Part shown: piece by piece, positions 1 through 64,000 of the stretch
Position numbering within the stretch: the stretch's first letter is position 1
Layout: every line of letters begins with the position of its first letter
From: Halarcobacter sp.
Lineage (GTDB): Bacteria > Campylobacterota > Campylobacteria > Campylobacterales > Arcobacteraceae
Assembly: GCA_048571215.1 (NCBI GenBank)
Contig: CP182352.1
Coordinates: 2,336,001 to 2,400,000 of the forward strand
Length of the DNA: 64,000 bases
Direction: 5' to 3'
The notes under the pieces: model-generated
Told to the model about the DNA's origin: nothing
The model's input: only the letters and a program-made list of their open reading frames with translations
Databases searched by the model: none
Position numbers and translations under genes: made by a program

Positions 1-693
1 CCATTTTACTATCTTTGTTAGCTCTTCTTTCGTGTCATTTTTACTTGGGATTACTAAAGTTGTAATTTCAGTATGTATACCATTTTTTTGTAAGTGGATT
101 AGATTATCTAAAACTTGATTCAAATTTCCACCTAGACTTTTTTTATAATACTCTTCACTAAAAGATTTTAAATCAACATTTATTGCATCAATAATCCCTT
201 TCATATCTTCAATCACCTCGGAACTTTCAAAGCCATTACTAACAAAAACCGATTTTAAACCATACTTTTTAGCCTCCAAAGCTATATCTTTTGCAAAGGG
301 ATAAAAAATTGTTGGTTCATTATAAGTATAAGAGATAGATTCACATCCCCTTTGTTTTGCTATAAGTGCCACATCTCTTGCACTTATATATTTTGATTTA
401 TCTATCTTTTTTTCTTGAGAAATACCATGATTTTGACAAAAACTACAATGGAAGTTACAACCAACTGTTCCTAAGGACAAAGATTTTGAGGTGGGTAAAA
501 AGTGATATAAAGGTTTTTTTTCAATTGGGTCTATATTAAAAGCACTAATATGTCCATAAACCAAACACTCTATTTTATCTTCGACATTTTTATTTACACC
601 ACATATCCCTATTTGATTTGGTTTTAATTGACAATAATATGAACATAAAAGACAAGTTAACTTTCCATTTGCTGTGGCTTTAAAATAGTTCAT
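1..693 (-). CDS. amrS: AmmeMemoRadiSam system radical SAM enzyme (runs off the window edge)
   Basis: Not in the ORF track. Manual translation from ATG at 693: MNYFKATANGKLTCLLCSYYCQLKPNQIGICGV...DPIEKKPLYHF...GCNFHCSFCQN (CxxxCxxC); directly downstream of the AMMECR1-domain gene. Confidence 0.9.
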   Translation of the reverse strand, partial: MNYFKATANGKLTCLLCSYYCQLKPNQIGICGVNKNVEDKIECLVYGHISAFNIDPIEKKPLYHFLPTSKSLSLGTVGCNFHCSFCQNHGISQEKKIDKSKYISARDVALIAKQRGCESISYTYNEPTIFYPFAKDIALEAKKYGLKSVFVSNGFESSEVIEDMKGIIDAINVDLKSFSEEYYKKSLGGNLNQVLDNLIHLQKNGIHTEITTLVIPSKNDTKEELTKIVKW

Positions 694-701
694 TTTTACC
701 C

Positions 702-1247
702 TTATTTAAACTTTTCAACCTCATAAACTTGTATCTTTGGATAGCCACTTAAATCTGATGGATTTAAACCAGCTTTTTTAACTAATTGAACCATAAAAGA
801 ATCAAAATCATTAAGTTGCTCCCAAACCTGAGGTAAAAAAGTTGCTCTTTTCCCATCAAGTTCAAGAATAACTCCATGTTTATTTGGAATAATTTTCTTT
901 TTTAAATCCTCAAAATCTTTATACTCTAAATCCTGAGCAGGGCTTAGAATAGAAAGTTCAACTTGAACATTTTCAAACTCTTTTTTAGTAAGTTTAGGAA
1001 AACGAGGATCAGCAAATGCAGCAGCTTTTGCATTATGAATAATATCATCAAGTAGATTTCGATGAGCAACTAACGAACCAATACAACCTCTTAACTTTCC
1101 ATCTAAGTTAAGTGTAACAAAACTAGCACCCAACTCTTTAAACTCAGAATACTTTTCAAACAATGAGTTTTTACTTATTAAAACTTTTTTTTCAAACTCT
1201 TCTTGAATAGATTTTTTTGCAACCTCAAGTAAGACCCAACTTTCCAT
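702..1247 (-). CDS. amrA: AmmeMemoRadiSam system protein A (AMMECR1 domain)
   Basis: FVTL...LRGCIG, AAFADPRF and ATFLPQVW motifs; adjacent to amrS. Confidence 0.9.
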   Translation of the reverse strand: MESWVLLEVAKKSIQEEFEKKVLISKNSLFEKYSEFKELGASFVTLNLDGKLRGCIGSLVAHRNLLDDIIHNAKAAAFADPRFPKLTKKEFENVQVELSILSPAQDLEYKDFEDLKKKIIPNKHGVILELDGKRATFLPQVWEQLNDFDSFMVQLVKKAGLNPSDLSGYPKIQVYEVEKFK

Positions 1248-1302
1248 AAAAACTCCCTCTAAACTAAAATTTTACTAATTTATCAACTACACAATTATTT
1301 AC

Positions 1303-2235
1303 TCAATGCAAAATATCCTTTATAGCTTCAATAAACATTCTACTGTCATTAACACATTTACAAACCTTATAATCTAAAATCCCAATCTTATCAGCTAACT
1401 CTTTATACTCTAAACTAAGTTCAAAATCTGTTTCGGAATTATCAATAATAAAAGCAATAGGATAGATTAGAACCTTTTGGTTTCTATATTTTGTCAAAGT
1501 GTCATCTAAAGAGGGTGTTAACCATTTCATAGGCCCAACTTTTGATTGATATGCCAAGGAGATAGATTTGAACTCTATTTTATTTTTTGATAACTTTTGA
1601 GATAAAATTTCCACATGTTCATTAACTTGTTTTTCATATGGATCACCCTTATCTACTATTTTTTGAGGAAGACCATGGGCTGAAAAAATAAGATTATATT
1701 CCCCATAATTTTCTACAGTTGATTTTATAGTATCTATTATAGCATCATTAAATTTATCATTTTTATAAAAAGGTTCTATAACTTCAATATTAAACCCATT
1801 GCCAGCAACTTCAATAAAATCTTCAACAGACGATTTTGTAGTAGTAGTTGAGTATTGGGGATATAAAGGGAAAAGTATCACATCTTTTATCTTTTTTCTT
1901 TTTAACTCTTTTATACTTTCACTTGCAAAAGGGGGTGTATATCTCATAACTTGCATTACACAAACATCTGATAATATATCATTTAGTTTAGAAACTAACT
2001 TTTCTGTCAAGGGGTTTATAGGTGATCTACTACCTATTAGCTTATAGTTTTCCCAAGCTTTGTCTGTTCTCATTTTTACAATAAATGAAGCTAATAATGA
2101 CCTAAAAAAATCACTTTTTATAGTCAATATATTTTTATCATTAAACATATTTGTTAAAAACATTCTCAATTCATCTTTATTTCTAGCTCCACCCATATTA
2201 AGTAAAATCAATGCTTTTTTACAATCTTTATCCAT
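1303..2235 (-). CDS. hemH: Ferrochelatase
   Basis: LLNMGG, MRYTPP, PLYPQYSTTT, FSAHGLP, YQSKVGPMKWL and DNSET motifs. Confidence 0.95.
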   Translation of the reverse strand: MDKDCKKALILLNMGGARNKDELRMFLTNMFNDKNILTIKSDFFRSLLASFIVKMRTDKAWENYKLIGSRSPINPLTEKLVSKLNDILSDVCVMQVMRYTPPFASESIKELKRKKIKDVILFPLYPQYSTTTTKSSVEDFIEVAGNGFNIEVIEPFYKNDKFNDAIIDTIKSTVENYGEYNLIFSAHGLPQKIVDKGDPYEKQVNEHVEILSQKLSKNKIEFKSISLAYQSKVGPMKWLTPSLDDTLTKYRNQKVLIYPIAFIIDNSETDFELSLEYKELADKIGILDYKVCKCVNDSRMFIEAIKDILH

Positions 2236-2237
2236 AA

Positions 2238-2834
2238 TTAATCTAACCTTATTATTTTATCGCTACACCAACGTGCAAGTGTCATATCATGTGTGATTAA
2301 AACAATAGCACAACTATCTAAATATTTTATTAACATCTTCATCACATCAACTGCAATTATATTATCTAAAGCTGATGTTGGTTCATCAACCAAAAGTAAA
2401 TCTGGTTTCATCATAAGTGCTCTTAATATAGAACATCTTTGAAGTTGTCCTCCACTTAGTTCATGGGGTTTTTTATTTAATAATTCAAAATTTAAACTAA
2501 GCTCTTGACAAAAACTTTTAACATCTTCCCTAAAATTGCTATTTTTTTCTAATACATCTTCAATTTGATTTATAATTGAAAAAGAGGGATGAAAAGAGGT
2601 ATAAGGATCTTGATAAATAGAACTTATCTTTTTAGTTCTAATCTCTCCACTAAGTGGTTTTAAGTTTCCACATATCAACTCAAATAAAGTACTTTTTCCA
2701 CTTCCACTTTTCCCAACAATAGAGAATAACTCCCCTTTTTTAAGCTCTAAATTAAAATCCTTATATATTAATTGATCTTTCTTATAAGCAAAATTTAGAT
2801 TATCTATTTTTAAAATAGTCTCTTCTAAAGACAT
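2238..2834 (-). CDS. ABC transporter ATP-binding protein (peptide/nickel-like, stand-alone)
   Basis: Walker A GKSGSGKS, LSGGQ signature, DEPT; start moved to MSLEE (ATG at 2834) behind an AGGA RBS. Confidence 0.85.
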   Translation of the reverse strand: MSLEETILKIDNLNFAYKKDQLIYKDFNLELKKGELFSIVGKSGSGKSTLFELICGNLKPLSGEIRTKKISSIYQDPYTSFHPSFSIINQIEDVLEKNSNFREDVKSFCQELSLNFELLNKKPHELSGGQLQRCSILRALMMKPDLLLVDEPTSALDNIIAVDVMKMLIKYLDSCAIVLITHDMTLARWCSDKIIRLD

Positions 2835-2994
2835 ATAACTTCCTAAATTGTTTTTATTGCTAACTATAATCAAATTATACTAAATGGTTCATTATAACTC
2901 ATGTTTATAATTTTCATACCAAAAAAATGTCAATTTATAAGTTAAATAAAAGGAAATAGTGCTAAAATTTAACTTTTAAAATCAAGGAGAGTAT

Positions 2995-3273
2995 ATGAAA
3001 AAGATTGTTTTAGGAACAATGATTGCTGCTGCATCTTTAATGGCTGCAAGTTTCGCACCATGTGCTGGATGTCATGGAGCAAAAGCTGAGAAAAAAGCTT
3101 TAGGGAAGTCTCATGTTATCGCTGGATGGCCAGTAGATAAAATTGAAGCTGCGCTACACGGATATAAAGATGGTTCTTATGGTGGAGCTATGAAAGGTGT
3201 TATGAAAGGTCAAGTTGCAAGACTTTCAGATGCAGACATTAAAGATTTAGCTGAACAAATTTCTAAATTCTAA
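2995..3273 (+). CDS. Monoheme cytochrome c (c553-like)
   Basis: Signal peptide, CAGCH heme motif, distal Met in YGGAMKGVM. Confidence 0.92.
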   Translation: MKKIVLGTMIAAASLMAASFAPCAGCHGAKAEKKALGKSHVIAGWPVDKIEAALHGYKDGSYGGAMKGVMKGQVARLSDADIKDLAEQISKF

Positions 3274-3302
3274 TTTTAAGTATTTAGTTTATATAAAGTG
3301 AA

Positions 3303-3533
3303 TCACTCTTTTGGTGATTCACTTTTTTTATGCTCTTTTTTTGCATCATTTATTTTCTTTTCTTTATTTACAGCATCATTTAAATCATCTGTACTATCAA
3401 ATAATAAACCATCCATCATTTTTCTACTATCATCAAACTGACCATTTTTTGCACCCCAGATAAATACACCCAAAACTGCAAAAGAGATTACAAGACCTAC
3501 AACCAACATCATCAAAAGTGTATCGTTTATCAT
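3303..3533 (-). CDS. ccoS: cbb3-type oxidase maturation protein CcoS/FixS
   Basis: Single TM followed by WGAKNGQFDD; downstream of ccoI. Confidence 0.9.
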   Translation of the reverse strand: MINDTLLMMLVVGLVISFAVLGVFIWGAKNGQFDDSRKMMDGLLFDSTDDLNDAVNKEKKINDAKKEHKKSESPKE

Positions 3534-3540
3534 AATTTTC

Positions 3541-5982
3541 CTACTTTTTCATTTTTATTCGCATAGAGTTAGCAACAACAAGCAATGAGCTTAAACTCAT
3601 AGATAAAGCTGCAACCAAAGGTATTACAAAACCAGCCATAGCAAGGGGAATTGTAACTGTATTATAGATCACAGACAATAAAAGATTTTGTTTTATAAAC
3701 TTATATGTTCTTCTTGAGATAATAAAAGCTTGTTTTAAACTCTCCAAAGAGTTATTTAATAAAACAATATCAGACACACTAATAGTCACATCAGCTGAAT
3801 TACCCATAGCAACAGATACATCACTAGAAGCTAAAGCAACAGAGTCGTTTATCCCATCTCCTGCCATTATAACTATTTTTCCATCTTCTCTTAATCTTTT
3901 TATATATTTAGCTTTTCCTATTGGGTCTATATTTGCAACAAACTTTTTAATACCAACTTTAGAGGCAACTTTAGAAGCAACTTGTTCATTGTCTCCTGTT
4001 AACATCACCAATTCTAAACCATTTTTTATAGCTTCATTTACTAAATCCTTAGCATCCTCTTTTAACTCATCTTCAAGTTCAAAGGTTGCAATAACTTTTC
4101 CATTTATAGCAAAAAGATATACAGAGTTTGTACTATCAAAGTTATAGTTTATTCTATTTTCTCTTAATAGTTCAATATTTCCACCAACTAGAAAAAACTC
4201 TTTACCTTCTATATTTTCATATTTTGCAAGCAATCCTTTTGCTTGTACATTTTTAACATCTTTTAATTTTTTTAAACTAAGATTATCAAAACTTTTATCC
4301 ATATGTTTTTTTATAGATTTTGAGATAGGATGATTTGAACTATCTATTAGGGAATACAAAAGATTTAATTTATGAATATTTTTATCTAAAATTCTCATCT
4401 TTTTAACTTTTAGTTCCCCTTTTGTTAAAGTTCCGGTTTTATCTAAAACTAAAGTATTAGCTTTTGCCAAGGTTTCAATAAATCTTGCTTCTTTAAATAA
4501 AAGACCTTTTTTTGCTAACTCTGAGATACCTATTAAACTTGCTATTGGAGTAGCTAAGGCTAAGGCACAAGGGCAAGCTATAACAATAACAGAGATCGCA
4601 ACAATAAATGACTTTTCAAAATGATTAGCCCCATCATAATCAAAACCTAAATCTATCCCAAAAAAATACCAAACAATAAAAGTTAAAATAGCAAGAGTTA
4701 AAATTGAGATGGTAAAACCTTTTGATATCTCATTTGCTGTAGTTTCTATTTTTGGTTTTGAACTTAAAGAGTCTTCAAGTAGTGTTACAATTGAGTTTAA
4801 AGTTGAATCTTTATAAGTTTTTGTTACTTCATATAAAATAACTGTATCATTGTTTATAGTCCCACTTAAAACAGTATCGCCCACTTTTTTAAAAATAGGC
4901 AAAGACTCCCCTGTCAAGCTTGATTCGTCAAAAGTTCCTTCTCCACTTACAATCTTTCCATCAACACAAACTTTTTGACCACTTCGTATCTCAACTATAT
5001 CTCCAACTTTAATACTATCTAAAGAGATACTTTTTTTAATCCCATCTTCTAAAATAATAGCTTCTAAAGGGATAGTACTTTTTATCTTATCAAGAGTATC
5101 TACGGCACTTTTTTTACCTATAACTTCAAGGTATTTACCAACTAAAACAAAGGTGATAATCATAGTGACAGAATCAAAATAACTCTCCCCTTTCCCACCA
5201 AATAGTACATATAAAGAGTAAATATAACTTAAACTAGCTCCTGAACTTACCAAAAAGTCCATATTTAAAATTTTATTTTTTAAGCCATAATATGCCCCAC
5301 GGAAAAATATCCATCCAGAATAAAATAAAACAGGAGTAGAAAGGATAAACTCTCCAAGATGGATATAATCTCTAATCTCTTGGTCAATCCCCATAAAAAA
5401 GCCACTGTATTTTGCAACAGATAACATCATAATATTTACAGTTGCAAAAACTGCCACCATCATACGAATAAAATAGTCTCTTTTATATTTTACAGCTTGT
5501 TCATCAGCTATTTTTGCATCATAAGCATATGCATTGTAACCGATATTTCTAATTTTTAATATTATTTCAGATAGTTTAATTTTTTCATCATCCCAAATAA
5601 TTTTTGCTTTATTATTTGTGAAATTTATATCTGCACTTATTATGCCTTCTGTTTCATATAAAACTTTTTCATTTAGCCAAATACAAGCTGCACAATGAAT
5701 CCCTTCAATAATCAAATCTACACTTTTAAAACCTTCTGATGTAGTGCTAATAAAGTTTTGTTCAAAACTTTGAGTATCAAATCTTTGAATATCATCATCC
5801 ACCTCAATTGGCGGTGAAATGGACTTATTCCCCAATTTATCATAAAAAGAATCTAAACCATCACTTTTCAAAAGATGGTAAACACCTTGACAGCCTTTAC
5901 AACAAAAATTCAAATCATTTTCTTTTATCATTACCTTTTCATCATATTCTAAATGGCAATGGTCACACCTAATTATAGACAT
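3541..5982 (-). CDS. ccoI: Heavy-metal (Cu) P1B-type ATPase, CcoI/FixI type
   Basis: N-terminal CDHC...FCCKGC, HMA CAAC, CPC, DKTGT, GDGIND; linked to ccoS. Confidence 0.9.
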   Translation of the reverse strand: MSIIRCDHCHLEYDEKVMIKENDLNFCCKGCQGVYHLLKSDGLDSFYDKLGNKSISPPIEVDDDIQRFDTQSFEQNFISTTSEGFKSVDLIIEGIHCAACIWLNEKVLYETEGIISADINFTNNKAKIIWDDEKIKLSEIILKIRNIGYNAYAYDAKIADEQAVKYKRDYFIRMMVAVFATVNIMMLSVAKYSGFFMGIDQEIRDYIHLGEFILSTPVLFYSGWIFFRGAYYGLKNKILNMDFLVSSGASLSYIYSLYVLFGGKGESYFDSVTMIITFVLVGKYLEVIGKKSAVDTLDKIKSTIPLEAIILEDGIKKSISLDSIKVGDIVEIRSGQKVCVDGKIVSGEGTFDESSLTGESLPIFKKVGDTVLSGTINNDTVILYEVTKTYKDSTLNSIVTLLEDSLSSKPKIETTANEISKGFTISILTLAILTFIVWYFFGIDLGFDYDGANHFEKSFIVAISVIVIACPCALALATPIASLIGISELAKKGLLFKEARFIETLAKANTLVLDKTGTLTKGELKVKKMRILDKNIHKLNLLYSLIDSSNHPISKSIKKHMDKSFDNLSLKKLKDVKNVQAKGLLAKYENIEGKEFFLVGGNIELLRENRINYNFDSTNSVYLFAINGKVIATFELEDELKEDAKDLVNEAIKNGLELVMLTGDNEQVASKVASKVGIKKFVANIDPIGKAKYIKRLREDGKIVIMAGDGINDSVALASSDVSVAMGNSADVTISVSDIVLLNNSLESLKQAFIISRRTYKFIKQNLLLSVIYNTVTIPLAMAGFVIPLVAALSMSLSSLLVVANSMRIKMKK

Positions 5983-6086
5983 TCTGTTCCTAAAATATTA
6001 ATTATTATCTTTTCTAATGTTTTTCTCAAACCTATATTTAATCAATTGTATATTATTATATCGTAATAACTTTGGAGTAAGTCTTA

Positions 6087-7709
6087 ATGATATCTAATGT
6101 CTCGATACTAAAAAACATTACAATTCTATATGCTGAAGATGAAGCAGCACTTAGAGAAATAACCTTAAATATCCTAAAAGGCTTTACAAAAAAACAATTT
6201 GTGGCGGAAAATGGTGCCCAGGGGTTAGAGCTTTTTAAAAATAATGAATCAGAAATAGATTTAATTATCACTGATGTAAATATGCCTATAATGAATGGTT
6301 TGGAGATGATTAGGCAAATAAAAAAAATAAACCCAAATATCCCTATTATTGTTGCAACTGCCTTTTCAAATACTGAATATCTACTTGAAGCTATTGATAT
6401 TGGTGTTGATAAATATGTTCTAAAACCAATTGATATGAAAAAACTTTTACAACTTATGAGTCAATCACTACTTTATCATGAACTAAAAGATTTATATATT
6501 GATAACTTAACCCACTTACCAAATAGAAATAGATTAAAAAAAGATATAGAAGATTCTTCTGAAGGTTTAATGGCAATGATAAATATTGATAAGTTTTCTA
6601 CTATCAATGACCTTTTTGGTGAATCAAATGGAGATAAAGTATTAGTTGAGTTTTCAGATAACTTAAAAGAGTTCTTTAATAAAGAGGAATATACAGTTTA
6701 TAGAATTGAAGCAGATAAGTTTTTAGTTGTTTCAAAGGATTATACAAGAGATGTTCAAGAGCTTTATAATCTATGTAGAAAATTTGAAGAGTTTATTGAA
6801 GAGGATCCTGTTTATATTGATGAACATGAAATTGATTTAAATATCACTATTGGTATTGCTAAAAACTCTGATAACAATGCATATAAACACGTACAAAGGG
6901 TACTTTCATATGCAAGAAGAAAATTTGAACCAATCTTGATTTATAACGATTCTTTTAATATCCAAGAATCTTTTGAAGAGAATATCAAATGGATTAAAAA
7001 GATTAAAAATGGTGTAAAAAATGATAATTTTAAAGCATTTTTCCAACCAATTGTTGATACTCAAACAAAAGAGGTTTATAAATATGAGGCTTTAATTAGA
7101 TATATAGAAGAGGATGGAACAGTAATAAGTCCTTTTGCTTTTTTAGATATTGCAAAAAAAGCAAAACTATATCCTAATATCATTAGAATAATGATTCATG
7201 AAGCCTTTAATCTAATTAAAAACAAAAGAAAAAGAGTTGCTGTAAATATCTCCTTTGAAGATATCGCAAGTGCTCATACTATGGAGTATGTTTACTCTAT
7301 AATTGAAGAAAATAAAGATTATGCAGATCTATTAGAGTTTGAAATTTTAGAATCAGAAGAGATTTCAGACTTTAAAGAGGTTTTTAAATTTATCCAAAAA
7401 GTAAAAGATTATAAGATTAATGTTGGAGTTGATGACTTCGGTGCTGGTTACTCAAACTTTAATATGCTTATTAATTTAAATGTATCTTTTGTAAAAATAG
7501 ATGGTTCTTTAATCAAAAATATAGATACCTCTGAAAATCAAAGAATTATTGTACAAACTATTACAGAGTTTGCTAAAAAGTTTAATTTTAAAACTGTAGC
7601 AGAATTTGTATCAAGTGAAGAGATTTATAACACCATCAAGGAGATTGGGGTAGACTACTCACAAGGATACTACTTTGATGCACCAATTAGTTATGATAAA
7701 ATAGACTAA
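6087..7709 (+). CDS. REC-GGDEF(degenerate)-EAL protein, probable c-di-GMP phosphodiesterase
   Basis: Receiver domain (ED, D-MP, KP); GGDEF site reads EADKF; intact EAL and DDFGAG. Confidence 0.88.
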   Translation: MISNVSILKNITILYAEDEAALREITLNILKGFTKKQFVAENGAQGLELFKNNESEIDLIITDVNMPIMNGLEMIRQIKKINPNIPIIVATAFSNTEYLLEAIDIGVDKYVLKPIDMKKLLQLMSQSLLYHELKDLYIDNLTHLPNRNRLKKDIEDSSEGLMAMINIDKFSTINDLFGESNGDKVLVEFSDNLKEFFNKEEYTVYRIEADKFLVVSKDYTRDVQELYNLCRKFEEFIEEDPVYIDEHEIDLNITIGIAKNSDNNAYKHVQRVLSYARRKFEPILIYNDSFNIQESFEENIKWIKKIKNGVKNDNFKAFFQPIVDTQTKEVYKYEALIRYIEEDGTVISPFAFLDIAKKAKLYPNIIRIMIHEAFNLIKNKRKRVAVNISFEDIASAHTMEYVYSIIEENKDYADLLEFEILESEEISDFKEVFKFIQKVKDYKINVGVDDFGAGYSNFNMLINLNVSFVKIDGSLIKNIDTSENQRIIVQTITEFAKKFNFKTVAEFVSSEEIYNTIKEIGVDYSQGYYFDAPISYDKID

Positions 7710-7735
7710 TATAGTAGAATCTATCTACTATATTA
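7707..7735. terminator. Bidirectional hairpin between convergent genes
   Basis: taatatagtaga-atcta-tctactatatta, 12-bp perfect arms. Confidence 0.6.
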
Positions 7736-7752
7736 TATCTCTACGAAAAAAA

Positions 7753-8523
7753 CTATTTTAATCTTCCCGTTATAAATCTAACTATTAAAAATACAACAAC
7801 AGAAAATCCAATAATAACAGCTGCTACAGGTGCAGAGAAACTTAAGCCATAAGAGTTAAATCTATCGAAAATAAGAACCGGTGTTGTCATAGGATGATAT
7901 ACAAGTATAACCACAGCTCCAAACTCACCTAAACCTCTACTCCACATCATAAGGGCACCATTTATAATATCTTTTTTTGCATTAGGTATGGTGATTCTAA
8001 AAAATACAGATATAGGATTAGCCCCTAATGTTCTTGCAACTTTTTCTAGTTTTACATCTACTTTTCTAAAACCATCTTTTGCAGAATTTATTAAAAAAGG
8101 AGCTGATAAAAACATCATTGCAATCATAATTCCATATTCAGTTCCTACAAACTCTATACCAAAGAACTTAAAAAAATCCCCAAGCATAGTATCCCCAAAA
8201 GTTGTCAAAAGTGCAATACCAGCAGCAGTATGGGGAATCATAATAGGTATATCTACAATTGACTCCAAAAGACTTCTTCCATAAAAGTCATATCTAGCGA
8301 TTATATATGCCAAAGGCAATCCCGTAAAAAGTACAAAAATCATAGCCCATGCTGATACCTTCATAGTAAGTAAAATAGAATCAATAACTTCACCATTTTG
8401 AATAGTCTCCATAAGTTTTGAACTTCCAACCCCAACAAACATCTTTAAAATGGGGATAGATAGAAAAAATATTATAATAAAACCTAAGCTTATTAAAGTG
8501 ATAATAAATGATTTATTTTTCAT
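7753..8523 (-). CDS. wtpB: Tungstate/molybdate ABC transporter permease
   Basis: ModB/WtpB-like TM pattern, EAA-like loop EKVARTLGA, RGLGEFGA; operon with wtpA. Confidence 0.8.
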   Translation of the reverse strand: MKNKSFIITLISLGFIIIFFLSIPILKMFVGVGSSKLMETIQNGEVIDSILLTMKVSAWAMIFVLFTGLPLAYIIARYDFYGRSLLESIVDIPIMIPHTAAGIALLTTFGDTMLGDFFKFFGIEFVGTEYGIMIAMMFLSAPFLINSAKDGFRKVDVKLEKVARTLGANPISVFFRITIPNAKKDIINGALMMWSRGLGEFGAVVILVYHPMTTPVLIFDRFNSYGLSFSAPVAAVIIGFSVVVFLIVRFITGRLK

Positions 8524-9506
8524 ATGAAACTTATATCCTTTCTATCAAATCCAATATTTATAATACTTCCATTATGGGCATAACACCCCTCATAATCCCT
8601 TTTAAGTATTTTTATAAAAAACTGGTGTTCATTTATATTTACAAAGAGTTTATAATGGTCTACTATTCCCATACACTCTTCAAGTTTTCCTTTAAAAATA
8701 TAATCACAAAAAAGCTCATCTTCAACAGAAACTTTTATTACATTTGGATCAACAGAAAAAAACTCAGAACTTGAAGCTTTATCAATAAAAGAAGCTGGAA
8801 AAATATTTTTAAATCCCAAAAATCTTGCAACATCTATATTATTAGGTTGATTTAATACCTCTTCCGCAACTCCTACTTGTTGTATTTTTCCATCCATCAA
8901 AATAGCTATCTTATCGGCTAAATATGAGGCTTCTCTAAAGTTATGCGTAACATGTATAGTGGTTAAGTCATATCTTTTATGAATATCTTTTAAACTTTTC
9001 ATAATAGAGTTTCTAAAAGTTGGGTCAATGGCACTTAAAGGTTCATCAAGAAGTAAAATCTTAGGTCTAGAAAACAAAGCTCTTGCTATAGCAACACGCT
9101 GTTTTTCTCCACCACTTAAGTTTTCAATCTCTCTTTTAAGTAATTTTTCAAGCTTTAAAAAACCTACTATATCATCAAATAACTCTTTTGATTTTTCTAT
9201 TTTTTTATATCGTGATGAAAATCTTATATTCTCTTCTACATTTAGGTTAGGGAAAAGTGCAAACTCTTGATATACAAAACCAACATCTCTTTTTTCAGGT
9301 GCAAAACTTACAATATCAATATCATGATGATATATACTTCCAGAACTTTCATTTAAACCAGCAATAGTCTCTAAAAGTCTAGTCTTTCCACTACCACTTT
9401 GCCCCAAAAGTACAAAATATTCATTTTTATCTATGTTTAGGTTTATATTATCAAGCAAGAAATTATCAATCTTGCTTGTTAATTTTTCTATTCTTAAATA
9501 ACTCAT
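8520..9506 (-). CDS. wtpC: Tungstate/molybdate ABC transporter ATP-binding subunit
   Basis: GQSGSGKT, LSGGEKQRVAIARAL, DEP; between wtpA and wtpB. Confidence 0.8.
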   Translation of the reverse strand: MSYLRIEKLTSKIDNFLLDNINLNIDKNEYFVLLGQSGSGKTRLLETIAGLNESSGSIYHHDIDIVSFAPEKRDVGFVYQEFALFPNLNVEENIRFSSRYKKIEKSKELFDDIVGFLKLEKLLKREIENLSGGEKQRVAIARALFSRPKILLLDEPLSAIDPTFRNSIMKSLKDIHKRYDLTTIHVTHNFREASYLADKIAILMDGKIQQVGVAEEVLNQPNNIDVARFLGFKNIFPASFIDKASSSEFFSVDPNVIKVSVEDELFCDYIFKGKLEECMGIVDHYKLFVNINEHQFFIKILKRDYEGCYAHNGSIINIGFDRKDISFI

Positions 9507-10465
9507 TATCTTCCTATAATTGAAGCATCACCAGTGATAATTGGTGGGTTGATTACACCTTGACCATTTTTAGTCATAATAGCTTGTCCTTCAGGTGATA
9601 ATACAAAGTTTACAAACTTGATTGCACCATCTTTATTTTGAGGAGATTTTTTGTTTTGTGCAACTGTAATACCATAAACCATAGCTCCACCTTTTTTAGT
9701 GATAAGTTGTCCTGGTTTTTTTCCATCAATTTTAAATGATGCAGTTTTATAAAACTTAGCATTTTCATTATCTTTTAGTGAAACCTCTTTTGGAAGTGTA
9801 ATATATTTTAAACCATGTTGTTCGGCAACTGATTTATAAATATATAAATAATCATAAGCATTAGCTTCAATAAGTCCGAGTAAATCAGTCTCTTTTGGTC
9901 TTACTATAACTTTTTGTTTATTCTCTTCACCAACTTTATATGACTCGCCATATCCAAATAATTTATCATAAAATCCTGGCATTTTATAATATGATTCTGC
10001 TAGTTTTGTAACAAGCATTGATCTATATCCACAAGGGTCCATATTTGGATTTGAATGTCCAACTTTTACACCATCTCTTAGGAAAATCTCTGGCCAGTTT
10101 TGAGCATTGATTTCATTTGCATATTTTGCTTTAGGTGTATACGCTATTGCCATCTCATTTGTTGCAAATTGTGCATTAAATTTTGCATCTTTTGGGATAA
10201 GTAAATTATCAATCACTTTATAATCTGCACTTGCCATAACATCAGCAGCTTTACCAATCTCAGAGATTTTTCTAGCAGCTGCTCTACTTCCTGATGCTTC
10301 TCTTTGTACATCATATTGTGGATACTTAGCTTCAAAAGCTTTTTCAACTTGTGAGAATGGAACTGCTAAACTCCCTGCGTGAAATACTACTATTTTCTCT
10401 TTTGCCATAAGGCTACTTGCAACAACTGCACTTAATCCTAGTGTTAATAAGGTTTTTTTAATCAT
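9506..10465 (-). CDS. wtpA: Tungstate ABC transporter substrate-binding protein, WtpA type
   Basis: FHAGSL, EASGS, ASADY, DPCGYR and RPKET motifs; start at MIKKT (10465) behind an AGGAG RBS. Confidence 0.85.
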   Translation of the reverse strand: MIKKTLLTLGLSAVVASSLMAKEKIVVFHAGSLAVPFSQVEKAFEAKYPQYDVQREASGSRAAARKISEIGKAADVMASADYKVIDNLLIPKDAKFNAQFATNEMAIAYTPKAKYANEINAQNWPEIFLRDGVKVGHSNPNMDPCGYRSMLVTKLAESYYKMPGFYDKLFGYGESYKVGEENKQKVIVRPKETDLLGLIEANAYDYLYIYKSVAEQHGLKYITLPKEVSLKDNENAKFYKTASFKIDGKKPGQLITKKGGAMVYGITVAQNKKSPQNKDGAIKFVNFVLSPEGQAIMTKNGQGVINPPIITGDASIIGR

Positions 10466-10493
10466 TTTTTCTCCTAATTTTAAATTTAATTTT

Positions 10494-11729
10494 TTAATTG
10501 TAAACATCTGATTTAAAACTTTTTAGTTTTAAACCAAAAGGGATAACTTTTATAATCTCCCCCTCTTTAACAAAATCTTTATCATCTAAAGTTATCATTG
10601 CACAATTACTTTCGATAATTGGCATCAACATCCCTGAACCATATTTATTATTTCTTGTTACATTAAACTCCCCATTTATTAGATTTCCTAAAACTACATT
10701 TGCTCTTTTTGGTCTAACTTTATACTCTTTGACATTTTTAGCATAAATGAAATCATGATAAAACTCACTACTCCCACTTATTTTATAAATAATTGGAAGG
10801 GCTAAAAGATAAGTATTAACCAAAGCTGTAAGTGGATTTCCAGGCATAGCCATAACAAATGTTTTATCCATCTTACCCATCATTGTTGGACGACCAGGTT
10901 TTACTTTTACCCCATGAAATTCAACTTCTAAACCATTTTCAATAAAAGCTTGTGCTATAAAATCTGCATCTCCCATAGAGATACCACCTGTAGTTATAAC
11001 AAGATCATAAGATTTTAAATTTGCAATGAATTCGATTGATTTTTCTAAGCTATCAGGAACAACTCCCACATAGGTTGCATCAAAATAATGCTCCTTTAAC
11101 ATAGAGATTATTGCATATGAGTTTGAGTTATAGATTTGATCCTCATTAGCACTTTCCCAAGGCTCTTTTAGCTCATTTCCAGTTGATAAAACAGCAATAC
11201 TTGGTTTTGAAAAAACTTCAATCATTGTGATACCTTGAGCTGCTAAAATTGCAACCATAGAAGAGTTTATTCTATCCCCTTTATTAAAGATTATTTCACC
11301 ATCTTTTTTCTCTTCACCCTTAGGTCTAAAATGGTTTCCTTTTTTTATATCATTTGGGAACTCAACATACTCTTCATCAAAACTAACAGTATCTTCAATA
11401 GGAACAATAGTATCCGCACCATTTGGAACTTTTGCCCCTGTCATAATTTTTACACACTCTCCATCTTCTACAACTCCAACATCACCCTCACCTGCAAATA
11501 CAACTCTTTTTACTTTTAATTTTTTTCCTGCATCACTTGCTTTAAAGGCAAATCCATCCATAGCTGAGTTATCAAAAGATGGAAGATTTTTTTTACATAT
11601 AATATCTTGTGAAAATACTCTTCCAATTGCATTTTCAATATTTATAAATTCAGTTCTTTTTATTACATTTGCAGCTTCCAAACCTATATTTACTGCACTT
11701 TTATAATCTAAATATGTAAGTTGTTTCAT
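10494..11729 (-). CDS. moeA: Molybdopterin molybdo/tungsto-transferase
   Basis: PSFDNSAMDG, IMTGA, STGNE, TTGGISMG, KPGRP, MPGNP. Confidence 0.95.
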   Translation of the reverse strand: MKQLTYLDYKSAVNIGLEAANVIKRTEFINIENAIGRVFSQDIICKKNLPSFDNSAMDGFAFKASDAGKKLKVKRVVFAGEGDVGVVEDGECVKIMTGAKVPNGADTIVPIEDTVSFDEEYVEFPNDIKKGNHFRPKGEEKKDGEIIFNKGDRINSSMVAILAAQGITMIEVFSKPSIAVLSTGNELKEPWESANEDQIYNSNSYAIISMLKEHYFDATYVGVVPDSLEKSIEFIANLKSYDLVITTGGISMGDADFIAQAFIENGLEVEFHGVKVKPGRPTMMGKMDKTFVMAMPGNPLTALVNTYLLALPIIYKISGSSEFYHDFIYAKNVKEYKVRPKRANVVLGNLINGEFNVTRNNKYGSGMLMPIIESNCAMITLDDKDFVKEGEIIKVIPFGLKLKSFKSDVYN

Positions 11730-12697
11730 CCTAAAACCTTTATCTGTCTATATTTTTTATTGATTTTTTTTACTACATTTTTAATTGTTTCATCATCTAA
11801 TTCTTCACTAAAATCCAAACTAAGTCCCCATCTAGCTTCATTCTCTTTATATCCCATCTCTTGCAATACTCTAGAGGGTTTTAAAAGCCCTAAAGAGCAC
11901 CCCTCACCATTACTTAAAAAGATATTTTCTAAAGCTAGAGTTCTTATAATCTCTCTCATTTTTATACCTTTTAATCCTATATGTAAGGTATATTCTAAAG
12001 TTTTATTTTCATCTACGAATAGATATAAATCATCTTTAAATTGTTTTTTAAACTCATCTAAAAACTTATACTTTAAATCTAAATTAATACTTTGATTATT
12101 TAAAGCTTTTAAGCTTAGGTCCAAAGCTAAAAGATTGATTTGAGAGATTGACTGTTCTTCAAACTCATCTTCATATATAACAACACCCATACCACCTAAG
12201 CCACAAAGTTTATACGAATCTAAAAGATAAATATCACTATGTAAACTCATATTTGCACTTGCATTTGATATTAATTTTGCTTTTGTTTTCTCTTTGATTG
12301 ATTTTATATCCACCTTTATATAGGTATCTATAATATATGAAGAGATAAAAATAAAATCATATTTATCCAAATCTTTTTCTTCTAAAGTTCCATCTTTATT
12401 TATATTGATAAAACTAATATCCAAACCAAACTCTTTTGCCATAAGTCCTGCTTGAACTATATATTCACTTTCACCTAAACTAATAGCAATCTTCCCTTTT
12501 AGTTTTCTTATTAGAGCAAATAAACCCTCCTTTGAAAAGGAGATATTTTTTACCTTATTTAAAGAAAATTTTGTTTTATACTCACCCAAAAGTGAGTCAT
12601 ATATACTATTAACACTTAAAGGTTCTAAGGCATATTTTGAAACTTCAATTTTTTTTATTAAAGGATTAAATTGCAAACAATTAAACTTCATTTTCAT
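11726..12697 (-). CDS. Divergent cysteine desulfurase / class-V PLP enzyme-like protein
   Basis: DSYKLCG (PLP-Lys-like) and SNGEGCS (resembles the SGSAC catalytic loop); shortened N-terminus. Confidence 0.65.
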   Translation of the reverse strand: MKMKFNCLQFNPLIKKIEVSKYALEPLSVNSIYDSLLGEYKTKFSLNKVKNISFSKEGLFALIRKLKGKIAISLGESEYIVQAGLMAKEFGLDISFININKDGTLEEKDLDKYDFIFISSYIIDTYIKVDIKSIKEKTKAKLISNASANMSLHSDIYLLDSYKLCGLGGMGVVIYEDEFEEQSISQINLLALDLSLKALNNQSINLDLKYKFLDEFKKQFKDDLYLFVDENKTLEYTLHIGLKGIKMREIIRTLALENIFLSNGEGCSLGLLKPSRVLQEMGYKENEARWGLSLDFSEELDDETIKNVVKKINKKYRQIKVLG

Positions 12698-13058
12698 CTT
12701 TTTTTACTTCATTTAATAACATTTGACCATCTTTTATAAAAAGCTCATCAAATCTTTTTTTTGCAAATTGATTAATATCGTGTTGTAGTATTTTATATGC
12801 TTGGATTAGTTCTCGTGCCTTTGGTGTTAATTGTGTTCCACCATTACTTCCTTTATTAACCAACACTAAATCATCTGCAACATTTTCTTGTAAAATTTTT
12901 ATATGATTCCAAGCTTTTTTATAATTCATACCAACTTTTTCTGCCGCGTCTTTTATTGAACCTGTTTGGTCTATATACTCTAAGACTTCTGTTTTTCCAC
13001 CGCCAAAAATAAGATTTCTTAAATCATCTTCAATCCAAATTTTTACTTTTGCTTCCAT
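12681..13058 (-). CDS. modE: ModE-family winged-helix DNA-binding domain (no Mop domain)
   Basis: IFGGGKTEVLEYIDQTGSIKDAAEKVGMNYKKAW and GGTQLT match the ModE N-terminal HTH. Confidence 0.85.
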   Translation of the reverse strand: MEAKVKIWIEDDLRNLIFGGGKTEVLEYIDQTGSIKDAAEKVGMNYKKAWNHIKILQENVADDLVLVNKGSNGGTQLTPKARELIQAYKILQHDINQFAKKRFDELFIKDGQMLLNEVKKDENEV

Positions 13059-13444
13059 TTTTTTCTCCCTTCTTCAAAACAACCAAGCTGACAATAAGTT
13101 ACAAATAAATCAGTTTGATTTACCGTTGATCTAACTTTTTTCATACTACTTAGTTTTGCTTCTTCCCAGAGTTTAATACACTCAACTTTTTTATTATCAT
13201 CCCCATAAGATACAATTTTTTTATAAAGCTCTTTATCAACTTCACCTAACTCTTTATCCCCAAAAACTCCCAACTCACATTGACCAATTTTTATCTTTAA
13301 CTCATCTGTGATTTTTAACATACTTTTTGGGTCTATTTTTAATGATTTTGCTATTTGTAAAGCTTTGATACAAGGTAACTTTCCTTTTTCATTTACATTT
13401 TCTAAAATCATACTTTTTTCATGTTGCATTAAATTATTTTTCAT
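13043..13444 (-). CDS. Small protein with two Cys-containing internal repeats, ModE-associated
   Basis: CIKA...CELGVF and CIKL...CQLGCF repeats; overlaps fdhD and modE. Confidence 0.75.
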   Translation of the reverse strand: MKNNLMQHEKSMILENVNEKGKLPCIKALQIAKSLKIDPKSMLKITDELKIKIGQCELGVFGDKELGEVDKELYKKIVSYGDDNKKVECIKLWEEAKLSSMKKVRSTVNQTDLFVTYCQLGCFEEGRKKWKQK

Positions 13445-14225
13445 TTATTCTTCCTTGATGAGTATAAATATTCATCTTTTTACCCCTTGCAAATCCAATT
13501 AATGTTAAGCCATGATTATGTGCTGTTTGTACTCCAAGAAAGGTTGGTGCTGTTCTTGATACAATTATAGGAACTCTATGCATAACAGCTTTTACAACCA
13601 TTTCAGAACTTAGACGACCTGATACAAAAAGTACTGACTTTGTTGTATCTAAGCCTTGTAATTTACATTTTCCAACTACCTTATCAATAGCATTGTGTCT
13701 ACCTATATCTTCAGAGGTTATAGTAGTTCCATCTTCTAAATAAATCATTGCTTTATGAACACAACCTGTTAAGGTATAAAGTTCACTTTGGTCATAAAAT
13801 TTTTTTACTTCTTTACTTATTATTTCTGGTCTAATCACAAAACTTGTTTGGTTAAATGGAACTTCTACGCTTCCTGAAATATTTCCTGTAACTCCACCAC
13901 CACAACCACTTACAAGTGTTTTTTCTTTATATAGATTTTCTAAAGAGTCTTCATCAACTGCTGCTTTAATATCAACTCTTAATCCATCTTCACTTAATAT
14001 AATCTCTTCTACATCATCAAGAGATGATATTATATTTTCACTCATCAAAAAACCTAAAGCATGAGCTTCTTGATCTAAAGGGATACACATCATAGAGATT
14101 GCCTTATTCCCATTTAGATATACATTTAATCTAGCCTCTTCAATTGTTACATCTTCAACCTCAACAATCTCATCACCTAGAACTTTATCAATAATCACTT
14201 TTCTTAAATACTTTGTATTGTCCAT
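13434..14225 (-). CDS. fdhD: Formate dehydrogenase sulfurtransferase FdhD
   Basis: SGCG, TGCVH, EDIGRHNAIDK, SGRLSSEMV, APT. Confidence 0.95.
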   Translation of the reverse strand: MDNTKYLRKVIIDKVLGDEIVEVEDVTIEEARLNVYLNGNKAISMMCIPLDQEAHALGFLMSENIISSLDDVEEIILSEDGLRVDIKAAVDEDSLENLYKEKTLVSGCGGGVTGNISGSVEVPFNQTSFVIRPEIISKEVKKFYDQSELYTLTGCVHKAMIYLEDGTTITSEDIGRHNAIDKVVGKCKLQGLDTTKSVLFVSGRLSSEMVVKAVMHRVPIIVSRTAPTFLGVQTAHNHGLTLIGFARGKKMNIYTHQGRINEK

Positions 14226-14239
14226 TTTCCCTCTAATTC

Positions 14240-14262
14240 AAATATGCAAATTTTGCATATTT
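14240..14262. promoter_or_regulatory. Perfect palindrome, operator candidate upstream of fdhD
   Basis: aaatatgcaaa-t-tttgcatattt, about 15 bp upstream of the fdhD ATG. Confidence 0.5.
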
Positions 14263-14270
14263 AAAAATAT

Positions 14271-14298
14271 AAAAAAATTGCCTCCAAAAAGGAGACAA
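14271..14298 (-). terminator. Rho-independent terminator after fdhC
   Basis: Minus strand TTGTCTCC-TTTTT-GGAGGCAA followed by T7. Confidence 0.65.
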
Positions 14299-14301
14299 GT
14301 T

Positions 14302-15201
14302 TTATATTTCATTTTTCTTTTTTAATTTTTTATAAAAAGAACTGTGCAGGATTTCAACCTCTTCTTCCTCTTTATAACCAGTTATCATTGAATGTATTGC
14401 ACCTTTTATGGCAAATACTGACATATATATATGTGTTAAAAACAAGGCTAATACCGCCATACCTAAAACATTATGTACTATTGCACTTGCTCTTAAAAAG
14501 TCAATTTGTGAGATACCATTTGAGGCCAATATTTCAAGTTTAAAATCTTGAAAATACATAGCTGCACCAGTAGCAATCATCACAAAACCACCTAAGGTAG
14601 CTAACCAAAACCAAGTTTTTTGTCCTGCATTAAATTTACCTGCTGGAACTGGTTGTTTACTTTTATTTAAATATCCACCAACAATCATTAACCACTTTAT
14701 ATCATCCCAATGAAGGAACATCCATCTAGCCCACATAGTAAACATAGGAAATACACTAATTACAAATAAAAGTGTAGATACTGCATGAATCTCTTTACAA
14801 GCTCTAACAAACTCTCCACCACCAAATGTAGAACCAAACATCATCACTAAACCTGTTGGTACAAGTAAAATAAAAGCTATTGCAGCTATTGAATGGATGA
14901 TTCTATTAAACAGTGTAAAAACATAAATCTTTTTTCTATCATGGGAAAAAATCATTGGTCCAATTATTAGATAATGGATAAGAAAAACTGCCGGTACCCC
15001 TAAAAGTACTCCTAAAAATATAGGTTTAAAGTAAGTACTTTGTAAAAGTGTAAAGTAGTATCCTAAATGTAAAGAACCCTCTTTATCATAACCTGCTATA
15101 TTCGGTATCAAATCCTTACCAAAAATTGCACTATCAGCATTAGCACCAAAGGCTAATGTTGATAGAATCAATAAAGTAAGAATTGCATATTTAGTTTTCA
15201 T
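14302..15201 (-). CDS. fdhC: Formate dehydrogenase gamma subunit (cytochrome b)
   Basis: Heme-ligating His residues (RIIHS, EIHA, IVHN, THIY), AGKFNAGQK, SMITG. Confidence 0.93.
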   Translation of the reverse strand: MKTKYAILTLLILSTLAFGANADSAIFGKDLIPNIAGYDKEGSLHLGYYFTLLQSTYFKPIFLGVLLGVPAVFLIHYLIIGPMIFSHDRKKIYVFTLFNRIIHSIAAIAFILLVPTGLVMMFGSTFGGGEFVRACKEIHAVSTLLFVISVFPMFTMWARWMFLHWDDIKWLMIVGGYLNKSKQPVPAGKFNAGQKTWFWLATLGGFVMIATGAAMYFQDFKLEILASNGISQIDFLRASAIVHNVLGMAVLALFLTHIYMSVFAIKGAIHSMITGYKEEEEVEILHSSFYKKLKKKNEI

Positions 15202-15210
15202 ATCAATACC

Positions 15211-15822
15211 TTATTTATTTCCATACGCTGTACTCCAACCATATGGTTGGGTTTTTGGTCCATGGCCTGCTGATAAAACTCTTTGTCTATATATATTTGA
15301 TATCTCCATAGAATCACCAACAAGTAAAGCTTTTGTTGAACACATTGCTGCACAAGCAGGAACTTTTCCTTCAGCAATTCTATTTTGACCATATAGTTCT
15401 CTTTCATGTTCACTATTAGTTTCTAATGGACCACCTGCACACATAGTACATTTATCCATTGCACCTTTAGTACCAAATGCTCCATCTTGTGGAAATTGTG
15501 GCGCTCCAAAGGGACAAGCATATAAACAATATCCACAACCAATACATTTATCTTTGTCGTGAAGAACAATCCCATCTTCTCTAATATAAAAACAATCTAC
15601 TGGACAAACTTTTTCACAAGGTGCATCTGTACAATGCATACAAGCAATTGACAATGAATATTCTAGATTTTGAATACCTTCATTCATTGTAATAACTTTT
15701 CTTCTATTTATACCAGCTGGTAATTCATGTGCTTCTGCACAAGCAACAGAACATCCGTCACAAGAGATACATCTATTTTCATCACAATAAAATTTTAGTC
15801 TAGCATTTTCACTATTACTCAT
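15211..15822 (-). CDS. fdhB: Formate dehydrogenase Fe-S subunit
   Basis: Four 4Fe-4S Cys sets (CISCDGCSVAC, CMHCTDAPCEKVCP, CIGCGYCLYACP, CTMC...CAAMC). Confidence 0.95.
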   Translation of the reverse strand: MSNSENARLKFYCDENRCISCDGCSVACAEAHELPAGINRRKVITMNEGIQNLEYSLSIACMHCTDAPCEKVCPVDCFYIREDGIVLHDKDKCIGCGYCLYACPFGAPQFPQDGAFGTKGAMDKCTMCAGGPLETNSEHERELYGQNRIAEGKVPACAAMCSTKALLVGDSMEISNIYRQRVLSAGHGPKTQPYGWSTAYGNK

Positions 15823-15832
15823 CTTTGACCCC

Positions 15833-18664
15833 TTACGCTAGTTCTACTCGGCATAATCCACCTTTAGTCTCAGGAATCTGAGTAATGATGTCATAACCAT
15901 AGTTTGTTACTGTATTTGCACTTTCACCTACTGCATAAGGTTTAGTTCCCTTAGGATATTTGTGCGATAAATCTTCACCTTGAAAAACACCTGCAAAATG
16001 GAATGGTAAGAAGATTCTATCTTCACTTACACTATGAGAATATTTTGCTTTAACTTTAATTCTAGTTCCCTCAGGAGAATAAATCCACATCATAGCACCA
16101 TCTCTAATACCATGTTTTCCTGCAAGATCTGGATTGATATTACAAAACATCTCAGGAGTTAAAGCAGCTAAATATTTACTTGCTCTATTTTCCATACCAG
16201 CACCATTTAAGTTTACAAGTCTTCCTGTTACTAAATTTATAGGAAAATCTTTTGACCAATCTTTTTCATTTTGTTTAGTTTTATATAAAGTATCAACTCT
16301 ATAGTGATTCCCTTTATCTTCATAACTTGGATATTCTTTAACTAAATCTTCTCTTGGAGAATGAAGTGGTTCTCTATGCATTGGTATTTGATCAGGGAAT
16401 GTCCATACTTTTGCTCGAGCTCTTGCATTTCCATAAGGAGCTATCCCTTTTTCCATACATTTTTCAGCAATTATATTAGATGTATCAACTTTCCAGTTTT
16501 TACCAATTCTTTTCTTTTCATCTTCTGTCAAAGTTATTCCAAGAACTGCTTCAATATTGTCTCTTGTAATTTCAGGATATCCATCTTTATTTGATGAATT
16601 TTTAGGAGCACTTCCCTCTCCTGCTAATAAAGAAACCCCATCATGTTCTAAACCAAATCTATTTCTAAATCCCATTCCACCATCTTCAACACTTCTATTA
16701 ATATTGTAAAGAATTGGCGAACCACCATGTGTTTCTGTCCATACAGGCCAAGGTAAACCATAATATTCACCTTTCATTTCACCATAACCTCTTCCAGAGA
16801 TTTGATCAAACATATGCCAATTTTGAGTATGCTTTTTAATTCTTTTTGCAGTCCAACCAGTAAGACCAATAGTCTTAATAATTCTTGCAATCTCATCAGT
16901 TGCATCTTCTGGCCAAGTAAAATCTTTTTTGTTTTCTTTTATTTTCATTCCAGCTGTAAACTGTTCATAAAAACCTAATCTTTTAGCTAGTTCAAACATA
17001 ATTTCATGGTCAGTTTTTGATTCATACATTGGCTCAACTACTTTAGTTCTCCATTGTACTGATCTATTTGTTGCAGTAACAGAACCACTAGTCTCAAACT
17101 GAGTTGCAGCTGGTAAAATAAATACATCATCTTGTTTATCAGTTAAAATTGCAGCTTCATTTACAAATGGATCACAAAGAACTAACATCTCTAAATTGTC
17201 AAGTCCCTCTTTTACCTTTGCTTGTTGTGCAATAGAAGTAACACCATTACCCATTACAAAAAGAGCTTTTAGGTTTGTTCCTGCATTATCAATTTTGTCA
17301 TTTCCATTTTTACCATCAAGAACACCTGCCCACCAACGTGCTAAGGTGAAACCTTTTTTACCCATCCATGATGGATCTTTAAATCTTCCTTGTAGCCAGT
17401 TGAAGTCTACACCCCATGATTTTGCAAAATATTTCCATGAACCTTCAGATAATCCATAATAACCTGGTAAAGTATGTGATAAACAGCACATATCTGTAGC
17501 ACCTTGTACATTATCATGACCTCTTAAGATGTTTGTTCCACCACCTTCTTCACCCATGTTTCCAAGTGATAATTGTAAGATTGGCGCAAGTCTTGTATTA
17601 GATGAACCGATTGTATGTTGAGTTAAACCCATAGCCCAAATAAGAGTACCTGGAGTAGATTTAGCATAAAGTTTTGTTATTTGAATTAATTGTTCAGCTG
17701 GTACACCTGTAATATCTGCAACTTTTTCAGGATTCCATTTTTTAGCTTCTTGCTTAATATCTTCCATACCATAAACTCTGTCATTGATAAAACTTTCATT
17801 ATGCCAATTATTTTTAAAAATCAGATGTAACATTCCATACATAAATGGAATATCAGTTCCTGGTCTTATTCTGCAATAATGATCCGCCTTAGCAGCAGTT
17901 TTAGTATATACTGGATCTACAACAATAATTTTTGCGTTATTTCTCTCTTTAGCTTTTAAAAAATGTCCAAAACCAACTGGATGATTTACAGCAGGATTTG
18001 CACCAAATATAATAATTGCTTTCGCATTTTGGATATCTCCAAGTGAGTTGGTCATAGCACCGTAACCCCATGTATTCGCCACACCGGCGACTGTAGCACT
18101 ATGTCAAATTCTAGCTTGGTGATCTATATTATTAGTTCCATACATTGCTGCAAACTTTCTAAAATAATAAGCTTGCTCTGTACTCATTTTTGCTGATCCT
18201 AAAAACATTGCAGAATCAGGTCCAGATGTATTATGCATATTTGCCAACTTAGTTGCGATTCTATCTAAAGCATCGTCCCAAGATAATCTTTTCCATTTTC
18301 CACCCTCTTTTACCATTGGATGTTTAAGTCTAACCTCAGACCTAACCATATCAATCATATCAGCACCTTTACAACAATGACCACCAAGTGAAATTGGATG
18401 ATCTTGTGCAACCTCTTGTCTTACCCAGACACCATTTTGAACCTCAGCAATAATACCACATCCAACAGAACATGCAGTACAGATAGTTTTAACATTTTTA
18501 GAACCAGGAAAAGGGTTTTTTATCTCTTCCTTAGTAGCAGGTCGTGTTACACCATCATTTGCCAAAGCACTTGTTACACCAGTAGCAGCAGCGACAGCAG
18601 CCATTTTTAAAAATGATCTTCTACCCACCTTTGCTTTGAGTGTCTCATATGCACTTTTTGACAT
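15833..18664 (-). CDS. fdhA: Formate dehydrogenase alpha subunit, selenocysteine-containing (943 aa; UGA=Sec at 18104-18106)
   Basis: ORFs 18104-18664 and 15833-18082 are in frame across a TGA: DHQARI-U-HSATVAGVANTWGYGAMTN; Tat signal RRSFLK; CTACSVGC; RGHDNVQG; sel genes in the window. Confidence 0.96.
18076..18090 (-). promoter_or_regulatory. SECIS hairpin of fdhA
   Basis: TCGCC-GGTGT-GGCGA stem-loop starting 13 nt 3' of the UGA. Confidence 0.7.
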
Positions 18665-18682
18665 ATAACTACCCCTTTAATT

Positions 18683-18889
18683 TTATAAAGCTTGTTTGTA
18701 AAACTCTTCCCAAGCTTTAGTTTTTTTGTAAAGAATCTCTTTTTTATTTGATTTCCCCACAACAACTCCATTTGAATCCACTTCTAAAGAAGTAGAACTG
18801 TTAGCAGCAGCTAACGCAGTGGCACCTACAGCAGTAGCACCAACAACTATTGCAGTTTTCTTAGCAAAATCTCTTCTACTTTTTTGCAT
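18683..18889 (-). CDS. Small twin-arginine-motif FDH accessory protein
   Basis: MQKSRRDFAKK...; AGGAG RBS before ATG at 18889; immediately upstream of fdhA. Confidence 0.8.
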   Translation of the reverse strand: MQKSRRDFAKKTAIVVGATAVGATALAAANSSTSLEVDSNGVVVGKSNKKEILYKKTKAWEEFYKQAL

Positions 18890-18922
18890 AGTTGTCTCCT
18901 TTTTTGTGATTAGCCCCATAAA

Positions 18923-18965
18923 TGAGACTTAAATAAAACAAAAGTATTGTCTTATTTAAGTCTCA
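18923..18965. repeat. Long intergenic inverted repeat between the chaperone gene and the fdh structural genes
   Basis: tgagacttaaataa...ttatttaagtctca (14-bp perfect arms plus inner acaa/ttgt). Confidence 0.7.
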
Positions 18966-18976
18966 ATAAATAAAAC

Positions 18977-19753
18977 CTAAATATCATCCTCCACATCATA
19001 TGCTATATGTACAGGGCAAGATTCATCTTCTTTGTTTTTTGGACCATTAGCTTTCATAGCTTTATTTCTAGCTCTTCTTGCTAATTCTTCTTCTGATATA
19101 TTTTCTACTTCTTTTTTAGGTGAACTTTTTGTAACTATTGTAGGTTTTGAAACCTCTAAATAAACTCTTTCAAACTCTATAAAAGCATTTAAAATCACAA
19201 TTACATTTTTAAAAATATTTGCACTCTCATGTTCATAAACCTCTTTTGAGAACTCATCTACAAATTCATTTAAAATTTGGGCAAAAATACAATGAACAGT
19301 ATCTGAATATTGTACTTCCCCTTGGGCTTGTAAATTAGTCAATTCACTTAAAACTGAAAAAATAAACCCAATATGGTCTTCATAATCAGAATATTTTTTT
19401 TCATCTCTTCTAATTTTAGTTTTGGCTAAAAAGTTTTGCATCTCAACTCTTTTTTTACCACTTTCTATATTCTCATCATAATATGAAGCTGTAGTTCTAA
19501 CTGTCCTAGTCTCAGGTGAGTGGAAAATATCATCAAACTCATTCATTAAAGCTATATTAGAATCACTTTTTACAAGCTCTTTTATATCTTCAAAGGCTTG
19601 TTTACTTGTAGAATCAAGAGGGTTTTCTTTTAAAATATCAATTAAATTAACTAGTTCTAAATATCTTTTATTATCTGTAGTAAAAACAAAGAATCTTGAA
19701 AAAAGACTGTAATATAAAGCTCTAGCTTTATTTATTTTTACATCATTCATCAT
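18977..19753 (-). CDS. TorD/DmsD-family molybdoenzyme chaperone
   Basis: ASYYDE and EDHIG motifs; upstream of fdhA. Confidence 0.85.
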   Translation of the reverse strand: MMNDVKINKARALYYSLFSRFFVFTTDNKRYLELVNLIDILKENPLDSTSKQAFEDIKELVKSDSNIALMNEFDDIFHSPETRTVRTTASYYDENIESGKKRVEMQNFLAKTKIRRDEKKYSDYEDHIGFIFSVLSELTNLQAQGEVQYSDTVHCIFAQILNEFVDEFSKEVYEHESANIFKNVIVILNAFIEFERVYLEVSKPTIVTKSSPKKEVENISEEELARRARNKAMKANGPKNKEDESCPVHIAYDVEDDI

Positions 19754-21453
19754 AAGGCAACTCCTTGTTTATTGTTATATCCTGCACTATTTTTCATATA
19801 ACTTTGCATCATAATTTTAGGTTTACAACTTTCACAACAGTAAAGTGTTTTCTCTTTAATTGGATCAGATTTAAATATTGGAGCCATAATTGAAGCTATT
19901 TTTTCTATAGCTTTTTTAGTGGCGAACTCATTTCCACACTCAACACAAGCAAAGAGCTCATCTTGGGCTAAAACTTCATCTTTGAACCATGAAGGTGTTA
20001 ATTTAATCACATCATGTTGTATTGTTAAACAATCACTTTCTGGACATGAAACTTCACAATAACCACATGAAGTGCATAAAGAAGGATTGAGTCTTAGTGT
20101 ATTATCACTTGGATTTGCAAAAATCGCATCCACATTACAAGCCCCTACACATGATAAACACAAGGTACAATTAGCTTCATTTACTTTTACATGTGCATAA
20201 TGTACATTTGGTCCTGTTTGAACCTCTCCTAGTGTTTCATCTCCAACAAGGTTTTTTAATCTATAAGAGAAAATCTCTCTTTTTTTCATCCCCTCTTGAT
20301 TGAAGTTAAAATAACTCTCAGCTATAAAATCAACCTTTGATATGGCAGCACTCAATTGTTTTTCATCTTTTGCAACTAATATTGCATCTTTTCCATATTT
20401 TTTTTGATATATTTCATTTAAAATATTTATTGAATCACTTGTACCTTTTGACAAAAAATCACTATAAAATATAAGTTGAGATGATGAAATTTGTGCCAAA
20501 GTCAAAAATGTTGCCTCATGGAAAAATTTTTCCCCTTCTATTTTAAAAGGTAAAATATTTTCTTTTAACTCTACATTTAAATTGTCCAATGACATCTTTT
20601 GTGGGATAATTAAAGGATGAGTGTTTTTAAAGTTTAAACTCATCTCATATAAAGAATCTTTGTTTGTAGGAGAATAATCTAACGCACCACTTGGACAAAT
20701 AGAGATACAACCTCCACACCCATGACAATCAACTTGCGAAAAAACCAAATGTCTATTTGTTTCATCTTTTGTGATAGCAACAGTAGGGCATACCTCTTCA
20801 CATCTTCCGCAGATATCTTCTCTTCTTTCATGGTATTGACAAATATTTTTATCATAAGTTGTAAAATTTCTATATTCAAAACTATTTATATTTTCTCTTA
20901 TAGTTTTAAGGGTTTCTTCAACTCCCAATTTTTTAGGGTCATAGGTTCCACTTTGTTTCAAGCTCTCTTCTTTTGCATCAAACCAAATAATTTGGTGTAC
21001 ATTTATATTTACATCTTTTCCTTGATCATCAACTAAAACATTAAGCTCACCTATTTTTCCATCAATCGATTTAAGTATTGATTCATCAATATGAAACATA
21101 TCAAACTCATTTGCTTTGACAAGTCTCATAACTTCACCTGCATTTTCTAAATTTGCTATTAGTAATACTCTATTTCCTATCTCTAAAGGGTAGGTAAAAT
21201 CTTTTGCATTGTCATATTTTAATGAGGCAATATCATATAGTTTTTTTATATTTTCTATTTTTTTTGATACTAAATCTTTAGTATTTTTAATATAAAACTC
21301 AATTTCATTTGCTACAACTTCACTATTTACATCTTTTGAATTTGATATTAGAAAATTATTATTGTTTAGTTGTAAGATATCATTGCTAACTTGTATCTCT
21401 TCATGTAGGGGAAAATCTGGTAATTGTTTAGAATAATAAACATACTCCTGCAT
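19750..21453 (-). CDS. Polyferredoxin-like 4Fe-4S protein associated with FDH
   Basis: Multiple CxxCxxCxxxC motifs (CGRCEEVCP, CHGCGGCISICP, CTLCLSCVGAC, CTSCGYCEVSCP). Confidence 0.88.
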   Translation of the reverse strand: MQEYVYYSKQLPDFPLHEEIQVSNDILQLNNNNFLISNSKDVNSEVVANEIEFYIKNTKDLVSKKIENIKKLYDIASLKYDNAKDFTYPLEIGNRVLLIANLENAGEVMRLVKANEFDMFHIDESILKSIDGKIGELNVLVDDQGKDVNINVHQIIWFDAKEESLKQSGTYDPKKLGVEETLKTIRENINSFEYRNFTTYDKNICQYHERREDICGRCEEVCPTVAITKDETNRHLVFSQVDCHGCGGCISICPSGALDYSPTNKDSLYEMSLNFKNTHPLIIPQKMSLDNLNVELKENILPFKIEGEKFFHEATFLTLAQISSSQLIFYSDFLSKGTSDSINILNEIYQKKYGKDAILVAKDEKQLSAAISKVDFIAESYFNFNQEGMKKREIFSYRLKNLVGDETLGEVQTGPNVHYAHVKVNEANCTLCLSCVGACNVDAIFANPSDNTLRLNPSLCTSCGYCEVSCPESDCLTIQHDVIKLTPSWFKDEVLAQDELFACVECGNEFATKKAIEKIASIMAPIFKSDPIKEKTLYCCESCKPKIMMQSYMKNSAGYNNKQGVAL

Positions 21454-21467
21454 AACCTATGCCTTTT

Positions 21468-21539
21468 GGTAAATTTTATTTTACCTATTTTATATCTTTA
21501 TTAATAAAATTACACTTAATTCATAAATTTTATTTTACC
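21468..21539. promoter_or_regulatory. GGTAAA-N6-TTTACC boxes (21468-21485 perfect; 21522-21539 degenerate)
   Basis: ggtaaa-ttttat-tttacc and cataaa-ttttat-tttacc; 17-bp direct repeat 54 bp apart. Confidence 0.65.
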
Positions 21540-21605
21540 TTTTTGTATTTAAATATATTTTTGTTTACAAATGATATAATTGAAACCTAAAGAGATAGGA
21601 AAAAT

Positions 21606-22757
21606 ATGATATATAGAATGTTTATTGTAGTAGTAACTGTAATAGTTACACTAAGTTTATTTAATACTAATAAAAAATATAATGCAGAAACAATAATACT
21701 GGGCACTTCTTTACCAAAAAACGGAATTATAAAAGAGTGGGGAATTAGTGTATTAACTGGGGCTAATGCATATTTTCAATACGCAAATGAAAAAAAACTT
21801 TTAGATAAAAGAAGTATTCATCTTCTTAGTTATGATGATAAATATGAACCTGATTTAACATATGCAAATACTAAAAAATTGATTACTGAGGATAATATTT
21901 TTGCACTTTTTGGATTTGTAGGAACACCAACAGTAAAAAGAATTTTACCATTAATAGAAAATACAAATATCCCTTTTATAGCACCCTTTACAGGAGCTAG
22001 TTTTTTAAGAGATAAACGATATACAAATATTATCAATTTAAGAAGTAGTTATAAACAAGAGGTTTATAAAATTGTAAAATATCTAAAAAATAAAAAAAAT
22101 ATTAGTAATATTGCAGTATTTTATCAAAATGATGACTATGGAGAAGAGGTTTACTCTTCACTTTTAAATGTTTTAGATGAAAATCAACTAAAGCTAGTAA
22201 GTGAAGGGAGTTATAAAAGAAACACCCTTTCCATAAGCCATGCCTTACATACTATGAAAAATAAAAAAATTGGTGCAATTGTAATGGTTGGGGCATATAA
22301 GGCCAATGCTTTATTTATCAAAAAAGCTAGACAAATTGAGAGTCTAAAAGATACTATTTTTGCAACAGTATCATTTGGTGATGCAAATGCAATGATAAAA
22401 GAATTAGATTACAAAAGTAAAAACCTAATTTTTTCTCAAGTTATTCCAAGCTACAACAATATTTCACTAGATATTGTAAATGAATATCATAAAATATATT
22501 CAAAATATTATCCAAAAAGAGAGTATAGTTTTATCTCTTTTGAAGCCTTTATTGCAGCAAAGGCTGTTGTAAAATCTTTACAAAAAGTTGAAGATAATCT
22601 AAGTAGAGAGAATTTTATTGAAGCCTTAAAAAATCTTAATGGAAATGATATAAAAGATTTAAATATAAAATTTAAAAACCAACAATTATTAAATAAAACA
22701 TATCTTTATAAGTATGAAGATTCAAAATTTAAAGAGATAAAATATGAACTTAGATAG
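21606..22757 (+). CDS. Periplasmic ligand-binding protein (LivJ/AmiC-like fold), sensor partner
   Basis: YDDKYEP, FALFGFVGTPT, NLRSSY, FYQNDDYG; overlaps the kinase gene; no permease nearby. Confidence 0.8.
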   Translation: MIYRMFIVVVTVIVTLSLFNTNKKYNAETIILGTSLPKNGIIKEWGISVLTGANAYFQYANEKKLLDKRSIHLLSYDDKYEPDLTYANTKKLITEDNIFALFGFVGTPTVKRILPLIENTNIPFIAPFTGASFLRDKRYTNIINLRSSYKQEVYKIVKYLKNKKNISNIAVFYQNDDYGEEVYSSLLNVLDENQLKLVSEGSYKRNTLSISHALHTMKNKKIGAIVMVGAYKANALFIKKARQIESLKDTIFATVSFGDANAMIKELDYKSKNLIFSQVIPSYNNISLDIVNEYHKIYSKYYPKREYSFISFEAFIAAKAVVKSLQKVEDNLSRENFIEALKNLNGNDIKDLNIKFKNQQLLNKTYLYKYEDSKFKEIKYELR

Positions 22758-24291
22758 ATTAATCTCCTTTTTTGACAATCTTGCCTTTGGCAACAAAACC
22801 AACTTTCTTATTCTAATTATTGCAAGTGGAATGTTTTGTATTATAGTACTTTCTCAAATATCAACTTACTCTATAAAAAGTGATTATGAAAGATTATTTG
22901 AAAAAAGAACTAAGCCATTAATACTTTTGGAAAACCTAAAAGATGTATATGAGATAAATATCCAAGATACAATTTATGATATAAAAAACAATGCTATTTC
23001 ATATAAAAATGGAAAAGAGGTATTAGACTTAGCTAAAAAGCTTTCTACTAGTTATTGGAGTAAATATAAAATTAACAGATTTGATGACTTTGAAAATAAC
23101 TATTTTCTAAGATTTATAAAAAAGCTTTTTTTAAAAAAAGAAAAAAATGTAACAAAAGATATATTACTAAATGCACTTATCAATAATATTGACACTAAGT
23201 TTAAAAATATAAATAGCTATATTGATAAATTTGATTTAAATACTTATGATGAATTAAACTATGAAATAAATAGTGTAAAGGTATATATAACAAGTTTGAT
23301 TAACCATGATTTAAAAGTTGCAATAGAAGAGAAAAGAGATACGGATATACTTTTTAACTATATCTCTTTATTTTCTATCATCTCAATTATTTTTGTATTT
23401 TTATTCTCAATTTTATTATCCGTATTGATTATAAATCACTTTAAGAAACTTCATAATCTTTTAGAATTAAAAGTTGAAAATAAAACAAAAGAGCTAGTTG
23501 AATTAAATGATAATCTTGAAAAAAGAATCAATAAAGAGGTAAAAAACAGTAGAAAAAAAGATATTATCATGTTTCAACAAGCAAAACTAGCTTCAATGGG
23601 AGAGATGCTAAATAACATAGCCCACCAATGGAGACAACCTTTAGGTTCCATTTCTATGATAATACAAAGTTTCCAAACAAAAATGCAATTTGGAAAATTA
23701 ACTCAAGAGTTTGTTGATACAAAAGTGAAAGATGCCCTATTTTTAGCAGATAATATGTCAAATACCTTAGATGATTTTAAAAATTTTTTCTCTCCAAATA
23801 AAACAAAAAGTGAATTTAGTTTAAAAGATTGTATTGAACACTCTTTTGAATTATCTAAATATATTTTAGATAAATACAATATAGCCCATACAATTGATAT
23901 AAAAAAAGATGTTATCATCAATGGTTTTTACAATGAATTATCCCATGTAATTTTAAATCTAATAAACAACTCAAAAGATGCATTAGTAGATAAAGAGTGT
24001 TGTGTTAGAAAAGAGATAAAAGTGATACTAAAACCTTATAACTCAAAAGTAGTGATAAATTTTATTGATAACGGTGGAGGGATTCCTGATGATATCTTGC
24101 CAAAAATATTTGAACCATACTATACTACAAAATATAAAAGTGCAGGAACAGGAATTGGTCTTTATATGTCAAAACAAATTATAGAAAAACACATGAATGG
24201 TTCAATAGAATGTAAAAATATTAAAAACACCCAACCTTTATGTGAGGATTGTAAATCAACTCTATTTATCATAGAGATTCCCCTAGACTAA
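22744..24291 (+). CDS. Sensor histidine kinase
   Basis: Two TMs, IAHQWRQPL H-box, NSKDA, DNGGG, GTGIGL. Confidence 0.92.
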   Translation: MNLDRLISFFDNLAFGNKTNFLILIIASGMFCIIVLSQISTYSIKSDYERLFEKRTKPLILLENLKDVYEINIQDTIYDIKNNAISYKNGKEVLDLAKKLSTSYWSKYKINRFDDFENNYFLRFIKKLFLKKEKNVTKDILLNALINNIDTKFKNINSYIDKFDLNTYDELNYEINSVKVYITSLINHDLKVAIEEKRDTDILFNYISLFSIISIIFVFLFSILLSVLIINHFKKLHNLLELKVENKTKELVELNDNLEKRINKEVKNSRKKDIIMFQQAKLASMGEMLNNIAHQWRQPLGSISMIIQSFQTKMQFGKLTQEFVDTKVKDALFLADNMSNTLDDFKNFFSPNKTKSEFSLKDCIEHSFELSKYILDKYNIAHTIDIKKDVIINGFYNELSHVILNLINNSKDALVDKECCVRKEIKVILKPYNSKVVINFIDNGGGIPDDILPKIFEPYYTTKYKSAGTGIGLYMSKQIIEKHMNGSIECKNIKNTQPLCEDCKSTLFIIEIPLD

Positions 24292-24333
24292 TTTAAAATA
24301 ATCTTTGATATAATACAAGTTCAAGGATAAGCT

Positions 24334-24999
24334 ATGGTTATAAAAGATTTAAATATTTTAAAAAATTTCAATGTACTTTATATAGAAGATGATGAAAATC
24401 TTTTGACACATACAAAAGATGTTTTAGAAGACTTTGTAAATAATATTTATGCAGTAAAAACAACAAAAGAGGCTTTAGATATCCTTTTCAATAAAAAAGT
24501 TGATATCATAATCTCAGACATTTTATTAAAAAATGAAAATGGTATAGAGTTTTTAAACTACCTAAAAAATGAAAAACAGCTAGAGATACCAGCTATTTTG
24601 ACAACAGCACATACAGATACAAAATACCTATTAGATGCCATAAAATTAAAAGTTGAGAACTATATAGTAAAACCAATAAACATAAAAGAATTGCTTGATA
24701 GTTTGCATGATGTTCTTTTACCTATAATACAAGAAAAAGAGATTCAAAGAAACAATAATATCATAAAAATAATTGGAGCAGTTACAGATAGTAAACAAGT
24801 AGATGTTATAAAATATATTATAAACAATTTAGATACAGACAATCAAATAAACACTTCATATAGTGAGCTTATGGAGATAATCAATATTTCAAAACCAACA
24901 CTTATAAAACTTTTTAAAGAACTTGCCCTAAAAGGAATATTAACAAAGGTACAACACAAAACTTATAGATTTGATGAGCAAGCACTTAAGAAGTTATAA
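24334..24999 (+). CDS. Response regulator with C-terminal HTH
   Basis: REC domain (EDD, SDI, KP); C-terminal ISKPTLIKLFKEL HTH-like segment. Confidence 0.88.
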   Translation: MVIKDLNILKNFNVLYIEDDENLLTHTKDVLEDFVNNIYAVKTTKEALDILFNKKVDIIISDILLKNENGIEFLNYLKNEKQLEIPAILTTAHTDTKYLLDAIKLKVENYIVKPINIKELLDSLHDVLLPIIQEKEIQRNNNIIKIIGAVTDSKQVDVIKYIINNLDTDNQINTSYSELMEIINISKPTLIKLFKELALKGILTKVQHKTYRFDEQALKKL

Positions 25000-25001
25000 G
25001 T

Positions 25002-25277
25002 TTACTGTTTATCTTTAGTAGATACTTCTATAGCTTTATAAGATGTTTTATCTACAGCTTCAATGATATCTTTTAAAGCTAAACTATCTTCATATACAAC
25101 AGTAGCTTTTTTTGTATTTAATCTCACACTTACACTTTTTACTCCAGCAACACTTTTAATAGCTTTTTTAACAGCTGTAGTACACAAAGGGCAGTGCATT
25201 TTAGGGATACTTAAAACTGATATTTTATCAGCAAAACTAAAACTCAAAAATAAAACAAATAGTAAAAAAATCTTCAT
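25002..25277 (-). CDS. MerP-like periplasmic heavy-metal-binding (HMA) protein
   Basis: Signal peptide, MHCPLC HMA motif. Confidence 0.85.
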   Translation of the reverse strand: MKIFLLFVLFLSFSFADKISVLSIPKMHCPLCTTAVKKAIKSVAGVKSVSVRLNTKKATVVYEDSLALKDIIEAVDKTSYKAIEVSTKDKQ

Positions 25278-25280
25278 AAT

Positions 25281-25607
25281 TCAATCCATAAAAAAAGGTA
25301 TTATCTCAGGATAAAAAAGTAAAAAAAGTATAATAATACTTATAGAAAAAGCTAAAAATATTTTTCTTTTTTTTTCTTTTTTATCTACACACTCACATTT
25401 TAAAGGGCTTTTTTTATAAAAAGCGAAAAAAAGCAAAGCAATAGAAACTATTGCCATAGGGATTCTAATAAATCCCAAAGAGCTTAATGTAGAAAAATAA
25501 GCACTTGATACTCCTAAGAATAGAAATAAAAATGCTGGTAAACAACATAAGGTTGACAATAGTGCAGTAAAAACTGCCCCTATTATACTAAGCTTTTTTA
25601 GATTCAT
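25281..25607 (-). CDS. MerT-like membrane transporter
   Basis: STLCCLP vicinal Cys in TM1, three TMs, loop CEC. Confidence 0.8.
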   Translation of the reverse strand: MNLKKLSIIGAVFTALLSTLCCLPAFLFLFLGVSSAYFSTLSSLGFIRIPMAIVSIALLFFAFYKKSPLKCECVDKKEKKRKIFLAFSISIIILFLLFYPEIIPFFMD

Positions 25608-26698
25608 TTATGTTCTTGAGAGGTATAAGAATAAATAAATGTTTTTGGTGAATAATAATCTAATGGATCTTCTCCAACTTCTGCATAAGGGTATCCAAGC
25701 ATATTTAATGGATATTGTGTTGGTTTAGGATTTAGAACAAAATCTCTTGCATAGTTAAAAGCAACCCAGTTCATCTCCCAATTTCCAAACATAAATTTTT
25801 TGGTTTGTTTTGTTTTTTGGCTCTCGTTAGTTAAATTTTCTCCAAGTCTTACTTTTGTAACATCAGCAGGATCAGCTGGAACCCAACCTAAACCATTTAT
25901 ATAAAACTCAGCACGGCAGTGTTGACCACCAGTTATTTTTGCAAAACCATTGTCATCAGCTTTCCCACAAACTTTTGAGATTTTTGATTTACCAGCTCTG
26001 ATACCAAATACTTCCCTTGCAGGAATATTTGCATTTCTTAATAAACAAACAAAAACAGAACTAATATCTGTACATTTTCCACCATAAATTTTTTCCTCAA
26101 GGGCTTTATTAGCATCACCTAAACCACATCCGATTACACTATTGTCTCTATACATAGTTGTAACTGTCCAATCATATATAGCTTGTGCTTTTTCTAATGG
26201 TGTTTTTGCATCTTTTACTATATCTTTTACAAAAGCTTTAAGTTTATCATTTACAGGGATATGTGTTGTAGCTTCAAGAAAAACTTTTTCTTCTTTTTTA
26301 TAATTCATATCATTTTTAGCTAAAGATAAATCAATAAATTTTTGGTGAGTTATTACATCAAAAGTTATATTCAACTCTTTTGTTTCTTTCCCTTTTGGCC
26401 AAAATACATATAAAACTTTTGTATTATAGTCATTTGTTACAATTTCTGCTTTTTTATAGTTACCATTATATGTTATATTTGCCAATTCTTGATACTTAGA
26501 ATTTAATGGGATTGGAACCCAAATTTTTGTATCTTCATCACTTGCTTCAAGTTTATAACTATTTGTAATAGTAAACTTTCTATATCCCTCTTTGATACCA
26601 AAAGGATTTGTTTGAGTTTTTGCAAATGCAAAATTAGGGTTTACTAACATAGTAGTAGATAGTAGTACAGAACCTTTTAAAAATGTTCTTCTTTTCAT
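25604..26698 (-). CDS. Tat-exported transglutaminase-like protein
   Basis: RRTFLK; catalytic triad GGKCTD / QHCRAEF / WVPADP. Confidence 0.85.
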   Translation of the reverse strand: MKRRTFLKGSVLLSTTMLVNPNFAFAKTQTNPFGIKEGYRKFTITNSYKLEASDEDTKIWVPIPLNSKYQELANITYNGNYKKAEIVTNDYNTKVLYVFWPKGKETKELNITFDVITHQKFIDLSLAKNDMNYKKEEKVFLEATTHIPVNDKLKAFVKDIVKDAKTPLEKAQAIYDWTVTTMYRDNSVIGCGLGDANKALEEKIYGGKCTDISSVFVCLLRNANIPAREVFGIRAGKSKISKVCGKADDNGFAKITGGQHCRAEFYINGLGWVPADPADVTKVRLGENLTNESQKTKQTKKFMFGNWEMNWVAFNYARDFVLNPKPTQYPLNMLGYPYAEVGEDPLDYYSPKTFIYSYTSQEHK

Positions 26699-26834
26699 AG
26701 ATTACTCCAAAATTTATTTTGAAGCATATGTAGTCATAAATTTCATGCATAGGATTTATGTCTAACCTAAACCTTAGGTTAATGCTTATTTGTAATCGTA
26801 ACTATAATAAAGAACTTATAAAAGTTTTCTTAAA

Positions 26835-26852
26835 GGTAAAAAAAATTTTACC
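26835..26852. promoter_or_regulatory. GGTAAA-N6-TTTACC box upstream of yedF
   Basis: ggtaaa-aaaaat-tttacc, extending to aaaggtaaaa/ttttaccttt. Confidence 0.65.
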
Positions 26853-26920
26853 TTTTTTTAATATAGATAGATGTAAAATATTTGAACAAAATTATAGCTA
26901 TACTTAAAAAAAGGAAACAA

Positions 26921-27262
26921 ATGGATACTTCAAAAAAAACTCTTTTTCTAAAATCTGATAAAGTGGGTGATGGTGAACTAGGTTCAATGCTAATAAAAGG
27001 TTTTTTAAATGCTATTTATGAACAAAAAGAAACTCCCAAAGCAATTGTTTGTGTTAATAGTGCAGTTTTATTAACAACGGCAAATATAGAAGATGAGATT
27101 GTTCAAATCTTAAAAAAAATAGAAGAGAAAGGGGTGGTTATATACTCTTGCGGAACCTGTTTAGATTATTATGAAAAAAGAGATGATTTAAAAGTTGGTA
27201 TCGCTGGAAATGCTTTAGATACAGCTAAGATGCTCTTAACTGAAAATATAGTTTCACTATAA
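26921..27262 (+). CDS. yedF: YedF-like selenium metabolism sulfurtransferase (DsrE-like domain only)
   Basis: GDGELGSMLIKGF and SCGTCL motifs; upstream of selD; start at MDTSKK behind AAGGA. Confidence 0.8.
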   Translation: MDTSKKTLFLKSDKVGDGELGSMLIKGFLNAIYEQKETPKAIVCVNSAVLLTTANIEDEIVQILKKIEEKGVVIYSCGTCLDYYEKRDDLKVGIAGNALDTAKMLLTENIVSL

Positions 27263-27322
27263 TAAACAATAACAATAAAGAGCTTTTGTAAAAATAATTT
27301 AAATGTTAATTAAGACTTAAAG

Positions 27323-27340
27323 GGTAAAACAAACTTTACT
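27323..27340. promoter_or_regulatory. GGTAAA-N6-TTTACT box upstream of selD
   Basis: ggtaaa-acaaac-tttact. Confidence 0.6.
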
Positions 27341-27473
27341 TTTATAATTTTATTTTAACTAAATAGAGGGTAAAATGTTTATACATTAAACCTATGGAAT
27401 AGGTATACATAAATGTTTTACTTCAATATAACTACTTATATACATATTCCATAACATATAATTCGAGGATAAA

Positions 27474-28508
27474 ATGAGCGACGAATATAAATTAACCAAA
27501 TTCGTATGTGCTGCTGGTTGAGCTGCTAAATTGGGTCCGGGTGATCTTAAACAAACGATTAGTAGTTTAGCAACATATGATGAAAAAGTACTTGTGGGAT
27601 TTGAAAATAGTGATGATGCTTCTGTTTATCAAATAAATGATGATGAAGCAGTTGTACAAACACTTGATTTTATTACACCAGTTGTAGATGATCCATATAT
27701 TTTTGGAAAAATTGCAGCTGCAAACTCTCTATCAGATGTATTCGCAATGGGTGCAGAGGTAAGGACTGCCCTAAATATTGTGGGCTTTGATAGAAAAAAT
27801 TTTGAAAAAGATGCCTTAGGAGAGATACTTAAAGGTGGAAATGAAAAAATAAGAGAGTGTGGTGGATTATTAATGGGTGGACATACTATTGAATCACCTG
27901 AGATGTTTTATGGATTGTCTGTTATGGGGATGGTACACCCTAATAAAATCTATAGAAACAATAGTGCAAAAATTGGTCATGTGTTAGTGCTTACAAAACC
28001 TCTTGGAATGGGTATTTTAACCACAGCAATTAAAAATGATCTTATAGAAGAGAGTACTAAACAAGAGGCAATAAAAATTATGGAGACCCTAAATTATCTC
28101 CCATCAAAAATATTAAGACAATATGATGTAAGTGCTTGTACAGATATTACAGGCTTTGGTCTTTTAGGTCATGCTTTGGAGGCAACTACAGATTTTACCT
28201 CTTTTGCTATTCATTGTGGAATAGTACCAGTTATGCAAGATGCACAAGAGTTAGCTCTACAAGGGGTAGTTCCAGGTGGAACAAAAAGAAATATGAAATA
28301 TATGGAAGATAAAACAACTATAATGTGCCCTACTTCAAAATGTTATCAAATGTATTGTGATGCACAAACCTCTGGTGGCTTGCTAATAGCTATGGATCCA
28401 AATGATGCAAAAGAGTATGTAAAAAAAGTTGAAGAGTTAACTTATGGTTATGCAGCTATTATTGGGGAAGTTATCCCAAGAGGTGTTACACCTATAATTA
28501 TTCACTAA
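27474..28508 (+). CDS. selD: Selenophosphate synthetase, selenocysteine-containing (344 aa; UGA at 27519-27521)
   Basis: GAGGA RBS and ATG at 27474: MSDEYKLTKFVCAAG-U-AAKLGPGDL, in frame with the track ORF; DDA, TLDF, NSLSD, GGHT, DITGFG, QTSGGLL. Confidence 0.95.
27531..27550 (+). promoter_or_regulatory. Candidate SECIS hairpin of selD
   Basis: TTGGGTC-CGGGT-GATCTTAA stem-loop (with G-U pairs) starting 9 nt after the UGA. Confidence 0.55.
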
Positions 28509-28512
28509 AATT

Positions 28513-28611
28513 TGGCGAGAAGGCGTAGGAATCGAACCTACCGCGGTGTTTGTCATCAAAACCGCCATCAGGGTTGAAGCCTGTGGTGTCCACCAGGATC
28601 ACATGCCCCCC
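28513..28611 (-). tRNA. selC: tRNA-Sec (UCA)
   Basis: Anticodon loop CTTCAAC, long variable arm GCGGT...ACCGC, T-arm GTAGG-TTCGATT-CCTAC, GCCA end; between selD and selA. Confidence 0.93.
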
Positions 28612-28666
28612 AAATTTTTTTATTGAGAAGGAATTCTACAATAAAAAGATTAAAAATTTCTAAAAG

Positions 28667-28684
28667 GGTAAAAATGATTTTACT
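28667..28684. promoter_or_regulatory. GGTAAA-N6-TTTACT box overlapping the selA start and upstream of selC
   Basis: ggtaaa-aatgat-tttact. Confidence 0.5.
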
Positions 28685-30023
28685 AAAATCTATTCCAAAA
28701 GTGGATAAATTTGTTTTAAATGAGGCATTTAAACATATGTCACTCCACTTGATTACTTCTATTGCAAAAGAGATAATACAAGAGTTAAGAGAAGATATTT
28801 TAAATAAAAAAATTGAAAAAATAGATGAAAATGAGCTAATAAAAAAAGTTATACAAAGATATCAATATATTACAAACCCCTCTTTACAAAAAGTTATAAA
28901 TGCAACAGGTGTGATTGTACATACAAACTTAGGAAGAAGCCTTATAGATGAAAAAACTTTTGATAAGGTAAAACAAATAGCTATCTCATACAACAATTTA
29001 GAATACAATTTACAAGAGGGAAAACGGGGAGAAAGATATACCCATATCTCAAAGGTAGTTTGTAAAGTTTTAGGATGTGAAGATGTTCTAATAGTAAATA
29101 ACAATGCCAGTGCTGTTTTTTTAGTTCTTAATACCTTTGCTCAAAATAAAGAAGTTGCAGTAAGTAGAGGTGAATTAGTTGAGATAGGAGGAAGTTTTAG
29201 AGTACCTGATGTTATGCAAAGTAGCGGAGCAATACTAAAAGAGATTGGGACTACAAATAAAACCCATCTAAGAGATTATGAAAATATCATAAATGAAAAC
29301 ACAGCAATGCTTATGAAAGTACATAAATCAAACTATTCAATAGAAGGTTTTAGTAGTGAAGTTTCTTTTAAAGATATTGTTAAAGTTGCTCAAGAGAATA
29401 ACTTAATAGACTACTATGATATGGGAAGTGGGCACTTAATTGATCTACCTTATAATCTAAGTGAAACTGAACCCTCTGTGATTGATTATATGAAATACAA
29501 GCCATCTTTACTTAGTTTTTCTGGGGATAAACTATTGGGTTCTGTACAAGCTGGTATTATAGTTGGAAAGAAAAAATATATTGAAAAACTAAAAAAGAAT
29601 CCACTACTTAGAATGTTAAGGGTTGACAAATTAACTTTGGCTTTACTTGAAGAAAATATCAAATCAATTTTGCTTAAAAACTATGATGAGATACCTACAT
29701 TAAAAATGCTATTTAAATCTATTGAAGAGTTAAAAAAAGATGCACAAACATTAAAAAATGGTATTAAAGATATTTGTGATTGTGAAGTGATAGAAACATC
29801 TACAGTTATAGGGGGAGGAACCACTCCAAATAAAAAAATACCAACTATTGCTTTAAGTATAGAGTTTAATAACTATAAGCCAAATAAAATAGAAAAACTT
29901 TTTAGGGCTAAGAATATCATAGGAAGAATTGAAAATGAAAAATTTTTATTAGATTTTAGAACAATTCAAAAAAATGATATAGAGTTTATAAAACAAACTA
30001 TAAAAGAGCTTATAAATGAATAA
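28674..30023 (+). CDS. selA: L-seryl-tRNA(Sec) selenium transferase
   Basis: VINATGVIVHTNLGRS, VNNNA, SRGELVEIGGSFR, SGDKLLG; start at MILLKS. Confidence 0.96.
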   Translation: MILLKSIPKVDKFVLNEAFKHMSLHLITSIAKEIIQELREDILNKKIEKIDENELIKKVIQRYQYITNPSLQKVINATGVIVHTNLGRSLIDEKTFDKVKQIAISYNNLEYNLQEGKRGERYTHISKVVCKVLGCEDVLIVNNNASAVFLVLNTFAQNKEVAVSRGELVEIGGSFRVPDVMQSSGAILKEIGTTNKTHLRDYENIINENTAMLMKVHKSNYSIEGFSSEVSFKDIVKVAQENNLIDYYDMGSGHLIDLPYNLSETEPSVIDYMKYKPSLLSFSGDKLLGSVQAGIIVGKKKYIEKLKKNPLLRMLRVDKLTLALLEENIKSILLKNYDEIPTLKMLFKSIEELKKDAQTLKNGIKDICDCEVIETSTVIGGGTTPNKKIPTIALSIEFNNYKPNKIEKLFRAKNIIGRIENEKFLLDFRTIQKNDIEFIKQTIKELINE

Positions 30024-31851
30024 CTACATTATAGGAACAGCAGGACATATTGACCATGGTAAAACTGCTTTAATAAAAGCATTAAATGGTTATGAAGGTG
30101 ATAGTACAAAAGAGGAAAAACAAAGGGGTATAACAATAGATTTAAGTTTTTCTAATCTATCAAATGGAAAACAAAATGTAGCTTTTATAGATGTACCTGG
30201 TCATGAAAAGTTAATTAAAAATATGATTGCAGGAGCCTTCTCTTTTGATTGCGTAATGATTGTAGTAAGTGCAACAGAAAAGATTATGCCCCAAACTATA
30301 GAACACTTGGAGATTTTAAATCTACTTGGGATTAAAAATGCCATATTAACAATAAGCAAAAAAGATTTAGTTGAGAAAGAAAAGCTTCCTAATATTATTG
30401 TAGAAATAGAAAACTATATAAAAGAGTTTGAGTTTAATATTTTATTTACAAGTGCTGTTTCAATTTATGATGAAAGCTCTATAGAGACCCTAAAACAAAA
30501 ACTTTTTAGTCTTAATGCAAATACCAAACTAGAAGAAAACTTCTTTAGATATTATATTGATAGAGTTTTTTCAAGCTCAGGGGCAGGTACAATCGTAACA
30601 GGAACTGTTTTAGGAAAACCCATAGAACTAGATGAGAAACTTTTTATTTGTGATATAAAAAAAGAAGTAAAAGTTAAAAACCTTCAAGTTCATAACAAAA
30701 ATGAACAGCAAGCTAATATCTCTAATAGAACTGCCATAAATCTAACTGGGGTAAAAACAAGTGATATTAAAAAAGGTTTCATAATCTCTAAAAAGGGTTT
30801 TTTAAGAGGTTTTAATACAGTTGATATCTCTTTTAAAACTTTACAAAATAAAGAACTAAAACATAATCAAACCTATTCTATTTTTATTGGTTCTAAAAAA
30901 GTTGAAGGAAAGGTTTTACTTTTCAATAGTGAAACTTCACTTAAAAAAGGTTTTGCAACATTAAATTTAGAGCAAGAAATCTATAGCATTTACAAGGAGA
31001 AACTAATCCTTAGACAAGGTACTGATACAATAGCAGGAGGTATTATCCTAAACCCAATTGCAGATCCAATGAAAAAAAACCAAAAACTTGAACTTCTAAA
31101 AGCATTAGAAAAAGAGGATATTATAAAAACCTATGAAATTCTTTTAACTGCCCATAAAAAAGGTTTAGGTTTGATATCTTCTGCCCAAAGATTTGCACTA
31201 AGCCATAAGGAGGCTTTAGAGTTTGCAAAATCTTTAAAAGATACCTTTATAGATGAAAACTCTTTAGTTTTATACCCTTTGGAAACAAAAAATCTAATCA
31301 AATCAACGATAAAAGATATCTATAAAAAAAATCAATATGCCCTACTTTCAAATGCATCTGTTTTACTTAGAATTAAATGGGCAAGTAAAAATTTTATTCA
31401 ATTAGCACTTAATGAATTAGTAGAAGAAGATTTTCTCTTGCAAGAAGGCAATCTATATAAAAACATAAATATTAAAGAGAATTTTAAAACCTCCTTAGAA
31501 AAAACTATTTTAAATAGATTGTTAGAAGAATCATTTAGCCCTACAGCACCTTATAATATCTATGATGATATGGACTTAGATAGAATGATGGGAGATAATA
31601 TCCTAAAATCTTTAACAGAAAGAAAACTTGTAGTTAGACTCCAACACAATATATTTATCCATCACGAAAACCTAGTAAAAGTGATAAAACTAATAAATAA
31701 TCTAATAAAAACTATAACCTATGTAGATATTCAAGTTTTAAAAAAAGAGCTTCCTATTAGTAGAAAATATTTAATAGCATATTTAGAGTATATGGATAAC
31801 TTTGAACATATAGAAAAAGTTGGAGATAAAAGAGTCTTTAAGGAGTCTTAA
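30016..31851 (+). CDS. selB: Selenocysteine-specific elongation factor
   Basis: GTAGHIDHGKT, RGITIDL, DVPGHE; C-terminal SRKYLIAYLEY winged helix. Confidence 0.96.
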   Translation: MNNYIIGTAGHIDHGKTALIKALNGYEGDSTKEEKQRGITIDLSFSNLSNGKQNVAFIDVPGHEKLIKNMIAGAFSFDCVMIVVSATEKIMPQTIEHLEILNLLGIKNAILTISKKDLVEKEKLPNIIVEIENYIKEFEFNILFTSAVSIYDESSIETLKQKLFSLNANTKLEENFFRYYIDRVFSSSGAGTIVTGTVLGKPIELDEKLFICDIKKEVKVKNLQVHNKNEQQANISNRTAINLTGVKTSDIKKGFIISKKGFLRGFNTVDISFKTLQNKELKHNQTYSIFIGSKKVEGKVLLFNSETSLKKGFATLNLEQEIYSIYKEKLILRQGTDTIAGGIILNPIADPMKKNQKLELLKALEKEDIIKTYEILLTAHKKGLGLISSAQRFALSHKEALEFAKSLKDTFIDENSLVLYPLETKNLIKSTIKDIYKKNQYALLSNASVLLRIKWASKNFIQLALNELVEEDFLLQEGNLYKNINIKENFKTSLEKTILNRLLEESFSPTAPYNIYDDMDLDRMMGDNILKSLTERKLVVRLQHNIFIHHENLVKVIKLINNLIKTITYVDIQVLKKELPISRKYLIAYLEYMDNFEHIEKVGDKRVFKES

Positions 31852-32468
31852 TTAGTTCCTATCCACTCTTTTATAGTTTGTTCTTTATCAAATAACTTTG
31901 TTTTTTTTCTTGTTATGTTTGCAATACTAAGTAACTCTTTAGATGCTGTTTCTAAATCATCATTTATTATAAGGTAGTCATATTTTTGAAAAGATTTTAT
32001 CTCATATTTTGCATTTGATATTCTTTTTTCAATAACCTCTTTTGAGTCTGTTTTTCTACTTGTTAGTCTTTGTTCTAATATTTCAAGTGAGGGGGTTGTT
32101 ATAAATACAGAAGTTACTATATCATTTAGTTTTTTTCTTACTATATCATGCCCTTGAACATCTATATCAAAAACAACTAATTTACCTTCACTTACTGCTT
32201 TTTTGATTGGTTTTAAAGAGGTACCATAATAGTTTCCATGAACATCTGCATACTCTAAGAAGTGTCCATTTTTAATATCTTCTTCAAAATCCTCTTTTTT
32301 TACAAAAAAATAATCAACTCCATCTTGTTCACCAACTCTTGGTTCTCTTGTAGTTGTTGATATAGAGAAATAGTAGTTATCTATACTTTCGTAAACTTTT
32401 TTTAGTAGTGTTGATTTTCCACAACCACTAGGTCCAGATAGAATTAAAATCGCACCTTTTTTTTCCAT
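31848..32468 (-). CDS. gmk: Guanylate kinase
   Basis: GPSGCGKST, TTREPR, DGVDY, YYGT, DIDVQG. Confidence 0.96.
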   Translation of the reverse strand: MEKKGAILILSGPSGCGKSTLLKKVYESIDNYYFSISTTTREPRVGEQDGVDYFFVKKEDFEEDIKNGHFLEYADVHGNYYGTSLKPIKKAVSEGKLVVFDIDVQGHDIVRKKLNDIVTSVFITTPSLEILEQRLTSRKTDSKEVIEKRISNAKYEIKSFQKYDYLIINDDLETASKELLSIANITRKKTKLFDKEQTIKEWIGTN

Positions 32469-33241
32469 TATTTATTTACCTTTAAAGATAGTCTAACATC
32501 TACATCTTCCCCATTTGACAATCTATCAATAACACCTTGATCAAATTTTTGTAAAAATGGTTTTAATTCATCAATATTATAATTGTTTAATAATAGATTG
32601 ATTGGTTCTGTATTTGGTGCTTGTTTTTCCATATCAAACTCAAACTCCCTAACCTCACTTAAAGCTTCATCTATTATTTCACTTATATCTTTCCAATCAG
32701 ATTTTTCAACCACATGGTTTTGAATATCATCATCATGTAAAATATCACTTATTTTGTGTAATTCTAAATTATCTAATACTCCACCATCATTCATTGATGC
32801 AAAGGTTACGATACTTTCATCATTTTCCTCTTCAATATCATAAGCTACATCATCTGCCAAAGACTCTACATAGTTAGTAATCACTTCCTCCTCATTAATA
32901 TTATTTCTTATATCCTCATGAGTTGTAGAATCCTCTTTTATATAATCAACTTGTTCTTTTAAAATCTCAGTTAGTTTTGCAGGCAAGAATGGTCTATTTA
33001 TTATAAAATCCCTAGATTTATCAAAAGATAACTCTTCGCTAGTGATTGCTCCAAGTTTTTTTGTATGAGCTTTTATTTTATTGAAATCATCATTTATAAA
33101 CTCTTCATCAACTATAACTAAGTCAACATCCTCTTTAATATCTAAATTATCTTTTATAATTAGATTTAAATCAAGTTTTTTACACACTAAAGAGAATATT
33201 TTTCCGATTATTTCTGTATTTGTTATAAGTATCAAGTTCAT
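32468..33241 (-). CDS. Highly acidic hypothetical protein (conserved gmk neighbour in Campylobacterota)
   Basis: Acidic 257-aa ORF with RPFLP and GGVLD segments, between the ABC ATPase and gmk. Confidence 0.75.
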   Translation of the reverse strand: MNLILITNTEIIGKIFSLVCKKLDLNLIIKDNLDIKEDVDLVIVDEEFINDDFNKIKAHTKKLGAITSEELSFDKSRDFIINRPFLPAKLTEILKEQVDYIKEDSTTHEDIRNNINEEEVITNYVESLADDVAYDIEEENDESIVTFASMNDGGVLDNLELHKISDILHDDDIQNHVVEKSDWKDISEIIDEALSEVREFEFDMEKQAPNTEPINLLLNNYNIDELKPFLQKFDQGVIDRLSNGEDVDVRLSLKVNK

Positions 33242-33931
33242 CTATTTCAATTCCATAAGCCCTAAATTTTCAAGTTTATATACCTTGTCACATAGATTTG
33301 CCAAATCATTTTCATGTGTAACAAGTATCATTGCTGCATCATTTTCTTTTACATATTCATTTAGAGTTTCCATTACTACTAAAGCAGTTTCTTTGTCTAA
33401 ATTTCCTGTTGGTTCATCCGCAAATATAACTTTTGGTTTTTTCATTAAAACCCTTGCAATAGACAATCTTTGTTGTTGTCCACCACTTAATTCACCAATA
33501 CCTTGATTCATCACAAAACCAATATCAAGCTTTTCAAGTAAAGATTCATCTATACCATTTCCACTTAATAAAGTTGCAACTTTTAGGTTATCATTTGCAG
33601 TAAATCCCCTAAAGAGATAATGTGCTTGAAATATTATACCAAAATCTTCTCTTCTTATATTTAAAAGCTTTTTCTTTTTGATAGAATATATATTATTATT
33701 GTTATAGATAACTTCACCAAACTTCGGTTTTAAAAGAGATGATAAAATATTTAAAAGTGTTGATTTTCCACTTCCACTCATACCAATTATTGCAATTGTT
33801 TCTTTCTTGTGAAGTGATAGATTTATATTTTCAAAGAGTTTATAATCAAACTCATGAGAGAGATTTTTTACTTCTATTATAGAAGTGTCGTCAGGAGCAA
33901 CAAGTGAGTTTTCTTTTAGTTGTTCACCCAT
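33242..33931 (-). CDS. ABC transporter ATP-binding protein (LolD-like)
   Basis: GMSGSGKST, LSGGQQQR, ADEPTGNLD. Confidence 0.88.
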   Translation of the reverse strand: MGEQLKENSLVAPDDTSIIEVKNLSHEFDYKLFENINLSLHKKETIAIIGMSGSGKSTLLNILSSLLKPKFGEVIYNNNNIYSIKKKKLLNIRREDFGIIFQAHYLFRGFTANDNLKVATLLSGNGIDESLLEKLDIGFVMNQGIGELSGGQQQRLSIARVLMKKPKVIFADEPTGNLDKETALVVMETLNEYVKENDAAMILVTHENDLANLCDKVYKLENLGLMELK

Positions 33932-33952
33932 TACTCAAGACTTCATTTTGTA

Positions 33953-35005
33953 TTATTTACCCATTTGCGCTGCAACTTCAGCTGCGAAATCTTCTTCTTT
34001 TTTCTCGATACCTTCACCAAGTTCAAATCTTACATATTCAACAATTTGAATTGATTTGTCAACATCAGCGATAGCTTGTTCTACAGTTTTTTTATCATCC
34101 ATTACATAGCTTTGAGAAAGAAGTGCTAATCTTCTATCTAACTCAGTATTATCTTGGATAAATCTTTCCATTTGACCAGGAATGATTTTGTCCCAAATTT
34201 TTTCTGGTTTACCTTGTGCTTGTAACTCTTTTTTGAACTCTTCTTCTGCTTTTTCTAAAGCATCCATTGTAAGTTGTGATTTAGAAACAAACTCTGGGAT
34301 TTTTTTAAGAGGTTTTCCAAGTCTTACTAACTCATCATTCTCAGCTTCAATCTCAGCAACGATTGCTCTATTTTCAGCTTCAACAAACTCAGGGTCTAAG
34401 TTTTCGTATGAAATTACAACTGGTTTCATAGCTGATGCATGCATTGCAATATTTTTTAATAAATCTTTAGTTTTATCTTTAACAGCTTCATCACAAGTAG
34501 CAGCTAAAAGAACACCAACCTTACCAGTTGCATGAACATAACCATTGATTACACCAGTATCAGTTGAGATTGTAACCATTTTTCTAGCTACAATATTTTC
34601 ACCGATTGTTGCGATTTTTTCATTTAAAAACTCTTCAAAGTTTTGACCATTGATAGTAGTTTTCTTTAACTCTTCAGTTTCACTTGCCCCTGTTGCTTGA
34701 ACGTGAGCTGTGATATCTTTTGTTAATTTGATGAAATTATCATTTTTTGCAACAAAGTCTGTTTGTGAATTGATCTCAGTCATAGTTGCTTTTGTATTAT
34801 CGTCACTAATTAAAATGTCGATTAAACCTTCAGCAGCAATATTCCCACTTTTTTTAGCAGCTTTACTTAAACCTGCTTCTCTTAAGTGTTGAATCGCTTT
34901 ATCTATATCACCTTCAGTTTCATTAAGTGCATTTTTACAATCAAGCATTCCTGCACCAGTCATCTCTCTTAGTTGTTTTATAAGTTTTGGAGTTGCTCCA
35001 GCCAT
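33953..35005 (-). CDS. tsf: Elongation factor Ts
   Basis: LREMTGAGMLDCKNAL, TDFVA, FELGEG; start at MAGATPK. Confidence 0.97.
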   Translation of the reverse strand: MAGATPKLIKQLREMTGAGMLDCKNALNETEGDIDKAIQHLREAGLSKAAKKSGNIAAEGLIDILISDDNTKATMTEINSQTDFVAKNDNFIKLTKDITAHVQATGASETEELKKTTINGQNFEEFLNEKIATIGENIVARKMVTISTDTGVINGYVHATGKVGVLLAATCDEAVKDKTKDLLKNIAMHASAMKPVVISYENLDPEFVEAENRAIVAEIEAENDELVRLGKPLKKIPEFVSKSQLTMDALEKAEEEFKKELQAQGKPEKIWDKIIPGQMERFIQDNTELDRRLALLSQSYVMDDKKTVEQAIADVDKSIQIVEYVRFELGEGIEKKEEDFAAEVAAQMGK

Positions 35006-35006
35006 C

Positions 35007-35813
35007 TTATGCTTCCTCTGTAGTTTTTTCTTCAGTTTCAACTGCTTCAGCTTCACCTTCTGCTACTGCTTCAGCAACAACTTCACTAGTTTCTTCTTCA
35101 GATACTGGTTCAATATCTTCACCAGTTTCTTCAGCTAGCATTGCTTTACCTTCATTCATAGCTTCAGCCATCTCTTTACAAAATAATTGAATAGATCTAA
35201 TTGCATCATCATTTCCAGGAATTGGTAAATCAACTACATCTGGGTCACAGTTAGTATCTAATGGTGCTACAACTTTAATACCTAATCTTCTTGCTTCTTG
35301 AATAGCGATTTTTTCTTTTACTGCATCTAAAACAAACATCATATCTGGTAATTTATTCATCTCTTTAATTCCACCAAGATATAACTCTAACTTTTCTTCT
35401 TTTCTAGTAAGCATTAATGCTTCTTTTTTAGTTAAAAGATCTAATTGACCTTCTTCTCTCATTTTTTTAATAACTTCTAATTTTCTAATTGATTTTTTTA
35501 TTGTTCCGTAGTTTGTTAACATCCCACCTAACCATCTGTGGTTAACGTATGGCATACCACAAGAGATAGCCGCATCTTTTACAGCTTGGCTTGCTTGTTT
35601 TTTCGTACCAACGAAAATCATTGTTTCACCTTGAGCTGCTGCATCTCTAACTACATTATATGTATATCTGAAATATCTTAATGTCTTTTGTAAGTCAATA
35701 ATATAGATATTTTTTCTAACACCGAAAATGAATTTTTTCATTTTTGGATTCCATCTTCTTGTTTGGTGTCCGAAGTGTACACCACATTCTAATAGGTCTT
35801 TCATTGTAACCAT
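35007..35813 (-). CDS. rpsB: 30S ribosomal protein S2
   Basis: [36 protein letters not shown]. Confidence 0.98.
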
Positions 35814-35936
35814 AGTTTTTCCTTGTTTTTTAATTTATTTGTCTTCTTTTTATAGCGCAAAAGTAAATTTTGCTAAAAAGAAGCAAAAACCTAAAGAGAA
35901 CACACGAGTTGTTCTTAATTAAGTTCTTAATTTTTA

Positions 35937-36002
35937 GGGTTTAGCCTCTGTGCCCCTTAATGATTTTCATCACAACCCATACCAGGATTGACACATGTGA
36001 GG
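35937..36002 (-). ncRNA. rpsB leader (t44/S2-autoregulation-like) RNA
   Basis: GC-enriched segment upstream of rpsB reading CACATGTGTC...GGGT...GGCACAGAGGCTAAACCC; 3' end resembles the known rpsB leader (GAGGC..AACCC). Confidence 0.55.
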
Positions 36003-36141
36003 TTTCTATTTTGGAAATAGAGTCGTGATTTTATCTAAGTTAACTTTAATTTTACTTGAAATTAAAATATATTATAATTTAAAAAAAAGAAAAAAATATC
36101 TTTTTTATAGATTTTTTGATAAAATATCTAAAAGGAGTTAC

Positions 36142-37032
36142 ATGTTATTTCCTGATAATTTTAAAAAAGAAAATATCTTATATAAGGGTGTAAATTTTCA
36201 TTTTGTTCATGGGGGACATTCAAGAGGAACTCCCCTACTTTTGCTTCATGGCTACCCTCAAACACATCTTATGTGGCATAAAATTGTAAAAGAATTATCA
36301 CAAAAATATTATGTGATTTGTCCAGACTTAAAAGGGTATGGTGATAGTTCTAAACCTGCAGGTTTAAAAAATCATATAAACTACTCAAAAAAAGCTATGG
36401 CTGAAGATATGATAAATATTATGGATTATTTAGATTTTCAAGAGTTTTATGTAGCAGGTCATGATAGGGGCGCAAGAGTCACACACAGGATGTGTCTTGA
36501 TTATCCAGATAGAGTTTTAAAAGCTTGTGTTATGGATATAGTTCCAACTTTATATATGTTTGATAATACGAATCAAAAATTTGCAACAGAATACTATCAC
36601 TGGTTTTTCCTAATACAACCTGATAATCTACCAGAAACTTTAATTGGCTCAAACCCTGAATATTATTTAAAAGAAAAACTTAAAAGATGGAGTGATAAGG
36701 ATGTTGAGTTTAGTGAAAAATTTGATGATGAAGTAGTTAAAGAATATGTAAGATGTTTTGATACGGATTCTATACACGCGACTTGTGAAGATTATAGAGC
36801 TGCAGCTTCTATTGATATGAATGATGATGAAGATGATAGAAAAAAGAAGATTCAGATGCAACTGCTTGTTTTATGGGGAAGATATGGCTTCATATACAAA
36901 ACCTATGATGTCTTAGAAGTTTGGAAAAAATATGCACTAAAAGTACAAGGCAAAGCTTTAGATTGTGGACATTTTTTACCAGAAGAGAAACCAAAAGAGG
37001 TATTAGAAGAGATGATGAAATTTTTTAAATAA
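36142..37032 (+). CDS. Alpha/beta hydrolase, haloacetate (fluoroacetate) dehalogenase-like
   Basis: LHGYPQ, GHDRGAR, YHWFF, CEDYRA, CGHFLPEE; AAGGAG RBS before ATG at 36142. Confidence 0.85.
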   Translation: MLFPDNFKKENILYKGVNFHFVHGGHSRGTPLLLLHGYPQTHLMWHKIVKELSQKYYVICPDLKGYGDSSKPAGLKNHINYSKKAMAEDMINIMDYLDFQEFYVAGHDRGARVTHRMCLDYPDRVLKACVMDIVPTLYMFDNTNQKFATEYYHWFFLIQPDNLPETLIGSNPEYYLKEKLKRWSDKDVEFSEKFDDEVVKEYVRCFDTDSIHATCEDYRAAASIDMNDDEDDRKKKIQMQLLVLWGRYGFIYKTYDVLEVWKKYALKVQGKALDCGHFLPEEKPKEVLEEMMKFFK

Positions 37033-37051
37033 AAGGAGGTTTTCCTTTTAT

Positions 37052-38029
37052 TTAGGCGCTTACTGGTTCTAATTTAATATCATCTTTCACACAATCTTTT
37101 ATAATATTGTATCCATGATTAAGTGCAAGGGCTATTGAGCCTCCAATATCTCCTGCGATATCACCTGCTAGATAAACACCTTGTGAATTTAAATTCTTTT
37201 CATCCACTATTGGATGATTTTTTTCATCTAATATTACACAACAGCTTTGTAAAAACTCTTTAGGGGTAACACCACCTAAAGCATAGATGATTCTATCATA
37301 TTTTGCAGTTTCACCATTGGTATAATAAACTTTAAATTTTCCATCTTCATCTTCTAACTTTTCTATATCTATTCCAAGTTTTAACTCTATCTCTTTATCT
37401 TCAACACAGTTCATAAGATTTTTTATGTTTTTAGGATTTGCTTTTGTGATTTCATCTCTTCTATAATTAAGGGTTACCCTATTGTCTTGATGGATAAAAT
37501 AAGCATATTCACAGGCACTATCTCCACCACCTACAACTAAAACATCTTCATTTCCTTTACAATCTGCAATTGTATGATTTGCATGTGATTTTAAACTTGA
37601 AGGGATTTTATAATCAGGTTTATTTGGTTTACCCATCTTACCTATTGCAATCACAATATTTTTAGCATAATAAACCTCACCAGTAGTAGTTATAAGTTTA
37701 AATTTATTGATAAGTTTTTTTACACTTGCTATTTCTGTATTAAATTTTGCATCTAAAAGTTTCTTTTCTAAAGAATCTTCAAATAAATCTAATGTTGTCT
37801 CTTTTGTTCCATCTTCAAAATCAATGTGACCTTTTAAATCTACATGTATCCCTTTCCAATCTTTATCAACTGGTTTATTGTCATTGAAATATCTTCTTAT
37901 AGTGTCACTATGATTGTTACTTTTTTCAAAAAGTAAAATATCTTTCATACCAAAGATTATTGCTTCACATGAAGTTGCAATACCAGCAGGACCAGCACCA
38001 ATTATTGCTATATCGTAAACTCTACTCAT
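37052..38029 (-). CDS. FAD/NADPH oxidoreductase, TrxB-fold without CxxC (FqrB-like)
   Basis: GAGPAG, IGKMGKPNKP, GGGDSA, AGD; no redox CxxC. Confidence 0.8.
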   Translation of the reverse strand: MSRVYDIAIIGAGPAGIATSCEAIIFGMKDILLFEKSNNHSDTIRRYFNDNKPVDKDWKGIHVDLKGHIDFEDGTKETTLDLFEDSLEKKLLDAKFNTEIASVKKLINKFKLITTTGEVYYAKNIVIAIGKMGKPNKPDYKIPSSLKSHANHTIADCKGNEDVLVVGGGDSACEYAYFIHQDNRVTLNYRRDEITKANPKNIKNLMNCVEDKEIELKLGIDIEKLEDEDGKFKVYYTNGETAKYDRIIYALGGVTPKEFLQSCCVILDEKNHPIVDEKNLNSQGVYLAGDIAGDIGGSIALALNHGYNIIKDCVKDDIKLEPVSA

Positions 38030-38316
38030 ATCAATCTCCTTTTGTTTTTTATAATCTATATTTTATATTATACTAACAAGAAAAACTTAATCGAAAAATT
38101 AACTGTTTACTTTTTAGGCAAAAAATTTTGAATATAACTTGAGTATTAATCTGCTGTTGTAACATCTAATTTAAGGAAACAATAAGCTTGGTATTTTTAT
38201 TCTAAAATATGTGCATATCTCTATATTTGAAAGTAAAGGTTAGAGTATTTTGTGGAGAGTTATTTAAAAAGATTAAAAGTTTTTGATTTAACTGAGCTCT
38301 ATTTTAAAGTTTGGAT

Positions 38317-38341
38317 AAAAGACCATCTAAGATGATCTTTT
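38317..38341 (-). terminator. Terminator after the MCP gene
   Basis: Minus strand AAAAGATCATC-TTA-GATGGTCTTTT. Confidence 0.55.
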
Positions 38342-38366
38342 TCCTATGAAAGATGCCAAAGTATAT

Positions 38367-40220
38367 TTAAAAGCTTTCCCACTCATCATTATCTGAATCT
38401 ACTGTAGTTTTTGCTTTTATTTCTACTTGCTCTACTTTTTTCTTTTCAGGTTTAACAGTATTTACTTTTCCCACTTTTTCTACTTTTTCTACTTTCTTTG
38501 CTTTTTCAAGTTTTGTTGCTTGAACAGTGTCTTTACCTATAAACTCTTTTTCATCGGCACTTTTTAAAATGATCTCTGCGATTTGTTGAGTTTGAATTGC
38601 GATATCATTTGTTTCATTTGCTACTGAAGCATTTTGCTGAGTTTGTTTATCTAAAGAGTTGATTGCATCATTGATTTGTACAATCCCTGTTTCTTGCTCT
38701 TTACTTGCATTTGTAACATTTGTAATTAATTCAATTGTTTCACTGATTTTATTAGTTAAATCACTATATCCACCTATCATATCAGCTGCAATTGTTTTAC
38801 CTTCATTTGCTTTTATAGTGGCATTTTCTACTAAATCTTTGATCTCTTTAGCTGCCTCAGCTGAACGTGATGCAAGGTTTCTTACCTCTTGTGCAACAAC
38901 TGCGAATCCTTTACCTGCTTCCCCAGCAGTAGCAGCTTCAACAGCAGCATTTAGTGAAAGAATATTTGTTTGAAAAGCTATTTGATCAATCACTGTGATT
39001 GAGTCATTAATAGCTTGAACTTGCGCATTAATATCTTCCATAGCTGTAGTTGTTTTTGTTGCTAAGTTCTCACCCTCTTGTGCAGAGCTATTTAAATTAT
39101 TTGCAAGGGTAAACATTTTATTTATGTTTTCATTACTTGATTTAATAATAGATGTTATCTCTTCCACAGCAGCTGCTGTTTCTTCAAGGGAAGCTGCCGC
39201 TTGATTTGAAGAGTCATTTAGTGTTTTTACAGTTGAAGATAATGTGGTAGCACTATTTTGAATAACAAGTCCATTTTGCTTATCTTCTATTAAAATTTTA
39301 GTAATACCATCTGCTAATTTATTTAGGTTCTCGGCAGTTTGACCTTTAGAATCAACTTTTGTAGTAAAGTTATAATTTGTGAAGTTTTCCAATACACTTG
39401 AGATTTTATTAATATCATCTGCAATTTTATTTTCTAAATTATCCATCATATTATTTATAATCTCTTTTAATGACTTGATGTTCTCATCTGTAGTATCTGA
39501 GTGAACTCTTTTGGTTAGTTTCCCTTCATTAACACTATTTGCTACTTCAATAGTTTCATCTATTATACTTTTATTTAATAAAGTTTCTTTTTGTAACTTT
39601 TCAAATGAAGCTGTTGCTTCTAGTTGAAGTTTTTTAGCTTCAATAAACTGTTTTATTACTGAATAAACAATATAAATAAGAACTACTTCTTCAAAAACAA
39701 ATACAATAATATGAATAAACGTAAATAGCCAACTACAGTTAGTACTCATCAATATAATTTCATGCCCCATAACAGTAGCACCATTTAATTGTAAATATGT
39801 AAATAACAAGTGGTGTACAGCTGTTACTACAGTCATTGCTAAAATTGCTGTAAGGTCTTTATACACTACAAGAGCTGCTACATAAACAAAAAAGAAAAAG
39901 TGCATCTCTATCATACCAAGCTGTTGAGCAATCATAATAGCTGGATAAACAGTAAATGCTGTACCAAAAATAATACGTGAAAGCACCGTTCCTTTAAACA
40001 TTGTGTAGGCTATGATAGTAGATGTTAAAGTAATACCTCCACCTATAATACCAAGTTTATAAGTTTCATTAGCATATGAAGTTATAGCTGCCACAATTAT
40101 AAAACTTACTATGGATACTACAAGCATCATTTTATCTGCACTTTCATACTCTTTAACCAAACTCTCTTGAATCTCTTTAGATAAACTTTTATCTAAAAAT
40201 GGAAAAAGCATCTTAATCAT
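38367..40220 (-). CDS. Methyl-accepting chemotaxis protein with multi-TM His-containing sensor domain
   Basis: [30 protein letters not shown]; about six N-terminal TMs; C-terminal EWESF pentapeptide. Confidence 0.93.
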
Positions 40221-40788
40221 TGTTACCCCTCTTTAATGTATTTAAATCATTTGATATATATTCAATATCAAATGGCCTTGCCGTGTATATAAATTTTTGT
40301 TTATACATATTACTCCCACTTTTTTCTAATAGATATAAAAAACCTGTATGGTCTATATCTATTTTATTTACTGGTGAATATTTTACTTGAAGTTTTGATG
40401 TAATGTCAAATAGTTTTTTATCATCTAAATATATCCCCTTGAAATCTTTATTAAAAGCCTTAGCAAATGGATCAACATCATCTTTAAATATATTAGGTTG
40501 TAGATTTATAAAATAGAAACTGAATTGCTCTTTATCTAACTTATTATATATTTGACTTATCTCACTTAATGCTGGAGGGCAAATATTATCACAACCCGCA
40601 TAACCAAAAAATAATAGTACATACTCTTTGGTTTCATCTTTTAAAAAATCAAAATGGAGATTTTGAATCTCTTTATTTACCTTCCCTGCTTTATCATTAG
40701 AATAAAATACTGGTAAGGCTGTTGAAAAGATAGTTGCTATAAGAATAATAATAATTATTAAACCAAAAAACTTCTTTTTCTTTGACAT
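40213..40788 (-). CDS. SCO1/SenC-family copper protein
   Basis: N-terminal [14 protein letters not shown] (CxxxCP), distal DHTGFLYL His. Confidence 0.88.
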
Positions 40789-40952
40789 TATCTACTCCCT
40801 TAAAACTTCTTATTAATACTTTATTAGTTAAATTCTTAAAAGATTCTTAATAGATTATTAAAAATATAAAGCTAATAAAATAAAGTTGTAATATATTTTA
40901 AGATTATAAAGTTTATTGATTTTAAACCTGAGTTAGGTAGCGACTGTTCCCT

Positions 40953-41139
40953 TTATCTCTTTCTTTTGATTAAAGACCATAAAATTAGTAATCCAAAAAG
41001 AATAAAAAATATTCCAATAGGATAATAAAGAAAAGGAGAATCTAAGTCAAAATAAATTCCTCTACCCATAATTTCTTTTGTAACTATTACTTTAACCCCC
41101 CAACATAATAAAAAGAATTCCAACTATAAATACTATCAT
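40953..41139 (-). pseudogene. Frameshifted small 2-TM protein gene (immunity-like)
   Basis: MIVFIVGILFIMLG / VKVIVTKEIMGRGIYFDLDSPFLYYPIGIFFILFGLLILWSLIKRKR*; one extra G in a G6 run at 41096-41101; AAGGA RBS. Confidence 0.65.
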
Positions 41140-41234
41140 TTAATTAGTCCTTAAAATAATTTACAATTGATCATTTAATAATTCTTCTGGAGAAAAAAGG
41201 TAGAAAAAAGGTACCTGTCACCTTTATTTTTATT

Positions 41235-41591
41235 TCAATTTAGTTCTTCCCATATCTCTTTTTTGTCATCTTTATTATAATATTTTTCCAAATTTATCGT
41301 TTTAATATTACATTTAGGACATATACCATCTTTTAAATTAGGGTAATTATATGTTTCTTTACATTTTGGACATTTTGAATATTCTATAGATTGAAATTTT
41401 CTTTTTCTTTTAATTGCATAAATATATATTATAAGTCCAAAAATCATTTCAATCGAACCAATTATTATTCCATTGCTAATATCATGATAATAAATAACAC
41501 TTTTACCACCAATACCAGGAATATATTTGATATTAAAGAATATACCCAATAATCCTCCGATTATAAATAATATACCAATAAATTGAATCAT
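41235..41591 (-). CDS. 2-TM protein with C-terminal zinc ribbon (immunity-like)
   Basis: Two hydrophobic helices, CPKC...CPKC; start overlaps the TGA of an upstream stump (ATGA). Confidence 0.7.
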   Translation of the reverse strand: MIQFIGILFIIGGLLGIFFNIKYIPGIGGKSVIYYHDISNGIIIGSIEMIFGLIIYIYAIKRKRKFQSIEYSKCPKCKETYNYPNLKDGICPKCNIKTINLEKYYNKDDKKEIWEELN

Positions 41592-41675
41592 TGTTTTGGA
41601 ACACTTTTATCATTAGGATCATAACTAGGTAAAAAGGTGCCTGTCACCTTTATTTTTTTATTGTTATTTATATAT

Positions 41676-41704
41676 GCATTCCCAAGCTGGAGCTTGGGAA
41701 CGAG
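41676..41704. repeat. REP-like GC-rich palindrome
   Basis: gca-ttcccaagct-gg-agcttgggaa-cgag, 10-bp perfect arms. Confidence 0.7.
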
Positions 41705-41730
41705 GAAAGATGGCGATTGTCCCAAAATAT

Positions 41731-41949
41731 TCATAGAGAAATCCCAATTTTTTCGAATAAATCCTTAAAATCCATAGGTTTTAATTTGTGATATATGCTA
41801 CCAAATAAAACAGTTATAAAAATTGTTGTACCTGGTCCCCCTCTGTCAAAATTAATCATGTTGAATAAAGATAATATAATTGCTACTATATATCCCCAAA
41901 GTATTAATAAGCTTATATATGCAAGAATATACTGTAAAAGTTTAAACAT
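41731..41949 (-). CDS. Small 2-TM protein (immunity-like)
   Basis: 72 aa, two hydrophobic segments, AAGGA RBS, directly downstream of the Rhs-like fragment. Confidence 0.65.
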   Translation of the reverse strand: MFKLLQYILAYISLLILWGYIVAIILSLFNMINFDRGGPGTTIFITVLFGSIYHKLKPMDFKDLFEKIGISL

Positions 41950-41965
41950 TATAATTTCCTTGTAT

Positions 41966-42154
41966 TTATTCTAAAGGTGTAACTTTTGCCCAATTATTAA
42001 ACAAATGCACAAAAGCCCCAGTAACAGCACCATTTGCAAACTTACCACCACTTATTTCTGAAACAGCACCTGATACTAAAGATGTAAACATAGTTCCCCT
42101 TTCCTACTCCCAACCTTATGGTGTTGCAAATCCTGATGATTCAAATCCATCCCA
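41966..42154 (-). pseudogene. Rhs/YD-repeat pre-toxin region fragment
   Basis: One frame reads WDGFESSGFATP*GWE*ERGTMFTSLVSGAVSEISGGKFANGAVTGAFVHLFNNWAKVTPLE*; the GGKFANGA..GAFVHLFN segment is recalled from Rhs-family proteins. Confidence 0.7.
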
Positions 42155-42205
42155 AAAAATGTGTCTGTCCCCTTTATTCTGTCCCCTTTATTCTTTATTT
42201 CTTTT

Positions 42206-42396
42206 TTATTTTCGTGCTTTATTATAATCATCGATTTCTTTCACAAATTTATAAAATTTAAATATAATAAAACCTATATATGGAATTAATAAAATTAAAA
42301 TAATTTGTCCTACTTCAGTATAACCAAAGAAATCAAATATTATAGCTTGAATAAATGGGAAAAAAATAATAGTAACCACTTAAAAAAAGTTTTCAT
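42206..42396 (-). pseudogene. Frameshifted small 2-TM protein gene
   Basis: MKTFFKWLLLFF / FPFIQAIIFDFFGYTEVGQIILILLIPYIGFIIFKFYKFVKEIDDYNKARK*; restored by one extra T in the T7 run at 42360-42366; starts right after the upstream TAA. Confidence 0.55.
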
Positions 42397-42567
42397 TTAA
42401 AATATTTTTTCTCCCCTCATTTTTTTTACTCCCATATATGTGAAAGGTATCCCAAATAGTTTATATACGGAATCAATATTAATATTTGGAATATAATAAT
42501 TACAAGTAAATATAATAAATCCTAAAAATAGTAAAAAAACTCCTAAAACAAAATCTTTATTCTTCAT
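42397..42567 (-). CDS. Small membrane protein, 56 aa (immunity-like)
   Basis: MKNKDFVLGVFLLFLGFIIFTCNYYIPNINIDSVYKLFGIPFTYMGVKKMRGEKIF*; AGGAG RBS; below the ORF-track cutoff. Confidence 0.6.
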   Translation of the reverse strand: MKNKDFVLGVFLLFLGFIIFTCNYYIPNINIDSVYKLFGIPFTYMGVKKMRGEKIF

Positions 42568-42868
42568 ATTATCGATCTCCTAAGGTGGATAATTTTTATC
42601 TTGCATATTTAAAATCTTCTTGTAAAATGCACCTGTCCCATTTATTATTCTAAAAAAACGTCACATTCTCGTCACAATGAGTTGTTTTTTTCCATAAATT
42701 TTGATATTTCTTTAAGATTGTTGCTTTTTTATGATTTAAAGCTGAGTTAATTTAAAAACAATAAAAGAATTTAAATTCCATATACAAAATAAAAAAATAA
42801 ATTCAAGTGAGATTAAAAAAAAAATCTGATAAAATAACAAATTTAAAATAAATGTCTAAAGAAGAGTT

Positions 42869-43819
42869 ATGTCAAATACAAAAATTTCAGAAGTAAAATC
42901 AGAATTATCAAAAATTATTGTTGGTCAAGAGGATATGATAAATGCCTTGCTAATTGGGCTTTTAACAAATGGTCACATACTTCTTGAGGGTGTGCCTGGT
43001 CTTGCTAAAACAACTACAGTTAAAACTTTAGCAAATGTTATTGATTTGAAATTCAAAAGGGTACAGTTTACCCCTGATTTATTGCCTAGTGATATAATTG
43101 GTGCGCAGATATATGATATGAAAAGTGGTGAATTCAAGATAAAAAAAGGTCCTGTATTTACCAACCTTTTACTTGCTGATGAGATAAATAGAGCTCCTGC
43201 AAAGGTACAATCAGCCCTATTGGAGGTTATGCAAGAGAGACAAGTAACAATTGCAGATGATTCTTTTATTATTGATTCACCTTTTTTAGTACTTGCAACA
43301 CAAAATCCAATAGAACAAGAGGGTGCTTACTCTTTACCTGAAGCACAACTTGATAGATTTATGTTTAAAATCGTTGTTGGGTACAATACAAAAGAGCAAG
43401 AGTACGAAATAGCAAAAAGAGTTACCTCTAATCAGATTTTAGAACTAAATAAAATCATGAATAAAGATATTCTATCTACTTTGAGAAAAGAGGTTTCTAA
43501 TATCCATATAGATAAAGAGTTAGAGGAATATATAGTTGACCTAGTTTGTGCAACTAGAGAGCCTGAAAATTATGGTTTAGAAGAGATAAAAGATTATATT
43601 CAATTTGGTGCAAGTCCAAGGGCAACTATTGATATGTTTAAAGCTGTAAAAGGTATGGCTTTTATAAGAGGGTTAAACCATGTAAGCCCAATAGATATCG
43701 CACTTGTTATAAAAAATGTTTTAAGACATAGGATAATTTTAAGTTATGAGGCCCAAGCTATGGATATAAATGTTGATGACTTAATCCAAAAAATTTTAGA
43801 GAAAGTTGATATCCCATAA
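42869..43819 (+). CDS. MoxR-family AAA+ ATPase
   Basis: EGVPGLAKT, QFTPDLLPSD, DEINRAPAKVQSALL, ATQNPIE, LDRF. Confidence 0.93.
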   Translation: MSNTKISEVKSELSKIIVGQEDMINALLIGLLTNGHILLEGVPGLAKTTTVKTLANVIDLKFKRVQFTPDLLPSDIIGAQIYDMKSGEFKIKKGPVFTNLLLADEINRAPAKVQSALLEVMQERQVTIADDSFIIDSPFLVLATQNPIEQEGAYSLPEAQLDRFMFKIVVGYNTKEQEYEIAKRVTSNQILELNKIMNKDILSTLRKEVSNIHIDKELEEYIVDLVCATREPENYGLEEIKDYIQFGASPRATIDMFKAVKGMAFIRGLNHVSPIDIALVIKNVLRHRIILSYEAQAMDINVDDLIQKILEKVDIP

Positions 43820-43823
43820 GTTT

Positions 43824-44657
43824 ATGAATAAAACTTTAAAAAAAATACTTATAAAAACCAAAAAACAAGTCTTTTCCGAAATCATAGGAAATAACTCATC
43901 TTTATTGAAGGGTGAAGGTTATGATTTCTTAGAGCTAAAAGAGTATGAATATGGAGAAGATGTTAAAAATATCGATTGGATTATAAGTGCCAAGTTTAAA
44001 AAACCTTATGTAAAAGTTTTCCATGCTCAAAAAGAGTTAAATATAAATATAGTTCCTATTTTAAATGGTTCTGCATATTTTGGAACAAAAAAATTTAAAC
44101 AAGAACTTATAGGTGAGATTTGTTCACTTTTGGCTTATTCTTGCATAAAACAGCAAGACCCTTTTGCTTCATTTATTGCTAACTCATCCCTTGAACTTTG
44201 TACAAAAAAGTCTAAAAAAGATTTTGCAGTTCATCAGATGACAAAATCTCTTTTAGAATATAACTGTTTAGGGAAAATTACTGATTATAAGAAAATATCT
44301 GAAGAGCTTTTTAGATTTATTAAAAAGAAATCTATAATTTTTTTAGTTGGAGATTTTTTTGATATAGAAAATTTAGATTTAAGGCTTCTTAGTAGAAAAC
44401 ATGAAGTTATAGCAATAATCACAAGGGATAAGTTTGAAGAAAAACCGTTTGAGTTAGGGAATGTAAACCTAATAGATCCTTCTACTAAGCAAACCTTTGA
44501 TGGGAATATTGATTCAAGTATTTTAAAAAAATATGAAAAGAGTGTACAAAAAAATGACCATAAACTTTATGAACATCTACAATCATGCAATATAAGTTTT
44601 TGTAAAATCTACACCCATGAAGAGCCCTTATCAAAACTATTGAGGTTGATGAGATAA
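43824..44657 (+). CDS. DUF58 protein
   Basis: GEGYDFLELKEYEYGEDVKNIDW; follows MoxR. Confidence 0.88.
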   Translation: MNKTLKKILIKTKKQVFSEIIGNNSSLLKGEGYDFLELKEYEYGEDVKNIDWIISAKFKKPYVKVFHAQKELNINIVPILNGSAYFGTKKFKQELIGEICSLLAYSCIKQQDPFASFIANSSLELCTKKSKKDFAVHQMTKSLLEYNCLGKITDYKKISEELFRFIKKKSIIFLVGDFFDIENLDLRLLSRKHEVIAIITRDKFEEKPFELGNVNLIDPSTKQTFDGNIDSSILKKYEKSVQKNDHKLYEHLQSCNISFCKIYTHEEPLSKLLRLMR

Positions 44658-45043
44658 TGAATGATTTAAAACTGCACGATATAAAAGCTTTAGAGAGTAT
44701 TCCTGATATCTCTTTTTATATTTTTATTCTACTTATTGCTTTAGGTGTTGCTTTTGTTTGTATAATTCTATTTTTTATATATAGATTTTTTAAAAATAGA
44801 AAACCAAATAAAAGAAAAGAGTATTTTCATATCTTAAAAACTTTAGATTTTAATAACTCAAAAAATGCAGCCTATATGATAACAAAATATTCAAGACTAC
44901 TTGCTAGAAATGACAGAGAGATAAAAATAAGTCATGAGCTAATAGAGGATCTACAAAAATACAAATATAAAAAAGAAGTGGAACCTATAAGTGATGATAT
45001 AAAAATAAAATTTGATAGATTTATGGATATGTTAGATGTTTGA
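44657..45043 (+). CDS. Small membrane protein of the MoxR-vWA operon
   Basis: LHDI + single TM + basic segment; operon position. Confidence 0.75.
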   Translation: MNDLKLHDIKALESIPDISFYIFILLIALGVAFVCIILFFIYRFFKNRKPNKRKEYFHILKTLDFNNSKNAAYMITKYSRLLARNDREIKISHELIEDLQKYKYKKEVEPISDDIKIKFDRFMDMLDV

Positions 45044-45938
45044 TATAAGTTTTGAGTACCCATATTTTTTACTTCTAATAGTAGTGTTTATTTTATGCTC
45101 TATATTTTGTAAGGCAAAATCCCCTTCATATATAATACCCCACTTAAATATATTTGAAAAAAACCAACATAAGTCTTCACTTTTACAAGCTATATTAAAG
45201 TACCTTGTAATAATAGGTTCTATTGTGGCTTTAAGTTCACCATACAAAGAGTTTAATACTCAACTTATAAAAAATGATGGTATAGATATGGTTTTAAGTC
45301 TTGATACAAGTGGTTCTATGAAAGAGAAGGGTTTCAATCCATATAGCCCAAATGAAAGCAGATTTAGTGTAGTAAAAACCATAGTGAAAGATTTTATCTC
45401 AAAAAGAATAAATGATAACATCTCTATAATAGTTTTTGGAAATTCTGTTATGATGGCAACACCTCTTAGTTTTGATAAAGAAGCACAAAAAACCATTTTA
45501 GACTATCTTGATGTTGGAGTTGTGGGAACCCAAACAGCGATGATTGACTCTTTGGCATATACTATAAATATCTTAAAAACCTCAAAAGCAAAATCTAAAA
45601 TTGTAATTTTATTAAGTGATGGTCAAGATAACTATAGCACTACCCCTTTAGAGGTTGTTTTGAAACTTCTAAAAAAATACTCAATAAAAGTTTACACTAT
45701 AGGAATTGGTAACTCAAACAAAATTGTTCTAAATAAAATCTCAAAAGAAACAAATGGAAAATCGTATATTGCCTATTCTAAAAATGATTTAGATGAGATT
45801 TATAAACAAATCGATACCCTAGAAAAAAGTAACATCGATAGCAATAAAATAACTCTTAGGGATTATTTATTTTTTTATCCATTGTTTTTAGCTATCATTT
45901 CACTAATACTTTTTGTATACTTCAAAAATAGACAATAG
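45036..45938 (+). CDS. vWA-domain membrane protein (BatA-like)
   Basis: MIDAS DTSGSM, TPLS, TAM, LLSDG, YTIGIG. Confidence 0.9.
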   Translation: MFDISFEYPYFLLLIVVFILCSIFCKAKSPSYIIPHLNIFEKNQHKSSLLQAILKYLVIIGSIVALSSPYKEFNTQLIKNDGIDMVLSLDTSGSMKEKGFNPYSPNESRFSVVKTIVKDFISKRINDNISIIVFGNSVMMATPLSFDKEAQKTILDYLDVGVVGTQTAMIDSLAYTINILKTSKAKSKIVILLSDGQDNYSTTPLEVVLKLLKKYSIKVYTIGIGNSNKIVLNKISKETNGKSYIAYSKNDLDEIYKQIDTLEKSNIDSNKITLRDYLFFYPLFLAIISLILFVYFKNRQ

Positions 45939-45947
45939 AGGTTTGAT

Positions 45948-46184
45948 TTGATAAATAATAATAAAGAAGCATTGTTAAAAGATGCAGTAAATCTAACACT
46001 TACTCAAGAAGAGATAGAAAAAAAACTAAAAAGTAATTTTGCAAGAAGAAATGAAAACACTAAAGAGATTGAGATAGAAGTAACAGAGCCTTTATCAACT
46101 AAACTAAAAAAGGGTAATGGCTTAATCTATATTTTAGTAGCAATAATTATTTTACTAATAGGTGTTACTATTTATATCTGGTAA
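45948..46184 (+). CDS. Hypothetical protein with C-terminal TM
   Basis: 78 aa, TTG start after GAGG, C-terminal hydrophobic helix. Confidence 0.6.
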   Translation: MINNNKEALLKDAVNLTLTQEEIEKKLKSNFARRNENTKEIEIEVTEPLSTKLKKGNGLIYILVAIIILLIGVTIYIW

Positions 46185-47468
46185 TCAGATATGTTTTAAA
46201 ACCTCATCTTTGTCAACTAGTGGGAATTTTTTATCATAAATTATTTGGTAAGGTTCATCCCCTTTACCAAGTATCAACACTACACTGTTGGGGTTTTGTT
46301 TACCTAAATCTATAGCTTTTTTAATAGCCGCTTTTCTATTTATCTCAACTATCAAATTATCTTTATTTTTAATACCTTTACAAATATCATTTATGATCAA
46401 ATCAGGGTCTTCAAATCTTGGATTATCAGAAGTTATAATAATAGTTTTAGCAAAGTTTGAAGCTATTTGTCCCATAAGTGGTCGCTTCTCTTTATCCCTA
46501 TCACCTCCTGCACCAAATACAGTTATGATATCTTTATCATTAAAACTTTCATAAACCTCTTTCATCCCATCGGGAGTGTGAGCAAAATCAACAATTACTA
46601 GTGGTTCATCTGATATTATCTCCATTCTTCCACTAACACCTGCAAAGTTTTCAACCGCATCACATATCTCATCTAAACTTTTGTTTGTAAGCATATTTAC
46701 ACTTGCGATTGCAGCAAGTAGATTATAGATATTAAAAATACCCATCATAGTAGATGAAAAAGAGTGCATAGAATCTATTTTTGAAAACATTACATGCATT
46801 CCATTTTTAAAAGAGTATGCACCAACTTTATATGTTGATGGATTTTCTAGTGAGTATGTAAAAGTATTTTTAGGGTTAAATTTAGCATGTTCATCATCTT
46901 TATTGATTAGTTTTTTACTCTCATCATCAAAAAAAGAATTTTTTACATTTATATACTCTTGGATAGTTTTGTGATAATCTAAATGATCTCTTGTAATATT
47001 TGTAAGAACTTTTAAATCAAAATCTAAGCCCTCTACCCTTTTTTGTTCAATTGCATGGGAACTAACTTCCATAACAAAAAAATCACAAGCATTATCAAGC
47101 GCTTTTAAAATATGGGCAAAGTTTCCTAACTGAACAGGAGTTGTTAGAGTATAATCTTCAACTTTCTCATCATTTATAAAAAAGCCTCTAGTTCCTTGTA
47201 AGGCAACTTTAAAACCCAAATCTAAAAGTATAGAATAAATAGCAGCAGCTGTTGTTGTTTTGCCATTTGTTCCTGTTATACCTATGATTTTTATAGAAGA
47301 TATATCTATATGTTTTTTTAAATCTTTTGCATCAATAAACTCTTGGCAACCATTTTTTTTGGCATCTTCTACAAATCTCTCATTTTGTTTTGAGATTACA
47401 AAAATACTGTTTTTGTTTGCATCTTTTGAGTTATCTGTAAAAGTTTTATTGTTTGTGGTTAATTGCAA
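46185..47468 (-). CDS. murE: UDP-MurNAc-tripeptide synthetase (DAP ligase)
   Basis: GITGTNGKTT, MEVSSH, DHLDYH, DFAHTPD, DNPR, GKG. Confidence 0.95.
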   Translation of the reverse strand: MQLTTNNKTFTDNSKDANKNSIFVISKQNERFVEDAKKNGCQEFIDAKDLKKHIDISSIKIIGITGTNGKTTTAAAIYSILLDLGFKVALQGTRGFFINDEKVEDYTLTTPVQLGNFAHILKALDNACDFFVMEVSSHAIEQKRVEGLDFDLKVLTNITRDHLDYHKTIQEYINVKNSFFDDESKKLINKDDEHAKFNPKNTFTYSLENPSTYKVGAYSFKNGMHVMFSKIDSMHSFSSTMMGIFNIYNLLAAIASVNMLTNKSLDEICDAVENFAGVSGRMEIISDEPLVIVDFAHTPDGMKEVYESFNDKDIITVFGAGGDRDKEKRPLMGQIASNFAKTIIITSDNPRFEDPDLIINDICKGIKNKDNLIVEINRKAAIKKAIDLGKQNPNSVVLILGKGDEPYQIIYDKKFPLVDKDEVLKHI

Positions 47469-48042
47469 CTTGTTTCTCTTCTAATTTTTTATATAACTCT
47501 TCAATTTTTTTATCATAAGAAAAATATTCATTAAAACCATCTAAATAAGAATAAGCTGTACTATTAAAATCATTATCAATCAATTTTGTAACAAAATCAA
47601 AAAAATCCTCTTTTGTTTCAATGGCAACTTTAGTTGAAAACATAATATCTTCAAAGGCAACTCTAAAAGAACCTCTTGATTTTATGAGCTCTTTAAAATC
47701 ATCATATCTAATAGCATCAAGTGAATCAACAGTTGAAGTTGTCAAATCTTGTAAAATATCCATCATCTTTTCCATATCACCATCATATGCATTTACTATA
47801 TTTTCTACATATGCTATTGCTTCTTCTATATTTTCATCTTTTGCAATAGAAAAATAATCAAAAAGTGATGTAGCTTTATCCACATCTTCACTTGCAATAT
47901 CACAAAAAAGAGCAAATATTGCATACTCTTTTTTTTGAGGGAAATTGAATGATAGTTGTGAATATATAAATAAAGCTTTATCGAAATTTTTTTCTAAAAA
48001 GTTTTTATTTGCTTCATTTAATAGTCTATACTCATTTATCAT
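47446..48042 (-). CDS. Conserved hypothetical helical protein
   Basis: 198 aa between nifU-like and murE; AFEDIMFSTKV segment. Confidence 0.75.
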   Translation of the reverse strand: MINEYRLLNEANKNFLEKNFDKALFIYSQLSFNFPQKKEYAIFALFCDIASEDVDKATSLFDYFSIAKDENIEEAIAYVENIVNAYDGDMEKMMDILQDLTTSTVDSLDAIRYDDFKELIKSRGSFRVAFEDIMFSTKVAIETKEDFFDFVTKLIDNDFNSTAYSYLDGFNEYFSYDKKIEELYKKLEEKQVAINHKQ

Positions 48043-48320
48043 TAAAGCTCCTGTAATCTATTTTCCATACCTTGTGGTACATTTATTATCATCAAATCTG
48101 GATGGATAGCTGTTTTTAACTCTTTTTCAACTATAAACTTTAGTGTACTACTACTTGCACTACATCCTACACATGAACCTTGTAGTTGTACATAAACTTT
48201 TCCATCAAGAATATCTATCAATTGAATTGCTCCACCATCTTTTGCTAACATTGGCGCAATTTTCTTTTCAATAATTGAACTAACTGGAGGTCTTAAATCC
48301 TCGTCGCTAAATGGCATCAT
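48042..48320 (-). CDS. NifU/Nfu-like Fe-S carrier
   Basis: PMLAKDGG, LQGSCVGC. Confidence 0.88.
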   Translation of the reverse strand: MMPFSDEDLRPPVSSIIEKKIAPMLAKDGGAIQLIDILDGKVYVQLQGSCVGCSASSSTLKFIVEKELKTAIHPDLMIINVPQGMENRLQEL

Positions 48321-48436
48321 TTTTTTTCAACCTTTTTCGCTTTTTTATTTACATAAACTATTCCAATAGCTATTAATACTAATATAACAGCTATGGTAGA
48401 AAAAATAAATGTTAGTGTAACTTCATTTTGAAACAT
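48317..48436 (-). CDS. Unannotated 39-aa single-TM protein
   Basis: MFQNEVTLTFIFSTIAVILVLIAIGIVYVNKKAKKVEKK*; ATG 1 nt after the ileS stop; TGA overlaps the nifU-like ATG. Confidence 0.65.
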   Translation of the reverse strand: MFQNEVTLTFIFSTIAVILVLIAIGIVYVNKKAKKVEKK

Positions 48437-48437
48437 A

Positions 48438-51164
48438 TTATTTTAGCACACTCTCACATCTTGAACATAAACTATCTTCACTAGTAGAAGTAAACTTCCA
48501 ACATCTTGGACATTTTGCTAGAGATGATTTATAAACTTCAAAGTTTTTACCATCTACTTCAAAAGATGCTAGTGGTGAATCCTCTTTTTTATCAGTAATA
48601 CTACTTACTAAAAATAAATCCTCACCCTCAGTATTATCTAATGACAAAATATCTTCACAATCTGTATAGATACTAAGTTCTAGAGTAGATTTTATTATTT
48701 TCTCTTTTTTAAGTGTATCTATTGATTCACTAAACTTTTCTTTAGCATTTAATAAGACTTGTTCATTAAGATTATTTTCAACTATAGGTAACTCAACTTT
48801 CTTATAATCAAATATATCATTAGCTCCATCTTTAATAAATAAAGGAGCATATTCTAACAACTCATCCATAGTATAAGTTAAAATACAAGCTAAAGTTGAA
48901 ATAAGTTTTTTAACTATTAAAGCCATTGCACTTTGTGAACTTCTTCTATGGATGTCATCTTTATTATCACAATATAATCTATCTTTACATACATCTAAAT
49001 AGATACCTGACAAATCTACAACTAAAAAGTTATTTAACTTATTTAATCCCTTAGAGAACTCATAAACAGCAAAAGCAGCCTCAATCTCATCAAATACTTT
49101 TTTAGCTTTATTTAATATCCATTTATCAAGTTGTCCCATCTTGTCAATATCAACAATTGCATCCAAATCATCTACATTTGCAAGTAAAAATCTTGCAGTG
49201 TTTCTTATTTTTCTATATAGTTCAGCATTTTGTTTTAAGATATTATCTGAGATTTTTAAATCACTTTGATAATCACTCATTGCAACCCAAAGTCTTAAAA
49301 TCTCACTTCCATATTGTTTCATAACTTTTTCAGGGGCAATTACATTACCCTTTGATTTACTCATCTTTTCACCCTTTTCATCAACAGTGAATCCATGAGT
49401 TAATATTGATTTATATGGAGAGATCTCTTGTGAAGCCAATGTTGTTAAAAGTGAAGACTGGAACCAACCTCTATGTTGGTCACTTCCTTCTAAATACATA
49501 TCAGCAGGGAACGTTCCCGCATCATAGTTTCTAGATCTTAAAACTGCATTTTGAGTAGAACCTGAATCAAACCATACATCTAAAATATCCATAGTTTTTT
49601 CTAAATCTTCTGGATTTAAACCACTTCCAGGATATAAAAGCTCTTCAATACTTAAGTCATACCAAGCATCACAACCTTTTTGTTCAAAAATCATAGCTGT
49701 ATAATTTAATACTTTTTCATCAAAGATTATCTCATCAGTTTTTTTATTTCTAAAAAATGCAATTGGAACACCCCAATCTCTTTGTCTTGATATACACCAA
49801 TCAGGTCTACCATCAAGCATTGATTTAAGTCTGTTTCTTCCCCATTCTGGATAAAACTTAATCTCGTTTACAACTTTAAGGGCATTCTCTCTTAGGGTTT
49901 TATTCTCTTTTCCATATTTATCATCAATTGAGATAAACCATTGTTTTGTTGCTCTAAAGATAATAGGTTTATGAGTTCTCCAACAATGTGGATATGAGTG
50001 TCTAATATCAACTCTACTTAATAGAGCATCCCCTAACTCTTCTAAAATCATCTCATTTGCTTTAAATACATGAACCCCAAGATATTTATCAGTATCTTTA
50101 AATAGTTTTTCTCTAACTATTGTTTGGTCATATTTACCCTCAGCATCAACAGGCATAATAACATCAAGGTTATATCTTAAACCTACTTTGTAGTCATCTT
50201 CACCATGACCAGGAGCTGTATGAACTGCACCTGAACCTGATTCCATCTCTACATGATCACCTAAAATAACTTTTGATTTTCTACCATTTAAAGGGTTTAT
50301 TGCAAAAGTATTTTCTAAATCATTAGGATTAAGAATTTCAACAATTGTTCCAGAGATTACTTCATTTTCTATAAGTGAGTTATACAGTTTTTTTGCAACA
50401 ATAAATTTATCACTTGTAAGAACATACTCCTCTTCACCATTTAAAGCAATACCAGTATTAGCGGGAAGTGTCCATGGTGTTGTAGTCCAGATAATTAAAC
50501 TTGCATCCATAGTTTCATGTTTAAATGCCACATATATAGATGGCGAAGTTTTATCTTCATATTCAACTTCTGCTTCAGCTAATGCTGTTTGTGCAGCCCA
50601 AGACCAATATACAGGTTTGCTTCTTTGTACTAGAAGTCCTTGATTTGCTATAGCACAAAGTTCTCTATAAATATTCGCTTCAAATTTAAAATCCATTGTT
50701 AAATAAGGTTTATCCCAATCCCCTATTACACCAAGTTTCTTAAACTCATCTCTTTGGATATCTATAAATCTACTTGCATGAGCTCTACATAACTCTCTAA
50801 TTTTTGATTTAGGAAGCTCTTTTTTCTTTGTACTACCTATTTTCTCTTCAACTTTTTGCTCAATTGGTAAACCATGACAATCCCAACCTGGAACATATCT
50901 AACTGATTTACCTTCAAAATAGTGATACTTAACAATTAAATCTTTCAATATTTTATTTAATGCGTGTCCAATATGAATATGTCCATTTGCATATGGTGGT
51001 CCATCATGCAATGTAAAAGAGGGTGCACCCTCTCTATTTGTTTTCATTCTTTCATAAACATTTATCTCATCCCAAAGCTTATATCTCTTTGGCTCATTTT
51101 GAGGAAGATTTCCTCTCATTGGAAATTTTGTATTTGGTAGTAATAAACTATCTTTGTAATCCAT
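48438..51164 (-). CDS. ileS: Isoleucine--tRNA ligase
   Basis: HDGPPYANG, HIGH, WDCHGLP, KMSKS, C-terminal CPRCW zinc finger. Confidence 0.98.
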   Translation of the reverse strand: MDYKDSLLLPNTKFPMRGNLPQNEPKRYKLWDEINVYERMKTNREGAPSFTLHDGPPYANGHIHIGHALNKILKDLIVKYHYFEGKSVRYVPGWDCHGLPIEQKVEEKIGSTKKKELPKSKIRELCRAHASRFIDIQRDEFKKLGVIGDWDKPYLTMDFKFEANIYRELCAIANQGLLVQRSKPVYWSWAAQTALAEAEVEYEDKTSPSIYVAFKHETMDASLIIWTTTPWTLPANTGIALNGEEEYVLTSDKFIVAKKLYNSLIENEVISGTIVEILNPNDLENTFAINPLNGRKSKVILGDHVEMESGSGAVHTAPGHGEDDYKVGLRYNLDVIMPVDAEGKYDQTIVREKLFKDTDKYLGVHVFKANEMILEELGDALLSRVDIRHSYPHCWRTHKPIIFRATKQWFISIDDKYGKENKTLRENALKVVNEIKFYPEWGRNRLKSMLDGRPDWCISRQRDWGVPIAFFRNKKTDEIIFDEKVLNYTAMIFEQKGCDAWYDLSIEELLYPGSGLNPEDLEKTMDILDVWFDSGSTQNAVLRSRNYDAGTFPADMYLEGSDQHRGWFQSSLLTTLASQEISPYKSILTHGFTVDEKGEKMSKSKGNVIAPEKVMKQYGSEILRLWVAMSDYQSDLKISDNILKQNAELYRKIRNTARFLLANVDDLDAIVDIDKMGQLDKWILNKAKKVFDEIEAAFAVYEFSKGLNKLNNFLVVDLSGIYLDVCKDRLYCDNKDDIHRRSSQSAMALIVKKLISTLACILTYTMDELLEYAPLFIKDGANDIFDYKKVELPIVENNLNEQVLLNAKEKFSESIDTLKKEKIIKSTLELSIYTDCEDILSLDNTEGEDLFLVSSITDKKEDSPLASFEVDGKNFEVYKSSLAKCPRCWKFTSTSEDSLCSRCESVLK

Positions 51165-51504
51165 ATTATATACCTTAAATTGTATGTATTGTAATTATCT
51201 GTAAATCGCAGATTATATCTAATATTATAATTAATTTAACTTAAGTGGAATTTTTAACATTTTTTTGATATTTTTGTACACTTATTGTACATTATACAAA
51301 ATTATAATCCTTTATACAAAAATAAGTGTTTCTTATGTACACAAATTGCACGCGTAGAATTTTGAACTTAAATCTATAAAGTGTTACCATTAAACATAAT
51401 TTTGACAAAGATTGAAAGGATTGAATAAATCTTTAAATAATCTTAACTTTTATATGGTAATATCTTACCTATAATTTAAAACTATAATACAGGAAAGTTA
51501 CAAT

Positions 51505-52857
51505 ATGGATACAAAACACTATGAAGTAGTAATTGTAGGTGGTGGTATTTCTGGTGCCGCACTTTTTTATGAATTAGCAAGATATACAGATGTAAAAAGC
51601 GTTTGTATGTTAGAAAAATATGAGAAATTAGCAACGCTAAACTCAAAAGGGACAAGTAACTCACAAACAATTCATGTTGGTGATATTGAGACTAACTATA
51701 CATTAGATAAAGCAAAAATCACTAAAAGAACTGCAAAAATGATTGAGAAGTTCTGTTTACAATATGGTTTAGAAAATAAAATTATGTTTGCTCACCAAAA
51801 AATGGCTTTAGGTGTTGGTGAGAAAGAGGTTGAGTTTATTAAAAATAGATATAACGAATTTAAAGAACTTTTCCCTTATTTGGAGTTATGGGACAAAGAA
51901 ACTTTAAGAGAGTTAGAACCAAAACTTGTTTATGCTGATAAAGAACAAACAAAAGATAGACCAGAGCCAATTATAGCTATGGGTGCAAAAAATGAGTACA
52001 CAACTGTTGATTATGGTGCTATGACTGAAGAGTTAGCAAAAGCAGCACAAGCACAAGAAGATGTAAAAACTGATATTTTTTATAACGCAGAAGTTGAAGA
52101 GATTGAAAAAGTTGGTGAAAAATTTAAATTAACTACTACAAGTGGTTCAGTATTTACAGCAGATTTTGTTGTAGTTAATGCAGGAGCACACTCATTATAC
52201 TTAGCACATAAAATGGGTTATGGTAAACATATGGGTTCACTTTCTGTTGCAGGAAGTTTTTATATCACCCCTGGTAAATTTTTAAATGGTAAAGTATATA
52301 TGGTACAAAACCCAAAACTTCCATTTGCAGCACTTCATGGAGATCCAGATATTTTATGTGATGGAAAAACTAGATTTGGTCCAACTGCACTTGCACTTGC
52401 AGTTTTAGAAAGATATAAAGGTGGTAAATCATTTTTCCAATGTCTTAAAACAATGAACATAGATGGGAACATTATAAAAATTCTTTGGGATCTAATTAAA
52501 GACCATGAGATTAGAAACTATATCTTGAAAAACTTCTTATTTGAAGTTCCAGGTATCAATAAAGGTTTATTTGTAAAAGATGCTCAAAAAATCGTACCAT
52601 CATTAAGTACAGATGATATTGAATATGCACATGAGTTTGGTGGAGTTAGACCACAAGTACTTAACAAAGAGGAACAAAAACTTATGCTTGGTGAAGCTTC
52701 AATAAATACAGGTAATGGAATCTTATTTAATATGACTCCAAGCCCAGGTGCTACATCATGTTTAGGTAATGCTGAAAGAGATATTAAAATCCTTGCAGAA
52801 TATCTAAATCTAAAATTTGATGAAGAAAAATTCCTAGACGAATTAACAGAAAGATAA
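51505..52857 (+). CDS. mqo: Malate:quinone oxidoreductase (Campylobacterota type)
   Basis: GGGISG, NSQTIHVGDIETNY, PFAALHGDP, GGVRPQ, TPSPGATSCL. Confidence 0.85.
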   Translation: MDTKHYEVVIVGGGISGAALFYELARYTDVKSVCMLEKYEKLATLNSKGTSNSQTIHVGDIETNYTLDKAKITKRTAKMIEKFCLQYGLENKIMFAHQKMALGVGEKEVEFIKNRYNEFKELFPYLELWDKETLRELEPKLVYADKEQTKDRPEPIIAMGAKNEYTTVDYGAMTEELAKAAQAQEDVKTDIFYNAEVEEIEKVGEKFKLTTTSGSVFTADFVVVNAGAHSLYLAHKMGYGKHMGSLSVAGSFYITPGKFLNGKVYMVQNPKLPFAALHGDPDILCDGKTRFGPTALALAVLERYKGGKSFFQCLKTMNIDGNIIKILWDLIKDHEIRNYILKNFLFEVPGINKGLFVKDAQKIVPSLSTDDIEYAHEFGGVRPQVLNKEEQKLMLGEASINTGNGILFNMTPSPGATSCLGNAERDIKILAEYLNLKFDEEKFLDELTER

Positions 52858-52900
52858 TATATGTATGGGAAACTAAACCCATACGTAAAAAAGTTTTAAT

Positions 52901-53410
52901 ATGTATAATGAAGTTTTTTCTATAGAAGATATGCAAACTCTTCAAAACCTATTAAGAATACATAATAAGACTATAACAACAGCAGAGAGTTGCACAGGTG
53001 GATTAATCGCCTCAATGATTACACAACTCTCTGGCTCATCAGATATTTTTAATGGTGCTATAGTAACTTACTCAAATGAGATTAAACATCAAGAGTTAAA
53101 TGTAAAACTACAAACACTAGAAAAGTATGGTGCAGTAAGTACTCAAGTTGTAGATGAGATGCTTCAAGGTGTAATCAAAAAGTTTAATGCCAATTTTGCA
53201 ATTGCTGTTAGTGGAATAGCAGGTCCATCTGGGGGAACAAAAACTAAACCAGTTGGTACAGTTGTAATTGGAGTATTTGGTCAAGATATTGGGAAAGATA
53301 TTGAAGTTTTTTACTTCAAAGGGGATAGAAAAGAGGTGCAAAATCAAGCCTCTAAATACTCTTTAAAAAAACTTTTGAATTTTTTTCAAAAAACCCTTGA
53401 CAAAAAATAA
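52901..53410 (+). CDS. cinA: CinA C-terminal / PncC NMN deamidase
   Basis: AESCTGG, GSS, GAVS, SGIAGP, KPVGTV. Confidence 0.9.
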   Translation: MYNEVFSIEDMQTLQNLLRIHNKTITTAESCTGGLIASMITQLSGSSDIFNGAIVTYSNEIKHQELNVKLQTLEKYGAVSTQVVDEMLQGVIKKFNANFAIAVSGIAGPSGGTKTKPVGTVVIGVFGQDIGKDIEVFYFKGDRKEVQNQASKYSLKKLLNFFQKTLDKK

Positions 53411-53425
53411 ATAAATGAGTATAAT
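53397..53425 (+). promoter_or_regulatory. Consensus sigma70 promoter of the tRNA operon
   Basis: TTGACA (53397-53402), 17-bp spacer, TATAAT (53420-53425). Confidence 0.85.
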
Positions 53426-53446
53426 TCCACTCCATTTTGAAAAGAA

Positions 53447-53522
53447 GACCCGTTAGCTCAGCTGGTAGAGCATCTCCCTTTTAAGGAGGTGGCCGATGGT
53501 TCGAATCCATCACGGGTCACCA
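53447..53522 (+). tRNA. tRNA-Lys (UUU)
   Basis: Cloverleaf, anticodon loop CTTTTAA, CCA end. Confidence 0.95.
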
Positions 53523-53577
53523 GTTATATAAATTTTATATTTTATAAGTTTATATTTTTTATTTTATTATTTAGTTT

Positions 53578-53652
53578 GGCCCCTTCATCTAGCGGTTAGG
53601 ATTCATGGTTTTCATCCATGCCACAGGAGTTCAAGTCTCCTAGGGGTCACCA
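53578..53652 (+). tRNA. tRNA-Glu (UUC)
   Basis: catgg-ttttcat-ccatg anticodon arm, CCA end. Confidence 0.95.
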
Positions 53653-53661
53653 AACTATTTA

Positions 53662-53737
53662 GGTCGATTAGCTCAGTTGGTAGAGCGCTACCCTTACAAG
53701 GTAGATGTCATAAGTTCGAGTCTTATATCGACCACCA
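53662..53737 (+). tRNA. tRNA-Val (UAC)
   Basis: ctacc-cttacaa-ggtag anticodon arm, CCA end. Confidence 0.95.
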
Positions 53738-53775
53738 TTAATACTTTGACAAGTATTTCTTATTATAATAAATGT

Positions 53776-53852
53776 GCGGTTGTAGTTTAGTTGGTTAGAA
53801 TGCCTGCCTGTCACGCAGGAGGTCGCGAGTTCGAGTCTCGTCAACCGCGCCA
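53776..53852 (+). tRNA. tRNA-Asp (GUC)
   Basis: cctgc-ctgtcac-gcagg anticodon arm, CCA end. Confidence 0.95.
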
Positions 53853-53872
53853 CTTTATTGTATTTTATTGTT

Positions 53873-53948
53873 GACCCGTTAGCTCAGCTGGTAGAGCATC
53901 TCCCTTTTAAGGAGGTGGCCGATGGTTCGAATCCATCACGGGTCACCA
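53873..53948 (+). tRNA. tRNA-Lys (UUU), second copy
   Basis: Same sequence as 53447-53522. Confidence 0.95.
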
Positions 53949-53995
53949 GTTACATAAGTTTAACTCAATGTAAAATTTATAATATATATTAGTTT

Positions 53996-54070
53996 GGCCC
54001 CTTCATCTAGCGGTTAGGATTCATGGTTTTCATCCATGCCACAGGAGTTCAAGTCTCCTAGGGGTCACCA
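53996..54070 (+). tRNA. tRNA-Glu (UUC), second copy
   Basis: Same sequence as 53578-53652. Confidence 0.95.
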
Positions 54071-54079
54071 AACTATTTA

Positions 54080-54155
54080 GGTCGATTAGCTCAGTTGGTA
54101 GAGCGCTACCCTTACAAGGTAGATGTCATAAGTTCGAGTCTTATATCGACCACCA
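54080..54155 (+). tRNA. tRNA-Val (UAC), second copy
   Basis: Same sequence as 53662-53737. Confidence 0.95.
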
Positions 54156-54192
54156 TTAATACTTTGACAAGTATTTCTTACAAAATAAATGT

Positions 54193-54269
54193 GCGGTTGT
54201 AGTTTAGTTGGTTAGAATGCCTGCCTGTCACGCAGGAGGTCGCGAGTTCGAGTCTCGTCAACCGCGCCA
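54193..54269 (+). tRNA. tRNA-Asp (GUC), second copy
   Basis: Same sequence as 53776-53852. Confidence 0.95.
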
Positions 54270-54345
54270 CTTTATTTTTCTTATTTTCATAAACCTTTTA
54301 TCAAAATTAAGTTATTCTTACTCTCATTTTTCTTAAGGTAACAAT

Positions 54346-55929
54346 ATGATTAAAGCTAAATCCCTATATCACTTGATTTTATATAGTATCTTTTTTATTA
54401 TAATATTAACTTCATCATTTACATTTATAATTATTGAAAACACCTTTGATGAGTTTCAAGAAAAAATTAAAATCATAAAAACTGACTATTCAAATAAACA
54501 AAAAGAATTAATAAAAGCAGATATAGAAAAAACCCTTAAATTTATAAGCTATTATCATAAAAAATTTAAAGGGATAAAAAGTGAAAAAGAGATACAAAAT
54601 GATCTTATAAACTCTATTGAACTTATGAGAGATAAAAAAGATTTAAATGATTATCTGTTTATATATGATTTTGATGGTACCTTACTTTATTATCCAGTTG
54701 AAACTAAAAATATTGGTAAAAACTTATACGAGGTTACAGACCCGTCTGGGAAACAAGTTATTAAAGAATTGATTAATATCTCCAAAAAAAAAGGTGGTGG
54801 ATATGTTCAATATATCTGGTATAAACCTCAATTAAAAAAAGATGCCCTTAAAATCTCTTATGCCCTATCCTATAAACCTTGGAACTGGACAATTGGTAGA
54901 GGAATATATTTAGATGAGATTGACCAAGTAGTGCGTGCCAAAAAAGATGAATATGATGAAAAGATATCTAACTATATACTACAAATACTTTCACTAACAA
55001 TTATGTTAGTTCTATATTCAATCTTTATATATAAAAATGCAACAATATTAATCGTAAATGATGTTAAAGAGATTGGTGCATATTTTAAAGAAACACAAAA
55101 AAGTGATACAAGGATCAATCAAAATAGACTTATATTTGGTGAGTTTAAAATTATTGCTAATTATGCCTATGATGCTATGCATAATATAAAAGACAAGACT
55201 TTAATGCTTGAAGGCTTAAATAAACACCTTGAAGATAAGGTTGAAGAGCAAACAAAAGAATTAAAAATCCTAATTGATTCACAAAAAAAGTTTATCAAAA
55301 ACTCAGTACATGAAGTTAACACCCCTTTATCAATAATTAGAACAAATATAGATTTACTTAAAATGAATACTCCAACTAATAAATATATCTCAAATATAGA
55401 AAGTGGTGCAAAAATTATTCAATATATATATGATGACTTATCTTATTTAATAAAAAAAGACAGAGTTGATTATCCAAAAGAATATATAAACTTTACAGAA
55501 TATTTAAATGAAAGAATATCTTTCTTTTATGGGATAGCTGTTTCAAATAAATTACATTTTATTGCTAATATCGAAGAAGATATATATATCAAGTTTAATA
55601 GAACTGAACTACAAAGAATAGTAGATAATAATATATCAAATGCAATCAAATATGCACATATAAACTCTCCTATATATTTAAGACTTACCTATTTCAATGA
55701 TGACTATGTTGAGTTTAGTGTAAAAACAAACTCAGATAAAATACAAAGTCCAGAAAAAATATTTGGAGATTTTTATAGGGAAAATAACTCTAGAGGAGGC
55801 TTTGGCTTGGGACTTAAAATAGTAAAAGAGATTTGTGATAAAAATTTTGTTATAATTAAGCTTGACTCAAATGAAAAAGATACAAAATTCACTTATAGGT
55901 TTAAATTAAATGAAAATACTGCTTCTTGA
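54346..55929 (+). CDS. Cache-domain sensor histidine kinase
   Basis: YLFIYD...GGGYVQYIWYKP...KISY...WNWTIGRGIY (Cache_2-like), HEVNTPL, NAIKY, GFGLGL. Confidence 0.9.
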   Translation: MIKAKSLYHLILYSIFFIIILTSSFTFIIIENTFDEFQEKIKIIKTDYSNKQKELIKADIEKTLKFISYYHKKFKGIKSEKEIQNDLINSIELMRDKKDLNDYLFIYDFDGTLLYYPVETKNIGKNLYEVTDPSGKQVIKELINISKKKGGGYVQYIWYKPQLKKDALKISYALSYKPWNWTIGRGIYLDEIDQVVRAKKDEYDEKISNYILQILSLTIMLVLYSIFIYKNATILIVNDVKEIGAYFKETQKSDTRINQNRLIFGEFKIIANYAYDAMHNIKDKTLMLEGLNKHLEDKVEEQTKELKILIDSQKKFIKNSVHEVNTPLSIIRTNIDLLKMNTPTNKYISNIESGAKIIQYIYDDLSYLIKKDRVDYPKEYINFTEYLNERISFFYGIAVSNKLHFIANIEEDIYIKFNRTELQRIVDNNISNAIKYAHINSPIYLRLTYFNDDYVEFSVKTNSDKIQSPEKIFGDFYRENNSRGGFGLGLKIVKEICDKNFVIIKLDSNEKDTKFTYRFKLNENTAS

Positions 55930-56572
55930 AGATGAATTAATGCTAAATAGTGCCATTACTGAATATTTAAAAGGTATTGGTCATATGGTTCTAAGTTTTA
56001 CTGATGGTGAACAGGTTCTAGAAAGTGTAGATGGAAGTTTTGATTTACTAATTTTAGATATTAATGTTCCAAAAAAAGATGGTTTTGAGATTTTAGAAGA
56101 CTTAAATAAGAAAAAGATGTATATACCAACTATATATATCTCAGCGCTAATTGATATAGAAGATATAACAAAAGCGTATGATTTAGGTTGTAGAGAGTAT
56201 ATTAAGAAACCATTCCATTTAGAAGAGTTAGGTATTAAGATAAACCAAATTCTTAAAAAAGACCAAAATAATACTTCACATATGAGATTTTCAGAAAACT
56301 ACTCATATTCTAAAGATAAGCAAACACTATATTTCAATGGTGAACCACAAACTTTAACAAAAAAACAACTAGAGATTATTCATATATTAGCTTTAAATAT
56401 TAATATGATAGTTGACTTTGAAAGATTTAGAATTGACATCTGGAGAGGTGAAGATATAGACAATCCAACTATTAGAGCTGAAATTTCAAGACTAAAAAAA
56501 GCACTAAAAGAGGATTTTATTAAAAATATTAGAGGTCTAGGGTATAAAATTGACAGATTTTATTCTGTTTAA
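55910..56572 (+). CDS. OmpR-family response regulator
   Basis: REC domain plus winged helix (ISRLKK, NIRGLGY). Confidence 0.92.
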   Translation: MKILLLEDELMLNSAITEYLKGIGHMVLSFTDGEQVLESVDGSFDLLILDINVPKKDGFEILEDLNKKKMYIPTIYISALIDIEDITKAYDLGCREYIKKPFHLEELGIKINQILKKDQNNTSHMRFSENYSYSKDKQTLYFNGEPQTLTKKQLEIIHILALNINMIVDFERFRIDIWRGEDIDNPTIRAEISRLKKALKEDFIKNIRGLGYKIDRFYSV

Positions 56573-56656
56573 TCCCTACCCATCAATTCGAGCCTACTAG
56601 CATTATTTGCTACGCTAATCCTACTCTTTTAAAAAACTTTAAAAAAAAAAAATTAA

Positions 56657-56690
56657 TTGCTATCCTTTTGCTATCTACACTTATTATACT
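56657..56690 (+). promoter_or_regulatory. TTGCTAT-N4-TTGCTAT tandem repeat plus candidate -10 (TATACT)
   Basis: ttgctat-cctt-ttgctat at 56657-56674; tatact at 56685-56690. Confidence 0.6.
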
Positions 56691-56751
56691 TTCAATGTTG
56701 AATTACTAAGTAGATTATCTATTTTAGTAAAACTTAAAAAGGAGTACGATT

Positions 56752-57006
56752 ATGAGTCCAGAAAAAGCTCAAGCTTATTGGAAAGAGAACATCGCAACTA
56801 TATTAAAACTATTAGTTGTGTGGTTTATAGTTTCATTTGGTTGTGGAATTTTATTCATAAATGAACTAAACAACATTGAAATCAGTGGTGTTAAGTTAGG
56901 ATTTTGGTTTGCACAACAAGGTGCAATTTATGTATTCGTTTTACTAATTTTTGTATATGTGGCAAAAATGGGTGCTATTGACGAAAAATATGGCGTACAC
57001 GAGTAG
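56752..57006 (+). CDS. DUF4212 small membrane subunit of a solute symporter
   Basis: YWKEN, LGFWFAQQGAI. Confidence 0.9.
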   Translation: MSPEKAQAYWKENIATILKLLVVWFIVSFGCGILFINELNNIEISGVKLGFWFAQQGAIYVFVLLIFVYVAKMGAIDEKYGVHE

Positions 57007-57018
57007 GAGAAACAGAGT

Positions 57019-58896
57019 ATGGAATTACAATCATTAATTTACCTATTCGTAGGTGTGTCTTTCGCGATTTACATTGGTATTGCATTATGGGCAAAAGCAG
57101 GATCTACTAAAGATTTCTATGTTGCAGGTGGTGGAGTTCATCCAGTTGCTAACGGTATGGCTACAGCAGCAGACTGGATGTCAGCGGCATCTTTTATCTC
57201 ATTAGCAGGTATCATCTCTTTCAAAGGTTCTGATGGTGGTGCATATTTAATGGGTTGGACAGGTGGATATGTTCTACTTGCAATGTTATTGGCTCCTTAT
57301 TTAAGAAAATTTGGAAAATTTACAGTACCTGATTTCGTTGGTGACAGATATTATTCTGATGCGGCAAGACTTGTTGCTGTTATTGGTGTTATTTTTGTTT
57401 CATTTACATATGTTGCAGGACAAATGAGAGGTGTTGGTATCGTATTCTCAAGATTCTTACAAGTTGATGTAAATACTGGTGTTATTATTGGTATGGCAAT
57501 TGTATTTTTCTACTCTGTACTTGGTGGTATGAAAGGTATTACATATACTCAAGTTGCACAATATGTTGTAATGATTTTTGCTTATATGATTCCAGCGATT
57601 TTCTTATCATTACAAGTAACTGATACATTTTTACCACAATTAGGTATCTTCTCAACTACTACATTTGCATTTGATGATGGGGTAAAAGTTATTCCTGAAG
57701 GAACCTTTTTACTACATGCACTTGATACTGCCGTTACTGACTTAGGTTTTAAAGCATATACTGAGCCAGGTAACTTATGGAATATGTTTATGTTAACTAC
57801 AGCATTAATGCTTGGTACTGCAGGTTTACCACATGTAATTGTTAGATTCTTTACAGTTCCTACTGTAAAAGATGCTAGAAGTTCTGCTGGTTGGGCATTA
57901 GTATTTATTGCAATTATGTATACAACTATCTCTTCAGTTGCTGCATTCTCAAGAGTTAACTTAATTAAAAATGTTCAAAATGTTGAGTATAAAGCGTTTG
58001 TTGCTGGTGAAACTAAACATGCTGATGGAACACCAAACAGCGGTAAATGGTTCAAAACTTGGGAACAAGGTGGACTAATAGCTTGGACAGATAGAAATGG
58101 TGATGGTAAAATTCAATATGGACCTGGTGCTGCATTTGAAGGACCAAAAGGTAAACCTGTATTTGATGGAACTAATACTGGTGAATATGGTCAAAGAGCT
58201 ACTACAAATGGTAAACCAGCTGCTAATAGCGGTAAAATTGAAAATGAGTTATATGTTGATAGAGATATTATGGTTCTTGCGAACCCTGAAATTGCAAACT
58301 TACCTAACTGGGTAATCGCATTTATTGCAGCTGGGGGTCTAGCAGCAGCATTATCAACTGCAGCTGGTCTATTACTTGTAATTGCTTCAGCTATTTCACA
58401 TGACTTAATGGGTCAAGTTGTATTTAAAGATAAAGAAACTGGGAAATCTACATTAAACGAAAAAACTGAGTTAATGTGGGCAAGAGTTTCAGCTATCGTT
58501 GCAATTTGTATAGCTGGTTACTTAGGGATTCACCCTCCAGGTTTTGTTGCACAAGTTGTTGCCTTTGCATTTGGTCTTGCAGCAGCAGCATTCTTCCCTA
58601 CAATTATCCTTGGGGTATTTGATAAGAGAATGAATAAAGAGGGTGCTATTGCTGGTATCTTAACTGGTCTTATCTTTACATTCGGATACATTATATACTT
58701 TGTATTCATGGGTGGAGACAAAGCGGATTATTTCTTAGGAATCGCTCCTACTGGTATTGGGACAATCGGAACAATTTTACACCTAATCGTGGCATTAGTT
58801 GTATCTAGAATGACTCCTGAACCACCTATTGAAATTCAAGAGTTAGTTGAGTCTATCAGACTTCCTAACAATGTTGGTGCAGCACACGATCACTAA
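57019..58896 (+). CDS. Sodium:solute symporter (VC_2705-like, probable monocarboxylate permease)
   Basis: [25 protein letters not shown]-hand-like DRNGDGKIQY loop. Confidence 0.9.
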   Translation: MELQSLIYLFVGVSFAIYIGIALWAKAGSTKDFYVAGGGVHPVANGMATAADWMSAASFISLAGIISFKGSDGGAYLMGWTGGYVLLAMLLAPYLRKFGKFTVPDFVGDRYYSDAARLVAVIGVIFVSFTYVAGQMRGVGIVFSRFLQVDVNTGVIIGMAIVFFYSVLGGMKGITYTQVAQYVVMIFAYMIPAIFLSLQVTDTFLPQLGIFSTTTFAFDDGVKVIPEGTFLLHALDTAVTDLGFKAYTEPGNLWNMFMLTTALMLGTAGLPHVIVRFFTVPTVKDARSSAGWALVFIAIMYTTISSVAAFSRVNLIKNVQNVEYKAFVAGETKHADGTPNSGKWFKTWEQGGLIAWTDRNGDGKIQYGPGAAFEGPKGKPVFDGTNTGEYGQRATTNGKPAANSGKIENELYVDRDIMVLANPEIANLPNWVIAFIAAGGLAAALSTAAGLLLVIASAISHDLMGQVVFKDKETGKSTLNEKTELMWARVSAIVAICIAGYLGIHPPGFVAQVVAFAFGLAAAAFFPTIILGVFDKRMNKEGAIAGILTGLIFTFGYIIYFVFMGGDKADYFLGIAPTGIGTIGTILHLIVALVVSRMTPEPPIEIQELVESIRLPNNVGAAHDH

Positions 58897-58903
58897 CAAA
58901 ACT

Positions 58904-58931
58904 AAAGTCAACCTTCGGGTTGGCTTTTTTT
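58904..58931 (+). terminator. Rho-independent terminator
   Basis: aaagtcaacc-ttcg-ggttggcttt followed by a T-tract. Confidence 0.85.
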
Positions 58932-58990
58932 ATGCTATTTTTTTATATTATTAGACTTAATATAAAAAAATATCATAAAGGATTTTCTTA

Positions 58991-60805
58991 ATGAGTTTAA
59001 GAGATCAAAAATCTTTCCTATCAAATATTCATCCTTTTGAAGTCTTAAATGAAGAACAAATGGATAAATGTATCCGTCACATGGATATAGCTTATTATCC
59101 AAAAGGTGAAGTTTTAATTAGTCCAGACAAAGTATCTAGTAACTTTTTTATTATCATAAAGGGTTGTGTACATGAGATAAAAGATGATGAGATTTTAGTT
59201 GATTATCATCAAGAAGACTCTTTTGATGCAAACTCACTAATATATGGCAAAACAAAAAATACTTTTAAAGTATATGAAGATTTAATATCTTATGAGTTAG
59301 AAAAAGAAACCTTTTTATACTTAGTAGAAAATAATGCCGAATTTAAAGACTTTTTTTTAAATAATTTAGTAAATAAATTTCAAGTTTTAAAACATAAAGA
59401 ATACACCTCTGAGTTATCAACTTTTATGATTGCAAGAGTTTCTGAAGCAGTTTTACATGAACCTTGTATAGTTGAATCAAATACAAAACTAATTGATGCA
59501 ATTGAAAAATCTACAGAATATAAAACTTCCACAATTATTGTAAAAAAAGAGAATACCTATGGAATTATCACAGACTCTTTACTTAAGGTAAAAGTTCTTT
59601 TAGAAAGAAGAGATTTAAATATTCCTGTATCAGAAATTGCTATATTTCCACTACAAACAGTTAACAAAGATGATTATTTGTTTGATGCTTTTTCTATGTT
59701 AATTAAAAGAAATATTAAAAGAATAGGTGTAATTAATACCCAAGGTGAAATTGTAGGTATTTTGGAACAAATAGATGTCCTATCACATTTTGCAAATCAC
59801 ACCTATGTTGTTGACTCAAAAATCAAAAAAGCAAAAAATGTCCAAGAGCTAAAAGAAGCTAGTATTGAACTAATTAACACAATTACAACCCTAAATGCAA
59901 AAGGTGTAAAAGTTCAACATATTTCAAACTTAATTGGTCAACTAAATACAAAAGTCTACCAAAAGCTTTATAAACTTATTGTTCCAGAAGATTTGCAAAA
60001 TGATGCTTGTTTTATTGTTATGGGTAGTGAAGGAAGAAATGAACAAATTATTAAAACAGACCAAGATAATGCTTTAGTTGTTTGTGATGATAAAGATGTG
60101 GAACAATATAGACCATATATGGAAAAAATAACTGCAACTTTAATAGAGTTTGGTTATCCACCATGTCCAGGTAATATTATGGTTTCAAACCCGTTTTGGT
60201 GTAAGAATGTGAAAGACTATAAAACAGAAACAGCAAAATGGATAGAAGCCCCAGATATGCAAAACTATATGGATCTTGCTATATTTTTTGATTCTTTTGC
60301 AGTTGCAGGAAGAAAAGAGTTGCTGATAAATTTAAAAGATGACTTATTTGATAGACTTCATGACAAAGATGTTTTTATGGCATATTTTGCAAAGGCTACC
60401 TTAACCTTTGATACTCCTAGTATAGTTGCAAACTTTATGACTAAAACCCACCTTATTGATATTAAAAAAACTGGAATTTTTCCTATTGTACAAGGGGTTA
60501 GAAGTTTAGCTTTAAGGGAAAAGATTAGAGAAACAACTACAGTAAAAAGAATTAAAATCCTTGCAAGAAAAAAAGTACTTGAACAAGATATGGCAAATGA
60601 ACTATTAGAAGCCTTTGAGGTATTAAATACCTTAAGATTAAAAGGGCATTTACAAAAAAAACAAGATAATAAAAAAATTGATAATGAAATAGATACCCAC
60701 TCTTTAGGTAAAATAGAAAGAGATCTTTTAAAAGATAGTTTTAAAATTGTTATTAGTTTTAAAAAATTTATTACATATTCATTCAAAATAGATAAGTTAT
60801 CATGA
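58991..60805 (+). CDS. cNMP-binding / CBS / DUF294 nucleotidyltransferase protein
   Basis: HPF N-terminus, CBS pair, MGSEGRNEQ...TDQDNA, CPGNIMVSNP, DIKK. Confidence 0.9.
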   Translation: MSLRDQKSFLSNIHPFEVLNEEQMDKCIRHMDIAYYPKGEVLISPDKVSSNFFIIIKGCVHEIKDDEILVDYHQEDSFDANSLIYGKTKNTFKVYEDLISYELEKETFLYLVENNAEFKDFFLNNLVNKFQVLKHKEYTSELSTFMIARVSEAVLHEPCIVESNTKLIDAIEKSTEYKTSTIIVKKENTYGIITDSLLKVKVLLERRDLNIPVSEIAIFPLQTVNKDDYLFDAFSMLIKRNIKRIGVINTQGEIVGILEQIDVLSHFANHTYVVDSKIKKAKNVQELKEASIELINTITTLNAKGVKVQHISNLIGQLNTKVYQKLYKLIVPEDLQNDACFIVMGSEGRNEQIIKTDQDNALVVCDDKDVEQYRPYMEKITATLIEFGYPPCPGNIMVSNPFWCKNVKDYKTETAKWIEAPDMQNYMDLAIFFDSFAVAGRKELLINLKDDLFDRLHDKDVFMAYFAKATLTFDTPSIVANFMTKTHLIDIKKTGIFPIVQGVRSLALREKIRETTTVKRIKILARKKVLEQDMANELLEAFEVLNTLRLKGHLQKKQDNKKIDNEIDTHSLGKIERDLLKDSFKIVISFKKFITYSFKIDKLS

Positions 60806-61434
60806 TAAAAGAATTTTTTAATAATCTAAAAAAAAGAAAATTAAAAGATAAAAAATATGAGTATCTTTTTACTGAACCAAAAAAAGGTGAATATGTTTGT
60901 TTAGATTGTGAAACAACTGGCTTAAATCCAAAAAAAGATGAAATACTCTCAATTGGTGCAGTTTTAATAAAAGATAATAGAGTACTAATGAGAAAAACTC
61001 TTAATATCTTTGTAAAACCTTCAAGACATGTAACAGAAGAGTCTATAAAAATCCACCATATAAGACCTATTGATTTAGAAAATGCAGTTGAACCCAAAAA
61101 AGCTATTTTGGAACTTCTTGAATTTATTGGTAATAGACCAATAGTTGGTTATTACATTAAGTTTGATATTGCCATAATCTCAAAATACACTAAACAAATA
61201 ATTGGTATACCCTTACCAAACGATTCAGTAGAAGTCTCTTCAATGTACTTTAGAACAAAAAAAAGAAGTAGTGATTATGAATTTGTAGATTTAAAATTTG
61301 ACACTATTATGAAAGAGTTAGATATTCCAGAACTTGGTAAACATGATGCTCTCAATGATGCAATTATGACCTCAATGATATTTTTAAAACTAAAAGATAG
61401 AACAGCCGCTAAAACTACTTTTTATACTGGATAA
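60802..61434 (+). CDS. DEDDh 3'-5' exonuclease-family protein
   Basis: DCETTGL, FD, HDALNDA. Confidence 0.9.
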   Translation: MIKEFFNNLKKRKLKDKKYEYLFTEPKKGEYVCLDCETTGLNPKKDEILSIGAVLIKDNRVLMRKTLNIFVKPSRHVTEESIKIHHIRPIDLENAVEPKKAILELLEFIGNRPIVGYYIKFDIAIISKYTKQIIGIPLPNDSVEVSSMYFRTKKRSSDYEFVDLKFDTIMKELDIPELGKHDALNDAIMTSMIFLKLKDRTAAKTTFYTG

Positions 61435-61459
61435 TCATAAAAAATATAATATTTTTGAA

Positions 61460-61477
61460 ATGCTACTTTATTGCTAT
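61460..61477 (+). promoter_or_regulatory. ATGCTAC-N4-TTGCTAT tandem repeat upstream of DUF485-actP
   Basis: Same 11-bp-period repeat as at 56657. Confidence 0.5.
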
Positions 61478-61644
61478 GTTTAATGTAACATTAAGTTACC
61501 AAACTTATTTAAGACCTTAATATAAACTTAATTTTATAGATTGATATCAATATATAATTATTTATAAGTATAATTTTATTTGCATATTAAATGATATATC
61601 AATGCCTATATAGCCATTTAAAATCTAAATAAAAGGACGTATCT

Positions 61645-61959
61645 ATGAAAAATGATATGGTAGAGCGAATTAAAGCTAACCCTTCTTATAAAGAGTTAGT
61701 TAGTAAAAGAAGTAGTTTTGCAGTTAAACTTGGTATCTTTGTTCTTGTAATGTTTTATGCATTTATTTTAACAATTGCATTTGATCCAACATTACTAGCA
61801 GTAAAAACTGGAGATGGGGTTATGACTGTAGCATTTCCAATTGCAGCAGCAATTATTATTATCAGTTTCTTAACAACTTTAATCTATGTAAGAAGAGCAA
61901 ATGGTGAGTTTGAAGATTTGATTGAAAAAGTAAGAGAAGATGTAAAGGATGATTTATAA
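61645..61959 (+). CDS. DUF485 (YjcH-like) membrane protein
   Basis: [18 protein letters not shown]; upstream of actP. Confidence 0.9.
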
Positions 61960-63602
61960 TGTTTAGAATTTTAGCACTTATTTCAGTTTTTGCAATTGCA
62001 TTATTCGCTGAAAATATAGAAGTTCATGGTCAAAGAAGTATAAATATCCCAGCAATTATAATGTTTTTTATATTTGTTGGAGCAACTTTAGTTATCACAT
62101 ATTGGGCAGCAAAAAGAACAAAATCTGCAAGTGATTTTTATACTGCTGGTGGAGGAATCACAGGTTTTCAAAATGGTATGGCTATTGCTGGGGATTATAT
62201 GTCAGCAGCATCATTCCTTGGACTTTCTGGTCTTGTATATTTAAAAGGTTATGATGGTCTTGTATATGCAGTTGGATTTTTAGTTGGTTGGCCTGTTATT
62301 TTATTCTTAATGGCTGAGAAGTTAAGAAATCTAGGTAAATATACATTTGCAGATATTGCAGCTTATAGACTAGGTCAAAAAGAGATAAGAACTCTTGCAT
62401 CATTAGGTTCTTTAGCTGTTGTAACATTATATCTTATTGCACAAATGGTTGGTTCTGGTAAACTAATCCAAGTATTATTTGGTCTTCCATATGAATACGC
62501 AGTAATCTTAGTTGGTATCATGATGATTATTTATGTAACTTTTGGTGGTATGCTTGCAACTACTTGGGTTCAAATTATAAAAGCTATTCTACTTTTATCA
62601 GGGGTAACATTTATGGCATTTATGGTACTAAGTCAGTTTGGATTTTCTTTTGAAGCCTTAGCTGAAAAAGCTGTTGAAAGTCATAACTTAGGTCAAGCAA
62701 TTATGGCACCTGGTGGATTTATATCAGACCCAGTTTCTGCTATCTCTTTAGGTATGGCACTTATGCTTGGTACTGCTGGTCTTCCTCATGTACTTATGAG
62801 ATTCTTCACAGTTGGTAATGCAAAAGAAGCTAGAAAATCAGTTGTTTATGCAACAGGATTTATTGGTTATTTTTACTTAGTTATTGCTGTAATTGGTCTT
62901 GGAGCAATTGTTTTCTTAAATTCTCCAGAAGGTGCTCAATACTTTACAGATGGTAAACTATTTGGTGGAAATAATATGGCTGCAATTCACTTATCACATA
63001 TGGTTGGTGGAAATATCTTTTTAGGATTTATTTCAGCTGTTGCTTTTGCTACAATTTTAGCAGTTGTATCTGGTTTAACTCTTGCAGGAGCATCTGCAAT
63101 TTCACACGACCTTTATGCATCTGTTATCAATCCAGATTGTACAGAAGAGCAAGAGATGAAAATCTCTAAAATGTCAGTAATTGTAATTGGTATTGTTGGA
63201 GTTGTATTAGGTATTGCATTTGAACAACAAAATATTGCATTTATGGTTGGTCTTGCATTTGCTATTGCTGCATCTGCTAACTTCCCAATCTTGTTCTTAT
63301 CAATTTACTGGTCTAAATTAACTACAAGAGGAGCGTTCCTTGGTGGTTTAGTTGGTCTTATAACTGCTGTTACTCTTGTAATCGTAGGTCCAATTGTTTG
63401 GGTTCAAATTTTAGGAAATGCAGAGCCATTATTCCCATATAAACACCCTGCACTATTCTCAGTAACTGCTGCATTTATTGCTATTTGGTTCTTTAGTATC
63501 ACTGATAAATCTCAAAGAGCTAAAGATGAAGAGATAGCATTTGAAGCACAAAAAGTTAGAGCTGAAACTGGTTTTGGAGCTGATGGAGCTGTTGATCACT
63601 AA
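61959..63602 (+). CDS. actP: Cation/acetate symporter ActP
   Basis: [58 protein letters not shown]. Confidence 0.93.
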
Positions 63603-63617
63603 TAATATAAATTGTAC

Positions 63618-63646
63618 ACTAAAGAGAGTTTAAAACTCTCTTTAGT
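63618..63646 (+). terminator. Hairpin after actP
   Basis: actaaagagagtt-taa-aactctctttagt. Confidence 0.7.
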
Positions 63647-63732
63647 ATTTAAACTTTTCAAGCTCCTAAAACAACTTATCATTTTTTATATGATAATCTT
63701 TAAGAAGATAAAATAAATTATAAAGATAAAAC

Positions 63733-64000
63733 ATGAGTATACTAGAGCAATTAACTTTTATAAAGTCTATCCACCCCTTTGAAAACTTATCAAAAAATGA
63801 ATTAGAAGAGTTTTCAAATTCACTTGATATTGTTTATTATAAAAAAGACCAAGTATTGCAAGAGGCAAAAAAAGAGCCTGAAAATCTATATTTTATAATA
63901 AAAGGATTGGTTCAAGAAAAACTAGATGAAGAGGTTTTATCAATTTTTTCAAAAAATGAGTTTTTTGACCCAATCTCTTTAATAGAAAACTTTTCTAAAC
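63733..64000 (+). CDS. Second cNMP/CBS/DUF294 paralog (runs off the window edge)
   Basis: MSILEQLTFIKSIHPFENLS...DIVYY...FIIKG...FDPISLI aligns with the N-terminus of 58991-60805. Confidence 0.85.
   Translation, partial: MSILEQLTFIKSIHPFENLSKNELEEFSNSLDIVYYKKDQVLQEAKKEPENLYFIIKGLVQEKLDEEVLSIFSKNEFFDPISLIENFSK

Follow-up and report, generated by a model that had tools for sequence, protein, structure and literature searches.

Terminal repeats of a Y1/HUH transposase and orphan Rhs toxin-tail/immunity units in a strain-variable island of Halarcobacter sp.

Between the sco and moxR genes of Halarcobacter sp., in the window of 64,000 nucleotides that was analysed, six related motifs divide a short block into units of an open stretch followed by a small gene, which raises the question of what these motifs are and how the units were joined. 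The initial annotation treated the motif as new and the block as an integron-like library of immunity genes, captured together with the toxin 3' end. The motif was already described in 2013 as the terminal inverted repeat (TIR) of the TIRtron: the six motifs are solo TIRs of TIRYT, which belongs to the Y1/HUH tyrosine transposases within the RAYT superfamily, and the block is a strain-variable island (Table 1), best explained as a decaying satellite of the genome's orphan Rhs toxin-tail/immunity arrays. The comparison suggests that TIRs mark the joints of leftover toxin tails and probable immunity genes, and that TIRYT helps bacteria to collect such genes. In the following, G000 is the genome that holds the window, other G numbers are the genomes compared with it, and X1, X2, X5 and X6 are runs with assembled contigs.

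Table 1 Features of the sco-moxR island (window coordinates)
Feature	Position	Strand	Remark
Whole strain-variable island, sco-moxR, ~1.9 kb, 25.5% GC	40939..42826	-	
Imperfect 18-nt direct repeat of 40917-40935	42732..42749	-	Near proximal island end
Leader with promoter-like box, TGTGACG doublet then TAGAAT	42644..42740	-	Shared with head of 807-812 kb array
TIR copy 1, degenerate	42624..42645	-	5' edge cuts leader
Open stretch 1, candidate toxin tail only	42580..42623	-	Frame confirmed
56-aa membrane ORF, first of two-gene pair	42397..42567	-	55% identical to G098 homologue
Membrane gene of ~62 codons, frameshifted in T-run near start	42206..42396	-	51% identical to G098 homologue
TIR copies 2 and 3	42155..42191	-	14-nt partial copy stuttered before full copy
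Rhs pre-toxin stump (2) with stops, frameshift and internal deletion of toxin domain	41966..42157	-	
72-aa putative immunity gene	41731..41949	-	56% identical to G044 gene
REP-like 22-nt palindrome	41679..41700	-	Part of 79-nt module of palindrome, spacer and TIR
TIR copy 4, best hairpin	41631..41653	-	Motif match and fold
Last 13 codons of Rhs toxin tail (stump 3)	41588..41630	-	Overlaps next start codon
118-aa putative immunity gene, two membrane helices and CxxC-CxxC zinc ribbon	41235..41591	-	
TIR copy 5	41205..41227	-	7 nt past stop of 118-aa gene
Open stretch 4, candidate toxin tail only	41161..41204	-	Seen directly
Frameshifted, 3'-truncated member of 118-aa family	40953..41139	-	Cut by last TIR
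TIR copy 6, GTCGC-type variant that ends arrays	40936..40956	-	Contains distal island breakpoint

The six copies of the motif, all on the minus strand as first described, start at 42645, 42191, 42177, 41653, 41227 and 40956. When up to three mismatches are allowed, these six matches compare with a mean of 0.61 in shuffled sequences, and none of 100 shuffles reaches six. The 7-bp hairpin seen initially in the best copies is present in the two best ones (-5.6 and -3.4 kcal/mol), the other four folding weakly or into another structure. The exact GGGGACAG, or the same with a one-base gap, occurs in three of the six copies, and the copies with GGTGACAG and GGGAACAG are one base off the GGGGWSAS-type repeat. 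Stutters like that of copies 2 and 3 are also present in other genomes, and the Rfam scan of the region gives no matches. The genome scan proposed earlier counts 20-25 motifs, and 15 of 25 matches cluster in three arrays that make up 14.5 of the 3614 kb.

The identity of the motif follows from its agreement with the published TIR consensus GGGGWSAS, the end repeat that flanks the Y1 gene in the TIRtron/TIRYT description of Di Nocera et al. 2013 (PMC3733652), and from its genomic neighbours: the suggested search near HUH/Y1 transposase and recombinase genes finds that it brackets the Y1 genes, not the recombinases. Among 32 TIRYT-like genes with full flanks, an inward-pointing TIR is found upstream of 20, downstream of 17 and on both sides of 14, the corresponding numbers of outward-pointing TIRs being 2 and 0, at a background of 1.9% of windows. 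TIR variants track enzyme clades, and the sister of the G000 enzyme (99/96 support) has the exact motif. The HUH and Y-x-x-x-NP residues (H60, H62, Y120, N124 and P125) are invariant in seven of seven aligned TIRYTs; the transposase scores above the PF01797 cut-off, and its NF047646 score is 78.2 bits against a cut-off of 80. As to the C-terminal HTH that characterises subclass 2.1 of TnpA-Y1, an HTH_23 match is found in the 262-aa TIRYT clade and is absent from the 222-aa clade that includes the G000 enzyme. This TIRtron/TIRYT is probably TnpA-Y1 subclass 2.1, which is described as prevalent in epsilonproteobacteria (Quentin et al. 2018, PMC6006769).

The sole Y1 (PF01797) gene of G000, 182 kb from the window array, is frameshifted and keeps only its upstream TIR, 119 nt before its start. 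It adjoins the largest of the arrays, which is again made up of TIR, Rhs toxin tail and small gene, and the remaining array is at 807-812 kb. The enzyme proposed to act in trans is thereby found as a Y1/HUH transposase, which would act on the TIRs. The 177-aa transposase is seen on two contigs from two sources, so the frameshift is not an assembly error; a single scan of genome contigs with the transposase returned one partial locus and is uninformative. Since the resident TIRYT is now frameshifted, the window array has probably ceased to change in this strain. Among 72,556 plasmid records, only 4 distant ones were returned, which gives no indication of carriage on plasmids. A 650-aa Rhs query matches G000 with its last 70 residues only, at nine places, and with this query neither an Rhs core nor a full-length rhs gene is found in this genome.

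When considering the units themselves, the claimed ORFs of 56, 72 and 118 aa are all present, and so are the four open stretches and the overlap at ATGA. The genes were also said to end within about 15 bp of the next motif, which is correct for three of four (14, 7 and -4 nt); for the 72-aa gene the distance is 77 nt, and this gap holds the REP-like palindrome, whose module is 98.7% identical to G000 808085-808163 and has three copies in the genome. As to the proposed toxin tails, stumps 2 and 3 are genuine Rhs tails. Stump 2, in which the deletion removes nearly all of the toxin domain and leaves nine residues past the conserved part, matches the C-terminal region of a 2269-aa Rhs protein of G082 that has RHS/YD and Rhs-core matches. 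Stump 3 has its homologue in the last part of the 808-kb stump, whose identity with the toxin tail of G082 is 52%; the KSVPK ending of stump 3 also occurs in the relative P0012. Homologues of open stretches 1 and 4 are not found in the genome or congeners, and these stretches are candidate toxin tails only; any 40-nt stretch is likely to have a short open frame.

No Pfam or NCBIfam family scores above its cut-off for the small ORFs, and their assignment depends on what lies in front of their homologues. The G044 homologue of the 72-aa gene, which has a paralogue at G000 811945-812151, sits behind an intact toxin tail ending in TPLK. A homologue of the 118-aa gene is directly 3' of the full-length Rhs gene in G082, and 11 of 18 loci of this family are directly behind the end of a long same-strand ORF, two of these with Rhs evidence. 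The last gene, previously regarded as a separate two-helix pseudogene, is a member of this family, cut at KRKR by the last motif. Judged by position, the last gene and the small genes in units 2 and 3 probably encode immunity proteins. The homologues of the first pair in G098 stand alone behind an HD-like gene, adjoined by neither toxin nor TIR, and the supposition that all small genes are immunity genes is not supported; the description as orphan toxin-tail/immunity units is supported for the last gene as well as for units 2 and 3, but not for the first pair. Frameshifts of the second ORF of the first unit and of the last gene are in homopolymer runs; assembly error was considered and rejected, the contigs of a second sample, X2, showing no gaps over the small genes.

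The island is delimited by an X5 contig of a near-identical strain without the block, in which 40938 is joined to 42827 with 65 other letters between. The comparison of strains that had been called for thus gives an empty allele whose distal breakpoint lies inside the 3' part of TIR copy 6; the proximal end is without a TIR, and its exact position is blurred by the 65 letters, which counts against capture by TIRYT. On the moxR side, array or TIR is absent in 20 congener loci, two of which are uninformative. The leader is 92% identical over 97 nt to G000 812423-812519, and its box, which heads many promoters in this genome, may function as a promoter; a sigma-70 scan gives 19 matches compared with 18 in shuffled sequences, not above chance, and a tie of the leader to intact Rhs operons was sought and not found. 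The direct repeat is weak evidence, since its 8-nt core occurs 103 times genome-wide. Contigs of the RNA run X6 overlap parts of the array, and such contigs cannot show transcription. Joints with short sides in X1 and X2 were considered as excision products and rejected; they match paralogous arrays instead.

Across 13 genomes, a TIR precedes 21 of 36 orphan Rhs stumps (in 8 of the 13 genomes; background 2.7%), as counted with a relaxed pattern written after the variants were seen and with kin and duplicated units included, so that the counts are non-independent. Fifteen stumps are without a TIR, as are whole arrays (0/3 in G052, 0/2 in G347), so TIRs are not required for orphan stumps. In six of seven long Rhs loci, the first immunity gene has a TIR behind it; proximity of TIRs to stop codons is modestly enriched in family loci (11/29 versus 19%) and not enriched in metagenome loci (31/63 versus 48% of controls). 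The breakpoints expected at the motif are observed for the window and also at TIR edges elsewhere. A 3.56 kb insert in G056 ends at a TIR when compared with the empty site in G000, and G000 and G020 have in common a 98%-identical gene whose end is at a TIR and whose neighbours differ on either side. In G017, a 1.38 kb unit (TIR, stump, tail, immunity gene, TIR, TIRYT) is a new insert, the site being empty in five of five congeners. The 79-nt module is joined to two toxin alleles at different points, with adjacent immunity genes 81% alike, and different TIR variants are joined at different Rhs positions. The joints are fixed on the TIR side but vary widely in position on the toxin side between units and genomes, with no shared target sequence found there; site-specific joining in the integron sense, as first proposed, is not supported. 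Nor is a library specific for toxins supported: solo TIRs are also found at the ends of islands with defence and other accessory genes.

On balance, it is somewhat more likely than not that the window array was built by one-ended TIRYT capture of units consisting of cargo and a TIR. This is in agreement with the motif identity, the enzyme-clade match, the Rhs origin of two stumps and the TIR-edge breakpoints at several independent loci. TIRYT would bind the TIR hairpin on single-stranded DNA and cut twice, once at the TIR edge and once farther away, at a site of loose specificity; the related E. coli TnpA-REP is reported to cut more than 400 nt from the hairpin and to perform strand transfer (PMC3333891). 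Joining of the ends would allow the unit to move with one fixed and one variable end. The cargo would typically be an immunity gene with a random length of toxin tail, because TIRtrons are often directly behind Rhs immunity genes. Units landing behind other TIRs or a promoter would give co-oriented arrays ending in a TIR, in which the toxin parts later decay and some immunity genes remain intact. Circles or enzyme activity were not seen, a TIRYT assay was not found in the literature searched and the resident gene is frameshifted, all of which weigh against this mechanism.

It is also conceivable, if rather unlikely, that TIRs are passengers. Arrays would then arise by C-terminal displacement through homologous or homology-facilitated recombination, as in the published model (PMC5361080), with mini-elements later inserting in A/T-rich gaps behind immunity genes and deleting neighbouring toxin DNA, so that the enzyme prunes the arrays and does not build them. 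TIR-free arrays fit this, as do the two-ended mini-elements of 65-170 nt at joints in G044 and G033, where the joint is the outer edge of the element and insertion with adjacent deletion explains it as well. One junction common to five G000 stumps is what copying by recombination would give, and a 147-bp target duplication at the 2553-kb island, which the capture model does not predict, suggests a homology-based crossover. Passengers do not account for whole inserts with a terminal TIR that is missing from the empty allele, nor for the newly inserted unit of G017, and recombination would find no Rhs core in the window island. Quite improbable is the variant in which dispersed TIRs provide only short homology for host recombination or slippage, units being gained, lost and stuttered without transposase: partial tandem TIR copies do resemble slippage, homology between the 118-aa genes of the window and the 807-kb array stops in the TIR core, and the resident enzyme is broken, but about 20 nt is short for RecA, and both the new TIR-to-toxin joints at many positions and the islands with a TIR at one end only are left unexplained.

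A truly site-specific cassette system would involve recombination between motifs by a tyrosine recombinase, either the genome's IntI or an enzyme of the Xer type; it has a very small probability and is largely refuted. The genome does have an intact IntI (398 bits), and the layout resembles rAID arrays (10.1101/471110); this only IntI (G000 895245-896189) is, however, about 1.48 Mb off, with no TIR adjoining. The absence of attC structure and of a nearby recombinase, noted initially, is confirmed: a simple pattern scan of both strands of 40881-42760, used in place of a covariance model, gives no attC-like core pairs (RYYYAAC ... GTTRRRY), and there is no recombinase in 34-50 kb of the window. 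As there is no attC, the integrase is elsewhere and the toxin side lacks a fixed crossover point, the window array is not an integron.

The preferred reading, one-ended capture, connects two questions. The role of the TIRYT class of transposases is called untested in PMC3733652 and PMC6006769, and the mechanism by which orphan toxin/immunity arrays are assembled is called unknown or hypothetical in PMC3150448 and PMC5361080. Both are testable in one simple assay, given a defined 23-nt site, intact natural homologues such as WP_128979183.1 and filled and empty alleles. Tentatively, and at somewhat less than an even chance, TIRYTs may drive widespread integrase-free gene capture, the 23-nt hairpin serving as a one-sided attachment site behind which toxin-immunity modules, defence genes and further cargo are stacked by an HUH enzyme acting in trans; such a system would stand beside integrons and rAID as their HUH counterpart and be a source of new toxin tips and orphan immunity genes. 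If TIRs are only passengers, the locus is an ordinary decayed island. What is new here is the link of TIRs with Rhs and the empty-site alleles.

In one-ended capture by ISCR/IS91 and in the translocatable units of IS26, cargo is likewise joined to a single element end, the far end being variable and the units stacked in direct orientation. Those enzymes differ (Y2 and DDE, respectively), and here only the 23-nt end travels, not a whole IS. RAYT/TnpA-REP is a related enzyme with hairpin-anchored cutting at variable distance, proposed to sequester flanking genes (Ton-Hoang et al. 2012, PMC3333891), but the repeats here have no GTAG foot, number about 25 instead of hundreds and cluster in accessory islands. 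The GGGGWSAS-type inward repeats around a gene with HUH and Y-x-x-x-NP motifs, and the low-copy solo and dimeric TIRs, are as in published TIRtrons; the TIRtron passages of PMC3733652 and PMC6006769 describe neither cargo nor arrays, and 'rhs' occurs nowhere in the main text of either, whereas here co-oriented solo TIRs bound toxin-tail/immunity units far from the enzyme gene. A link between TIRYT or TIRs and Rhs arrays was not found in a literature search that covered few subscription journals and no supplements. A supposed link of a RAYT group with rhs was rejected ('rhs' occurs 0 times in 10.1101/119735), and 10.1101/2024.07.17.603846, in the parts consulted, mentions RAYT and Rhs each, without a link between them.

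The rAID systems of Bacteroidales (Ross et al., 10.1101/471110) likewise have small immunity-like genes in one orientation, with a motif repeated between the genes and an enzyme that may mobilise them. They have an adjacent 5' XerD-like recombinase, where the window array is flanked by sco and moxR, and the rAID and polyimmunity loci both differ from it in that here an HUH transposase would act in trans and toxin stumps are kept; the polyimmunity loci are described without interrupting toxin cassettes (Zhang et al. 2012, PMC3482391). In the orphan rhs-CT/rhsI and cdiA-CT/cdiI arrays (Poole et al. 2011, PMC3150448) and the displacement arrays (Kirchberger et al. 2017, PMC5361080), each headless toxin tail also has a small immunity-like gene behind it, and these units share one orientation and are exchanged among strains. 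A headless Rhs tail and its partner gene are likewise seen in units 2 and 3, the stumps of units 1 and 4 being without homologue. The published orphan arrays, as described there, follow a full-length gene and have conserved coding motifs as their boundaries, whereas the window array is in a genome without a detected Rhs core, and its units start at a transposase end-repeat and at variable codons.

The minus strand of the array between sco and moxR carries six related motifs, and the 17-nt pattern that describes them matches the window six times, as compared with 0.61 expected matches and with no shuffle out of 100 that reaches this count, which shows that the co-oriented motifs of the initial annotation are real. 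The ORFs and open stretches are also found where that annotation had placed them. Its statement that genes end within 15 nt of the next motif applies to three of the four unit-ending genes but not to the 72-aa gene, the stop codon of which is 77 nt away. Two of the window genes are frameshifted, and these frameshifts are also present in contigs of a second sample. A contig of the RNA run X6 matches window 42169-42619 with a gap of 14 letters, which equals in length the partial repeat (stutter) that precedes a full motif copy. Many promoters have a TGTGACG-N5-TGTGAC box at -35, with about 16 sites in the host genome (G000) besides that of the window.

By its sequence, the motif fits the consensus GGGGWSAS of the TIRtron terminal repeat (TIR), as described in PMC3733652. 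Inward-pointing copies bracket the closest relatives of the host enzyme, the one PF01797 match (Y1 transposase) among 17 candidates in G000. When considering 36 distinct Y1 genes, 4 of which lie at contig edges, an inward TIR is found upstream in 20 of the remaining 32, downstream in 17 and on both sides in 14 (background 1.9%), and outward copies are found twice upstream and never downstream. Enzyme clades and TIR variants correspond, and the exact window motif occurs at the sister of the G000 enzyme, such that a link between the motif and an HUH/Y1 transposase, one of the checks proposed initially, is indeed observed. The G000 gene lies 182 kb from the window, in head-to-head orientation to the 2553-kb array; it has kept its HUH and tyrosine motifs and is frameshifted near codon 175 (177 aa versus 221 aa in its cluster). 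The exact 22-mer TIR is present in 66 metagenome stretches (L132-L197; 26-71% GC), mostly alone, with a Y1 gene within 2.5 kb in two of them. The TGTGACG-N5-TGTGAC box also occurs upstream of genes of the TIRtron transposase (TIRYT) in relatives.

Within G000 (3614 kb), three arrays with a combined length of 14.5 kb hold 15 of the 25 motif matches; 14 of these 15 copies have the orientation of the array genes, and the fifteenth points into the sole Y1 gene. Preservation is better in the arrays at 807-812 kb and 2553-2561 kb than in that of the window; there, a unit begins with a motif, after which come a conserved Rhs pre-toxin stump, a tail that varies and has about 100-130 residues, and a small gene. 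The 807-kb array is bordered at its distal end by a Mutator-family IS, of which there are about 15 near-identical copies.

Coordinates of the arrays and associated features
Feature	Position	Locus
Window array, minus strand	window 40936-42645	
Second motif-rich array of G000	807-812 kb	
Third motif-rich array of G000	2553-2561 kb	
147-bp direct repeat	G000:C1:2553637-2553783 and 2561022-2561168	L002
IntI gene	G000:C1:895245-896189	
Mutator-family IS	G000:C1:806022-807239	
Solo TIRs at defence-type genes	G000 385069-387110	also at L117, L118, L119, L127, L130
TGTGACG-N5-TGTGAC box	window 42659-42676	
Match of RNA run X6	window 42169-42619	
TIR mini-elements of G044	8780-9120 and neighbours	L079

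The reading of the window units as toxin tails with immunity genes is supported for units 2 and 3 and for the last gene, which have toxin-adjacent homologues. In unit 2, the stump corresponds to the C-terminal region of an Rhs protein (2269 aa) of G082, and the 72-aa gene shares 56% identity with one that follows an intact, same-ending toxin tail in G044. The 13-codon stump of unit 3 is the end of a tail of which a longer remnant, 52% identical to the G082 tail, is preserved at 808 kb, and a homologue of its 118-aa gene lies directly behind the G082 Rhs gene. The last gene belongs to the 118-aa family as well; it is truncated, being cut by the last TIR. The reading does not extend to unit 1, whose two genes have one clear match in 183 genomes, a tandem homologous pair in G098 without a toxin or TIR beside it, nor to stumps 1 and 4, for which the searches returned no homologue. 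The search of G000 for an Rhs core was negative, and the small genes are inferred from their position to be putative immunity genes. The end of a long ORF precedes the 118-aa family gene at 11 of 18 loci, with Rhs evidence in only two of those. This zinc-ribbon membrane family is also seen behind tails of non-Rhs long proteins (L238, L240; G001, G036), in arrays that mostly have no TIRs (L238, L240). L072, L073, L077 and L078 encode full-length Rhs proteins (about 2250 aa, hydrophobic N-terminus), often with several genes of 100-110 aa in the vicinity, and a type II secretion-like gene cluster adjoins the Rhs gene at three of these four loci.

Stumps occur in 14 of 150 family genomes, and in five of these a Y1 gene lies no more than about 2 kb from the stump; a Y1 gene is present anywhere in 42 of the 150. 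After setting aside six long and two contig-edge rows, 21 of 36 orphan stumps, in 8 of 13 genomes, are preceded by a TIR at a distance of up to 200 nt, as compared with 2.7% of random windows; the TIR pattern was widened for this count after variants had been seen, and the 21 joints are non-independent events. Without G000 the count is 12 of 27. In six of seven long Rhs loci, the first immunity gene has a TIR behind it. For units with an intact reference, the distance from the TIR edge to the beginning of Rhs homology is 0-20 nt, the codon at which this homology begins differs, and no target sequence is common to the toxin-side joints.

Strain comparisons, also proposed initially, place a breakpoint at the motif. 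In a contig from another study (run X5), the flanks of which are nearly identical, position 40938 is connected to 42827 through 65 other letters; therefore, the island is absent there, and its distal breakpoint falls within the last TIR, in the 3' part of this repeat. The sco-moxR interval was fetched from 20 of 24 congeners, and neither the array nor a TIR is found in these loci, two of which are uninformative. Elsewhere, a 3.56-kb insert of G056 ends about 12 nt past a TIR at a site that is empty in G000; in G166, G130 and G176 the flanks are common and the differing DNA ends at the 5' edge of a TIR; and a 1.38-kb unit of G017 (TIR, stump, tail, immunity gene, TIR and TIRYT) is absent from all five congeners compared. 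A gene that is 98% identical in G000 and G020 ends at a TIR beside differing neighbours, and a 79-nt module of a palindrome and a TIR (98.7% identity) is found at two diverged toxin alleles, with a different point of joining in each. The site of the 2553-kb island is empty in G147. Neither excised circles nor activity of the enzyme were seen.

From this analysis, one-ended capture by TIRYT is, by a modest preference, the probable way in which the arrays are built. TIRYT would cut single-stranded DNA at the edge of the TIR hairpin and a second time at a loose distal site, after which the cargo and its TIR would be moved by the enzyme. The related TnpA-REP cuts in vitro more than 400 nt from its hairpin and performs strand transfer, according to PMC3333891, and we infer that TIRYT may behave likewise. 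The main rival, for which we see a lesser though appreciable chance, is that arrays form by displacement, as modelled in PMC5361080, and that TIR mini-elements only insert and delete later. Against one-ended capture, some toxin/immunity arrays have no TIRs, the joint in G033 and G044 is a two-ended mini-element, and the 2553-kb island, the largest array, is flanked together with its transposase gene by a 147-bp, 99% identical direct repeat, a duplication of the 3' end of a host gene. In G044 a 65-nt two-ended TIR mini-element, whole or partial, separates six of seven Rhs units. TIRs are modestly enriched close to stop codons in family loci (11 of 29 versus 19%) and not in metagenome loci (31 of 63 versus 48%). 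In several Arcobacteraceae, defence-type genes (Shedu, AAA-ATPase, HEPN-like) of variable islands likewise have solo TIRs at their 3' ends; because such TIRs terminate islands of defence genes and of other genes, the system is not specific to toxins.

The initial annotation inferred an integron-like library, without attC structure, that is formed by site-specific joining at the motif, and an intact IntI gene (TIGR02249, 398 bits) is present in G000. A true integron is highly improbable: a pattern scan of the array gives no attC core pairs, a distance of 1.48 Mb separates it from IntI, and the joints on the toxin side differ in position, with Rhs homology starting at different codons. No TIR is adjacent to IntI of G000; a GC-rich structured stretch lies beside it.

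The window array is best described as a decayed satellite, and the phenomenon as real and testable, with a candidate mechanism. The array works like the rAID systems described in 10.1101/471110 and 10.1101/2025.05.03.651265 but has no XerD-like recombinase next to it. Among the main texts covered by the literature search, none connects TIRYT with Rhs arrays or with the capture of cassettes. TIRtrons (PMC3733652, PMC6006769) and orphan toxin/immunity arrays (PMC3150448, PMC3482391) have both been described already.
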